48,505 nucleotides of DNA from a virus (taxonomy: Duplodnaviria > Caudoviricetes): IMG/VR virus record IMGVR_UViG_3300010052_000211, positions 1-48,505 of that record. The stretch is one strand, 5' to 3'. The translations under genes and the position numbers were made by a program. Of the stretch, positions 1 to 48,505 are shown in pieces. The notes below the pieces were generated by a model that saw nothing but the letters and a program-made list of their open reading frames with translations, did no database searches and was not told where the DNA came from. Position 1 is the stretch's first letter. The number at the start of each line of letters is the position of its first letter.

Positions 1-48
1 ATGAGGTCTTTGCTTGTTGCCGGGACGCGCCTCGCGTATCCCGGCAAC

Positions 49-501
49 ATGCGTATTTTGACCCTCATTGCTGTCCTCGTCGGTGGTGTTGTGCTCGGGC
101 TTGCCCCGACGCGGGCCGCCGAATTCCAGACCCTCGAAATCGCCAGCCGTAACGGTGTTCACCCGTTCATGGTCGAGATCGCGACCACCGATCAGGAGCG
201 GGCGCAGGGGCTGATGTATCGGAAGGAGTTGCCCGAGGGGCGAGGCATGCTGTTCGACTTCAAGCGGGATCAGGAGGTCTCGATGTGGATGAAGAACACC
301 TATGTCTCACTCGACATGATCTTCATCCGTGCCGACGGCCGGATCGCGCGGATCGCCGAGCATACCGAGCCGCTCTCGACCAAGATCGTGTCCTCCGGCG
401 GGCCGGTGCGCGGCGTACTCGAGGTGGTGGCGGGGACCGCCCGCAAGCTCGGCATCGCCGCCGGCGATCGGGTCGCCCATCCGATGTTCCAGCCGCGCTG
501 A
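49..501 (+). CDS. DUF192 family protein (host)
   Basis: Signal-peptide-like N-terminus; motifs 'ERAQGLMYR..LPEGRGMLFDF', 'MWMKNTYVSLDMIFI', 'VLEVVAG'. Start could be upstream (ORF is open from 1). Confidence 0.9.
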   Translation: MRILTLIAVLVGGVVLGLAPTRAAEFQTLEIASRNGVHPFMVEIATTDQERAQGLMYRKELPEGRGMLFDFKRDQEVSMWMKNTYVSLDMIFIRADGRIARIAEHTEPLSTKIVSSGGPVRGVLEVVAGTARKLGIAAGDRVAHPMFQPR

Positions 502-582
502 CGCGGTTCGAGCGGCACGAGGTTGCTTGCCCGGTCCCGGCCGAGCGTGTATCGCAAGCCTCTATAGCCGCCTGCCGGCAAT

Positions 583-659
583 CGGAGCGTAGCGCAGTCT
601 GGTAGCGCATCTGCTTTGGGAGCAGAGGGTCGCAGGTTCAAATCCTGCCGCTCCGACCA
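583..659 (+). tRNA. tRNA-Pro(TGG), prophage integration target
   Basis: 77-nt cloverleaf CGGAGCG...CGCTCCG-ACCA; anticodon arm TCTGC-TTTGGGA-GCAGA (TGG at 617-619); T-loop GGTTCAAATCC; encoded CCA. Confidence 0.97.
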
Positions 660-660
660 A
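615..660 (+). repeat. attL core (46 bp)
   Basis: TTTGGGAGCAGAGGGTCGCAGGTTCAAATCCTGCCGCTCCGACCAA, identical to 46348-46393. Confidence 0.96.
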
Positions 661-663
661 TAC

Positions 664-1767
664 TTAGCCGGCCTTGGTGTCCTTCGTGCGGGACAAAAGA
701 CGGGACTCTGTGACGGCTTCCATTGCCTGCCGCAGATCCTCGTCGGAGGCGTGGGCGTACTTCGTCGTCGTGGCGATATCCTCGTGGCGGAGCAGGCGCT
801 GGACGAGCCGCAGATTGCCGCTGGTGCGCAGCAGGCGGGTCGCCGCGGTGTGGCGGATGTCGTGGAAGCGGAAATCCTCCAGACCGGCCGCGCTGCCGCC
901 GTGGCGCCGCCATGCGGTCTTGAGGCCCTGATAGGTGATCGGGTAGCGTTTGCCGCGCTGGAGCCCGGCGCCGCGCCGGTGTTCGGGCCGCGTGTCGCGG
1001 CTCACATAGGTGAAGATCGCCTCGGTGTGGTGCCCCCGCAGCGGCGTGATGATCGCGAGCATTTCGGATGTCAGGGGAATGGTGGCGCGCTTGTCACCCT
1101 TGCCGACGATCGCGACCGTCCGGGTGGTCCAGTCGACGTCCTTCCAGCGAACCCCGGCAACCTCCCGCAGGCGCAGCCCGGACGCCAGCGCGAATCGGAT
1201 CACGGGCCGGTAGTCCGGCCGCATCTTGTCGAAGAGGGTGGTTTCCTCGTGATCCCGCAACTCCCGAACCCGTTCACGCGGCTCGGGCAGCATCAGGTCT
1301 TTCCAGTCGATCGTGGGCAACTGCTGCTCCCACTTCCGGGCCGCACGGAAGCAGATGCGGCGCATGATCTCGGTCACGGTCCGGTTGATGGTGGCATTCT
1401 TGAGCCCGGCCCCGCGCCGCTTGGCGATGATCTCTGTGAGCCGGTTCGGCCCGACGTCGCGGAGCAGGGTGGTGCTCCCGAGATCGGCCAGCAGATCAGC
1501 CAAACTCTTAAACACAGTCGCGCGATACGAGCCGCGGTAATTCTCGCCGACCTCGGTCCAGAACCGATCGAACGCTACGTCGACTGTGATGGGTCCGGTG
1601 CGCTGCGCTTCGTTCTGGGCGAGCCTCTTTTCGACTTCGTCGATTTTGGCCCGCTCGATGCGGCGGGCTTCGCGCTCCGAGCGGCTTCCAGTCGAGCCGC
1701 AAAACCGTAGACCACGACGTTCGAAGTCGAAGGCGTAGATACCGTTGGGGCGGCGGTAGACGGACAT
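664..1767 (-). CDS. int: Phage tyrosine integrase
   Basis: Catalytic motifs SGLRLREV, GKGDK, FHDIRHT, LLRHEDIATTTKY; adjacent to attL. Confidence 0.96.
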   Translation of the reverse strand: MSVYRRPNGIYAFDFERRGLRFCGSTGSRSEREARRIERAKIDEVEKRLAQNEAQRTGPITVDVAFDRFWTEVGENYRGSYRATVFKSLADLLADLGSTTLLRDVGPNRLTEIIAKRRGAGLKNATINRTVTEIMRRICFRAARKWEQQLPTIDWKDLMLPEPRERVRELRDHEETTLFDKMRPDYRPVIRFALASGLRLREVAGVRWKDVDWTTRTVAIVGKGDKRATIPLTSEMLAIITPLRGHHTEAIFTYVSRDTRPEHRRGAGLQRGKRYPITYQGLKTAWRRHGGSAAGLEDFRFHDIRHTAATRLLRTSGNLRLVQRLLRHEDIATTTKYAHASDEDLRQAMEAVTESRLLSRTKDTKAG

Positions 1768-1949
1768 GCAACTCTCCGCCGGCTTTCCTTGAACTTAGCC
1801 AGATCCACAGGGTCGAACAGTTTCCGGGGTCTTTTCAAGCCCCGGCCCTTGATGATGTAGGGGATTTCGCCATGGGCGACGTGTTCCATGAGGGTTCGGA
1901 CACAGATCCTCAGGTCGGCCGCAGCGTCTTTTGGCGTGAGCAGGCCCAC
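1575..1949 (-). CDS. Excisionase-like HTH protein
   Basis: 'LLTPKDAAADLRICVRTLMEHVAHGEIPYI' is an HTH_17/Xis-type pattern; lies just upstream of int and overlaps its 5' end. Confidence 0.75.
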   Translation of the reverse strand: MGLLTPKDAAADLRICVRTLMEHVAHGEIPYIIKGRGLKRPRKLFDPVDLAKFKESRRRVACPSTAAPTVSTPSTSNVVVYGFAARLEAARSAKPAASSGPKSTKSKRGSPRTKRSAPDPSQST

Positions 1950-2243
1950 TCATCCCCCCTTGTTGGAGAGTGCCGCTTCGGCATTGCGGATCAAGATTCC
2001 GACCCCGCTATCGCCACGCTGGTCGCGAACGTCTTTCATGAACGCGACCGCGTCGGTGAGTGCAGCCCGCAGCGTCTCGACTTCCTCTGCCGGCGGCTCG
2101 GGGGATGCGGCGAGCATGGCGCGGTAGATCGCTTGCATGCGCTTTGAGGCGGATGGTTCGTCGTCATCCCGCAAGATGCGGAAGCCTGCAGCTTGCATCT
2201 CCGGCGTCGCCTCTACCGGCACTCTCTTGAAAGCGGAGGTCAT
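1950..2243 (-). CDS. Hypothetical phage protein (paralogue of 2814-2945)
   Basis: MTSAFKRVPVEATPEM...IYRAMLAA; start overlaps the upstream stop. Confidence 0.7.
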   Translation of the reverse strand: MTSAFKRVPVEATPEMQAAGFRILRDDDEPSASKRMQAIYRAMLAASPEPPAEEVETLRAALTDAVAFMKDVRDQRGDSGVGILIRNAEAALSNKGG

Positions 2244-2635
2244 TGCTGGCCTCCCTCAGAGCGATCGTGATTTGGTCGTTGGCTTCTTGCGCGAAGGCCG
2301 GCGATGCAGATTGCGATAGCCGGTGTCGCTCCGATGCCATGCGATTCATCAACTTGATCGCAATGGCTCAGATGAAGGCGGTTGAGGTGCGCCCAGCCGG
2401 CCTCCTGTGCGCCGCTGCCAGCGCGCCAAAACCAGCCAGGATTCACACGCAAGGCTACGTCAACGGATTCGGTGAACTTCGGTGCAGCTTCCCGCAGGTA
2501 GTCGGTCAAGGGTATGGCCGGCGGCGACTTCCAGTTCTCGGTGTTGCGAATGCCGTCTATAGCAATCCAGATAAGGCCATCCAACTCCCGGCTCGGCCCG
2601 CTCGCCTTCTCCAGCTTCTCTATGAGGTCTTTCAT
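2240..2635 (-). CDS. Hypothetical phage protein (paralogue of 2942-3301)
   Basis: MKDLIEKLEKASGPSRELD...ATPAIAICIAGLRAR; coupled to neighbours. Confidence 0.75.
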   Translation of the reverse strand: MKDLIEKLEKASGPSRELDGLIWIAIDGIRNTENWKSPPAIPLTDYLREAAPKFTESVDVALRVNPGWFWRAGSGAQEAGWAHLNRLHLSHCDQVDESHGIGATPAIAICIAGLRARSQRPNHDRSEGGQQ

Positions 2636-2814
2636 TTCGAGCCGCCCTTAAGCTCGGCGTCATTCATCGTCTTAACTATGAGCATGGCCTGCCGGCGGAC
2701 CCACATGCTGTCGGATGCCTTGGCGAACGGGAAAACGTCAGCCACGCGCTTCCCATCCTTCTGGATTTGCAAATAGCCACCAGTCTTTGTGGTGTAATCC
2801 TCAAGCGTCCACAT
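2632..2814 (-). CDS. Small hypothetical phage protein
   Basis: 60 aa, overlaps both neighbours in the operon. Confidence 0.6.
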   Translation of the reverse strand: MWTLEDYTTKTGGYLQIQKDGKRVADVFPFAKASDSMWVRRQAMLIVKTMNDAELKGGSK

Positions 2815-2945
2815 TATCTCTCTTCTCCTTGCAGGGCGGCGAGCATGGCTCGGTAAATGTCATCGACGTTTGTGAACGCCCGCGACCCAGCGGCACGCAT
2901 CTCCTCCGTCGCCTCGACAGGGACTCTCTTGAAAGCGGAGGTCAT
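2814..2945 (-). CDS. 43-aa hypothetical protein (not in ORF track)
   Basis: Translated by hand: MTSAFKRVPVEATEEMRAAGSRAFTNVDDIYRAMLAALQGEER*; paralogue of 1950-2243. Confidence 0.65.
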   Translation of the reverse strand: MTSAFKRVPVEATEEMRAAGSRAFTNVDDIYRAMLAALQGEER

Positions 2946-3301
2946 GGCTGGCCTCCCTCAGAGCGAGAACGGAGAGCGGCGATGCAGAGGGCGAGTTCTG
3001 GCGTGGCGGCCTCTCCGGTGTAATCAGTGCTGCCGCGTGTGACGCAGGCCAACGGACAATCGTTAGGGCCAAGGTCGCCAACGGCGAAATGGCAGTCGGA
3101 CGGAACGAGGTTCTGCCATGTCGCCAGACTTCCAGTGTATGGCAGCGGGTCATCATCGAGATTCCCGCCGACCAAGGCAACAGTCTCTCGATAACTGGCT
3201 CCATGAGAAATTGTCTCGGCCGCGAGCGCGAGTTTAATCTGCTCGTCCAACTCCCGGCTAGGCCCGCTCGCCTTCTCCAGCTTCTCTATGAGGTCTTTCA
3301 C
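2942..3301 (-). CDS. Hypothetical phage protein (paralogue of 2240-2635)
   Basis: GTG start overlapping the upstream stop; KDLIEKLEKASGPSRELD...ATPELALCIAALRSR. Confidence 0.75.
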   Translation of the reverse strand: MKDLIEKLEKASGPSRELDEQIKLALAAETISHGASYRETVALVGGNLDDDPLPYTGSLATWQNLVPSDCHFAVGDLGPNDCPLACVTRGSTDYTGEAATPELALCIAALRSRSEGGQP

Positions 3302-3513
3302 TTGCGGTCTCCATGCGGCTGGTCGAGATATTTCAGGCACCACGTCGGATGAAACACCATGGTGTGCTTCTCCCCGTCGAGCCGGATATTGAGGTGGGGT
3401 CCGTTGACGCCAGTGATGGTGCCAAACTCGCTTTTTCCGCAGCCGGTATATTCGACGCGACCGCCACGCTTGGCGGGAACGCCATAATTTTTTCGGATAT
3501 AGGCAAAGCTCAC
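3298..3513 (-). CDS. Hypothetical phage protein
   Basis: 'YIRKNYGVPAKRGGRVEY...FHPTW'; GGAG RBS upstream. Confidence 0.7.
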   Translation of the reverse strand: MSFAYIRKNYGVPAKRGGRVEYTGCGKSEFGTITGVNGPHLNIRLDGEKHTMVFHPTWCLKYLDQPHGDRK

Positions 3514-3577
3514 TCGCGGTCTCCTTTTATGGCTGCACGGCCGGCGGGGTGATCGGTCGCGCGTGTTGACTGCGAAT

Positions 3578-3895
3578 TTAGCGTCCGTGCCGGGCGTCTA
3601 ACGCGGCCAAAAATCTTGCAAGCTTCCCGTCCTCGTCCGCTTCGCCAATCGGGCACGTCATCGGCTTCGGCTGACGCTTTACGATGGTGACGTATGCCGC
3701 CGCTGCCACTACGCGAATTGCGTCCTCGATAGTATCTTGGTCAGCGCGCCATGACGGGCCATCTTCCGAGTCGGTTGCGATCACCGCCGTAGGGCAGGTC
3801 GGTTCGGTCAGACAGTGGGTGATAGTCAATTCGAGTTCACCAAACTCTTGCGTCCAGCAATCCCTTAGAGCGGCCAGCATTTCGTCTTTTGTCAT
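3578..3895 (-). CDS. Hypothetical phage protein
   Basis: 105-aa ORF in operon orientation. Confidence 0.6.
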   Translation of the reverse strand: MTKDEMLAALRDCWTQEFGELELTITHCLTEPTCPTAVIATDSEDGPSWRADQDTIEDAIRVVAAAAYVTIVKRQPKPMTCPIGEADEDGKLARFLAALDARHGR

Positions 3896-4177
3896 GTTCT
3901 CGACCTTGTGAGCATATCTGGCGTTAATGCTGTGTCGTGCGCCGGGCCTTCCAGAGCGGCGCGGCCGGTCGGCTCAATGAATGCCGCGCACTCATCGAAA
4001 TAACCGCAGTTCATCATCCCGACCGAAACGCAAGAGGGGCAAAAAGCGCGACCCTTTTGAACGGCAGCAATTGCCGTCTCGCGGTAGTTCGGCGGGAATG
4101 AACGCAGTAGCTTTTCGGCCGCCGCCGTGAGTGCGCTACGCCGGGTCATGGGGTGCTGCGCCTTCATGGACATGGGG

Positions 4178-4843
4178 CTACTCTGCTGCTTGCATCTGTT
4201 GAATCGGGTTGTTGGCGAGGAATACGGCGCGCGCGAATCCCATCGGGGCCGCGCTGCGCACGTCGCCGCGATCATCGTTTGGGGATGCGAAATGAATGCG
4301 ATTGTCCGGCTCGCCTAGTGACAGGTCAGGGCACGGGTCCGGCATGATGAAGCCGTTACCGCCCCAGATGCCAGTGTTCTTCGTGTAATTGTCTTCCGGG
4401 CAAAGCTGCGTGTATTGCCACGGATGGAAATAATAATGCGGCTTGCCGATGTGCGGCACGCTGGACAGCGTGACGACGGGGTTCTCCTGGCAGTACGGCG
4501 CGCCTGACCAGTCAGCGACTTGCCCGCCGGCCTCGAACATTTCCAGCGCATCGCGGAGCATCATGCCGCGCTTTTTGGCGAAGTCTCTCGCGCCGCTGAC
4601 AGCGGTATGCGTGCAGGGTGTCTGCACCATCATGAACGCGATAGGCTTCGTCGTCGGCCGGCGATAGGAGCGTACGTCGCCCCACTCGTAATGGATCAGT
4701 CCGGCTCCGACGTGCTCAGTCTTGGTCTTACGGATCGAATGCTGAATATCGACGCACCAACACTCAAAGCCGGCCTCGGCCCATGGGCGCACCATGTTGC
4801 CTGTCCGGTCGCAAAGGCTGATGACGGCGAGGTTCAGCATCAC
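4178..4843 (-). CDS. Compact C5-cytosine DNA methyltransferase-like protein
   Basis: N-terminal SAM-binding-like strand 'VISLCDRTG...CVDI', catalytic PC ('TPCTH..VSGAR'), motif VI 'ENPV'. Confidence 0.7.
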   Translation of the reverse strand: MMLNLAVISLCDRTGNMVRPWAEAGFECWCVDIQHSIRKTKTEHVGAGLIHYEWGDVRSYRRPTTKPIAFMMVQTPCTHTAVSGARDFAKKRGMMLRDALEMFEAGGQVADWSGAPYCQENPVVTLSSVPHIGKPHYYFHPWQYTQLCPEDNYTKNTGIWGGNGFIMPDPCPDLSLGEPDNRIHFASPNDDRGDVRSAAPMGFARAVFLANNPIQQMQAAE

Positions 4844-5217
4844 ACGTCCTTCCGATCCTGTGAGCGGAGACGGGAGACGAGATCATCCCGCAGTTTGACC
4901 GGGATCGGGATCACCGCGCCTTCGCGATCATCTTCGCAGTTCTCGAAAGCGTCCTCGCCGCAGAAAGCGATCGCGCCCTCGCTCATGAGGCGCTCCGCGA
5001 GCTTCTCGGCCTCCCCATCTGTTGCGGGAGCGGGGAGAGGGAGAGAGCGGAGTGATTTCGCGGCATCCCGATGCCATGCTGCGCGACGGTGATGCGCGGC
5101 GATGGTCTGCGTGTTGTCGCCGCAATGAAGCGAATTGATCACAATCTCGGCCTGTTCATCGTGCCACTGCGCCGCCATGCCGTACCATTTCCATTTGGCT
5201 TCGGAGATAGCCATCAC
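4840..5217 (-). CDS. Hypothetical phage protein
   Basis: 4-bp overlaps with both neighbours. Confidence 0.55.
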   Translation of the reverse strand: MMAISEAKWKWYGMAAQWHDEQAEIVINSLHCGDNTQTIAAHHRRAAWHRDAAKSLRSLPLPAPATDGEAEKLAERLMSEGAIAFCGEDAFENCEDDREGAVIPIPVKLRDDLVSRLRSQDRKDV

Positions 5218-5624
5218 TTCCTCCGCACGTCGAATTGGGAAAGGAGAGCGCGGTTCTCGCGCATGAGGTCGCCAACGCGGACAAGCAGTTCGCGCTTGGG
5301 ATCGTCGGCATGAATTGCAGCGAGCAGCGCCTCAAGGCCGGCGTATTGGCTGTTCAGCGCGCTCACGGTCCCAGCCGGGGCGCAATCCTGCCTCGCGACA
5401 GGATCACTCTCACCAGCGGACGTGCCGCGATGAGAGGCCTGAGATGCCCCGGCTGAGTTCGGTACGGTGTGAGCGCGAACGGTGACCGGCGTGTAGTCGG
5501 CATAGCCGCTCTGGATGGCTTCTGACGGGCCGGGCTTGATACCGGCTGGGTGGGCACTCCGAGTCTGTGGCTCTCCCGATACGAGAGAGCGGGGACGCGG
5601 AGAATCCCAATCCTTCGTCATCAC
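5214..5624 (-). CDS. Hypothetical phage protein
   Basis: 4-bp overlaps with both neighbours. Confidence 0.5.
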   Translation of the reverse strand: MMTKDWDSPRPRSLVSGEPQTRSAHPAGIKPGPSEAIQSGYADYTPVTVRAHTVPNSAGASQASHRGTSAGESDPVARQDCAPAGTVSALNSQYAGLEALLAAIHADDPKRELLVRVGDLMRENRALLSQFDVRRK

Positions 5625-6013
5625 AACCTCTCTCCCGTCCGTCGATCGACAACGGTGCCGTCGAGTTTCTGCTTGATGTTGCTATCGCGGCCGAACGGCA
5701 GCTTTCGCCGCCAGCGATCCTTGATCCCGAAGTTGTAGTCGCGGACGTGTCGGACCTTGGCGATGACCGGCTTGTCGTAGTTGTCGGTCTTGATGCGCCA
5801 GCAGGTCTTTGTCAGGACGGCGGCGTTTTCCAGATCGTTGCGCTTCGAGATCGCATCCGGGTCGATGTGCTCGAAGAACGTATTGCCGGGGCCGATCGGG
5901 CGCCGGCACGGAATCGGAAACACATGCGGGATCAGGTGGCATTCGCAGATGCCGCCGGATCGCTCCAGGGCAGCGCGCTTGACCGAAGAGGGGAATTCGG
6001 CTCGGGGGGTCAT
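5621..6013 (-). CDS. HNH-like endonuclease
   Basis: 'RSGGICECH...FEHIDPD...NDLENAAVLTKTCWRIKT' follows the HNH/Zn pattern, partly degenerate. Confidence 0.7.
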   Translation of the reverse strand: MTPRAEFPSSVKRAALERSGGICECHLIPHVFPIPCRRPIGPGNTFFEHIDPDAISKRNDLENAAVLTKTCWRIKTDNYDKPVIAKVRHVRDYNFGIKDRWRRKLPFGRDSNIKQKLDGTVVDRRTGERL

Positions 6014-6498
6014 GTTGGCACCGTGAGCATGCCAAGGCCACGCGAGCGCGCTTCACGCAATGCGAAGGTACCGGCTTCGCCGAGCGCCATGAGGCAAGTG
6101 CCTTGTGCCGGCGATGTTCCTGGGTTCCCGTCCGCGTCGATGAATTTGAGCTTCGGCGACACAAATAGCAGTGCGTCGGCACGCGGCGCGAACTGCTGAA
6201 ACCATGGGGCTGACGTGCGATCGGGCACGAGCGCGATGCCGTTGCCATGGTCGAAAAACTTGGCGAGCCAAGGCAATAGTCCGTTCCGCCCGCCGAAGGG
6301 CGGGTTCATCCAGACAAAGCCGATCCATGGCTCGCTAAGGCTGTTGGTGGTGATGAAGCGTTTCGCGGGTATCCATGGCGTTACAGCGGCACCGGGCGAT
6401 GCGACGTCGTCATTGAACCGCGCGCCCAATTTCTGGAAGACGTGCGGCGGTGTGTACCACTCGTCTGTCGCGCCGATGCACTGTTCGTGAAGAGCCAT
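6010..6498 (-). CDS. Phage Dam-type N6-adenine DNA methyltransferase
   Basis: 'DEWYTP', 'DVAS', catalytic 'WMNPPF', 'ALVPDRTSAPWFQ'. Confidence 0.85.
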   Translation of the reverse strand: MALHEQCIGATDEWYTPPHVFQKLGARFNDDVASPGAAVTPWIPAKRFITTNSLSEPWIGFVWMNPPFGGRNGLLPWLAKFFDHGNGIALVPDRTSAPWFQQFAPRADALLFVSPKLKFIDADGNPGTSPAQGTCLMALGEAGTFALREARSRGLGMLTVPT

Positions 6499-6653
6499 CA
6501 GCCGGCGCTCCCCTGCACCTTCACGATCAGCCCGACATTGGCGATCACGTATCCGCAGAGGATCGCCGCATCCGACCACATGCGCTGGTGAAGCCAGATG
6601 CTCGCCTGTCCGGCGTAGAGAAGGGTGACGATCCAGAGAAGGGCGGTGTTCAT
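6498..6653 (-). CDS. Small two-TM membrane protein (not in ORF track)
   Basis: MNTALLWIVTLLYAGQASIWLHQRMWSDAAILCGYVIANVGLIVKVQGSAG*; coupled on both sides. Confidence 0.6.
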   Translation of the reverse strand: MNTALLWIVTLLYAGQASIWLHQRMWSDAAILCGYVIANVGLIVKVQGSAG

Positions 6654-6826
6654 GGCTTCTCGCGATAGATCAGATCAATCGCAGCCGAGATTGCCGCAAA
6701 CCACTTGCTTCGATCTTCCTCGCTGAATTCGCAGCCGGGCATTGGGAGCAGCTTGAATAACTCCACAATGACCGGGTGAGGCGGCTCCAGTGGAATGTGC
6801 TCGGTTGGAATGTTGAGGCGTGCCAT
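6650..6826 (-). CDS. Small hypothetical phage protein
   Basis: MARLNIPTEH...AIDLIYREKP; coupled starts and stops. Confidence 0.55.
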   Translation of the reverse strand: MARLNIPTEHIPLEPPHPVIVELFKLLPMPGCEFSEEDRSKWFAAISAAIDLIYREKP

Positions 6827-7017
6827 CAGATACCCACCACCTTCTGACAGTGTACGCACCGCGTCACGCCGCATGCCGTGAGATACGTGCAGTCGATCCG
6901 GCCTGCATTGGCGCAAGGCTCGACGAACTCGCCATCGATCACGTCGGGTTCGAGCCTGTACATTTCGGTGCAGTCGTCGAGATCGATGACGGCCTGCTCT
7001 GCTCGCTGCGGTGTCAT
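6826..7017 (-). CDS. Small Cys-rich hypothetical protein
   Basis: C-terminal 'CGVTRCVHC'; coupled. Confidence 0.5.
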   Translation of the reverse strand: MTPQRAEQAVIDLDDCTEMYRLEPDVIDGEFVEPCANAGRIDCTYLTACGVTRCVHCQKVVGI

Positions 7018-7361
7018 GTGATGGCTCCGATGAACATGGCGCGTCGGACAGTGGCGTGATCGGTCGCGAGATCGGCAGCGATCGATCCCAGCACGTCCGA
7101 CTTGACCGCATCGGCCACCATGCGGCCGACTTGGTTCAGATAGACCGTGTGCCGTCCGCGTCCGTGGTTCGTGTAAGCAGCCCGGACCAGTTCGCGATCG
7201 AACAGGTTGTTGATCACGGCGACTTTGATCCGGACGCCTTGGGGCGTGAGCCAAAGGCTGCCCCGCAGAACGGCAGAGCCATGTGCCGCCAGGATCACGA
7301 GCGCGCGTTTCTGCGCTTCCGTCAAATCCTTGTGGCGTCCGCGGTGCAGCCTGTCACTCAT
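7014..7361 (-). CDS. Hypothetical protein, possible winged helix
   Basis: 'LTEAQKRALVIL...VINNLFDRELV...VYLNQVGR'. Confidence 0.55.
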   Translation of the reverse strand: MSDRLHRGRHKDLTEAQKRALVILAAHGSAVLRGSLWLTPQGVRIKVAVINNLFDRELVRAAYTNHGRGRHTVYLNQVGRMVADAVKSDVLGSIAADLATDHATVRRAMFIGAIT

Positions 7362-7948
7362 GCTTTCTGTCTCTCTTTCGGTCTCTCGATCTGCTTCGCC
7401 TTCGCCGCTTCGACGGCCTCGAAATGCCGGCTGACCGCGCGCATGCGCTGGCTTTCGATGTGACCCTGGTTCTTGCTGAACGTGCGATACCAGCCGCAGG
7501 CGCAATGCGTCGAAACGGTGTAACCGCTGCCGTTGTGATCCCAGATGAAATGGACGCCGCGCTCTTTCGCGAGCCATCGCGAGACCTGATCGGCCATGCG
7601 CGCGCCTTCGACTGTCAGCGAATGGTAGCGCTGTCCGGGCAGGATTTCGGCAAGGCCGCGTTCGGCCAGCGCGCGATAGTCCCGCGTCGTTGCCGGCGGC
7701 ACCGGATCGTCGCCACGTATGTGCTTCGCGACTTCCCGCGCCAACTGCTGCCGCGACATGAACAGCAGGGCGTAGCGTTCGCTCTCGCTTAAATCTGCCC
7801 CCGGTCGCGAAGCTTTCGCTTCTTCTGCCGCTGTACGCACACGCTCTTCATCGAAGATCAGCGGTGCGACCGGGGGAGAACTCTTCACCGCGCGGAATGG
7901 CGCGAGATCCTCGACGGTGAATGACGCTCGATGCTGAACGCTACGCAT
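7358..7948 (-). CDS. Hypothetical protein, winged-helix-like with C-terminal Cys/His motif
   Basis: 'LSESERYAL...ALAERGLA...LTVEG' and 'HCACGW...RH'; start uncertain. Confidence 0.55.
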   Translation of the reverse strand: MRSVQHRASFTVEDLAPFRAVKSSPPVAPLIFDEERVRTAAEEAKASRPGADLSESERYALLFMSRQQLAREVAKHIRGDDPVPPATTRDYRALAERGLAEILPGQRYHSLTVEGARMADQVSRWLAKERGVHFIWDHNGSGYTVSTHCACGWYRTFSKNQGHIESQRMRAVSRHFEAVEAAKAKQIERPKERQKA

Positions 7949-8091
7949 AACCAATACTCCACACACGCTACTGACACTGAGAAACAACGCGAGAGAGACA
8001 AGCAGGGGCGCCGCGGCCGGAGCCGAGACCAGCCGCGGCGCAAATCCGCCAGCGTGGGGAAAGCCGGGAGGGGTGCTGGCGGAAAACATGG

Positions 8092-8391
8092 TCAGCCCTT
8101 CGTGATCGGCGGGGAGTTGCCGGGCTTGTTCGAGCCGACCGGCGCGGCCGGCGATTTCGAAAGGCCTGCCAATTCCAGAAACCGCATGAAGCGCTCGGTC
8201 ACTTCGGTGCGCGCAGCATCCTCGGAGCGCGCGGTGCCTTCGACCGGATTGAATTTGTGTGTGCACCAGACACGCCATCGCCAGTATCGGCCGCGCGGAC
8301 CTGGGTGAAACACCGCGCCGACCGCGACGTGCCCGCACATCGCGAGCGAGCGGTTATCGCCTTCGGCAACGGGCGGAAGCCAGTCGATCAC
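8092..8391 (-). CDS. Hypothetical phage protein
   Basis: Coupled ORF in the leftward early operon. Confidence 0.6.
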   Translation of the reverse strand: MIDWLPPVAEGDNRSLAMCGHVAVGAVFHPGPRGRYWRWRVWCTHKFNPVEGTARSEDAARTEVTERFMRFLELAGLSKSPAAPVGSNKPGNSPPITKG

Positions 8392-8714
8392 GCGGCCTCC
8401 TTGCGCGTTCCAGCGCGCGCCATCGGGTGCTGTTCGATCTTGAAGCCGCGCTTGAGCAGGTTTTCCGTGCCCCAGCAGATCATGGCGTCACGCCATGTCC
8501 ATCCGTTGCTGTCGCTCGACCCGACGGGCGTGCTGAACAGCGTGTCGCCGCAGGCCTTGTGGATCGCCCAGGTGCCGCTACGGCCACCCGTCACACGCGC
8601 CATGATCACTGGCTCATCCGTGTTGATGATCACAGCGCAGCACCGGCAGCGATGCCGATGCTTGCGGCGGTCGTGCCGATAGGTGGTTTCCCAGATGGGA
8701 GAGGGCGTGCGCAT
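8388..8714 (-). CDS. Hypothetical Zn-finger-like protein
   Basis: 'HRCRCC...HKAC' motif. Confidence 0.55.
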   Translation of the reverse strand: MRTPSPIWETTYRHDRRKHRHRCRCCAVIINTDEPVIMARVTGGRSGTWAIHKACGDTLFSTPVGSSDSNGWTWRDAMICWGTENLLKRGFKIEQHPMARAGTRKEAA

Positions 8715-8923
8715 CAGGCAAACTGCGCGTTGAAGGCAGCGAGCCGCGCCGTAGCGTCATCAGCGCGAACGTCTTCAATCCAATCCCATGCGACCTGCTC
8801 GTCGATATGGATCGCGGACTTGTCGGCTAGGCGCTCAGGAAAAACCGATTGGAATTCGCAGGGTCCGACCTGCTCGACGGTGAACACCTGACCGGTGACT
8901 TCGTCGGTGACCTGCTTCGCCAT
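8714..8923 (-). CDS. First gene of the leftward early operon, hypothetical
   Basis: Strong RBS (GGAGGGG) directly downstream of the PL-like promoter/operators. Confidence 0.65.
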   Translation of the reverse strand: MAKQVTDEVTGQVFTVEQVGPCEFQSVFPERLADKSAIHIDEQVAWDWIEDVRADDATARLAAFNAQFA

Positions 8924-8952
8924 CTTCCCCTCCCGTTATGCGGTGAGGGTAC

Positions 8953-9004
8953 GTTACGTCCTTCGTAACAAACTAGTCAAGCAGAAAGTTGCGTAGTACG
9001 TAAC
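8953..9004 (-). promoter_or_regulatory. OL-like operators and PL-like promoter
   Basis: GTTACGtccttCGTAAC (8953-8969) and GTTGCGtagtaCGTAAC (8988-9004); minus-strand TTGACT (8975-8980) with TAACGT 18 nt downstream. Confidence 0.8.
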
Positions 9005-9007
9005 AAA

Positions 9008-9619
9008 TTACTTGCTGGCTTTTTGGGGTTTTGCGCAGGCCTCAGTCACGGCGGCGGCGACTTCACTAACCTTGCCGAGTTGAAACAGCGCATCTGCGGG
9101 GACGCCGTTATAATTGTAGGCGCGTAGGAAAAGTTTGCTATCGTCTTGCAAGGCCGCAATAAATGCCGGCGCGGCGGGAGCGAAAGCTGCTTGTCCAGAA
9201 GAAGAGGCGATCCAGCGCGTTTCGATCGCCTTGGCGTCGTTAAATCGGGCAATCACCCTGATCGGTTTGCCGGACCCGAGATAGCCGTTGGGGTGAAAGA
9301 TGGCTTCGATATTGTGTTCCCTGCACCGCAATACCAGGCTCGCGTCCCCGCTTTCGGACGACAGCATCCCCATGAACTCAGGGCTGTCGTCAATTTTGGC
9401 CTTGCCAGGGATTTTCGTCCATTCGCTTATTCGCGCGGGGCGACTTTCTGGCGCTGGCCCTTCAGCTGGTGTGACCGCCGTGTCGAAACATTTCAGGCGA
9501 GCCGCGTCATCCTTGACCGTTTTGCATGTCGCGATATCGGCAATGACGTCGAAAACCGTCCGGGCAGGCGCTGGGTCACACCACATTAGGGCGAAGGCGG
9601 ATAATGCGGCACCAGCCAA
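9008..9619 (-). CDS. Exported VasI/TagO-like protein downstream of the repressor
   Basis: Signal-like N-terminus; 'CKTVKDDAARLKCFD' and 'LVLRC' motifs; start codon uncertain. Confidence 0.55.
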   Translation of the reverse strand: MAGAALSAFALMWCDPAPARTVFDVIADIATCKTVKDDAARLKCFDTAVTPAEGPAPESRPARISEWTKIPGKAKIDDSPEFMGMLSSESGDASLVLRCREHNIEAIFHPNGYLGSGKPIRVIARFNDAKAIETRWIASSSGQAAFAPAAPAFIAALQDDSKLFLRAYNYNGVPADALFQLGKVSEVAAAVTEACAKPQKASK

Positions 9620-9642
9620 TGATCGTCTTGATCGCGGATAAT

Positions 9643-9984
9643 CTAGGCTGATCGGTCGTCCTTGTCTTTGAGCAGCCGCATGTACTCGACTGCCTTTTCT
9701 TGGCTGGCCGGCTTTAAGGATTCGAGCAGGGTCCATGGCTGGTCTTCATCGGTGGGGTGGCGAGTAATCAATGAGGCGGGGTCTGTTCCTAGGGCTTCCG
9801 CCAGCGCCTCTAGGTAGAACTGATCGTAGGGCTCCTTGCCGGTCTCCTTGTTCGAGACCCGCGTCTTCGTAGTGCCGATTCTGTCTGCGACTTCATCCTG
9901 TGAAAGCTTTCGGAAGTTCCGCCACTCCTTGAAGAAGGTTTTCCGCAGGACATGCTTGCGCTTGAAGCGAGATTGTATCGGCAT
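9643..9984 (-). CDS. CI-like XRE repressor (HTH only, no S24 peptidase domain)
   Basis: 'KEWRNFRKLSQDEVADRIGTTKTRVSNKETGK' HTH_3; 113 aa; divergent from a Cro-like gene. Confidence 0.88.
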   Translation of the reverse strand: MPIQSRFKRKHVLRKTFFKEWRNFRKLSQDEVADRIGTTKTRVSNKETGKEPYDQFYLEALAEALGTDPASLITRHPTDEDQPWTLLESLKPASQEKAVEYMRLLKDKDDRSA

Positions 9985-9992
9985 TTCAAAAT

Positions 9993-10070
9993 GTTACGTC
10001 TTGCGCAACAAAAAGTCGTTATCATCTAGCGTAACCTCCCTTGACCGCATGTTACGCAAGTCGTAACAAT
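9993..10070. promoter_or_regulatory. OR-like operators and PR-like promoter
   Basis: GTTACGtcttgCGCAAC (9993-10009), a degenerate site ending CGTAAC at 10035, GTTACGcaagtCGTAAC (10051-10067); TTGACC at 10041-10046 with TAACAAT at 10064-10070. Confidence 0.82.
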
Positions 10071-10077
10071 TGCCTGC

Positions 10078-10329
10078 ATGTCAGGCCGCCCTATCCAAGC
10101 GCTCATCGAATACCGGCTTCGGGAAAGTAAAACTCTCGAGGATTTGTGTCGCGATTTGCTCGCAAAACGGGGGTTTTCGACCACTCGGGCGACACTTTCG
10201 CGCATCGAAAAGGGAAAATTGCCGCTGTCCCGCGAGATGCTCTTGCATCTTCATCACGCGACCGGGCTTACCGTCGAGCAGTTGGACCCTGAATTTGCGC
10301 GCGCGACTTCCCCTGAGGAAGCCGCATGA
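10078..10329 (+). CDS. Cro-like HTH regulator
   Basis: 'TLEDL...TRATLSRIEKGK' HTH; divergent from CI. Confidence 0.82.
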   Translation: MSGRPIQALIEYRLRESKTLEDLCRDLLAKRGFSTTRATLSRIEKGKLPLSREMLLHLHHATGLTVEQLDPEFARATSPEEAA

Positions 10330-10331
10330 TC

Positions 10332-10607
10332 TCAACTCGCCAGAACATTCGCGGGCTCCATCATCGCCAGCGCGCCAGCCTCGAGCACGTAGGCGACCTT
10401 GCGGCGCACGGCAGCAAGGGTTTCCGGCGTCCATTCTGTTCGGGTGGTGACCACGGCCACGACCTGTCCTTCCGGATCGACCTGATGCGTCAGCGTCGTG
10501 AGGATCAGATTGCCGTTGGGAAGGGTGTGCACCTGGAGATCGTGCCCCGGCACGACCGGCACGCAATGCGGATCGATGATGTCCAGCTTTCGCGGACTGT
10601 CGCTCAT
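10332..10607 (-). CDS. Hypothetical protein antisense to the early operon
   Basis: MSDSPRKLDIIDPH...; plausible globular sequence, convergent with cro. Confidence 0.5.
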   Translation of the reverse strand: MSDSPRKLDIIDPHCVPVVPGHDLQVHTLPNGNLILTTLTHQVDPEGQVVAVVTTRTEWTPETLAAVRRKVAYVLEAGALAMMEPANVLAS

Positions 10608-10870
10608 CGGCAGCGCCCCCCGGCACCGCGACAACTATACCGCGCGGAAACCGCCGGTCTGCAATCACCTTTATTTTCGCAAGTTTTACACAGCGCGAAA
10701 CCTGACGTTCACCACGTTCTGCTAACGCGCGGCGCGAAAAATCACGGGCTGACCGGGTACTCACACACACACATCCCGGCCAGCCCGTGCACCTTCCGCA
10801 CGGCGAGGGGGGCTCGCTCCGCACGGATTCCTGAGTTCGATTTTGTACTGCGTACAGGGGTTCAATCGTC

Positions 10871-11176
10871 ATGCGGCAAGTATCGCCGGATGCTGTCGGG
10901 GCGTCGATTGTCGCCACTGACAGAAGTGGCAGTAATCTCGCCATTTCGTGGCAGCGAATTTTGCGGGAAGCAAAATGCTATTGGCCCCGCAACACAGCAA
11001 AGCAAATCGCGCGCATCGCTGACGTCAGTCTGCGCACCGCGTACCGATGGCTTGCTGATGACGTTGAGCCGCCGGCCAGCGCCATCGTCGCGATCGTGCT
11101 GGCGCTGCGCGCTGAATACGTCGCGCGCGGCCGCATCTTCGAACAACTCGATTTCGATTTCGGTTCTGCAGGGTAG
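10871..11176 (+). CDS. HTH protein in the CII position
   Basis: 'TAKQIARIADVSLRTAYRWL'. Confidence 0.6.
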   Translation: MRQVSPDAVGASIVATDRSGSNLAISWQRILREAKCYWPRNTAKQIARIADVSLRTAYRWLADDVEPPASAIVAIVLALRAEYVARGRIFEQLDFDFGSAG

Positions 11177-11299
11177 TCCGGCGCGCGCCGCGATCTGCGC
11201 GCGATGCGGCGCGGACAAACCCATCGACAGGTATTGCCCTCATTGCGGCTCGCGAGAAGAGCAGGATTTTCACCACCCATCACCGATCGGGAGAGCGGC

Positions 11300-11644
11300 A
11301 TGACCGATCCTATTACGAACGATAAGGGATATCGCGCGTTTCAGGGCGCCGAGTTCTGGTGTGTTGTTGGCACCGGTGCCTTTGCATTCCGCTTTGGTCC
11401 TTACACCGGGCCGGACTGCGGGAAGATTATCGAAGGCTGCGTCGCCGAGCAGATACCGCTCACCGTCGTCGCGAATTGCGGGCCAGAATTCGATTGGGAA
11501 TTGGCTCGCGACATGCGCGGCGATCTATCGAAGATGAATTTCTTCCAGCGCTGGCGCTGGCGCCGTCGTCAAAAGCATGTCGACAAAATCGGCGCCAAGC
11601 CCTTTGTCGAACAGCAATCGAAAATCTCTGATCACCAGTCGTGA
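11300..11644 (+). CDS. Hypothetical phage protein
   Basis: RBS GGGAGAG before ATG 11300. Confidence 0.55.
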   Translation: MTDPITNDKGYRAFQGAEFWCVVGTGAFAFRFGPYTGPDCGKIIEGCVAEQIPLTVVANCGPEFDWELARDMRGDLSKMNFFQRWRWRRRQKHVDKIGAKPFVEQQSKISDHQS

Positions 11645-11741
11645 CGCCAACGCTTGTTGCGCTGGCAGTTGTCCAACCTTTGTACCTCGTGCGTGAGACC
11701 CAACACATGAACACCAAGACAAGACCACGCAGGGGGAATCC

Positions 11742-11888
11742 ATGGGTGCGGCCTTCAAGGCGATCTCGACGATAGGCGTCTTCCTCGCATTCGTCGCGGC
11801 CATCGCATTCAGCCTTGGCATCGGTATCGGCTTCACGGCCGGTTTCGCCGCGCGCGTGGGTGCGACCATCGCGGGGGCGGCGCTATGA
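11742..11888 (+). CDS. Small hydrophobic membrane protein (not in ORF track)
   Basis: MGAAFKAISTIGVFLAFVAAIAFSLGIGIGFTAGFAARVGATIAGAAL*; ATGA-coupled to the next gene. Confidence 0.55.
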   Translation: MGAAFKAISTIGVFLAFVAAIAFSLGIGIGFTAGFAARVGATIAGAAL

Positions 11889-12334
11889 AGTGGTGGCACC
11901 GTATCGCCGCGCGCCGCGCGCCCGACATGCTGATCGGTGATCCCGCCGATCCGTATATGCGCCGCTGGTTCGTTATCCCGCGCAACCCGGTCTTCAATAT
12001 CTATCTCCATCACTTCCTGCACAGCGACGAAGACCGCGCATTGCATGATCACCCATGGTGGAATCTGTCATTTCTGCTGGAGGGCCGATACGTCGAGCAC
12101 ACCATCGCCGCCGGCGGCATCAACCTCCGCACCCCGCGCCGCGCCGGACAGTTCAAATTCCGCACGGCCGCGAGCGCGCACCGCGTCGAGCTGATCGACG
12201 GCCCTTGCTGGACGCTCTTCATCACCGGCCCGCGCATTCGGCAGTGGGGCTTTCATTGCCCGGCCGGCTGGCGGCACTGGAAGGAATTCACGAAGCCCGG
12301 CGCACCGGGTGAAATCGGGCGGGGGTGCGAGTGA
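11885..12334 (+). CDS. Cupin-like phage protein
   Basis: 'LHHFLHSDEDRALHDHPW...G.Y.E...HRVEL..CWTLFITGP'. Confidence 0.65.
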   Translation: MKWWHRIAARRAPDMLIGDPADPYMRRWFVIPRNPVFNIYLHHFLHSDEDRALHDHPWWNLSFLLEGRYVEHTIAAGGINLRTPRRAGQFKFRTAASAHRVELIDGPCWTLFITGPRIRQWGFHCPAGWRHWKEFTKPGAPGEIGRGCE

Positions 12335-12529
12335 TGGTCTATTTCATCGCATCCGCCATCTTCATCTTCGCCATGATCGCATACGTGATGATCAAAGCGC
12401 CGCGCGCGCGAGACCTCCCGCACGACTACGCCAGCGACGATCCCTATCTCATCGCATCCGCCCGCACTGTCCTGACCGCACAGCCTGACCCGCTGTCCGG
12501 AATCGAACAAGAACCGATGGGGGTGTGAC

Positions 12530-13387
12530 ATGGCATGGGAAACAGTCGCCAAGCGCGGCGCGGTCACACCGGAATATGAAGCTGCGGTGCGCAATATTCT
12601 GCGCCACAACGCGAAGCGGCCGGCGCTGCAAATCACGCTCAAGGGCGCGTTCACGCGCGAACTGGAATGGAAAACCGGCCACGCCATCGGTCTGCTGGTC
12701 GGCACCGGTGATGATTCCGGCAAGGTGCGCCTGATCGGCAAGACCGACACTGTCATTGCACATATCCGGCGACTGAGCCACGGCGGCATGCATGTCGATC
12801 TCGGCCACGTCGAGCAGTTCCCGGAGAACTGGCAGCGCAAGGTCCAGTGCCGCGCGACGATCATCGATACCGACACCGTCGAGATCACCATCCCCGAAGA
12901 TCGAAGTGCTGGCGACGATGACGACGACGAAGAGGATGACGACGCGGGCGAAGCCCCGGTCACTCCACCTACGCCGAAGCCTGCGCCGCGCGCGGATGCG
13001 CCGTTCATGGCAAAGCCTTCCGCACATGGCAAGGCTGCCGCACCCAGCAAGTCCGCGGCGCCATCGCCATCGCCAGCGCCCGCGTCGGAATACTTTCTCA
13101 CAGTGCACGGCATCACGCTCGACCTGACGCCTGACGACGAGAAAGTCACACACGCTGGCAAATCCATGGAATTGACGACAAGGCAGGCGCGTCTCGTCCT
13201 GATGATGATGCGCGCGATGCCGAACCCTGTCGGCCGCGAGTTCGTGCTGAACAAGCTCTTCGGCGTCTCGTCGATCGGCGGCACGCAACTCGATTTGCTC
13301 GCGCGCGATCTGCAAAAGGCGCTCGTCACGGTCGGTCTCGAAATGCACGTCGCCAAAGGCGTCGGCTACACGCTGAGGCGGATATGA
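12530..13387 (+). CDS. Two-domain protein with C-terminal OmpR-type winged helix
   Basis: 'VTHAGKSMELTTRQARLVLMM...LQKAL...KGVGYTL'; acidic/Pro-rich linker. Confidence 0.65.
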   Translation: MAWETVAKRGAVTPEYEAAVRNILRHNAKRPALQITLKGAFTRELEWKTGHAIGLLVGTGDDSGKVRLIGKTDTVIAHIRRLSHGGMHVDLGHVEQFPENWQRKVQCRATIIDTDTVEITIPEDRSAGDDDDDEEDDDAGEAPVTPPTPKPAPRADAPFMAKPSAHGKAAAPSKSAAPSPSPAPASEYFLTVHGITLDLTPDDEKVTHAGKSMELTTRQARLVLMMMRAMPNPVGREFVLNKLFGVSSIGGTQLDLLARDLQKALVTVGLEMHVAKGVGYTLRRI

Positions 13388-13623
13388 ACCGCGCCGTTCG
13401 CAAGCTTATCCTGCGTGCGTTCTTTCAGTCGATCGACTCTCACTCGATCGCGTTCTGTGCGCGCACCAGCGGTGAAGCCCCGGACATGACAGCCGACAAG
13501 GTCGAAGACCTGTGGGCCGAAGAATTCAAGGACAGCCCGTTCGTGCGCGAACTCGGGCCGCGACCGAAATTCGGCTATCCGCACACCGACAAGCGCGATC
13601 TCGCTGAAAGGCTTTACGCATGA
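13384..13623 (+). CDS. Hypothetical phage protein
   Basis: ATGA-coupled on both sides. Confidence 0.55.
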
Positions 13624-13904
13624 TGCCGCAGACCGAAACCGAAACCGCACCGCGCGAACACGCGCACACCCGCTTCGCCAAGGAACAGCTCAAGGCTTTC
13701 GTCGAGCGCATCGAGCGTCTCGAAGAAGAAAAGAAAGCCACCCAGGACGACATCAAGGACGTCTACGCCGAGGCCAAGGGCAACGGCTACGACGTCAAGG
13801 CTCTCCGCAAGGTCATCTCGCTGCGCAAGCAGGACGCCAACGAGCGGCAGGAAGAGGCCGCGGTGCTGGAGACGTATCTCCATGCGTTGGGGATGCTGGC
13901 ATGA
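13620..13904 (+). CDS. gapR: GapR-like DUF2312 nucleoid-associated protein
   Basis: '[17 protein letters not shown]...[27 protein letters not shown]...[10 protein letters not shown]'. Confidence 0.9.
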
Positions 13905-15502
13905 TGCTCGCCCCGCAAGATATCCCGCTCGATCAAATCCGGCCGTCCCGCGTCGCGCGCACGGTCGCGCCGGGCCAGGTGATGGCCTTGGCCGAGAGCA
14001 TCAAACAGATCGGGTTATTGCAGCCGGTCACTGTCAGGCCGGTCGCGGACGGGTTCGAGATCATCGCCGGCGGGCACCGGTGCGAGGCGGCAAGGACGCT
14101 GGAATGGTCAACCATCCCGGCCTTCGTGCGTTCCGACGACGACCTGCACGCCGAACTGGCGCTGATCGACGAAAACCTGATCCGGAACGAACTGTCGCCG
14201 GCGGAACGAGCGCTTGCGCAAGCTCGCCGCAAGAAAATCTATGAGGCCCTACACCCCGAAACCAAGATCGGGGCGACCGGCAAGGGCAGGGCTAAGGTTC
14301 GCCAAGTTGGCGAACCTAACGACACCAGAGCCGACCGGTACACGAAACAGGCTGCGGACAAGCAGCAGGCCTCCGAGCGCACCGTGCAGCGCGAAGTGTC
14401 GCGCGGCGAAGCTCTGCCGGCCGAAGTCCTGACCAAGGTCGCCGGGACCGCGCTCGACACCGGTGAGCAGCTTGACGCCTTGGCGAAGCTCACCCCGGAG
14501 CGTGCGGCCGAACTCGTCGACCGCGCCGCCGCCGGTGACAAGGTCAACGCCGTCGCTGCGGTGAAGGCGGACAAACGCGAGGCCAAGGAAAAGGCGCTGG
14601 CGGACAAGACCGTGGCGCTGCCGCTCGCCAAGTTCAATGTGATCTATGCCGATCCGCCATGGCGCTTCGAACCGTACAGCCGGGAGTCCGGCATGGATCG
14701 CGCACCGGAGAACCACTATCCGACGATGACACTGCAGCAGATCCTCGACCTGCCGGTGCCGACCGTTGCTGCCGACGACTGCGTGCTGTTCCTGTGGGCC
14801 ACGGTGCCGATGCTGCCGGAAGCCTTCCAGGTCATGACGGCCTGGGGCTTCACCTACAAGTCGCACTGCATCTGGAACAAGGATGCGCTCGGCACCGGCT
14901 ACTGGTTCCGCAACAAACATGAGCTGCTGCTCGTCGGTGTGAAGGGCAAGATCCCCGCGCCGCTGCCCGGCACTCAATCCGCCAGCGTGATCGACGGCCC
15001 TGTGAAGGATCACAGCCGCAAGCCGCTGATCTTCCGCGGTATGATCGAAGGCTTGTTCCCGAACCTGCCGAAGATCGAATTGTTCGCGCGCACACCGGCA
15101 CCCGGCTGGGGCCAGTGGGGCAAGGAAGCGCCCGAGATCGGCGTGGACGACAACGAAGCATCGATCGACCACGTCACCGCTGAAGACCGGCTTATGGACG
15201 CGCACCGCGCCGACGATAACGATGGCGTGCGCAATGCGCCGGAAGGCGGATTTGAAATCGAAGCGGAGAGAGGGGCCATTGCATCGGTCGACCTTGCTGA
15301 TGCTGTCGGCGTCGAAACCTCCATCGCTTCGCCAGAGCCCGCATCTGTCACGTCATGCGTGGTGGGTGCGGGCTCGCCTGTCGAAACGCCGAAGTGCGCG
15401 ATCTGTGGCGGATCATGCAAGCCGACGTTCTGTCCGAATGATCCGGCGCTTGAGATTCCGAAGTTCTTGCGGCGCGCTGCGGAACCGGAGGCTGCCGCAT
15501 GA
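13901..15502 (+). CDS. ParB-N domain fused to MT-A70 adenine methyltransferase
   Basis: N-terminal '[25 protein letters not shown]'; C-terminal 'VIYADPPW', 'LFLWAT', 'HSRKP', 'IELFAR'. Confidence 0.9.
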
Positions 15503-16230
15503 CGCCCCGCATCGAACAGCTATCCGAAGGGGTGACTCTTCATCTGGGAGACTGCAGGGAAATCCTGCCGACACTTCCGAAGGTGGATGCTGTCGTGACC
15601 GATCCGCCTTATGGGATCAAACGCGCCGCCGGGATGGGCGGCAAAGGATATGACGGGTTCGGTAACGGCGCTGTGCGCAAGCCGCGGCAATATTCGGCCG
15701 ATGGCTGGGATGATGAGCGTCCGCCGCAAGCCGCGTTCGATGCCATCCGCGCTGCAGCGGAACGCGCAATAGTCTGGGGCGGAAACTACTTCTCCGATCT
15801 CCTGCCAGCGTCTCAAAAGTGGTTGTGGTGGGACAAGATGCAGACGATGCCGTCGTATTCGGACGGCGAGTTGGCGTGGACTAGCCTACCTGGCACGTCC
15901 ACAAAGAAGTTTGTCTACAACGGCTCAGGCTTGATGGCTGCTGAAAAGGGGCGCGAGCACCCTACGCAAAAGCCGGTTGAGCTTATGCGCTGGTGCATAG
16001 GCCTCATACCCCCCCCTGCGACCCTGATCCTCGATCCCTTCATGGGTTCCGGCACCACAGGCGTTGCCGCCGTCAAGCTCGGCCGCAAGTTCATCGGCAT
16101 CGAGATCGAGCCCAAGTATTTCGACATCGCCTGCAATCGCATCAGCGAAGCCTTGAAGCAGCCCGACATGTTCGTCGAGTCGCCCAAGGCCGACGCATCA
16201 AAACAGGAATCGCTGTTCGCGGCCGAATGA
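15499..16230 (+). CDS. Beta-class N4/N6 DNA methyltransferase
   Basis: 'VTDPPYG' precedes 'HPTQKP' and 'DPFMGSGTT'. Confidence 0.92.
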   Translation: MTPRIEQLSEGVTLHLGDCREILPTLPKVDAVVTDPPYGIKRAAGMGGKGYDGFGNGAVRKPRQYSADGWDDERPPQAAFDAIRAAAERAIVWGGNYFSDLLPASQKWLWWDKMQTMPSYSDGELAWTSLPGTSTKKFVYNGSGLMAAEKGREHPTQKPVELMRWCIGLIPPPATLILDPFMGSGTTGVAAVKLGRKFIGIEIEPKYFDIACNRISEALKQPDMFVESPKADASKQESLFAAE

Positions 16231-16358
16231 ATCCTCGCCGCCCATAAACAATAACGGCGCTGCTCAAAGCGTCCTGTCAGTTCCAGTTGCGTATCCGAGT
16301 GTTGGGATTTTGATCTTGTGTCGCGGGAGTGTCTTCCGCGCGCTTTGGAGAACTGACC

Positions 16359-16775
16359 ATGAAAGCGCTTTCGATCCGTCAGCCTTGGGCTTGGGCGATA
16401 CTGTTCGCCGGCAAAGATATCGAGAACCGAGACTGGCAGCCGCGCAATCCGGGTTTGCGGTTTCGCGGCGAATTCTTGATCCACGCCAGCGCCGGCATGA
16501 CGCGTGGCGAGTATGAAGATTTTCTCGATACTGCGCACGTCATCAGCGTCGAGCAGCCATTTCCATCCGGCCTCACACTGCCGCCGTTCGATGAGCTTCC
16601 ACGCGGCGGCATCGTCGGGCGGGCGCGTGTCGTCGATATCGTTGATAGCCATTCGTCCCCCTGGTTCTTCGGCACGAAGGGTTTGGTGTTGGCCGATGTG
16701 CGGCCGTTGCCGTTTGTGCCGCTCAAGGGTGCGCTCGGATTTTTCGACGTGCCGAATGAGGTGGTGCCGGCATGA
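16359..16775 (+). CDS. ASCH domain protein
   Basis: 'ALSIRQPWAWAI..GKDIENRDW...LIHAS...KGALGFF'. Confidence 0.88.
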   Translation: MKALSIRQPWAWAILFAGKDIENRDWQPRNPGLRFRGEFLIHASAGMTRGEYEDFLDTAHVISVEQPFPSGLTLPPFDELPRGGIVGRARVVDIVDSHSSPWFFGTKGLVLADVRPLPFVPLKGALGFFDVPNEVVPA

Positions 16776-17038
16776 TCGAAGAGATTCACCGCCGTCACCG
16801 CTGGAACGTCGAGACGCAACGCCGTCTCGACGGCCACGATTGCGCAGACGGAAACGACCGCACCGAAAAGGACTGCGAGCATTGCGGGCTCGTGAAGGTG
16901 ACCGTGCATCCGCCGCAGGGGCTTCCCTGGCGGGAATGGCGGCACCGGAACGGGCAGACGTTCGTGTGCGAGCAGACCCCGCCGTGCGTGCCCACGCGGG
17001 CCGTGTCGGAAGTGCCAATGCAGGTGCCGGTGTCATGA
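16772..17038 (+). CDS. Hypothetical Cys/His-containing protein
   Basis: 'CEHCG'; coupled on both sides. Confidence 0.55.
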   Translation: MIEEIHRRHRWNVETQRRLDGHDCADGNDRTEKDCEHCGLVKVTVHPPQGLPWREWRHRNGQTFVCEQTPPCVPTRAVSEVPMQVPVS

Positions 17039-18216
17039 ACACTCCAGCCAAAAAGCAGCGCGCGCGCCGCATCGCCGCCGACGAGGCCCATGCCTGGGCG
17101 CGCAACCTTCGGCTCCGAAATCCCTATGCCAAGCTGCTGCTCTGCATGCTGACGCAATACGTCAACGGGGAGGGGTCATGCTTCGTCGGCATCCCGACGC
17201 TGGCGGAAGATTGCGAATTCGCGCAAGAGACCGTCCGCCGGCGGCTCGCGTGGCTCGAGAGCATCGGCGCGATCGCACGCTTCCCGCAGTGGATCGACGA
17301 GGCCGGAAAGCGCAACACTGAGGGGCGCGGCCGCCGCACCACGGATGATATCCGGCTGCTGTTGACTGCCGAGCAGGAAGATATCGAGGCACGCGCCGGC
17401 GGCGCGGAAACGCCCGATGATACCGACGAAACTGCCGCGGCTGACCCTGTCTCCCAGACAGGGTCACGGGACGAACCGAAATCGGCTGGGACTCTAGCGG
17501 GACTCCAGCAGCCCCCCACCTGCGGTGAGGGCCTAGACTCTCTTGAACCCGAACCTGAAGACTCCCCCCAAGCCCCCCTTGGGGGGCCGTCCGACAGCGT
17601 CGTTGAGGGATGGGAAGAATTCAAAACGGTCTGGGAGAGCGACGGCGATCCGATCGTTAAAGTCACACTCGCCAAGACGATCTTCGCAGCGCTGACGGCC
17701 GATGAGCGACCACGGGTCACGCGAGCAGCGCGCGGCCTGATCGCGAAGCGGTCTCGCGATAAGCGCCCTGGCACGAAACCGTCAGCGCAAAGTTTCTTGC
17801 GGGAACGTGAGGCGTGGCCGGCCTTCGAGAAGCTGGCACAGGACGCCGAGCAGATCGCGGCGCAGCGCGTCGTCCCGGTGAACTCGCGCGAGGGCCGAGC
17901 CTGGCTGGCGATCCTGCGGATGATCGGTTCTGTCGGATTTCCACCACACAAGGTTGTTGACGGCGGTCGCGGGTTTCTCGCGCCGGTCGAACTTACACCG
18001 CAGGCGCTGGCGCTTGGCGATGCCGTGAACGAACACGGCGGTCCCGAAGGGAAGTGGATCAAGGTTGCCGCTGGCAGTAACGAGTTTGGCGCATGGCGTC
18101 GGCTCGTCGGCGAACTGATCAATCGGGAATTCAATCCGATCTACGGCGTACCGGCACCGTTCCCGCCGCGCGCCGACGGCTCATGGCCGGAATTCGAACT
18201 GAAACAATCAGCGTGA
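17035..18216 (+). CDS. Putative replication initiator (N-terminal winged HTH)
   Basis: 'KLLLCML...GSCFVGIPTLAEDCE...TVRRRLAWLESIGAI' HTH_36-like; O-gene position. Confidence 0.7.
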   Translation: MNTPAKKQRARRIAADEAHAWARNLRLRNPYAKLLLCMLTQYVNGEGSCFVGIPTLAEDCEFAQETVRRRLAWLESIGAIARFPQWIDEAGKRNTEGRGRRTTDDIRLLLTAEQEDIEARAGGAETPDDTDETAAADPVSQTGSRDEPKSAGTLAGLQQPPTCGEGLDSLEPEPEDSPQAPLGGPSDSVVEGWEEFKTVWESDGDPIVKVTLAKTIFAALTADERPRVTRAARGLIAKRSRDKRPGTKPSAQSFLREREAWPAFEKLAQDAEQIAAQRVVPVNSREGRAWLAILRMIGSVGFPPHKVVDGGRGFLAPVELTPQALALGDAVNEHGGPEGKWIKVAAGSNEFGAWRRLVGELINREFNPIYGVPAPFPPRADGSWPEFELKQSA

Positions 18217-18225
18217 GGGAGAGCG

Positions 18226-18837
18226 ATGTTGGCATCACTGATCGACGAGAAGAAATATCTGGCGATGGCAGCGCAATACGAACAACGCATCGGCCCGCGT
18301 GATGCTGAAATGGTGCCGGGTGTCGAAGGCAAGTGGCTGATCGTGCGCGTCGAAGGTGGACGTGAACAGACCGCGGCGGCGCATCTGGTTGGCCGGCGGT
18401 TTGGGGTTTTTCTGCCCCAGTGCCCGTGGACGGTGATCCGCTTCGGCAGGAAGATCGAAGCGCGCCGCAACCTCTTTCCTGGCTATCTCTTCGTCTTTGT
18501 GTGGGGTGTGCAGCAGCACATTCGCCGCATCCTGTCGGTGCCGGGCGTCATGGAGATCATGATGCGGAACGATCAACCCGTGATCGTTTCGGATCGGGTG
18601 ATCGATGATATTCGGGCTGAGGAAAACCGGCACTGGCCGATGTTCTCCGTGGTCGAGACCGTGCGCATTCGCAAGCGTCGGAAGAAATATTCACAGCACC
18701 GTATCGAGCAGCAAGTGCCTGTGGGATTTGGCGATATCGTCTCCGTGCGCCCCGCCGGTTGGATCAAGGGAATCACAGACCTTGAAGACGATGAGCGAAT
18801 CGGCGCACTAAAGACTGCGCTTGGCCTCGCTTCGTAG
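18226..18837 (+). CDS. NusG-family (NGN domain) transcription antiterminator, late regulator
   Basis: 'WLIVRVEGGRE...NLFPGYLFV...ILSVPGV'; last early gene, in the Q position. Confidence 0.85.
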   Translation: MLASLIDEKKYLAMAAQYEQRIGPRDAEMVPGVEGKWLIVRVEGGREQTAAAHLVGRRFGVFLPQCPWTVIRFGRKIEARRNLFPGYLFVFVWGVQQHIRRILSVPGVMEIMMRNDQPVIVSDRVIDDIRAEENRHWPMFSVVETVRIRKRRKKYSQHRIEQQVPVGFGDIVSVRPAGWIKGITDLEDDERIGALKTALGLAS

Positions 18838-18849
18838 CAGCCAGACAAT
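18821..18849 (+). promoter_or_regulatory. Putative late (PR'-like) promoter
   Basis: TTGGCC (18821-18826)-17 nt-GACAAT (18844-18849). Confidence 0.45.
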
Positions 18850-18937
18850 CCTGGTAGACCTCGGCGATGGTGGATGAGAGGGCAGCAGCCCCGGCAAGTG
18901 CGTAGCCATGAAGTGAAGCCCGCCACACATCGGGAGT

Positions 18938-18968
18938 AAGCCCGGCAGGACGCCCCTGTCGGGCTTTT
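18938..18968 (+). terminator. Intrinsic terminator upstream of the late operon
   Basis: AAGCCCGGCAGG-acgcc-CCTGTCGGGCTT ending in a short T-run. Confidence 0.65.
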
Positions 18969-19097
18969 CGATTCCATAGGGTGTGAGATGGCCTCGGTTA
19001 TGCCGAGCCTATCTTCGTCTTGAGCGTTTCCTCCCTAGACTTGGGCCGCTGGTGTCGGGTGCAGTGCTGCTCTCCCGCCAGTGGCCCCTTTGTTTAG

Positions 19098-19412
19098 ATG
19101 GCCAACGATCCTCCCTGGAAGCGCTGGTACAAGACGGCGCGATGGCGCCACGCTCGGCTCAGACACCTGCAGGAACGCCCGCTCTGCGCATGGTGCGAGA
19201 AGGCAGGGAAGCTGACAGCAGCAACCGTGGTGCACCACAAGCGCCCGCACAAAGGCGATGAGGCGCTGTTCTGGGATACCGACAACTGGGAATCCCTTTG
19301 CAAAGAACACCACGATAGCGCTGGCCAGATGGAAGACCTGCAGGGTTTCAGTTCTGAGGTTGGCCTCGATGGCTGGCCCGTCGATCACAAACACCCCGCG
19401 AACCGCGCGTAG
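19098..19412 (+). CDS. Packaging-associated HNH endonuclease (HK97 gp74-like)
   Basis: 'PLCAWC...VVHHKRPHKGD...NWESLCKEHHD'; directly before terS. Confidence 0.9.
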   Translation: MANDPPWKRWYKTARWRHARLRHLQERPLCAWCEKAGKLTAATVVHHKRPHKGDEALFWDTDNWESLCKEHHDSAGQMEDLQGFSSEVGLDGWPVDHKHPANRA

Positions 19413-19500
19413 GGGGGTGGGTCAAAAGTCTGGGCCCTTTCGCGCCGGGACCGGCGGTGACCCTTCGCGCGCACAAAGCTGGAATTGAATAGAGAAAGCC
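19413..19500. other. Probable cos region
   Basis: HNH-terS intergenic gap with a G-run and GGGTCAAAAGT; assignment is positional only. Confidence 0.4.
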
Positions 19501-19510
19501 CACTGGTCTC

Positions 19511-20035
19511 ATGCGAGGCAGGAAGCCAACACCATCGAATGTGGTTCCCCTTACAGGGACCAAGGTTCGGCCGACGCCGGCAGAGCTTGCGAAGCGGCTT
19601 AAGCCGCGCGGCCTGACGCGCGAAGAGTCGCGCGAGTGGGATCGGGTTTCGGTGATGCTCGCTGATCCCGCGCTGGATCGGCTCAAGCCGCACTTCGTGG
19701 ATTCGATCCTTGAATACTGCCGCGCCACAATCCGGTTGCGGGCGTTCCGGAAATTCTTCGCGCAGAACGAGGTCGATCTCGGCAAGGACGCTGACGTGCC
19801 GCGCGGCGCCGAGCGCGTCACCGGCAAAGCAGGTCTCGACGCCGAGATTTATATGGTCGAAGGCCGTAACGGAATCCAGCTCAAAAGCCATCCGCACGTC
19901 GCGCAAATGAACGAGGCGTGGCGCCAATGGCGGTCACTGATGATGGAATGCGGACTGTCGATCGCGTCCGAGCGCAACATGATTCCGGGGCAGGGCTCGC
20001 TTTTCGACGATCCGGCCGATGAGTTCTACGGGTAA
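19511..20035 (+). CDS. terS: Terminase small subunit (P27 family)
   Basis: 'MRGRKPTP', 'YC', 'HP.V', 'ECGLS.ASER'. Confidence 0.85.
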   Translation: MRGRKPTPSNVVPLTGTKVRPTPAELAKRLKPRGLTREESREWDRVSVMLADPALDRLKPHFVDSILEYCRATIRLRAFRKFFAQNEVDLGKDADVPRGAERVTGKAGLDAEIYMVEGRNGIQLKSHPHVAQMNEAWRQWRSLMMECGLSIASERNMIPGQGSLFDDPADEFYG

Positions 20036-21860
20036 GCCACAGGATCAGGCGACCGATTACGCGCGTGCAGTTGTAGCAGGGGAGATCATCGCCGGGCCGC
20101 ACGTCCGGGCCGCGTGTAAGCGCCATCTGGACGATCTGGAAAGCGGCGCGGCGCGCGGATTGCGCTGGGACGTTGCCGGCGCCGAAAAGGTGATCCGGTA
20201 TTTCCGGACGGTCCTGACGGTCGAAGTCGGCGACAAGGTCAAGCCGTTCATCCTGCGGCCGTGGCAGTGCTTCATCGTCGGCGCGCTGTTCGGTTGGAAG
20301 GCGACTGTTCCTGAGGAAGATCAGGATGGCGTCGCGACCGGTAAGCTGATCGAAATCCGGCGCTTCCGCCGAGCCTATGTCGAGATCGGCAAAGGCAACG
20401 GCAAGTCGCCGATGGCGGCCGGAATCGGCCACTACATGCACTCTGCCTGCGGCAAAGTGCGGTCGGAAGTGTATTCGGCGGCGACGGATCAGGATCAGGC
20501 GATGATCCTGTTTCGCGACGCGGTCGCGATGTACGAGCGCTCGCCCGCGCTGTTCAACCGGCTGACGCCGACCGGGCAAACGCCGGTCTGGCAGTTGTCG
20601 TATCAGGGCCGTGGCGGCTCCTGCATCTACAAGCCGATCTCGTCGGCGAAGAAGGGAAAGTCTGGCATCCGGCCTGATTGTGCGCTGATCGACGAGGTGC
20701 ATGAGCACCCGGACAACAGCGTCATCGAGATGCTGCGTGCCGGCACGAAGGGCAAGCAGGACGCACTCCTGTTTGAGATCACGAATTCGGGGTTCGACAA
20801 GAAGTCGGTCTGTGGTCAAGAGCACGATATGTCGGTGCAGATCGTGCATCGGCAGATCGAAAACGACGCCTGGTTTGCGTTCGTCTGTTCGCTCGATGAA
20901 GGCGACGAGCCGTTCGAAGACGAGAGTTGCTGGCCGAAGGCGAATCCAAACCTGCACGTTTCGATCTTCCCGCAATACATTCGGGAGCAGGTGCAGGAAG
21001 CGAAAGGGATGCCCTCGAAAGAGGGCTTGGTGCGCCGGCTCAACTTCTGTCAGTGGACCGAGAGCGAAACGTCCGCGATCCCGCGCAAGGTCTGGCTGGC
21101 GTGTCGCGCGATCGACGACAAGGCCTTCGACCCGGACGAACTGACTGCGCGGAACGTGCCGTGCTTTGGTGGCCTCGATCTCTCGCGCTCCCGCGACCTC
21201 ACGGCGTTCGTGCTGACGTGGGTGCTGGAGAACAAAAAGGACCAGTGGCGGTTCGCGTCGAAGGCGTGGTTCTGGACGCCGAAGGATACGCTCGCCGCGC
21301 GAGCCAAGGCTGATCGCGCGCCGTACGAGGAATGGGTCAAGCAAGGCTATCTGGAGGCGGTGCCGGGTCCGCGCATCAAGTACGCCTGGCTCGCCGACGC
21401 GATCCCGAAAATCTGCGCGCGGTATCACCCGCAGATCATCGGCTGTGACCAATACGGGCTCGAGCAGTTGCTCGACGCTATGTCGGAGATCGGCGCCGAG
21501 CTTCCCGGCGCGGTCGTCCATCCGCAGGGCTTCCAGCGGCGCAAGATCGGCGAACGCGGCGACGTGGTGCAGGAAGAAAGCGGCGCCGACGAGCTCGTGC
21601 TCTGGATGCCGGACTCCATCAACAAGATGGAAGCGGCGCTGCTGGAAGAGCGGATCGCGATCGAGGTCAACCCGGTCATGACGATGTGCGCAGCGAACGT
21701 GGTCTACGAAGAAAACCGCACCGGTCACCGGCACTTCAACAAGGCCAAGGCAACAGGACGTATCGACGGCATGCCGGCATTGGCGAACAGTATTGGTGTG
21801 GCGACGGTGAAGGTCGATCGCGCGTCGGTCTATGCCACTCGCGGCGCGCTGGTCCTCTAA
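20019..21860 (+). CDS. terL: Terminase large subunit
   Basis: Walker A 'GKGNGKS', Walker B 'LIDEVHEH', nuclease 'GGLDLSRSRDLTA', 'RIDG'. Confidence 0.96.
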   Translation: MSSTGKPQDQATDYARAVVAGEIIAGPHVRAACKRHLDDLESGAARGLRWDVAGAEKVIRYFRTVLTVEVGDKVKPFILRPWQCFIVGALFGWKATVPEEDQDGVATGKLIEIRRFRRAYVEIGKGNGKSPMAAGIGHYMHSACGKVRSEVYSAATDQDQAMILFRDAVAMYERSPALFNRLTPTGQTPVWQLSYQGRGGSCIYKPISSAKKGKSGIRPDCALIDEVHEHPDNSVIEMLRAGTKGKQDALLFEITNSGFDKKSVCGQEHDMSVQIVHRQIENDAWFAFVCSLDEGDEPFEDESCWPKANPNLHVSIFPQYIREQVQEAKGMPSKEGLVRRLNFCQWTESETSAIPRKVWLACRAIDDKAFDPDELTARNVPCFGGLDLSRSRDLTAFVLTWVLENKKDQWRFASKAWFWTPKDTLAARAKADRAPYEEWVKQGYLEAVPGPRIKYAWLADAIPKICARYHPQIIGCDQYGLEQLLDAMSEIGAELPGAVVHPQGFQRRKIGERGDVVQEESGADELVLWMPDSINKMEAALLEERIAIEVNPVMTMCAANVVYEENRTGHRHFNKAKATGRIDGMPALANSIGVATVKVDRASVYATRGALVL

Positions 21861-21869
21861 GGATAAACA

Positions 21870-23135
21870 ATGGCCTTCTGGGACCGCTGGTTTAATAGGC
21901 CCGATACGGCACCGCGTGCTGCTGTGCAGGACGCGGGCGGCGGGGTGATTATCTCGACGTCATCTCAACTGGAGGAATATCTCCGCGCGGGAGATCAGTC
22001 TCGCTCTGGCGTTGTGGTCAATGCCGGCAATGCGCTGCGCAGCGGTCCTGTCTATGGGTGTATCCGCTTGCTTAGCGGGCCGCCGGCCACGCTTCCGCTG
22101 CACATCAAACGCCGCGTTGATGCGCGTCGGCGGGACGATGCCTCGGACACCCCCCTTTGGCGCGTTCTTAATCGGAAGCCAAACCGATGGCAGAAGCCGC
22201 ATCAGTTCAAGCGCATGATGATGGCGCACGTCCTGCTGCGCGGGAACGCTATCGCTCTGAAGGTCGAATCCCGCGGCGAATTGAAAGAACTGATTCCGCT
22301 GAATCCCGACCGTGTTGAGATCAAGCAGAATGACGATTTGTCGATCAGCTTCGATTACACCCGCAAGAACGGCGGTAAGACGACGTTCGCTCAAAAGGAA
22401 ATCTTCCACCTCTACGGCCTTACGCTGAACGGTTACTCCGGCGTCACGCCGATCACTTATGCGCGGGAAACAATCGGACTTTCACTCGCGCAAGAGGATC
22501 ACGGGGCGACAACGTTCAAGAACGGGGCGCGTGTTGGAGGTGTTCTGAAGCACCCAGGCAAGCTCGGCAACGATGCGCAGCAAAACCTGCGTGCAAGCCT
22601 CGAAGAATATCGAGGTGGTGGCGAGCGCGAGGGCAAGAACCTTATCCTCGAAGAGGGTATGAGCTACGAGCGCATGGGCATGACGGCGATCGATGCTCAG
22701 TGGGTCGAAAGCCGTCAGTTGTCGCGTTCCGACATCGCGATGTTCTTCGGCGTACCGCCGTCGATGATTGGCGATAACTCCGGTTCGGATTCGAACTGGG
22801 GGACGGGTCTGGAGCAAAAGGCCAACGGCTTCATCACCTTCACGCTCGAAGACTATCTAACGATGTGGGAAGAGGCGATCACGGTCGACCTCAACTCGGA
22901 CGAAGCGATTTACGCTCGATATAACCGGGCGGCGCTTGTTAAAGGCGACATCAAGACGCGCTGGGAAGCCTACGTGAAAGGCCTTCAGTGGGGCGTGTGG
23001 TCGCCCAACGAAGTGCGCGCACTCGAAGATCAGAACCCCCGCGAGGGTGGTGACATTTATTACCCGCCGCCGAACACAGCGGGCGGCGACAAGACCAGCA
23101 AGGAGCCGGGCAATGACGATCCGCAAGATGCCTGA
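21870..23135 (+). CDS. HK97-family portal protein
   Basis: 'PNRWQ...LLRGNA...GVTPI...IAMFFGVPP...PNEVRALED'. Confidence 0.95.
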   Translation: MAFWDRWFNRPDTAPRAAVQDAGGGVIISTSSQLEEYLRAGDQSRSGVVVNAGNALRSGPVYGCIRLLSGPPATLPLHIKRRVDARRRDDASDTPLWRVLNRKPNRWQKPHQFKRMMMAHVLLRGNAIALKVESRGELKELIPLNPDRVEIKQNDDLSISFDYTRKNGGKTTFAQKEIFHLYGLTLNGYSGVTPITYARETIGLSLAQEDHGATTFKNGARVGGVLKHPGKLGNDAQQNLRASLEEYRGGGEREGKNLILEEGMSYERMGMTAIDAQWVESRQLSRSDIAMFFGVPPSMIGDNSGSDSNWGTGLEQKANGFITFTLEDYLTMWEEAITVDLNSDEAIYARYNRAALVKGDIKTRWEAYVKGLQWGVWSPNEVRALEDQNPREGGDIYYPPPNTAGGDKTSKEPGNDDPQDA

Positions 23136-23961
23136 GGCGAAGTCGTTTCAGCGTCCGCAGAATTTTCAGTGGGACGCGCCTTCGGACGTGTTGGCGAAGT
23201 GGTCGGAAAAGCCGCTGGCGGCCGAGTCCGACGACGGCAATACGATCTCGATCTATGACGTGATCGGCGAGGATTTCTGGACCGGGGGCGGCTTCACGGC
23301 GAAGCGTATGGCAGCGGCGCTGCGCTCGATCGGCAAGAACGACGTCACGGTGAAGATCAATTCGCCGGGCGGCGATATGTTCGAGGGCATCGTGATCTAT
23401 AACCTGCTGCGCGAGCATCCGGCCAAGGTCACCATTGATGTGATGGGCTGGGCCGCGTCGGCCGCGTCAATCATCGCGATGTCCGGCGATGATATCCGCA
23501 TGGGCTTGGGCACCTTCATGATGGTGCACAATGCCTGGGGTATGGTCGTCGGCAACCGTCACGACATGACGGAAGCGGCAGTCCTCTTTGAGGGCTTCGA
23601 CAGCGCCATCGCCGATATCTATCAGGCCCGCACCGGGATGGACCGCAAGGCGATCCAGAAGCTGATGGACGCGGAAACCTTCATGGGGCCGAGCGAAGCT
23701 GTCGACAAGGGTTTTGCGGACTCGGTGAATGAAAGCCTGTCGGCAGACCATGCCGACACCAAGAATCTCGATCAACGCCTGATGGCGCGCCGGCAAACTG
23801 AGGCCGCGCTCGCCAAGGCCGGCTATCCCCGTTCCATGCGCAGCGAAATGCTGGCGCAGATCACCAATTCGGCTCCGCGAGATGCAGGCCGTGACTCCGC
23901 CGCGCGCGATGCAGGCGTTCATGCAGGTCTTCGCGACCTGATCAACATCATCAAATCATAG
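23113..23961 (+). CDS. ClpP-type prohead protease
   Basis: 'INSPGGD', 'AASAASII', 'MVHN', 'ETFM'; AGGAG RBS at 23101. Confidence 0.93.
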   Translation: MTIRKMPEAKSFQRPQNFQWDAPSDVLAKWSEKPLAAESDDGNTISIYDVIGEDFWTGGGFTAKRMAAALRSIGKNDVTVKINSPGGDMFEGIVIYNLLREHPAKVTIDVMGWAASAASIIAMSGDDIRMGLGTFMMVHNAWGMVVGNRHDMTEAAVLFEGFDSAIADIYQARTGMDRKAIQKLMDAETFMGPSEAVDKGFADSVNESLSADHADTKNLDQRLMARRQTEAALAKAGYPRSMRSEMLAQITNSAPRDAGRDSAARDAGVHAGLRDLINIIKS

Positions 23962-23972
23962 GGCTTCATCCC

Positions 23973-25298
23973 ATGAAGAACGTTTCGAAACTCGCGCTGA
24001 TGGGCGCGAGCGCTTTGACCTGCCCGCCGACGCTGAATGCGCGTGCGCGCGGTCTCTACAACGTGCGCGCCGACGCCGGCGACGCGACCAAGATCCTCAA
24101 CGAGCTGAAGAAGACGTTCGAGGATTTCAAGGCCGAGCGTGACAAGGAAATCGCCGACCTGAAGAAGGGTCTCGGCGACGTGGTGCAGACGGAAAAGGTC
24201 GACCGCATCAATGCTGAGATCACCAAATTGCAGGGCTCGATCGACGAGGTGAACGCCCTGGTCGCTGCTCTGCGGGTCGGCGGCGGTTCCGGCGACAAAC
24301 TGAGCGAAGACGAACGCGCGCACGCGAAGGCGTTCAACTCGTACTTCCGCAAGGGCGCCGAGGCGGGCCTTCGCGACCTCGAAGTCAAGGCGGCCGCGAC
24401 CACGGATAATGATCCGAACGGCGGATATCTCGTCGATAAGACGACCGAGCAGACCATCGATCGGGTGCTCGGCACCGTGTCGGCGATCCGCGGCATCGCG
24501 TCGGTTATCACTATCTCGACCGGTACCTACGAAAAGCTGGTCAACCAGGGCGGCACGACCGGCGGCTGGGTCGGCGAAAAGCAGTCTCGTCCGGAGACCA
24601 GCACGTCGGCGCTTGCGGCGCTCAAGTTTCCGGCGATGGAGCTCTACGCGAACCCCGCGGCCACGCAGACGGCCCTTGACGACGCGCGCATCGATATCGG
24701 GCAGTGGCTCGGCGACGAAGTGTCGATCGTGTTTGCCGAGAAGGAGGGCGCCGCCTTCTATTCCGGCGACGGCGTCAACCAGCCGCGCGGAATCTCGTCT
24801 TACACGATGGTGGCTGACTCATCGTATGCGTGGGGCAAGGTTGGTTATGCCGTGTCGGGGGTGGCTGCCGCGCTGAACGATTCCACCCATGCGGGCGACC
24901 AGGCGTTGACCGATCTCGTCTATGCGATCAAGCAGGGCTACCGCACCAACGCGCGGTTCCTGATGAACCGCAAGACGCAGGCTGCGGTGCGTAAGTTCAC
25001 TTCGCTCGGCTCGGAAAAGCTGCCGCTCTGGCAGCCGTCGCTGCAGCTTGGCCAGCCGGCCACGCTGATGGGCTATCCGATCACTGACGATGACAACGTC
25101 GAGGATATCGGCGCCAACAAGTTCCCGATCTGGTTCGGCGACTTCAAGCGCGCCTATCTGATCGTCGACCGCGCCGGCATCCGCGTGCTGCGCGATCCCT
25201 ACACCAACAAGCCCTACGTGATGTTCTACACCACGAAGCGTGTTGGTGGCGGCATCCAGAACTTCGAGGCCATCAAAGCCCTGAAGTGCAGCACCTGA
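23973..25298 (+). CDS. HK97-fold major capsid protein
   Basis: Coiled-coil delta domain, 'GGYLV', 'GDGVNQPRG', 'FGDFKRAY.IVDR.GIRVLRDPY'. Confidence 0.95.
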   Translation: MKNVSKLALMGASALTCPPTLNARARGLYNVRADAGDATKILNELKKTFEDFKAERDKEIADLKKGLGDVVQTEKVDRINAEITKLQGSIDEVNALVAALRVGGGSGDKLSEDERAHAKAFNSYFRKGAEAGLRDLEVKAAATTDNDPNGGYLVDKTTEQTIDRVLGTVSAIRGIASVITISTGTYEKLVNQGGTTGGWVGEKQSRPETSTSALAALKFPAMELYANPAATQTALDDARIDIGQWLGDEVSIVFAEKEGAAFYSGDGVNQPRGISSYTMVADSSYAWGKVGYAVSGVAAALNDSTHAGDQALTDLVYAIKQGYRTNARFLMNRKTQAAVRKFTSLGSEKLPLWQPSLQLGQPATLMGYPITDDDNVEDIGANKFPIWFGDFKRAYLIVDRAGIRVLRDPYTNKPYVMFYTTKRVGGGIQNFEAIKALKCST

Positions 25299-25325
25299 TC
25301 GGCTGAATCAGCCTGATCGAACAGC

Positions 25326-25346
25326 GGGCGGCCCGATGGGCCGCCC
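25326..25346 (+). terminator. Hairpin after the capsid gene
   Basis: GGGCGGCCC-gat-GGGCCGCCC; no T-tract, so it may be a stability element. Confidence 0.45.
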
Positions 25347-25385
25347 ATCGTCCCCAACTTCCATCTGAAACGAAAGGGCAAGTCC

Positions 25386-25796
25386 ATGAAGGACATGCAC
25401 AACAATATCAGCGTGATCCGCGCTCTGAAGCCGCAGGCGGTCGGCACGACCGGCGCGGCGAATGGCGTCCTCTCGGCGATCATCGATCGTCAAGGCTACG
25501 AGTCGGTCGAGTTCGCTTACCAGGCCGGCGGCAGCGCGTCGGTTGCCGATACGGTCACCCCTGTGGTCTATGAAGCCGCCGCGACCGGCGACTCGTTCAC
25601 CTCCGTTGCCGATGCCGATCTGCTCGGCACCGAGGCGGCGCTCACCCTGAGCACGTCGGCCGGTAAGTATGGCCGGGTCGGCTATCGCGGCAACAAACGC
25701 TACCTGAAGCTCAAGCTCTACGGTGTCGGCACCGCGACTGCGCTCGTCGCCGCCTCGGTGATCCTCGGCAACCCGCATCAGGCTCCCGTCGCCTGA
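25386..25796 (+). CDS. Putative capsid decoration/cement protein
   Basis: Small, beta-rich, Ala/Thr-rich; 'IDRQGYES', 'KRYLKL'; directly after the capsid gene. Confidence 0.55.
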   Translation: MKDMHNNISVIRALKPQAVGTTGAANGVLSAIIDRQGYESVEFAYQAGGSASVADTVTPVVYEAAATGDSFTSVADADLLGTEAALTLSTSAGKYGRVGYRGNKRYLKLKLYGVGTATALVAASVILGNPHQAPVA

Positions 25797-26560
25797 TGCT
25801 CATCGCCAACGAAAATGCGCCGGCATCCGTGCCGGCGCATGTTGCGATTGTCGGGCTTGGCCCGTCATGCGCGACGTTCTTCGAGTTGACCCGCCGTCTC
25901 GGCGGGGTGTCGGCGTATTGTGATGAAGTGTGGGGCATCAACGCGATCGGCGACGTGCTCCGCTGCGACCGTATTTTCCACATGGACGATGTGAAGGTCC
26001 AGGAGGCGCGCGCGGCTGCGCGACCGGACGGCAACATCGCGGCCATGGTGAGCTGGCTCAAGCGTCATCCGGGGCCGATTTATACGAGCGTGGTGCGCGA
26101 TGGTTATCCGGGCCTCGTCGCGTTTCCGCTGGAAGACGTTCTGAACCGTGGTCTCGACGGAAATGGCGGCGCGCCGTATTTCAATTCGACCGCGGCGTAT
26201 GCCATCGCCTTGGCGATCCATGTTGGCGTGAAGCGCATTTCGCTCTTCGGCCTCGATTACACGCTGGCGAATTCGCACCATGCAGAGCAGGGCCGGGCCT
26301 GCTGCGAATTCTGGCTCGGCATCGCGGCCGCGCGTGGTATCGAGATCACCATCCCCGAGACCTCATCGCTGATGGACGGCTGCGCGACGGATCGCGACCG
26401 ACTCTATGGTTATGACTGTGTCGACGTCCGGCTGCTCAATCAGGATGACGGTTCGGTGAAGGTCGAAATGACCGAACGGGACGCGCCGTCGGCGGCCGAA
26501 GTCGAAGAGCGCTATGACCACTCCCGGCATCCGAACCGCCTGGTGCAAAAGGCTGGATGA
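25796..26560 (+). CDS. GT42/Maf (sialyltransferase-like fold) putative glycosyltransferase
   Basis: 'VAIVGLGPS', 'EVWGIN', 'STAAYAIALAIHVGVKRISLFGLDY' parallel the CstII/Maf motifs. Confidence 0.6.
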   Translation: MLIANENAPASVPAHVAIVGLGPSCATFFELTRRLGGVSAYCDEVWGINAIGDVLRCDRIFHMDDVKVQEARAAARPDGNIAAMVSWLKRHPGPIYTSVVRDGYPGLVAFPLEDVLNRGLDGNGGAPYFNSTAAYAIALAIHVGVKRISLFGLDYTLANSHHAEQGRACCEFWLGIAAARGIEITIPETSSLMDGCATDRDRLYGYDCVDVRLLNQDDGSVKVEMTERDAPSAAEVEERYDHSRHPNRLVQKAG

Positions 26561-27150
26561 TGTACCGACCTGTTCTTGTCACGCCGCCCGATGCTGATGC
26601 TGGCCCGGTCACAATGGCCGCGCTGAAGGCGCATGTCGGCGCGTCGGATTACGCCGATGACGACGATATGCTGAAGGCGTTCCTGTCGTCGGCGGTCCAA
26701 CATCTGGACGGGTGGTCTGGCATCCTTGGCCGGTGCCTCATGCCGCAGACCTGGCGTCAGGATTTCGATTGTTTCGAACGATGCCTGCGTCTTCCGCTCG
26801 CACCGGTGCAGTCGATCACCTCGGTACAATACGAGGATGCTTACGGTGCTACCCAGACGATCGATGGCGCGAACTTCGCGCTGGCAACCGACGCGCTCGG
26901 GTCGTTCGTTCGCTTCAAATCGACCTATGATTTTGCGGGGGTCAGCGCCGATCGTCCGGCGGTCCATGTCACCTATCTGGCTGGCTACATCGATGTCGCC
27001 AGCGTCCCGGCGCCGCTGAAGACTGCGATCCTGCTGCTCGTGGGACACTGGTACGAAAACCGCAGCGCGGTTGTGGTTGGTGCCGCGCCAGCCGCGCTTC
27101 CGTTCGCTGTTGATGCGTTGATTGCGCCATTCCGGCGCATGCAGTTCTAG
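26557..27150 (+). CDS. Head-tail connector (gp6-like adaptor)
   Basis: 'PVTMAALKAH...GRCLMPQTW...VPAPLKTAILLLVGHWYENR'. Confidence 0.9.
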   Translation: MMYRPVLVTPPDADAGPVTMAALKAHVGASDYADDDDMLKAFLSSAVQHLDGWSGILGRCLMPQTWRQDFDCFERCLRLPLAPVQSITSVQYEDAYGATQTIDGANFALATDALGSFVRFKSTYDFAGVSADRPAVHVTYLAGYIDVASVPAPLKTAILLLVGHWYENRSAVVVGAAPAALPFAVDALIAPFRRMQF

Positions 27151-27168
27151 CCCCATCGGGAGACAACC

Positions 27169-27579
27169 ATGACCGACCTCACCATCACCGCGGCGAGCGT
27201 GCTGAAGGGCGCGAACGCCATCACCGAAAACGGCACTGCCGGTGAGACGATCACCGCAGGACAGCCGGTCTATAAGTCCAGCACCACCAACAAATACATG
27301 AAGGCGGATTCGAATTCGGCCACGGCCGAAGCGAAGACCGCGCGCGGCATAGCGCTCAATGGCGCGGCCGATGGTCAGCCGCTGCAGATCCTCATGAAGG
27401 GCGATATCACCATCGGCGCGACGCTCACGGCTGGCTCGGCTTATTATCTCTCGGAGACGGCGGGCGGCATCCAACCTGCGGCCGATCTCGCGAATGGCGA
27501 AAACGTCTGCCTGCTCGGGCTCGCGAAGTCGGCAACCGTGCTGGCCGTTAACATTCAGGCGCCGGGCGTCACGCTGTAA
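27169..27579 (+). CDS. Putative structural protein (cement/spike-base-like)
   Basis: 'AGETITAGQPVY...GIAL...G..YYLS.TAGGI'; Thr/Ala/Gly-rich. Confidence 0.5.
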   Translation: MTDLTITAASVLKGANAITENGTAGETITAGQPVYKSSTTNKYMKADSNSATAEAKTARGIALNGAADGQPLQILMKGDITIGATLTAGSAYYLSETAGGIQPAADLANGENVCLLGLAKSATVLAVNIQAPGVTL

Positions 27580-27765
27580 GTGCCCTGGGTGCGCTTCACG
27601 GCGGATTTCAACTTCCACGTCCGCCACAACGTCACGATCGCATACAAGGCCGGGATGGTGCTGCTTGTGAAGCAGCGCTGCGCGGATGAAGCGATCTGGC
27701 AGGGCAAAGCCATCACCGTTGATCGACCGCAGGACGTGAACGATGCAGGCCGGCGAGCTTCGTGA
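27580..27765 (+). CDS. Small hypothetical protein
   Basis: 'WVRFTADFNF...AYKAG'; coupled. Confidence 0.55.
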   Translation: MPWVRFTADFNFHVRHNVTIAYKAGMVLLVKQRCADEAIWQGKAITVDRPQDVNDAGRRAS

Positions 27766-28087
27766 GCGCATCGGGTTTTTCCGGCCGGTCGTGGCCGATG
27801 ATGGTTTTGGCAACACCACATCGGGTTTTGCGGACGTGCCGGATTTCGTCGTGTCGGGAAACGTCAAGCCAAAGCTGGGCGGCGAGTCGATTCAGGCGGC
27901 GCGACTGGCGGGTCGGAATTATCTGAATGTCACGGTGCGCGCCGCGGCGATCACGCGGCAGGTCACGGACGCATGGAAGGCCCGGAACATGCGGTCTGAG
28001 ACGGACTACAATATTCGGTCGATCATCGATCCCGATGGTAAGCGCCAGTGGATCGAAATGCTGTGCGAGGAAGGGGTGGCGGTCTGA
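27743..28087 (+). CDS. Head closure (SPP1 gp16-like) protein
   Basis: 'AGELRERIGF...DDGFG...YNIRSI'. Confidence 0.85.
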   Translation: MQAGELRERIGFFRPVVADDGFGNTTSGFADVPDFVVSGNVKPKLGGESIQAARLAGRNYLNVTVRAAAITRQVTDAWKARNMRSETDYNIRSIIDPDGKRQWIEMLCEEGVAV

Positions 28088-28506
28088 TGGCGCGCAACCA
28101 GTCGGTGCAGCGCTTCCGGGAACTAATGAAGAAACTTCCCAAGGCAATTCAAGACGACATTGCCGCCGAAGTGAACAATCAGGGCAATCGTCTGGCGAAT
28201 GTGATGCGGCTTGCCGTGTCGAAGGGCATCGATGGCCGCAACGAGTTGCTGGAATCGATCCGCGTCGAGCCGGGCAAACAGATCGCGCAAGTCTACGTGA
28301 AGGCGGGCGGCGCGTTGACAACCAAGGAAGTCCGCAAGGGCAGCGGCGTCGAGTACGACTACGCGAACGCTAACGAGTTCGGCACGCAGAAGATGAATGC
28401 GCAACCGTTCTTCTGGCCGTCTTATCGGCTGCTGAAGCCGAGTATCCGGAAGTCGATAAAAGCCGCGGCGAAGAAAGCCATGGGAAAGCTTGTGCCTATC
28501 CAATGA
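28087..28506 (+). CDS. HK97 gp10-like neck protein
   Basis: 'EFGTQKMNAQPFFWPS'. Confidence 0.85.
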   Translation: MARNQSVQRFRELMKKLPKAIQDDIAAEVNNQGNRLANVMRLAVSKGIDGRNELLESIRVEPGKQIAQVYVKAGGALTTKEVRKGSGVEYDYANANEFGTQKMNAQPFFWPSYRLLKPSIRKSIKAAAKKAMGKLVPIQ

Positions 28507-28907
28507 CCATCGCTGATGCATCCCTGCCGTTGCAGAAGGCTATTCTTTCTGCGCTCAAAACCGCGAACATCGCCGGGCAGCGCATCTATGACGCCGTTCC
28601 GGCTTCGCCGGTCTTTCCGTATGTTTCGTTCGGCCCTTTCGACGTATTGACCGAAGAGGCTGATGAATATGAAGGCTCTGACGCAACGCTGCAGATCGAC
28701 GGGTGGTCGCGCGCGACAGGCTCAGTCGAAGTCAAGCAAATCGGCCGCGCCATCCGCGCTGCTCTGCATGGCGCATCACTGCCGCTCGACGAAAATCAGC
28801 GGCTCGTCGCCCTGACTGTGCAGTCCGTCCGATACACGAATGACCCTGACGGCTTGACGTCTCACGCCATTGTTATGGTGCGGGCCCGTACCGAACCTTC
28901 CGCGTAA
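28503..28907 (+). CDS. DUF3168 tail terminator
   Basis: 'LQKAI...IYDAVP...FPYVSFG...DPDGLTSHA'. Confidence 0.85.
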   Translation: MTIADASLPLQKAILSALKTANIAGQRIYDAVPASPVFPYVSFGPFDVLTEEADEYEGSDATLQIDGWSRATGSVEVKQIGRAIRAALHGASLPLDENQRLVALTVQSVRYTNDPDGLTSHAIVMVRARTEPSA

Positions 28908-28944
28908 CTCTCCGATCCACCCTGTAAAATAGGAGGCATTCGCC

Positions 28945-29391
28945 ATGGCGAAGCCGACGACACGTAGCTGGACGAAGCTTTCTATCTGGCCCGGTGACGG
29001 TGCCGACCCTGAGGTTTTCACGTCGAAGGTGTGTGGCCTCACTTCGAAGGGCTTCACCATTTCGTCGGAGACGTCGGATTCGACGGTTCCGGATTGCGGC
29101 GATCCGGATTTGCCGGCGTGGGTCGAGCGCGTCACGCGGTCGAGCTCGGCCGAAATCTCAGGCTCGGGCGTCATGGCCGAAGAGACCTTCGACTTCTGGC
29201 GCGACTGGAAACTCGACGGCACCGCGAAGAATGTCCGCGTGATCATGGACCTGCTCGGCACCCCCGGATACTTCGCCGGCAGCTTCCTGCTGACGTCGCT
29301 GGAGATCACCGGCAACCAGGATGACGGCAAGATCAACGTGACGGTGACCTTGCAGTCGAACGGCGAGATCACCTGGGTGGATTCGCCCTGA
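28945..29391 (+). CDS. Major tail tube protein
   Basis: 'GDGADPEVF...CGL...ISGSGV...LQSNGEITW' (GTA/TP901-like). Confidence 0.85.
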   Translation: MAKPTTRSWTKLSIWPGDGADPEVFTSKVCGLTSKGFTISSETSDSTVPDCGDPDLPAWVERVTRSSSAEISGSGVMAEETFDFWRDWKLDGTAKNVRVIMDLLGTPGYFAGSFLLTSLEITGNQDDGKINVTVTLQSNGEITWVDSP

Positions 29392-29867
29392 TGGTGAATG
29401 GGCATGTGGTGCTCACTTGGGCGGATGGTGAGCACACCTTCAATATCGCCAAGCTCAAAGAGGTCTTTGAGCTTGAGGATAAGTGTGGCGCGGGCGTCGG
29501 TGAGATTTTCGATCGCGTGCGTGCCGGCCGCTGGCGCTGGATCGATGTCCGCGAGACCGTGCGGCTCGGCCTGATCGGCGGCGGCATGGAGCCGGTCCCG
29601 GCGCTGACGCTCGTGCAGCGCTATGTCGACAACCGGCCATGGCAGGAAAGCCGACAGGTCGCGATGGCGATCCTGCTGGCCGCCATGGTCGGTGTGGAGG
29701 GTGATAACCCCACAAAAAAAGCCGAAGCGGATCGGGCCCCGGACAGCAAATCTACCACGCCGACGGACGGCTCGTCCGATCCGCAATCTACGGGCGCGGC
29801 GCCGGCATCGGCTGGACGCCAAACCAAACGCGAGCAGCGACCCTCTGGGAGCTCTGGGCCTGCATAG
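29391..29867 (+). CDS. Tail assembly chaperone G
   Basis: 'ELEDKCGAG...VRETVRLGLIGGGM'; lies between the tube and tape measure genes. Confidence 0.8.
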   Translation: MVNGHVVLTWADGEHTFNIAKLKEVFELEDKCGAGVGEIFDRVRAGRWRWIDVRETVRLGLIGGGMEPVPALTLVQRYVDNRPWQESRQVAMAILLAAMVGVEGDNPTKKAEADRAPDSKSTTPTDGSSDPQSTGAAPASAGRQTKREQRPSGSSGPA

Positions 29868-29977
29868 AGGGCTACAACCGCGCCCAAGGCGCGGAAGAGC
29901 AACCGGAAGCCCCCACGGCTGCCGAGTTCGACGCGATGATCGCCAAGCACGGTCCTATGATGAGCGGGATTCATTGA
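29714..29977 (+). CDS. -1 frameshift extension giving chaperone GT (not in ORF track)
   Basis: Slippery A AAA AAA at 29714-29720; the -1 frame reads ...GIGWTPNQTRAATLWELWACIEGYNRAQ...EFDAMI and stops at 29977, just before the TMP. Confidence 0.82.
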   Translation, partial: KKSRSGSGPGQQIYHADGRLVRSAIYGRGAGIGWTPNQTRAATLWELWACIEGYNRAQGAEEQPEAPTAAEFDAMIAKHGPMMSGIH

Positions 29978-29980
29978 CGC

Positions 29981-31900
29981 ATGGCTGACGACGTCAAGTT
30001 GGTGACCGCGCTCGAAGCGCGGCTCAACACCTTCGAAAAGCAACTCAATCAGGCGGGGATCATGGCCGATCAGGCCGTGTCCTCGATTGAGGATCGCTTT
30101 GCGAAGCTGAACCCGCAACTCGGAGCCAATTTCATGGGGCGGATCGTGACTGCGCTCACGGCCGGCGGCGCGGTCGCGTCCATCATCGCAGCGACGAATG
30201 CCTTGGCGGAATTGGGTGATCGCGCCGTCGATCTTAGGATGCCAGTCGAGCAACTTCAGGCGTTGAGCCTCGCGGCCAAGGACGCTCGCGTTTCAAATGA
30301 CGAGTTGAGCAAGGCGCTGACGACCTTCACGTCGGTGTCGAAGCAAAGCGACGATGCCGGAAACAAATTCTACAATTCGCTGCGCAACATTGGCGGCGGG
30401 TTTGTGGATGCGTTCAAGAACGCTGACACGCAATCGGATCGTTTGCGGATTATCGGCCAGGCGCTGGCGTCAACGGGAGACGAAGTGAAGCGTGCGCAAC
30501 TGACCTTGACGGCGTTCGGCAGCGACAGCGAGCGGCTTACGCAGTTTTTCGAGAACGGCGCGGATCGCATCGCGGAATTCACCCGCAAGGCGCGCGAGTG
30601 GGGCATCACGATCGACGACAGCATGGTGCGCAAGGCACAGGAAGCGCAGTCGACGATCAGTCTGTTGGCGAGCGCGCTTGGCAACAAGCTGCTCGCCTCG
30701 ATCGGCGATCTGCTCCCGGCGCTGCGGGAATTCATCCCGTATCTGGAGAAGATGGGCGCCGCGGCGCGTGATGCGCTCGCGTCCTTCGCCAGCCCAGGCA
30801 GTCGGCCGACGTCCACGATCAAGAACGAAATCGCGGACCTTGAGGATTCTATCTCGGAGTTCACAAAGAAACGCGATGACCTGCTGGAGAAGCGCGAGCG
30901 CGCACCGGCTGGCAACTTCATGAACAACTTCTTTGGCACGACCAAAGATACGATCGACAGCGATATCAACGATCTGAATCAGAAGCTCGATCAGTACGGC
31001 GCGGTCTTGGCCCGCCGCCGCGGCCTGCTTCAATCGCGGCTCGATAGTGACCAGCCGCCGCCGGACACGCCGACATCGGCCTTCGAGCCGCGCCCCGACC
31101 TTGGCAAGCAAAAGGACACAGCTTTCGACCGGCAGATCGAGCAGATCAACAAGCGCATCGCAGCCTATCAGGCGGAAACCGACACGGTCGGCATGAACGT
31201 CGAGGCCAAAGCGCAAGCGCGTGCAGAAGCCGAACTGACGGAAGCCTTGCTCCGCTCCGGGATCGAAATCAACGATGCCTATGCCGCGAAGATTGACGAA
31301 GTGTCGGCGGCGTTCGGTCGTGCTGCCGCCGCGACTGCCGCGGCAAAGCGAGACTTTGAGGGCGCCAATGACGCCGCCCGCTTTGTCGGGAATCAACTCG
31401 CCAGCGCTTTGAGCAATATCGACGCTTCGACCAAAGGCATCGATCTGTTGCGATCTGCGGTGCGCAGCTTGACCAACGAGTTGATCAAGGCGGCGCTGAC
31501 CGGCGAGGGGGCGTTCGCGAAGATCCTTGGCTTTGCGTCTACGACCGGGGGAACGGGCGGCATTATGGGGGCGCTTGCTAGTGTTTTTGGTGGTGGCCGA
31601 GCTTCTGGTGGCCCTGTGTCGAGCAGCAAGGCTTATCTCGTCGGCGAGAATGGTCCGGAGATTTTTTCACCGAACACGGCCGGCCGCATCATTCCCAATG
31701 GGGTTTCGATGCCGAACGGGCGTGGTGACATCAACGTCTCCATCACGTCCGCCCCTGTTTTTCAGGCCGGCATGACGCCGACCGACATCGCGGCGATCGA
31801 AAGCCGGTTACAGGAAAACAATGTGGTCCTGCGGCAGCAGGTGCAGACAGATCTGCGCGACTCCATCCGTCTCGACCATGACACGTTGACGCGCTCATGA
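29981..31900 (+). CDS. Tail tape measure protein
   Basis: Helical, Ala-rich, 639 aa; C-terminal 'RASGGPV...YLVGENGPEIF.P'. Confidence 0.9.
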   Translation: MADDVKLVTALEARLNTFEKQLNQAGIMADQAVSSIEDRFAKLNPQLGANFMGRIVTALTAGGAVASIIAATNALAELGDRAVDLRMPVEQLQALSLAAKDARVSNDELSKALTTFTSVSKQSDDAGNKFYNSLRNIGGGFVDAFKNADTQSDRLRIIGQALASTGDEVKRAQLTLTAFGSDSERLTQFFENGADRIAEFTRKAREWGITIDDSMVRKAQEAQSTISLLASALGNKLLASIGDLLPALREFIPYLEKMGAAARDALASFASPGSRPTSTIKNEIADLEDSISEFTKKRDDLLEKRERAPAGNFMNNFFGTTKDTIDSDINDLNQKLDQYGAVLARRRGLLQSRLDSDQPPPDTPTSAFEPRPDLGKQKDTAFDRQIEQINKRIAAYQAETDTVGMNVEAKAQARAEAELTEALLRSGIEINDAYAAKIDEVSAAFGRAAAATAAAKRDFEGANDAARFVGNQLASALSNIDASTKGIDLLRSAVRSLTNELIKAALTGEGAFAKILGFASTTGGTGGIMGALASVFGGGRASGGPVSSSKAYLVGENGPEIFSPNTAGRIIPNGVSMPNGRGDINVSITSAPVFQAGMTPTDIAAIESRLQENNVVLRQQVQTDLRDSIRLDHDTLTRS

Positions 31901-32655
31901 CCGACACCGTCGAGACTGTCTGGGAATTGCCGCGGCACATGCGTGCGGCGGTGCAGGGTACCTTCAGTCTGTCGCAGCCTGCGATCGATAACACCTCGCC
32001 ATGGACTGGCGAGCGCTCGCCCTATGGGCCCTTCGTGCAAATCTGGATGGCCGATATCAAGCCGCCAGCGGCGCTCAGTGCGGCCAAGGCGCATGAAGGC
32101 CAGCCATCATGGCGAGACTGGCAGGGGTTCATCACGCGGCTGCGGGGTACCACGGGCAAGGTCCGCCTCGTCGACTACTACCGTATGCGGCCGGTCTACG
32201 ATGAGAAGAATCCCGGCACGCTGTCGAACTGGTCGGGTGGCTCGGCGTGGTCGGATGGATCGCAGTGGGCGGCTGGTGCGCTGCCGCCGTTCGTGACGCT
32301 CGACGAGCCGGCTGTTGCCGGACAGGACTCGATCGTGTTGCGCGGCCTGCCCGCGAACATCGAGGCGGTGCTCAATCCAAGCGATCTGATCGAGCTTCGC
32401 CCGAACGGCATCCCGACGCCCTGGGGCAATCTCTACGAGATCACCGCGGTCTCCCGCACCAATGCGGACGGGAAGTGCCGCGTTTATTTCGAGGGCGCGC
32501 TGCATGAGGATTTCGCCATGGGCGATATGGTGGTGCTGCGCGAGCCGACCTGCGTTTTCCGGCTGGCCGACAAGGATCAAGGCATCGTCACGCGCTCGCT
32601 TGGCAATGTCGGCAATCTCGGTTTCAGGTTGATCGAAGTGGTGCGCGATGTCTGA
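31897..32655 (+). CDS. Putative distal tail protein
   Basis: Position after the TMP; coupled. Confidence 0.55.
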   Translation: MTDTVETVWELPRHMRAAVQGTFSLSQPAIDNTSPWTGERSPYGPFVQIWMADIKPPAALSAAKAHEGQPSWRDWQGFITRLRGTTGKVRLVDYYRMRPVYDEKNPGTLSNWSGGSAWSDGSQWAAGALPPFVTLDEPAVAGQDSIVLRGLPANIEAVLNPSDLIELRPNGIPTPWGNLYEITAVSRTNADGKCRVYFEGALHEDFAMGDMVVLREPTCVFRLADKDQGIVTRSLGNVGNLGFRLIEVVRDV

Positions 32656-33205
32656 AATCTCGCCCGCGCTGGCGCGCGCCTATCGCGTCGGACACTCGCC
32701 GTTCCTGCTGTTCTATTGCGACCACCCGTCCGGGCCGGTGCGGTATTGGTCGCGCACCGGCATTCTGCCCTGGGGTGGATACGAATGGACCGGCTGCGGC
32801 ATTCTCGGCCAGATCAGCGGCGCATCGCGGTCAGTCGATCTTGCCATCAATGAGGTCACCTTCACGCTGCGAGGCGTGCCCCCGACAGCGACACAGATCC
32901 TCTCAGGTCTGGTGCGCAACAAGACGGCGACCGTCACCCGCGGTGCAATCTCAAAGCGTGGCCTGATCACGGTCGACGATGAACCGACAATCGACGCGCT
33001 TTGCGATTACCAGAAGCTCAAGGTCGATCCCAAGAATGGAACGGCGACGATCCAGATCGTCGGGCAGCAGGGTTTCCGCATCCTCGATCGCGCGCAAGAT
33101 ATCGCACTCACCGATCAGCAGCAGCGCTCCGAATATCCCGACGATTGCGGCATGGCTTTGGTGCACACCTTCGTGAACCGCGATTCCAACTGGCGATCGG
33201 CATGA
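32648..33205 (+). CDS. Putative tail hub/minor tail protein
   Basis: 'WGGYEWTGCG.LG.I...TDQQQRSEYPDD'. Confidence 0.6.
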   Translation: MSEISPALARAYRVGHSPFLLFYCDHPSGPVRYWSRTGILPWGGYEWTGCGILGQISGASRSVDLAINEVTFTLRGVPPTATQILSGLVRNKTATVTRGAISKRGLITVDDEPTIDALCDYQKLKVDPKNGTATIQIVGQQGFRILDRAQDIALTDQQQRSEYPDDCGMALVHTFVNRDSNWRSA

Positions 33206-33633
33206 CGCGCGACGAGCGGGCGCTGCGGCGCCGGGTTCAATACCATCTGCGCAAGGCGATGCGCGCTGCGGTGGGCCGGCCGATGCAGTGGGGCCGGGAC
33301 GACTGCGCGCTGTTTCACGGCGATGTGCATCTGGCGGCAACCGGGTTCGATCCGTGCTCGGCCTATCGCGGGCGCTACCGCACGATGCGCGGCGCACATC
33401 GGGTACTGGGCCGGGGTGGTCTGCCCAAGGCGCTGCGCGCCGTCGCGCGCCGGCAGGGCTGGCGGCGGGTCAAGGCGGTCGATGCCCGGATCGGCGATGT
33501 CGGGCTGGTGCCGGTCGGCCGTGCTGTGGCGGTCGTGGTCTGTGTTCGCTGGGGTGAGTGGGTGGGCCGTAACGAAGCAGGCTTTTCGATCGTTCCGTCA
33601 GCGGCGGTGAGGGTAGCATGGACCATCTGTTGA
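33202..33633 (+). CDS. NlpC/P60-like tail-associated protein (gpK-like)
   Basis: 'WGRDDCALF...RGRY...ARIGDV'. Confidence 0.7.
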   Translation: MTRDERALRRRVQYHLRKAMRAAVGRPMQWGRDDCALFHGDVHLAATGFDPCSAYRGRYRTMRGAHRVLGRGGLPKALRAVARRQGWRRVKAVDARIGDVGLVPVGRAVAVVVCVRWGEWVGRNEAGFSIVPSAAVRVAWTIC

Positions 33634-35297
33634 GGCTGAACCGGTACGCGGGAGATGATCTGCACTGGGCCGGTGTGCCCCGCGAGCCGATTTCAACCTC
33701 GATTGCTTTAACGGCTCTCATTTTCAACTCGTTGAGTGCCGCCGGTATTGCAATATCTGTTGGCGCGGCGGGAGCCATCGGCGGTGCGCTGATCACCGGC
33801 GCAGTTCTTGTCGGCGCTCAGTTTGCGCTTCGGAAGTCTGTTCCTGATGTAGGGGGACTCGACTCTACTGGAGTAGCGAATGTTAACACGCCCTCTGCGC
33901 GCGGGTCGATCCGCGAGTCGGCATCGCCGCAGCGCCGCATCTATGGTCGGGTGGGTGGTCTGGGTGGCGGCTGGCTGTTCTATGACGATGCGACGGCGCA
34001 ATACCAGTATCTCATGCTGGGTCTGGCGCGGGGGCGCATCCACGCTATCCGCTCCGTGACGATCAACAATAACCGGATCACGTTCTCGGGCGGAACGCCG
34101 TTCAACACCATCCTCGATCCGGTCGGAGTGGAAGGGCAGGATTACGTCGGTAATCTAAAAGCCTGTTTCCGAAATGGCAGCGCTGACCAGACGAAAGACC
34201 CCTTGCTCGACGCCTATTTCCCGGCAAGCGGAAGCGAGATCGTCTACGACAGCACCGGGCTCAATGTAGTCAATCTGCCGACGTCGTTCCGGCAAAGCGG
34301 CTATGCGACCGCGTCGTTCCGCGCGAAATTCGGCTCGACTCAAGATCAGTTCGATGCTCGCTGGGGGCATGTCGCTTACATCAATCCGCTGATGGAAGTC
34401 GACGGCCATCCGCTGTTCGATCCGCGCGATCCGTCGCAGGACATGAACGACGAGAGTACCTGGAAGTTCTACTACGATGGCCGCGAGCCGGGACGGAATC
34501 CGACGCTGATCCAGCGGGACTGGTTGTGCCAGCCTTTCGGCGGCCGGCTGCGTCCCGATCAAATCCGTCTCGATGAGATGATCGAAGCTGCCAACTACGA
34601 CGACGAAATGGTTGGTGACCGCGACGGCAATCTGCGGGTTCGCCACCAGGCCGATGGGCTTGTGCTGCTCAACGAAAACCCGCGCCACGTGACGGAAGCA
34701 ATGCTGACCGCAAACCGGGCATGGATCGTCAATTCGCGCGGGAGATCAGGATGGGTGGCGTCAAAGCCGCTCACGCCGGTGCTCACGATCACCGAAACGG
34801 ATATTCGCGGCGGCTTCGACTTCCGCGACAGCGCGGCCAAGAACGATCAGTTCAACCGGGTCCGCACGCGCTTCCCGTCTCCGGACAAGGATTTTGCAGA
34901 GGATGACGGCCCCGTGCTCGACCGTGCCGATCTGCGCGCGGACGAGGATGGCGACGAACTGCTCGACACCAGCGTGCGCACGCCATTCACGACCGATCAG
35001 CGCGCCGTGCAGTGGCTGTCCCAGCAGTTCTTGGAAGACTCCCGCACCGGAAAGGCGCTCGACATCGCTAATCTCGACGCGATCTCCGCGCGCATCCTGA
35101 AGCGCAAGCTCGGCAACGTCGTGCGCGTGCAGCACCGCTTTTACCCAGAAATCGATGGCATCTATCAGATCCGCAAGGATGCGATCTCGTCGGACTGGAC
35201 CGGCGTGTCGTGGTCGCTGCGGGAATACGATTCGTCGATCGCGTCGCGTGATCGGTCGGCAGACCAGCAAGATTATCAGGTCGGCGAAGCCGCCTAA
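33618..35297 (+). CDS. Tail tip/central fibre protein (gpJ-like)
   Basis: 'RRIYGR', 'DPRD', 'NP.L...D', 'FNRVR.RF'; position. Confidence 0.75.
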   Translation: MDHLLRLNRYAGDDLHWAGVPREPISTSIALTALIFNSLSAAGIAISVGAAGAIGGALITGAVLVGAQFALRKSVPDVGGLDSTGVANVNTPSARGSIRESASPQRRIYGRVGGLGGGWLFYDDATAQYQYLMLGLARGRIHAIRSVTINNNRITFSGGTPFNTILDPVGVEGQDYVGNLKACFRNGSADQTKDPLLDAYFPASGSEIVYDSTGLNVVNLPTSFRQSGYATASFRAKFGSTQDQFDARWGHVAYINPLMEVDGHPLFDPRDPSQDMNDESTWKFYYDGREPGRNPTLIQRDWLCQPFGGRLRPDQIRLDEMIEAANYDDEMVGDRDGNLRVRHQADGLVLLNENPRHVTEAMLTANRAWIVNSRGRSGWVASKPLTPVLTITETDIRGGFDFRDSAAKNDQFNRVRTRFPSPDKDFAEDDGPVLDRADLRADEDGDELLDTSVRTPFTTDQRAVQWLSQQFLEDSRTGKALDIANLDAISARILKRKLGNVVRVQHRFYPEIDGIYQIRKDAISSDWTGVSWSLREYDSSIASRDRSADQQDYQVGEAA

Positions 35298-35311
35298 CCA
35301 TCGGACCAGAT

Positions 35312-36589
35312 ATGGCTCAATCCGCTCTTCCCGCGGCCATTGCGGCGCGCGACCCCGCCGCCATGCGCGCGGCCATCGTCGGCGAGCTCGTGCCGGTGAT
35401 CCCGTCGAATATTGATCCGCAGACGTGGGACCCGCGCGAGCTCGGGACGTCGGGCGGTAATGTCTGGCAGGCGGTGATCTGGCAGGAACGCATCTGGTAT
35501 CGCGACGAGACCAGCGTAGCCGATCATGATGAGGTGACGGTTATCGCGCTGCTCGATGGCGGCCGATACCTGACCAACGATGTGAAGTTTCCAGGTTCGG
35601 TCAAGTCGCGAGCCGTCACGACGCCGCCCGATCCGCTGGACGCCGATCCCGGCGCGCGGCCGGCTTATGGCGAGGCCTGGCGCGTGCCGACGGGCGCTTC
35701 CGGGGCGTGGTCGGCGCACGAAGACGATGTGGCGATGTGGTCCGCGCGAGGGTGGCGGTATAAGCCGGCTGCGACCGGCGATCTCCACTATGTCGAAGAC
35801 GAGAGCACGTTCGAGCATTTCAGCGCCGCGGCCGCTTGGGAAGATGGCATCCCGTTCGGGGTGACAGCCTCCACGATCCCGCAGTCGGCGCTGATCTGGG
35901 ACGGCCGCGTCCAGAACCAGACCACCAACGCGCCGCCATCCGCAGCACAGGGAGTGGCCTATATCATCGGCCCGTCACCGACGGGTGCATGGGACGGGAA
36001 TGCCGGAAAGCTCGCGATCCGCGAGAGCGCCGGCACCAATTCGACATATGTGATCTATACGCCGAAGGTTGGGCAGCCGGTGTTCGACATTGCTCTTGGA
36101 ATTCCTGTTCGGTGGGATGGGACTGCTTGGGTTTCCGCTTCCGGCGCGTGGGTCGGACAGAAGGCGGTGTTAACCGCCGCATCAACCGTGGGGGCGACAT
36201 CCGGAAGCGGATTTTATGGCGGTTACAAGAACAACCAAACGCCAGCCGGCGAGGCCAAACGAACCGATGGTGCACCGCTGTCTTATACCGCAAAGCGCGC
36301 TGGCGTTGATTTGCGGTTCATGGTGCAAGCGACTTGTGATCTGACAATACCTAGCACTGGTCACACTGTGCTGGCTGTCGCGCTTTATCGCGACAGCGAG
36401 ACAACAGCGATTGATTACACATCGCTCTATTGCAAAGAGTCCGGCGAAATCCAGATTTCCGCGATTTTCCGCGTCACGGCGATCGATGCGCTGTCTCATA
36501 CATATAAATGGGCCGTCTTGGCCTGGGATAATTCGAACGGGGCGAACAGCTTTAGCCGTCGCACATTCGAAGTGATGGAGGGTGCGTGA
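35312..36589 (+). CDS. Fibre/spike protein with two DUF2793-like repeats
   Basis: 'TPP...G..W.VPTGASGAWSAH...W...GW' and 'APP...G.AYIIGPSPTGAWDGNAG...WDGTAW'. Confidence 0.7.
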   Translation: MAQSALPAAIAARDPAAMRAAIVGELVPVIPSNIDPQTWDPRELGTSGGNVWQAVIWQERIWYRDETSVADHDEVTVIALLDGGRYLTNDVKFPGSVKSRAVTTPPDPLDADPGARPAYGEAWRVPTGASGAWSAHEDDVAMWSARGWRYKPAATGDLHYVEDESTFEHFSAAAAWEDGIPFGVTASTIPQSALIWDGRVQNQTTNAPPSAAQGVAYIIGPSPTGAWDGNAGKLAIRESAGTNSTYVIYTPKVGQPVFDIALGIPVRWDGTAWVSASGAWVGQKAVLTAASTVGATSGSGFYGGYKNNQTPAGEAKRTDGAPLSYTAKRAGVDLRFMVQATCDLTIPSTGHTVLAVALYRDSETTAIDYTSLYCKESGEIQISAIFRVTAIDALSHTYKWAVLAWDNSNGANSFSRRTFEVMEGA

Positions 36590-37167
36590 TGGCTGGTACG
36601 CCACATCCTTTTGCGGCGCCCTATGCGAACCGCGATGCATCAGATCTGCTCTCTGCGGAGAAGGTCTATAACCGCAAGACCATTGCCGACACAAATGCCA
36701 TCGTCAATGGCGATTGGTCGGGACAATTCGGCGGCCTGCATCTGCTGTCGGATAATTCCGACTGGGATATCGACACGTCAGATACGACGACGGCCGCCGA
36801 CCATGTGAATTTCGAGCGGGATGCGAATGGCATTCTGTTCAAGCGGGTGCAGCCGACCGTCACGGTGACTTCGAAACTCATCACAGCAACAGGCAACGTC
36901 ACGATTGCCGATGATGAGGCGGCGGACGAGATCGAGATCAACAACACGAGCGCGGGCGCGATCAACGTTTATTTGCCGGACGTCGCGTTGCGCGACAAGT
37001 CCATCACGATCACCGATGTGGCCGGGAACGCCGCGACGAAAACCATCACGGTGCTGCCTAAGTCCGGCAGCGGCCAGACGATCATGACCGGCTCAAGTTG
37101 GCTTATCGACAGCAACGGCGGCGGCATCAAGCTCACGCCGAATTCAGCCAAGACCGGCTACAAGTAA
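36586..37167 (+). CDS. Putative fibre adaptor/connector
   Basis: C-terminal 'AINVYLP...ITITDVAGNAATKTITV...GQTI' resembles T4 gp9/gp34-N-type fibre-attachment repeats. Confidence 0.5.
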   Translation: MMAGTPHPFAAPYANRDASDLLSAEKVYNRKTIADTNAIVNGDWSGQFGGLHLLSDNSDWDIDTSDTTTAADHVNFERDANGILFKRVQPTVTVTSKLITATGNVTIADDEAADEIEINNTSAGAINVYLPDVALRDKSITITDVAGNAATKTITVLPKSGSGQTIMTGSSWLIDSNGGGIKLTPNSAKTGYK

Positions 37168-37179
37168 GGGCCTTCAAAC

Positions 37180-39348
37180 ATGATTCGATCTGCCTCGCGG
37201 CTTCTTGCCGCAGCGCTCTCGCTTTGCCTTGTCGTGCCGGCTTTGGCCCAGGTGCAGCCCGGACAGTCGCCGCTGTCCATCAGCAAGGGCGGCACGGGCC
37301 GCGCGAGCCTGACGCCAAATGCGTTGCTCTTCGGCAATGGCACATCACCCGTCCAGATGTACGGTTGCACTGGCTTCCTCGTCGGAACCGGTACGGGGGC
37401 TGCTCCGACTTGCCGCGCGATTGTGGGCACGGATTTGCCAAACCCTTCGACCTCATCGCTGGGTGGTGTGCAAAGCAAGACCTGTTCCGCCAGCCAGTGG
37501 ATCAACACGATTTCCACCACCGGTGTTCCGGCGTGCACGCAACCTGCCGCAGGGGACCTTTCGGGAGGTCAAGCCGTCACCAGCGCCAATGACACCAATG
37601 TCACGGTGACGCTGGGCGGCACGCCGGCGTCAGCCGCCCTGAAGGCGTTTTCCATGACCATGGGCTGGAGCGGTCAACTCGCGGTCGGTCGGGGTGGCAC
37701 CGGGCTTTCGGCCGGCACGTCAGGCGGTATCCCATACTTCAGCAGTGCATCGGTCATGGCGTCGTCTGGCGCATTGACACAATACGGCGTCGTGCTGGGC
37801 GGAGGCGCGGGGGGCGCGCCGACGTCGACGGCCAAGGGCAGCGCCGCGCAAATATTGATCGGCCAAACCGCTGCGCCGACCTGGAACGACATGACCGGCG
37901 ACGTCACGATCAGCGCATCTGGCGTGACGGCGATCGGCACCAACAAGGTCACGAACGCGCAGATGCGGCCGGCCGGGGCGCTGTCGCTGATCGGCCGATC
38001 GGCCAACTCGGCAGGCAATGTCGCTGATATCTCGGCCACGGCCGCGAGCGATTGCGTCTATCGGGAGAGCGGGTCAGCGCTGGGGTGCGGCACGGTTGCC
38101 ACGGCGGGAATTGCCAACAGCGCGGTGACGAATGCCAAGCTCGCCAGCATGGCGAACAACACGTTCAAAGGGAACGTGTCTGGCAGTACGGCTACGCCGT
38201 CCGACCTCACTGCAACCCAGGTTACCGCAGCGCTCAACGGATGCGTCGGTGACGGCGGCTCAGGTGGGACGAAAGGTCTGGCGCCGGCGCCTGGAGCCGG
38301 CGATGCCGCCGCCGGGAAGTTTTTGAAAGCGGACTGCACATGGGCCGCGCCGGCCGGCGGCGGCGGCGGGGGCATGACCGCGACCGAGCGGCAGAATTTC
38401 GCGCTGTCGATAATTTATCAGTCGAAATCTATGGCCGAGTATCGCCGACTGGTCGGTATGTTTGCGACTGGTTTTAAGGGTGCGAACGACACACTGAATG
38501 GCGTCAATTCCGTCGCGAGCACCGGCTATTCCCCCGACTCTACGAATGGTCGATACTCGCCATCGACAACGCCCGGTAGCAACCAAATCCCACTAATGAC
38601 GGCGGCGACGACATCCGGCGTCACGATGTCGGCGGACTCGGAATTCAGTGGGTCGTTCCCGGCGTGGCAGGCGGGCAACCGCAACGCTAGTGATTTCTGG
38701 TCATCCACATCGACTGCCTTTCCGCATTGGCTGAAGGCGGACTTCGGGACCGGCAAGACCATAGCGAGCTATACCATCCAAGTCCGTTCGGACGGCTCGA
38801 ACGCTCCCGCCGCGTGGACTTTTGAGTGCTCGAACGACAATTCGAGCTGGTCGACCATGGACACCCAGTCTGGGCAGACCTGGACCGGCGGGCAGCTCAA
38901 GACCTTCAATATCGCGTCGCCCGCGAGCTGTCGTTACTACCGCATCAATGTTAGTTCTGGCAGCGACCCGAGCACGCTCCAGATTGCCGAAGTCACCATG
39001 TTGACGGCGTCTGTCGCCAACAACATGACGTTGATCACGACTGCTCAGACCACGGATGCGTCGGTCACCAACAATCGTATCCTCATTGAATATGACGACA
39101 CATGTGGAGGCTGCAACTCGGCGGCGCTCAACACCGATTTGACCGCTGAAGTGACCTGCAACGGCGGCACCAATTGGGCGACCGCGACGCTGTCGGCCGT
39201 GACCTCTTATTCCGGGACGTCGACGCAGCGGAAGGTTGCTGAGACGTCCGACACCGCATGCACGTCGGGCACGTCGTTTGCCGCACGCATCAAGACGCTC
39301 AACAGCAAGTTTTTCTACATCCACGGCGTTTCGAACACGGTGCACTAA
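37180..39348 (+). CDS. Tail-fibre-like protein with Sec signal peptide and discoidin (F5/8-C) domain
   Basis: Signal MIRSASRLLAAALSLCLVVPALA|Q; fibre motifs 'GGTG', 'AVTNAKLA', 'GLAPAPGAGD..KFLKAD'; discoidin 'PHWLKADFG...P.AWTFE.SND...RYYRINV'. Confidence 0.75.
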   Translation: MIRSASRLLAAALSLCLVVPALAQVQPGQSPLSISKGGTGRASLTPNALLFGNGTSPVQMYGCTGFLVGTGTGAAPTCRAIVGTDLPNPSTSSLGGVQSKTCSASQWINTISTTGVPACTQPAAGDLSGGQAVTSANDTNVTVTLGGTPASAALKAFSMTMGWSGQLAVGRGGTGLSAGTSGGIPYFSSASVMASSGALTQYGVVLGGGAGGAPTSTAKGSAAQILIGQTAAPTWNDMTGDVTISASGVTAIGTNKVTNAQMRPAGALSLIGRSANSAGNVADISATAASDCVYRESGSALGCGTVATAGIANSAVTNAKLASMANNTFKGNVSGSTATPSDLTATQVTAALNGCVGDGGSGGTKGLAPAPGAGDAAAGKFLKADCTWAAPAGGGGGGMTATERQNFALSIIYQSKSMAEYRRLVGMFATGFKGANDTLNGVNSVASTGYSPDSTNGRYSPSTTPGSNQIPLMTAATTSGVTMSADSEFSGSFPAWQAGNRNASDFWSSTSTAFPHWLKADFGTGKTIASYTIQVRSDGSNAPAAWTFECSNDNSSWSTMDTQSGQTWTGGQLKTFNIASPASCRYYRINVSSGSDPSTLQIAEVTMLTASVANNMTLITTAQTTDASVTNNRILIEYDDTCGGCNSAALNTDLTAEVTCNGGTNWATATLSAVTSYSGTSTQRKVAETSDTACTSGTSFAARIKTLNSKFFYIHGVSNTVH

Positions 39349-39349
39349 C

Positions 39350-40717
39350 ATGCAATCACAATGGACGCTTCTGAGCGGCGCGATTCCGATTCCGACGGGT
39401 GACGGAATGAGTTCGTGCGTCTTGGATGGCAAGATGTATTCGGTCGGCGGTTGGCAAGCAAACGGTGTCAGCAACAATCGCGTGTTCAGAACCGCCGACG
39501 GCACGAATTGGTCGGAGAGCGAAGTCGCGAGAACGTGGTCCGGGCGGCATACGGCTCCGGTCATCGTGAGCGGCGGAAAGATGCGTGTGATCGGTGGCGA
39601 CATCGATACGGGCGAGTACGATCCGAACTGTCATTCCTGGGATGGTCTCGAAACCTCGCCATGGGTCGCGGAGCCGAGCTTTGCCCCGTTGAATCGGATC
39701 GGCCACTGGGCGCTGGGCGACTTCGGCGGTTATGACTGGTTCGGCGGCGGCCAGACTATGACGCCTGCCAGTCCGGCTCCGACGGAGTTCTTCACGGATC
39801 GCTGGCGGCGGCTGGCCGGCTCGACCGATGCGTGGCAGCTCTACGATGGCGACAGCGCGATCGGTGCGCGCGGCTTCATCTGTGGCGCGCCGCCGGTGAT
39901 TGACGGCGAGGCGTTCTTCATCGGCGGCGGCACCTATCAGACTTCAGACTATCCGGATCGGCTGCACCGCAACGACATCATGGTCATGGGCTCGGATTTC
40001 AGGATCCGCTGCGCCAGCCCCAAGAACCAGATGCCGGGGATGATCTTCCACTCGGTCGCCGAGCTGAACGGCGCGCTGGTCATCGTCGCTGGCCATGACG
40101 GCTCGAACCAGAAGGCCGTGTGGGCCTCGTTCGACAAGGGCAAAACCTTGGTGAGGCTGTCTGACTTCCCGGGCGCCGCCACCCATGCCGGCACGCTGCA
40201 GAAGTTCAACGGCGCGCTCTACTTCTGGGGCGGCCTCGAGACCGGCCAAAACTGCTGGTGCCTGGAGATGGTGGATGAAAGCAAGGTCCACTACGGCGCC
40301 GCGCCGAACGGCACGACCAACATGGGTGTGACCTACACGATCGCCGATCGTTCGCAGGCTCTCGTGCCGGGCAAAACGGTCGCATCTGTCGGTCTGCATT
40401 GTGCCTACGCACATGCCGGCGTGCGCGCGAAGATCGTTCGCGAGAACAGCCCGACCAATTATGACGTAGTGTTCAACGGCCCTGCATCCAATCACGCTGG
40501 CGGCGGCTGGCGCGATTTCCCGGTGGGGTTCGTTGTGCCGAATGATGGGGCGACCTATCGGGTGGCATTCTCGTTCGCCTACACGCCGAGCCAGCCCGAC
40601 TCCTACGCGTATGGTAGCGACACCCGGGCCAACGTTGCGGGGGATGCATCAGGCAACGGCATCGCCATGTTCGTGACGAACGATGGCACGTTCCCGATGC
40701 GGTGGACGGAGGCTTAG
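39350..40717 (+). CDS. Kelch-like beta-propeller protein with C-terminal beta-sandwich
   Basis: Repeated 'G.MY.VGG / MRVIGG / WFGGG / FFIGGG / YFWGG' blades; start coupled to the fibre gene. Confidence 0.7.
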   Translation: MQSQWTLLSGAIPIPTGDGMSSCVLDGKMYSVGGWQANGVSNNRVFRTADGTNWSESEVARTWSGRHTAPVIVSGGKMRVIGGDIDTGEYDPNCHSWDGLETSPWVAEPSFAPLNRIGHWALGDFGGYDWFGGGQTMTPASPAPTEFFTDRWRRLAGSTDAWQLYDGDSAIGARGFICGAPPVIDGEAFFIGGGTYQTSDYPDRLHRNDIMVMGSDFRIRCASPKNQMPGMIFHSVAELNGALVIVAGHDGSNQKAVWASFDKGKTLVRLSDFPGAATHAGTLQKFNGALYFWGGLETGQNCWCLEMVDESKVHYGAAPNGTTNMGVTYTIADRSQALVPGKTVASVGLHCAYAHAGVRAKIVRENSPTNYDVVFNGPASNHAGGGWRDFPVGFVVPNDGATYRVAFSFAYTPSQPDSYAYGSDTRANVAGDASGNGIAMFVTNDGTFPMRWTEA

Positions 40718-41592
40718 AGCCGCGGCATGGGCCGCAGGTTCGGATATCCGCCGCGGGCTGCGGCCGAGGTGTAGGTTTTCACCCCGGTCGTGTCAGACAG
40801 CGTCGGGTCGTAGCGATAGTCATACCCGCGCATGATGAGCGTGTAGGTGACGTCGCCCGACAGATTGACCGTCGAGGTGTGCGGCAGGTTTTGGTGGAAG
40901 AACGCTGCCGTATTCGCGGGCAGGTCGCACATGTAGTCCTCGAACTCGGCGATGTCGTCTTCCGGGATCTGGAGCTGATGGAAGAAATCAGCCTCGGATA
41001 CCTCGTTCGACTCCTTCGCGTTGAAGCCGGTGTACTCCACGAACTGGTGCGGCTTCTTGTGGCCGCCGAGCTTGACGATCATTGCGCCATTGTTCTCGGC
41101 TTTGTCGCGGATCACCGGCATCCAGAAATTGTAGAAGTTTCGGCGCTGCGGGTAGTAGTGCTCCTCAGAGTGGAATTTGTAGAGGCGCGTCTCGTTCTTT
41201 GGCAAATTGATCAAGATGCCATCCATGTGGATTTTGAGCAGCGAAGCGGGGCAACCCAGCGCCTCAGAAGAGATCCGGAGGAATTCAGGGTTGCACATCA
41301 GCTCGTTGGCCGCCGGCGTCTCGCGCAACGACTGAACGATAAAGTCGAGCGCGGCCTTGCTGGTCGAGTTGATGCGCGTCACAAGGTCATCGATCGCTTG
41401 TGGGGTAGGGGTGTTCTCGTCGATCTCCACGGCATTGACGAGACGGAGCTTGAAAGCCTGGACCAGTAAGCGGTGGTAGAAGGTCGTAACGAACGCGTCG
41501 ACGTCCTCCTTCGGAAAGACGTCCGCAAAGATCGAGATGCCGGCGTTGTCGTAGCTCAGGTTTCGTTTTACCCCATCGCTATGTTTCTGCAT
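40714..41592 (-). CDS. PhyH-like 2-oxoglutarate/Fe(II) dioxygenase (moron)
   Basis: 'FHSEEHYY...NFWMP...NGAM...GGHK...FFHQNLPHTS.VN'. Confidence 0.75.
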   Translation of the reverse strand: MQKHSDGVKRNLSYDNAGISIFADVFPKEDVDAFVTTFYHRLLVQAFKLRLVNAVEIDENTPTPQAIDDLVTRINSTSKAALDFIVQSLRETPAANELMCNPEFLRISSEALGCPASLLKIHMDGILINLPKNETRLYKFHSEEHYYPQRRNFYNFWMPVIRDKAENNGAMIVKLGGHKKPHQFVEYTGFNAKESNEVSEADFFHQLQIPEDDIAEFEDYMCDLPANTAAFFHQNLPHTSTVNLSGDVTYTLIMRGYDYRYDPTLSDTTGVKTYTSAAARGGYPNLRPMPRL

Positions 41593-41717
41593 GGCGTCCC
41601 CCTATGACGATTATCGAAAAGGTTGTTTATTTTAATTTATACACCCTGTTTTGGCTGGGTTCAATCTTGCGGAACTTGGACGAATGTACAATGCTGCCAG
41701 GGGGTTAAAGGTGATTG

Positions 41718-42473
41718 ATGGCGCAGAAGATTGGTGTTGAGACCGGGTCGTCCGGCGAAGAGTTGGATCGGCGATCGCAGTTCCGGAAGGATTTCCGCGA
41801 AGTGCCGATGGGCGAAGCGGAGTTGATGAGCAACCTTGGGCTGTTCATCCGGCGCCAGAGCCTGGCGCGCATGTTGTTCATGAACGAGATCTACAAGCTC
41901 ATTTTAGACACGCCCGGCGTGATCATGGAGTTCGGTATCTGCTATGGCCAGAACATGGCGCTGTTCGCTAACCTGCGCGGACTGTACGAGCCGTTCAACC
42001 ATCATCGGAAGATCATTGGCTTCGATACGTTCACCGGCTTCCCGTCGGTCGACGAGAAAGACGGCAACGCGCCCGGCATGGAAGTCTCGACCTATTCGAC
42101 GGGCAAAGAATACAAGGCCTATCTGGAACGCATCCTCTCGTATCATGAGAGCGAGAGCCCGATTGCGCACAAAAAGAAGTTCGAGCTGATCGAGGGCGAT
42201 GCGTGTGAGACGGTGCCGGCCTATCTCGGCGCTCATCCGGAGACGATTGTAGCGCTCGCCTATTTCGACTTCGACATCTACAAGCCGACCGAAGTAGCAC
42301 TGCGCGCGATCATGCCACGCCTCACGAAGGGTAGCGTCATCGGTTTTGATGAACTGAATCAGGAAAGCTTCCCCGGCGAGACTGTCGCCCTGCAGGAAGT
42401 CCTTGGCTCGCTCAACATTCGGCTTCGACGGCTGCGGATCACCGCAGATCCAGCGTTCTATGTCGTCGAATAG
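41718..42473 (+). CDS. TylF/MycF-like class I SAM O-methyltransferase (moron)
   Basis: 'PGVIMEFG...GFDTFTGFP...EGDA..TVP...YFDFDIYKPT...FDE...PGE'. Confidence 0.8.
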   Translation: MAQKIGVETGSSGEELDRRSQFRKDFREVPMGEAELMSNLGLFIRRQSLARMLFMNEIYKLILDTPGVIMEFGICYGQNMALFANLRGLYEPFNHHRKIIGFDTFTGFPSVDEKDGNAPGMEVSTYSTGKEYKAYLERILSYHESESPIAHKKKFELIEGDACETVPAYLGAHPETIVALAYFDFDIYKPTEVALRAIMPRLTKGSVIGFDELNQESFPGETVALQEVLGSLNIRLRRLRITADPAFYVVE

Positions 42474-42496
42474 ACGACGCTGACAGACTGAGAAAC

Positions 42497-42522
42497 AGCC
42501 GCCTCCGGGCGGCTTTTTCTTT
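42497..42522 (+). terminator. Intrinsic terminator
   Basis: AGCCGCC-tccg-GGCGGCT followed by TTTTCTTT. Confidence 0.8.
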
Positions 42523-42569
42523 GCCATAGGGCAGGGCGGCTAGACCGCTAATCCAAAGGACAACCCGAC

Positions 42570-43079
42570 ATGCCAAACGCCGCTCCGGCGCGCGCTCCCG
42601 CGTGGCCCAAAGACACCATGGCCGCGAAGGTGGCCTTCTATGGCGACCCGCGCGGCCCGCATGGGGTCAACGAACGATGGTTCGCGGCGAACGTGGTCAA
42701 GGTCGTCCCGCCGTTCCGGATGACCTACGCGGGCAAGCCGATCAAGAGCATCGCGATCCATAAGAAGTGCGCCGATGCGCTGAGGGCCGCGCTCGATGCA
42801 ATCTGGGAAGCCTGCCACAAGAACCAGGGTCAGGTCGAAGCCTATGGGCTTCACGAATACGGCGGCTCGTTCAATTACCGTCTGATCCGCGGCTCGTCGA
42901 ACCTGTCCAATCATTCCTTCGCCATCGCGGTCGACATCGCGCCATCGGGAAATGCGCTCGGCGTAACCAAAGGCAAAATGCCGAAGTTCGCGGTCGATGC
43001 CTTCAAGGCTCAGGGCGCGCGCTGGGGCGGGGACTATTCCGGTCGCAAGGACTGGATGCATTTCGAGTTCGTCTCGTAA
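42570..43079 (+). CDS. Endolysin, M15 family peptidase
   Basis: 'SNHSFAIAVD' and 'WGGD...DWMHFE' Zn-binding motifs. Confidence 0.88.
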   Translation: MPNAAPARAPAWPKDTMAAKVAFYGDPRGPHGVNERWFAANVVKVVPPFRMTYAGKPIKSIAIHKKCADALRAALDAIWEACHKNQGQVEAYGLHEYGGSFNYRLIRGSSNLSNHSFAIAVDIAPSGNALGVTKGKMPKFAVDAFKAQGARWGGDYSGRKDWMHFEFVS

Positions 43080-43128
43080 CCGCCGCCCGGCGGCTCCGGG
43101 CAAATCCTCCCAACATCAAAGGTGAACT

Positions 43129-43338
43129 ATGTCGCTCAATACGAACCTGATTCATAACATCCTGAATATCGCGATGGTCGTCGTCGCCGGTCTCGCCGGT
43201 TTCGACTTTGCCGGGCTCGGCATTGATGCTGGCCTCGCCGCCAAGATCGTCGCCGCGCTCGGCACCGCCAAGGTGATCATCAACGTCCTGCGCGACGGTC
43301 TTGCCGGGCTCGTGAAGAACCAGCCGCCGGTCCAGTAA
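43129..43338 (+). CDS. Putative holin
   Basis: 69 aa with two hydrophobic segments; follows the endolysin. Confidence 0.55.
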   Translation: MSLNTNLIHNILNIAMVVVAGLAGFDFAGLGIDAGLAAKIVAALGTAKVIINVLRDGLAGLVKNQPPVQ

Positions 43339-43347
43339 GGCCGCGCC

Positions 43348-43593
43348 GTGGAAACCTTCCTCGCGATCCTGTCCGCGCTGCCAAAGCTGATCGCGCTGGT
43401 GCAGTTCGTCGCCAGCATGGTTCATGACGCAGAGCAGCGCGGGCTGGGTCGCAAGGAAGCAATCGCGGAAGCCCTGGAGGATGCTCACAAAGAGCTCGCC
43501 TGGGCTGATGCCGCCGGCCGCGAGGCCGACGACGACCACGCGAAGGTGGATGACGACACCGCCTTCGATCCCGCCTTCCAGCGAAAGGACTGA
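43348..43593 (+). CDS. Putative i-spanin (Rz-like)
   Basis: N-terminal hydrophobic anchor and helical charged tail; lysis cassette. Confidence 0.5.
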   Translation: METFLAILSALPKLIALVQFVASMVHDAEQRGLGRKEAIAEALEDAHKELAWADAAGREADDDHAKVDDDTAFDPAFQRKD

Positions 43594-43596
43594 CCG

Positions 43597-43788
43597 ATGC
43601 TCTGTATCGGCCTGCTTGTGATGTGGTGTCAGTCTGCGCAGCCGGCCGCGGTCACCGCCGGCGCTACGTTCTGTCAGGTGGCGAAGCCCGTCTATTGGGT
43701 GCCGGGCGACACCCGGAAGACGAAAGAGCAGGCCGATCGGCATAACCGCATCGGCAAGAAACTCTGCGGCTGGGGGGTGAAGAATTGA
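43597..43788 (+). CDS. Putative o-spanin (Rz1-like)
   Basis: Short hydrophobic leader with Cys; 'FC.VAKP..W...DT..T..Q...HN...CGW'; lipobox is atypical. Confidence 0.5.
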   Translation: MLCIGLLVMWCQSAQPAAVTAGATFCQVAKPVYWVPGDTRKTKEQADRHNRIGKKLCGWGVKN

Positions 43789-44147
43789 ACGAGGAAAGCC
43801 GCATCAATGTCGCTGGCCTCTCGCCGGGCGACGTCGCCCTTCTCAAGAGCGTCGCGGATGCTGCCGCCGAATCCGCGGTGAAGCGCATGTTCGTATCGAT
43901 GGGTCTTGATCCCGAAGACCCGATCAATGCCCAGGCGAACTTTAATTTCCTGCGCAACCTGAATGAACGTAACGACGACCCGGAGGCGCAGGCGGATGCC
44001 ATCTGGGTTCGCAAGGCGCGCCTTCGCAGCGAAGGCATGATCGGCAAGGCCGTCAGCGTCGCTGTCGGCGCTGCCGTGCTCAACTTGATCTATCTGGTCG
44101 GGAAGGGCGTGGCGTCGCTGCTGCCACCTCTTCCTCCACCTCACTAA
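43785..44147 (+). CDS. Hypothetical protein with C-terminal TM
   Basis: Coupled; single hydrophobic helix. Confidence 0.6.
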   Translation: MNEESRINVAGLSPGDVALLKSVADAAAESAVKRMFVSMGLDPEDPINAQANFNFLRNLNERNDDPEAQADAIWVRKARLRSEGMIGKAVSVAVGAAVLNLIYLVGKGVASLLPPLPPPH

Positions 44148-44172
44148 CCACCACCACAACCCGGAGATCTTC

Positions 44173-44583
44173 ATGACGCGCGCCATCCTTGGCGCGGTCG
44201 CTGTTGCATGCCTGGTGCTTGCGACGTCGGCCGCAGATGCAAAGCAACGCCGCCATCATCGCGCCTCCGCGTGTGATGGGATTCATCGCTGCAAATGCGG
44301 CTCGACGCAGGCGGCGTATTTCGGGCTGCCGCGAACCTACAAGGGCCACAATCTCTGGCAGGCGATCGGCTGGAAGCGCGCGTTTCCGCGCACATCGGCA
44401 GCGCCGGGGATGGTCGGTTATCAGCGCGGCGGCGGGCCGACTGGCCATGTCTTCCGCATCGTCAGCATCACCGGCGCCTGCCGCGCCACGGTTATCGACG
44501 ATCGCGGGCAGTATGAGCGCAATATCTGCGGGCGAGGTGCGGTGTTCGTGAACCCACGCGGTGCCTGGGCGAGCGCACAATGA
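44173..44583 (+). CDS. Secreted CHAP/NlpC-like protein
   Basis: Signal peptide (..TSAADA|K); 'CG...A..W...PGMV...GHV' Cys/His pattern. Confidence 0.5.
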   Translation: MTRAILGAVAVACLVLATSAADAKQRRHHRASACDGIHRCKCGSTQAAYFGLPRTYKGHNLWQAIGWKRAFPRTSAAPGMVGYQRGGGPTGHVFRIVSITGACRATVIDDRGQYERNICGRGAVFVNPRGAWASAQ

Positions 44584-44906
44584 AACGCCTCGTCGATCGG
44601 CATTTCATCATCGCTTGCTGGGGCGTCGGCGTCCCGGTGCTCATGCTGGCGATCTGGGCTGCCACACAAGCGCTCGCGCACACCGCACCCAAGGGCTGGG
44701 ATTACCCATGGGAATGCTGCCACGATCATGACTGTGCGGAGATCGCGGACAGTCGCGTCACCACGTCACCGGCCGGCTATGTGATCGACGGCCGCTTCAC
44801 CGTCCCGCAGTCTCAGGTCCGGCAAAGCCCTGATGGGAAGTATCACGCATGCTTCCCGAATCCGGAGAGGCTGCAGTGTTTCTTTGCGCCGCCGGCGGGG
44901 AGTTGA
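44580..44906 (+). CDS. Secreted Cys-rich hypothetical protein
   Basis: Signal ..QALA|H; 'YPWECC..HDC...SPDGKYHAC...CFF.P'. Confidence 0.6.
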   Translation: MKRLVDRHFIIACWGVGVPVLMLAIWAATQALAHTAPKGWDYPWECCHDHDCAEIADSRVTTSPAGYVIDGRFTVPQSQVRQSPDGKYHACFPNPERLQCFFAPPAGS

Positions 44907-44928
44907 CCCGGCCCGCAAGGGCCGGGTC
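44905..44928. terminator. Perfect hairpin between convergent genes
   Basis: GACCCGGCCC-GCAA-GGGCCGGGTC (10 bp, GNRA loop). Confidence 0.65.
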
Positions 44929-44935
44929 GTGCGCC

Positions 44936-45067
44936 TTACTGTGAGCCGGTCCGGACACGTTCCTTTTCGGTAGTGTCCGGATGCTTCTCAGCGTAGTCTT
45001 TCTTCACGAATTGACCATCTTTCGAGTCACGATAGACGGTCTTCTTAGGTTCGTTGCGCTGGCTCAT
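44936..45067 (-). CDS. 43-aa charged small protein (not in ORF track)
   Basis: MSQRNEPKKTVYRDSKDGQFVKKDYAEKHPDTTEKERVRTGSQ*; AAAGG RBS upstream. Confidence 0.7.
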   Translation of the reverse strand: MSQRNEPKKTVYRDSKDGQFVKKDYAEKHPDTTEKERVRTGSQ

Positions 45068-45367
45068 CGCAAGCCTTTCCGCGGCTGTTAACCGCACTGC
45101 AACCAGGCTTGACCGATAGATGCATACGTCGTTTAGTTGACGCGTTCACTACATCTTGCCCGCAGCCTGGTTAGGGTTTTTGCGGGACGGAAACTAAGGC
45201 CGCTTCGCCCTGGCAGGGGCTGGCGGTCTTTTCGTTTCCGCGACCGTTCCATTATAGCTCAATTTGAGCCGGAACCAACCTTGGATAGCGGTCGAATCTG
45301 AATCAAACCCTAAGTCTTGTGTCACCTGTGTGAAACACGGGGACAAGTCTGTAGAACTCGGCTGGGG

Positions 45368-45589
45368 CTATTCCCGAATCCGCAGGGGCTTCGCCGCGGC
45401 ATCGGGCCCCGGCACCTTGCCGTCGATCATGGCCCGGCCTGCCTCAAAAGCCTCATCTGGGGTCTTTGCCGCCTCTGTCGCTCCGAACCTCAACCCGTCC
45501 GGGTCATAAACCGTGACGATGAATCCGGCCTGCCGGGTGAGGTCCATCCGGTAGCTGTTGTGGGTCTTGGTCATCAGAACGTCGGTCAT
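45368..45589 (-). CDS. Hypothetical protein (SOS-box operon gene 3)
   Basis: Coupled to the upstream gene. Confidence 0.55.
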   Translation of the reverse strand: MTDVLMTKTHNSYRMDLTRQAGFIVTVYDPDGLRFGATEAAKTPDEAFEAGRAMIDGKVPGPDAAAKPLRIRE

Positions 45590-45792
45590 TCGTCGTCGCC
45601 GTTCTCGAATTTCACTTCCACGTCGCCATCTTCGATCATCTGCGCGACCACGTCTCCCCCGTGCAAAGGGCACCCCATATCGGCCTTATAAATCTCGGTG
45701 CCGGTATCCTGCGGCGTACAGGTGCAGCCTTTGGCCTTTGCCGCCGGCGAGCCCGGCGCCAGCATGAAGTCGGTCACTCGATCGGTCATCAA
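45586..45792 (-). CDS. Small Cys/His protein (SOS-box operon gene 2)
   Basis: 'PGSP.A..KGCTC...CPLHG'. Confidence 0.6.
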   Translation of the reverse strand: MMTDRVTDFMLAPGSPAAKAKGCTCTPQDTGTEIYKADMGCPLHGGDVVAQMIEDGDVEVKFENGDDE

Positions 45793-46157
45793 AAATTCTT
45801 CTTCGGCGTAAACATACCCCAGCGCTGGGCGATCATCCGTCCGGGATAGACCTTGAGCGCCGCAGCATAGGCACCGGCGGCCAGGTCCGCGCTTTCACAA
45901 TAGGCGATGACGCTCCCGGCATAGGACCCATGATACAGCACGACGGTATGCCCGAAATCCTCGCGTGTCGGCCACGCCGGCGGCCAGACGCGCGACAGGG
46001 CTGCCGCCACCTCCAGCGCCGTTTCGGGTCGCAGGTGCACCGTCTGGCCAGCCTCAGCGCGCGCCCTGATCCGCTCGATCAGATCGATGCGGCTTGCGTA
46101 GTCGCGCTCCTGGGTGAGGCGAAGTTCCGCTTTGCGGCGGTTCGGGTTGAAGGACAT
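45789..46157 (-). CDS. Hypothetical protein (SOS-box operon gene 1)
   Basis: ATG 46157, 19 nt downstream of the LexA box. Confidence 0.6.
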   Translation of the reverse strand: MSFNPNRRKAELRLTQERDYASRIDLIERIRARAEAGQTVHLRPETALEVAAALSRVWPPAWPTREDFGHTVVLYHGSYAGSVIAYCESADLAAGAYAAALKVYPGRMIAQRWGMFTPKKNF

Positions 46158-46176
46158 GGTGGCACGATAAGGGCCG

Positions 46177-46191
46177 GAACGCGCCGTGAAC
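46177..46191 (-). promoter_or_regulatory. Alphaproteobacterial LexA (SOS) box
   Basis: GAAC-gcgccgt-GAAC, which is GTTC-N7-GTTC on the minus strand. Confidence 0.7.
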
Positions 46192-46347
46192 AAATTGACG
46201 GGACTTTCTACGGGACTCTCGGTGCCGGTTGGTGCATTTGGCCTCGATTTGTTTCACTTTTCCGGCGCCGCGCAAATCGGGCAAAACCCTCGAAAACATA
46301 AGGATTTTCGCGTCTTTCCGGCGGCGCGCAAAACTGCGACCGTGAGG

Positions 46348-46393
46348 TTTGGGAGCAGAGGGTCGCAGGTTCAAATCCTGCCGCTCCGACCAA
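46348..46393 (+). repeat. attR core (46 bp; duplicated tRNA-Pro 3' half)
   Basis: Identical to 615-660; identity starts at the anticodon loop. Confidence 0.96.
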
Positions 46394-46914
46394 CCCTGAA
46401 CCCCGTCTCGCTGGCTCGATAGACATCGCCGTACGCCATGCGTTGCGACGACGATCCAATCCGGTCCGGGCTCTTGCATTATGCGACAGGCGACGGCGCC
46501 GATGCGGCAAACCGGCGGTGTGCGGCTTGCGGGAGAGGGTTTGCTGACGCTGTGGTAGCTGGCTCAAGCCAAAAGGCTTCCCGAAATTTATATCGCTCGC
46601 AGACCGGTCGCGATGGGCCGGCGCCGGCTTCGGCCGCTGCTTATCCCCAGTTCTGTCGCTGATCCGGCTCCGATTCGACTCGAGGTCTCCTCTTCAAGCT
46701 TTTGAATCGGCCGGCGAATCGCGGTGTTTACGGCCTTCATGTGACACAAGATCATAATCTATGATTTAGACTTGATATTACTTGCCGCTACGGGGGATAT
46801 TTTCTCGGAAAGCTACGAAATTTATGAGTTGGTTATGCGTTCAACTTCAAGTTTTATCATGCAACCGCATATTCAAGTGCGGGCTTCCCGCGGCGTCACT
46901 CCATAGTCGCCGCA

Positions 46915-48117
46915 ATGCCAACCGTTGTTCTCACCGCGAGTTTTGTGCGTTCCGCATCGTGTCCCACCGACGCGAAGAAGGTCGATTTTTTCGACGGTGG
47001 GCAGCGCGGGTTCCTGCTCGAGGTCCGCTGTTCAGGCGGCAAGACTTTTTATCAGCGCTATTCGGATGCCCGTGGACGCGCGCGGCAATTCAAGATCGGG
47101 CCGGCCGACGTTCTCACGCTCGATCAGGCGCGGCGCAAAGCGCGGCATATTCTCGCGCAGGCGGTGCTCGGCACGGATCCGCAGAAGCAGCGGCAGGAAG
47201 CGCGCGCCATTCCGCGGCTCGCACAGTTCGCGCAGGATCGCTATCTGCCCTACGTCCAGACCTACAAGAACAGCTGGCAGACCGACGAGACGGTTTTACG
47301 TGTCCATATCCTGCCGCGGCTTGGATCGCTGGCGCTCGATGAAGTCACGACCGATGCGATCTCGGACGTGATCGCGCGCATGCGCGAGAGCGGATACGCC
47401 ACCGGCACCATGAACCGCGTGATCGTCATCTTGCGCTACATGTTCAATCTAGCGCGCAAGTGGAAGGTGCCGGGCGTCACCGACAATCCCGCCAGCGCTC
47501 TCTCCGCCGGCCCCGACGTCCAGCGCAATCGCTTCCTCAGCGAGACCGAGGTCGAGTGTCTGGTCGATGCGATCCGCAAGGATGAGAACCAGACGGCCGC
47601 GCGCGCGATCCTGCTGCTGCTGCTCACGGGCGCGCGGCGCAATGAGATCACCTTCGCGCGTTGGGATTATGTCGACTGGGACAATCGCACGCTGCTGGTG
47701 CCGCGCTCGAAGTCCGGGCGCGCGCGCGTGATCGCCCTCAATCAGGCGGCGATCGCGCTGTTGCAGGCGGCGCCGCGGATTGCCGGCAATCCGTACATCC
47801 TGCCGTCGCCGGTCAATGGCCGGCCGTCGCCATCGCTATTCTTTCCCTGGGATCGCATCCGCAAGCGGGCAGGGCTTGAAGATGTGCGGCTGCACGATTT
47901 GCGGCATTCCTTTGCGAGCTTCCTCGTCAATCGCGGCGTGTCGCTTTACGTCGTGCAAGGACTGCTCGGTCACCTGCATGCGCGCACGACACAGCGCTAC
48001 GCGCATCTCACCCGTGAGACGTTGAGCGATGCCGCCGATCTCATGCAGGACGTTGTCGCGGGGCCGCTGAAAGGCGGATTGCCGGATGCGGGTGCAACAG
48101 CGAGCCCGACGAATTAA
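46915..48117 (+). CDS. Second tyrosine integrase (P4-like, arm-binding N-terminus), outside the prophage
   Basis: 'GGKTFYQRY...FKIG...LTLDQAR', 'TGARRNE', 'KSG', 'LHDLRHSFAS', 'LLGH...TQRYAH'. Confidence 0.92.
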   Translation: MPTVVLTASFVRSASCPTDAKKVDFFDGGQRGFLLEVRCSGGKTFYQRYSDARGRARQFKIGPADVLTLDQARRKARHILAQAVLGTDPQKQRQEARAIPRLAQFAQDRYLPYVQTYKNSWQTDETVLRVHILPRLGSLALDEVTTDAISDVIARMRESGYATGTMNRVIVILRYMFNLARKWKVPGVTDNPASALSAGPDVQRNRFLSETEVECLVDAIRKDENQTAARAILLLLLTGARRNEITFARWDYVDWDNRTLLVPRSKSGRARVIALNQAAIALLQAAPRIAGNPYILPSPVNGRPSPSLFFPWDRIRKRAGLEDVRLHDLRHSFASFLVNRGVSLYVVQGLLGHLHARTTQRYAHLTRETLSDAADLMQDVVAGPLKGGLPDAGATASPTN

Positions 48118-48146
48118 ATAAAAATTGAGGACTGCGGTTTAACCGT

Positions 48147-48181
48147 AACGGCGCTTCGCTTGCGAAGCGCCGTTTTTGTTT
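48147..48181 (+). terminator. Intrinsic terminator
   Basis: AACGGCGCTTCGC-tt-GCGAAGCGCCGTT followed by TTTGTTT. Confidence 0.8.
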
Positions 48182-48394
48182 GTCGTTTTGCTGCGCGTAA
48201 AAACGCCGCCCGACGCTATACCGACCGATGGCTCGCAAGCGTTGGCGATCCTGACGGACGAAACCGGAAAGGCGTCAATGCGCTGACCGGCGGCTCGACC
48301 TTCGCGGGCCCGAAAAGGCCGAGGCGCGCGCCGATGCCTTGCGGGCGTATCGCCCGATCGCTGCGGGATAATTCCGCAGAGCATTCAACGGGCG

Positions 48395-48505
48395 ATGTTC
48401 GGTCGTTTGGCCAAACCGGTCCAGTACGTGAAGATTTGCTCTCTGTATGGCGCGGGTTTCTATTACATCCCGGGCACGGATATCTGCTTGAAGGTCGGCG
48501 GTTGG
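48395..48505 (+). pseudogene. Omp2/RopA-type porin N-terminus lacking a signal peptide; runs off the window
   Basis: (MFGRL)AKPVQYVKICSLYGAGFYYIPGTDICLKVGGW; no hydrophobic leader in frame back to at least 48302. Confidence 0.7.

Follow-up and report, generated by a model that had tools for sequence, protein, structure and literature searches.

A leader-bearing tail fibre and its predicted XD1 socket suggest docking outside the cytoplasm in a tailed phage

Tailed phages are held to build their entire particle in the cytoplasm. Why, then, does a fibre gene in the late operon of such a phage begin with what looks like an export leader and encode a chain dotted with cysteines? The gene in question, an intact open reading frame of 722 aa on the + strand at 37180-39348, lies in a viral DNA of 48,505 nucleotides (the window, meaning the whole stretch analysed). 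Table 1 collects the features of its locus.

Table 1. Features of the fibre locus, in positions of the window; residue numbers are those of the fibre precursor.
Feature	Position	Strand	Basis
Proximal tail fibre with two DUF2793 domains, without leader	35312..36589	+	PF10983, PHROG tail-fibre matches
Adaptor N-terminal half: particle-side anchor, without leader, without Cys	36589..36855	+	Profile matches
Adaptor C-terminal half: terminal XD1 (T4 gp9/gp10, CBA120 TSP4 type), predicted socket	36856..37167	+	
RBS-like TAAGGG, 9 nt 5' of the fibre ATG	37165..37170	+	Sequence
Fibre: predicted Sec/SPase I-type signal peptide, residues 1-23	37180..37248	+	Sequence, heuristic score, relatives' leaders
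Fibre: mature N-terminal plug Q24-K36, predicted binder of the XD1 trimer	37249..37287	+	Complex model, conservation
Fibre: Gly/Ala/Thr-rich shaft, Cys pairs 63/78, 102/119, 292/303, 355/386	37288..38376	+	Homology, covariation
Fibre: CBM32/discoidin domain, residues 464-610, inserted in the distal head, with C550/C584	38569..39009	+	
Fibre: conserved C-terminal beta domain with C642/C645 and C660/C694	39013..39348	+	
Kelch propeller and C-terminal domain, without leader	39350..40717	+	Pfam, related loci

Gene order and homology point to a side tail fibre. Upstream of it lie Dit, the hub, DUF6950, a central tail protein and the DUF2793 fibre, and downstream the lysis genes; it thus follows the tail-tip genes, and its homologues include annotated fibres, which bears out the late-operon fibre slot assigned to it by an earlier, sequence-only reading. 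Residues 184-357 of the shaft share 53.7% identity (174 residues) with an annotated tail fibre of phage ppBdUSDA122-1, and the GC and GC3 of the gene equal those of other late genes. The discoidin domain that had been claimed is found by Pfam (PF00754, 49.6 bits; cut-off 28.2) and by its fold, which superimposes on 4ZXE with a Z score of 20.1 and an rmsd of 1.6 Å over 129 aligned residues; from sequence and model, this CBM32 domain likely binds sugar. The C-terminal beta domain is common to leader-bearing and leaderless fibres. The monomer model was poor over residues 18-312, with a shaft of low confidence, and in light testing neither the shaft nor the C-terminal domain by itself gave a fold match. 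Modelled as three copies in the complex described below, residues 24-131 reached a pLDDT of 92, the copy number being an input and not a result. Profile searches showed that the particle anchor is missing from this polypeptide and that the anchor of fused relatives is here encoded by a separate upstream gene. The protein is likely the distal receptor-binding fibre of a temperate, tailed, lysing siphovirus-type phage.

The fibre opens with two arginines, R3 and R7. Its hydrophobic core carries no charge and reaches a mean hydropathy of 2.69 in the best 10-residue stretch; P20 and then A21-L22-A23 precede Q24. We predict a Sec/SPase I-type signal peptide cleaved before Q24. Both this layout and the score from our own heuristic, which was also positive on 16% of other ORFs and misfiles genes with wrong or missing starts, uphold the signal peptide proposed previously. 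Leaders of the same type occur in 49 of the best 120 of 877 relatives (query counted), which argues against a chance resemblance. Together with the RBS-like site, they favour the leader-containing ATG over a start further downstream and rule out a start-codon artefact. Two other leader types were also rejected: there is no twin-arginine (RR) pair for a Tat leader, and for a lipoprotein leader there is no lipobox, C16 (the one further cysteine of the ORF, missing from the leaders of most relatives) having Leu at -1.

The mature chain contains exactly 14 cysteines, the count given by the earlier reading, at the positions paired in Table 1. They were compared module by module, whole-protein BLAST columns having been dropped because they are unreliable in the Gly/Ala-rich shaft. 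Among the best 120 relatives, the median cysteine content was 1.19% in the 49 leader-bearing fibres versus 0.35% in the 71 leaderless ones, and even cysteine counts were found in 43/49 and 41/71, respectively. Both cysteines were present at 102/119 in 4/4 leader-bearing versus 0/16 leaderless relatives, at 292/303 in 9/17 versus 0/22, and at 355/386 in 9/31 versus 1/50; no relative had a single cysteine at 355/386. These three pairs are nearly confined to fibres with a leader, but 660/694 is not, being kept as Cys-Cys in 27/32 leaderless relatives. Seven local pairs had been proposed; covariation supports these four, while 63/78 (2/8), 642/645 (one relative) and 550/584 (0/19) showed little or none. 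Two substitutions pointed out earlier against fibre motifs were correct: in relatives, Gly mostly stands in place of C386, and 17 of the 19 aligned have it in place of C550.

Ordinary virion proteins of Agrobacterium phage Milano contain many disulfides (PMC10491603), and for a siphovirus tail tube with disulfides both host Dsb enzymes and spontaneous oxidation are named as possible sources (PMC13576161). Because of the Milano virion and the leaderless relatives with 660/694, cysteine pairs alone do not require export, and the claim that the seven pairs imply the periplasm was too strong. The disulfides of Milano and the tail tube are in core capsid, neck and tail proteins, whereas the pairs here lie close in sequence and go with a leader. 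When searched, the text of PMC13576161 yielded neither 'signal peptide' nor 'periplasm', and that of PMC10491603 no 'periplasm'. A Pfam scan of 58 ORFs of the window turned up no Dsb-like gene.

These observations bear on one alternative, in which the leader stays uncleaved and serves as a membrane tether or an aid to folding, the fibre joins its adaptor on the cytoplasmic side before lysis, and the cysteines air-oxidise later. The retention of 660/694 without a leader fits it, as do the disulfides in core virion proteins (PMC10491603, PMC13576161) and the post-assembly oxidation already proposed for other disulfide-rich virions; moreover, central tail-tip proteins at two related loci (L007 and L058) also have leader-like starts. 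We nevertheless regard it as unlikely. The full cleavage pattern is kept at low sequence identity, with a small residue followed by Gln in 62/65 leaders next to an XD1 gene; the extra cysteine pairs in shared modules occur almost only alongside a leader; the mature chain has no evident second hydrophobic helix; and the modelled interface described below starts at Q24.

If the fibre is exported, what would hold it on the particle? The gene directly upstream encodes a small leaderless adaptor, most likely starting at ATG 36589, one codon past GTG 36586, a choice we prefer because close relatives begin there. The profile of its anchor half hits 16 leaderless fibres, in their first ~90 residues, and 0 leader-bearing ones; tailspike 5W5P is matched weakly, over residues 58-104 (E 0.0097). 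The second half is homologous to XD1 of T4 gp9/gp10 and CBA120 TSP4 in both sequence and fold: profiles matched TSP4 100-173 at E 6e-5 and gp10 at E 0.08-0.1, and its model (pLDDT 94) matched 7REJ and a KP1 baseplate chain in Foldseek, each at E 9e-5. XD1 is not an internal spacer here: it ends the adaptor, as it ends most small relatives. Elsewhere, the known virion anchors to which a terminal XD1 is joined include a distal tail protein (P0199) and the N-terminus of a PHROG tail fibre (P0250). The DUF2793 fibre lies 5' of both fused and split forms (L003, L005, L007, L010, L012, L057, L058), and from this gene order it is likely the platform for the adaptor anchor; against solved structures it gave no useful match. 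A first adaptor alignment search recovered one viral and one metagenome locus, and searching for loci with the fibre protein alone gave none. Four adaptor and two fibre queries of 50,697 records found no cultured phage with this adaptor, the adaptor queries giving only weak gp9/gp10-like or anchor matches.

The pairing of adaptor and leader recurs across loci. Starting from the fibre (40 loci, 33 unique and complete), the adaptor was directly 5' of 6/8 leader-bearing fibres and of 0/25 leaderless ones. Starting instead from XD1, with loci chosen by that domain alone and blind to the neighbour (L148-L164 left out of the tally), the next gene of 80 viral loci had a leader in 65, lacked one in 13 and was absent in 2, compared with leaders on 58/354 other ORFs (16%) of the same set; after clustering at 90%, 59 of the 74 clusters had a leader on the next gene. 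In 401 bacterial genomes a leader gene stood beside XD1 in 9/10 XD1-terminal loci, one of the nine being already in the query alignment, and thirteen weaker XD1 matches had no leader on the adjoining gene. Terminal XD1 and leader-bearing fibre genes thus co-occur across many phages with differing tails, and the string 'XD1, stop, signal peptide, plug' acts like a portable cassette by which an ordinary one-piece fibre becomes an exported one.

An exported fibre might never reach the particle, acting instead as a fibre-derived decoy, receptor blocker or adhesin that the lysogen makes or that is made late in infection. An export leader and a sugar-binding fold would suit such a role, the leaderless DUF2793 fibre could suffice for the virion, and a few adaptor-fibre pairs (L061, L109) are found away from any obvious tail module. 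Yet this gives no account of a cytoplasmic partner composed of a virion anchor and a socket, and it leaves unexplained the tight pairing, the complex model below and the leaders on both side-fibre genes of ppBdUSDA122-1; a weak scan found no promoter- or terminator-like site between adaptor and fibre. We consider this option quite improbable.

We modelled three copies of XD1 with three of the N-terminal part of the mature fibre, a complex with the upstream protein having been suggested for modelling by the sequence-only reading. The 3+3 model, in which residues 24-36 dock into the XD1 trimer, scored 0.93 in three runs, and the best of 3 controls scored 0.00. At least 98% of contacts agreed between runs, and partner pLDDT was at least 91. 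The score mark was reached by 116/157 solved but only 2/215 mismatched pairs, a calibration only roughly valid for an XD1-plug job. The modelled interface comprises residues 1-10 and 12-13 of the mature chain, beginning exactly at the predicted cleavage site, and on the XD1 side consists of conserved residues; among 27 chosen leader-bearing relatives, Q24 is invariant and G28, P31 and K36 are at least 90% conserved. A 3:3 complex is therefore predicted from the model. It may echo solved fibres whose XD1 continues into the shaft. The published account assigns XD1 the part of a spacer and says that it binds no trimeric partner along its axis (PMC8825819). The reason given there is that other domains flank both faces, an argument that does not hold for a terminal XD1. 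Plug type follows XD1 subfamily, not anchor (6 label changes on a 72-row tree versus 38 when shuffled), and D-[SG]-N is kept in the interface loop of 17/17 pairs with the plug type of our fibre. Plain genetic linkage would also be expected to produce agreement of plug type and subfamily.

Two of the 8 leader-bearing loci, and ppBdUSDA122-1, lack the adaptor, so other attachment routes exist. It is conceivable that the exported fibre joins the particle elsewhere, on a head spike, the DUF2793 fibre or the kelch protein, and that the XD1 model stems from resemblance; the weaker fold matches of the adaptor include capsid spike 9NY6 (E 0.075). We give this very little credence: the adaptor-less fibres have a different mature N-terminus, the adaptor occupies the slot and carries the anchor of the fused fibre, and the model controls scored 0.00. 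The kelch protein, previously suggested as a partner, finds no support in that role, having no leader and not being seen beside the fibre in related loci; its C-terminal domain is also an insert in related fibres.

How does this compare with known systems? Filamentous phages export their receptor-binding virion protein pIII through Sec, and it acquires its disulfides in the periplasm; an anchor keeps it in the membrane, and it joins the particle during extrusion, with no lysis, whereas the present fibre, from a phage of tailed, lysing siphovirus type, shows no evident membrane anchor. In the branched receptor-binding complexes of CBA120 (TSP4/TSP2) and G7C (gp66), which are founded on XD domains like those of T4 gp10, a proximal protein uses a particle anchor plus an XD-type domain to hold a separately encoded trimeric receptor-binding protein, much as predicted here, and TSP4 XD1 is homologous to the second half of our adaptor. 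In those phages, as far as the available text goes, XD2/XD3 dock and XD1 is an internal spacer, whereas here XD1 is terminal and the predicted socket, and the partner has a signal peptide whose predicted cleavage would make the plug (PMC8825819).

The MAT fibres of Bdellovibrio bacteriovorus are likewise phage-like fibres with a signal peptide; they are trimeric and adhesive, with disulfides in their tip domains and swapped sugar-binding tips (PMC10769870). According to the portions consulted, they are predator cell-surface proteins with a shared ~130-residue N-terminal domain and often an S74 chaperone, encoded by the predator chromosome, whereas our fibre gene lies in a viral late operon beside a virion-anchor adaptor. 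No MAT chain was among the sequence or fold matches of the fibre, whose model is poor in its N-terminal part.

Another close case is the Bradyrhizobium phage ppBdUSDA122-1, a spontaneously produced siphophage whose particles have been seen (PMC10127595). Both genes of its side-fibre slot (WAX24263.1 and WAX24264.1) have leaders, and one has tail-collar fibre matches. It shares with our locus the related shaft, a leader, many cysteines and the operon slot; it has no XD1 adaptor and a different mature N-terminus. Its leader goes undiscussed in the main text of PMC10127595, where 'signal' and 'tail fiber' have 0 matches. The literature searched, mostly non-subscription main texts, held no description of exported fibres of tailed phages, nor did the available text of PMC3556154, PMC13001222, PMC12656738 and PMC10127595. 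We therefore found no description of an adaptor-docked exported fibre as an assembly route for tailed phages.

Taken together, the covariation of leader and cysteines, the pairing with an anchor/XD1 adaptor and the controlled complex model support the proposal of the sequence-only reading that a secreted fibre docks via its upstream neighbour, and we think it probable that an exported, disulfide-bonded distal fibre docks on a cytoplasm-built adaptor at or after lysis. The distal receptor-binding fibre would be split over two genes, a leaderless adaptor and a leader-bearing fibre. The adaptor likely assembles on the tail in the cytoplasm, perhaps bound to the DUF2793 fibre or the tail tip. Meanwhile, Sec would export the fibre, SPase I would cut at Q24, and host Dsb enzymes would oxidise its cysteines in the periplasm. 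Holin and endolysin action would then mix the compartments, allowing the new fibre N-terminus to plug into the terminal XD1 trimer, as predicted, and leaving the CBM32 domain of the docked fibre to bind sugar.

If true, this adds to tailed-phage assembly a second compartment and, after lysis, one last step, and makes infectivity dependent on the host Sec and Dsb systems. The locus offers a concrete mechanism, in which a socket of 100 residues would receive a plug of 13, with named interface residues such as D175, S176 and N177 of the adaptor, counted from 36586. Genes for signal-peptide proteins in tail operons, which tend to be classed as accessories that benefit the host, may encode parts of the virion, and a natural hook for disulfide-bonded proteins on a phage tail would be of interest to phage display and structural work.

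A broader, more speculative reading, which we hold only tentatively and would sooner doubt than assert, is that many soil and freshwater alphaproteobacterial phages, short- and long-tailed, finish their particles outside the cytoplasm by a standard plug-socket cassette, with fibre exchange and extenders. With fibres loaded after lysis and sockets falling into few classes, uptake of foreign fibres would be possible: a particle could take those supplied by a phage infecting the same cell, by a resident prophage or by a cell nearby, and host range would shift with the genome unchanged. Two small exported-type proteins, P0273 and P0286, have a plug-like start and a terminal XD1, and on this broader reading they would be extenders that chain fibres.

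The fibre gene, re-read from the sequence, is a 722-residue open reading frame with the leader and 14 mature cysteines that the sequence-only reading had described; two arginines, a hydrophobic core and A-L-A precede Q24. A lipoprotein or Tat leader was rejected, as neither a lipobox nor a twin-arginine pattern is present. The structure model bears out the proposed discoidin domain, a CBM32 (residues 464-610) that sits as an insert between two conserved segments in the confident region (residues 400-722); the shaft did not resolve when modelled as a monomer.

An in-house heuristic applied to the best 120 of 877 matches to the fibre called a leader in 49 and none in 71. The latter set is not clean: it takes in some fragments and, with P0102, at least one case of a misassigned start. 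Among these relatives median cysteine content was 1.19% in leader-bearing versus 0.35% in leaderless proteins, and the cysteine count was even in 43/49 versus 41/71. Signal peptide and cysteines do covary, though not at every pair. By alignment within shared modules, both cysteines were present at 355/386 in 9/31 leader-bearing versus 1/50 leaderless relatives, at 292/303 in 9/17 versus 0/22, and at 102/119 in 4/4 versus 0/16. Pair 660/694 is independent of the leader, since it is kept in 32/38 and 27/32 alike; little or no covariation was seen for 550/584 (0/19 aligned relatives), 642/645 (one relative only) and 63/78 (2/8). A quick tree of 65 proteins requires 13 changes of the leader label, at least five of these being forced by well-supported branches. 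Leader-bearing and leaderless forms of the common distal part have therefore replaced each other several times, whether the leader was gained, lost or exchanged by recombination.

The 48.5-kb window, a virus record, has one integrase close to each of its ends. Its late operon is complete and runs through terminase, portal, capsid, neck, tail tube, tape measure, distal tail protein, hub, DUF6950, the central tail protein and a DUF2793 fibre to the adaptor/fibre/kelch trio and then the lysis genes. Because named relatives come from records of Tardiphaga, Afipia, Bradyrhizobium, Nitrobacter and Pseudolabrys, the host probably belongs to that group. The PhyH-family and TylF-like genes have lower GC (0.57-0.58) and are possibly a surface-sugar modification pair; a TylF relative adjoins the fibre in related locus L019.

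One slot comes in two architectures. Fused loci (L003-L005, L012-L014) have a single long leaderless fibre after the DUF2793 gene; split loci (the window, L007, L010, L057, L058) have in its place a gene of about 190 residues, the adaptor, and then a leader-bearing fibre. By profile, the adaptor's first half, its anchor, matches the N-terminus of 16 leaderless and 0 leader-bearing fibres, and it has a weak match in the N-terminal part of tailspike 5W5P. The remaining half is an XD1 domain; profile and fold relate it to CBA120 TSP4 (residues 100-173) and T4 gp10. The leaderless fused relative P0098 carries anchor, XD1 and shaft in a single chain, and such a chain could have been the starting state for a split through an inserted stop and leader.

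Pairing of adaptor and leader extends across phages. A fibre-first survey took in 40 loci, of which 33 were complete and non-redundant; among these, the gene directly upstream was XD1-terminal for 6/8 leader-bearing versus 0/25 leaderless fibres. In an XD1-first survey, blind to the neighbour and keeping the best 80 of 148 viral matches, the next gene bore a leader in 65, had none in 13 and was absent in 2, against a background in which the heuristic scored 58/354 other ORFs and 19/65 upstream neighbours as leader-bearing. Within those 80, the top 54 included 53 positives and the negatives all fell among weaker matches; 59/74 were positive after 90% clustering. Partner leaders have a small residue and then Gln at the expected cut in 62/65, and 44/56 complete partner genes have an even cysteine count. 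A search of 401 bacterial genomes gave 12 matches in 11 genomes, namely two anchor-only leaderless proteins and 10 XD1-terminal genes, nine of the latter with a leader-bearing gene next. These loci span long-tailed types and, going by the genes they carry, short-tailed ones. The anchor half differs among XD1-terminal genes; a distal tail protein and an already known tail-fibre N-terminus are among the anchors.

Small proteins, among them P0273, P0286 and ones in L097, L128, L130 and L136, score as leader-bearing and end in XD1; at those four loci another leader-bearing gene comes next. All of these are possibly exported extenders that chain fibres.

Features of the window and of related loci (L-numbers)
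Feature	Position	Remark
Fibre gene	window 37180-39348 (+)	
Tyrosine integrases, two	window 664-1767 (-), 46915-48117 (+)	
GapR-like DNA-binding protein; three DNA methyltransferase genes (ParB/MT-A70 fusion, N6/N4, Dam)	window 13620-13904 (+), 13901-16230 (+), 6010-6579 (-)	
PhyH-family dioxygenase, TylF-like methyltransferase	window 40714-41592 (-), 41715-42473 (+)	between fibre genes and endolysin
Central tail-tip proteins	L007:5503-7098; L058:9621-11234 (-); window 33618-35297	
Two consecutive leader-bearing fibre genes	L001:10160-14241; L019:6104-10080; L027:7277-11311	adaptor-less type, after central tail protein; one from a cultured Bradyrhizobium phage
Further leader-bearing tail-region protein	L017:6967-8025; L039:7720-8769; L065:5803-6930	upstream; short-tailed-type phages
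XD1 adaptor and leader-bearing fibre	L109:2574-5276	reversed order; no evident tail module around
XD1-terminal gene with internal hydrophobic segment	L067:9607-10122	no fibre adjoining
Adaptor/leader-bearing pair	L061:10250-12276	no tail genes recognised nearby

The sequence-only reading had proposed docking through the upstream gene, and structure modelling favours it. With adaptor residues 91-193 and fibre residues 24-131 each supplied as three copies, the model scored 0.93 in all three runs (best of three controls, 0.00), with contacts agreeing at least 98% between runs and partner pLDDT of at least 91; the score mark is reached by 116/157 solved complexes and 2/215 mismatched pairs, a calibration on single-chain pairs with other alignments than this 3+3 model. 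The predicted interface joins the first 13 mature fibre residues, the plug, to conserved XD1 segments (domain positions 53-60, 76-79, 82-92). The TSP4 paper (PMC8825819) describes XD1 as a spacer that cannot bind an on-axis trimer because linkers occupy both of its faces; the adaptor's XD1 is terminal and leaves one face free. Alternatively, the modelled contact may reflect likeness to solved fibres. Across 72 pairs, four plug types track the XD1 tree (6 changes versus a shuffled mean of 38) and cut across anchor types; linkage alone would give such tracking, which is therefore evidence of a cassette that travels as one piece and not of binding. D-[SG]-N is kept in the interface loop in 17/17 pairs of the window's plug type.

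The feature is real, and we consider it likely that an exported fibre docks on a dedicated adaptor. Most likely, the adaptor trimer would attach to the tail in the cytoplasm via its anchor, while the fibre would leave by Sec, be cut at Q24, and form its disulfides and its trimer in the periplasm. Once lysis breaches the inner membrane and the wall, the plug would meet the terminal XD1 in the predicted contact, and the CBM32 tip could then bind a sugar on the next host's surface. Our guesses at the gain from export are disulfide stabilisation, or a sugar-binding tip kept apart until release. The component parts are of known kinds: disulfides are known in tailed virions (PMC10491603, PMC13576161), branched docking on gp10-like domains (PMC8825819) and secreted phage-like fibres on Bdellovibrio cells (PMC10769870). 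No description of exported fibres of tailed phages was found in the literature searched, whose coverage was incomplete.

A second type dispenses with the adaptor: in L019, L027 and the cultured Bradyrhizobium phage ppBdUSDA122-1 the side-fibre slot holds two leader-bearing genes, and the mature start differs from that of the adaptor-paired type. According to PMC10127595, ppBdUSDA122-1 is spontaneously produced as a siphophage, and it is therefore an accessible test case.

The kelch protein, previously suggested as a fibre partner, is not supported in that role. It has seven cysteines and no leader, and among the related loci surveyed, which covered the duplicate locus L014 only in part, its C-terminal domain alone was found, as part of other fibres; the kelch protein may have an accessory role in receptor binding. 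Central tail-tip proteins of L007 and L058 begin with a signal-peptide-like leader and then a second hydrophobic stretch, and the window's has a non-hydrophobic 22-residue leader in the same position; such a start could tether the tail-tip assembly to the inner membrane. L039 has the upstream leader-bearing tail-region protein although its fibre is fused and leaderless.

The fibre's C-terminal domain also ends DUF2793-led leaderless fibres in L008, L011, L028-L030, L032, L036, L038 and L040, where they come after a tail protein of about 1,300 residues. Several of these loci have the same host genes downstream, and they resemble gene-transfer-agent clusters.
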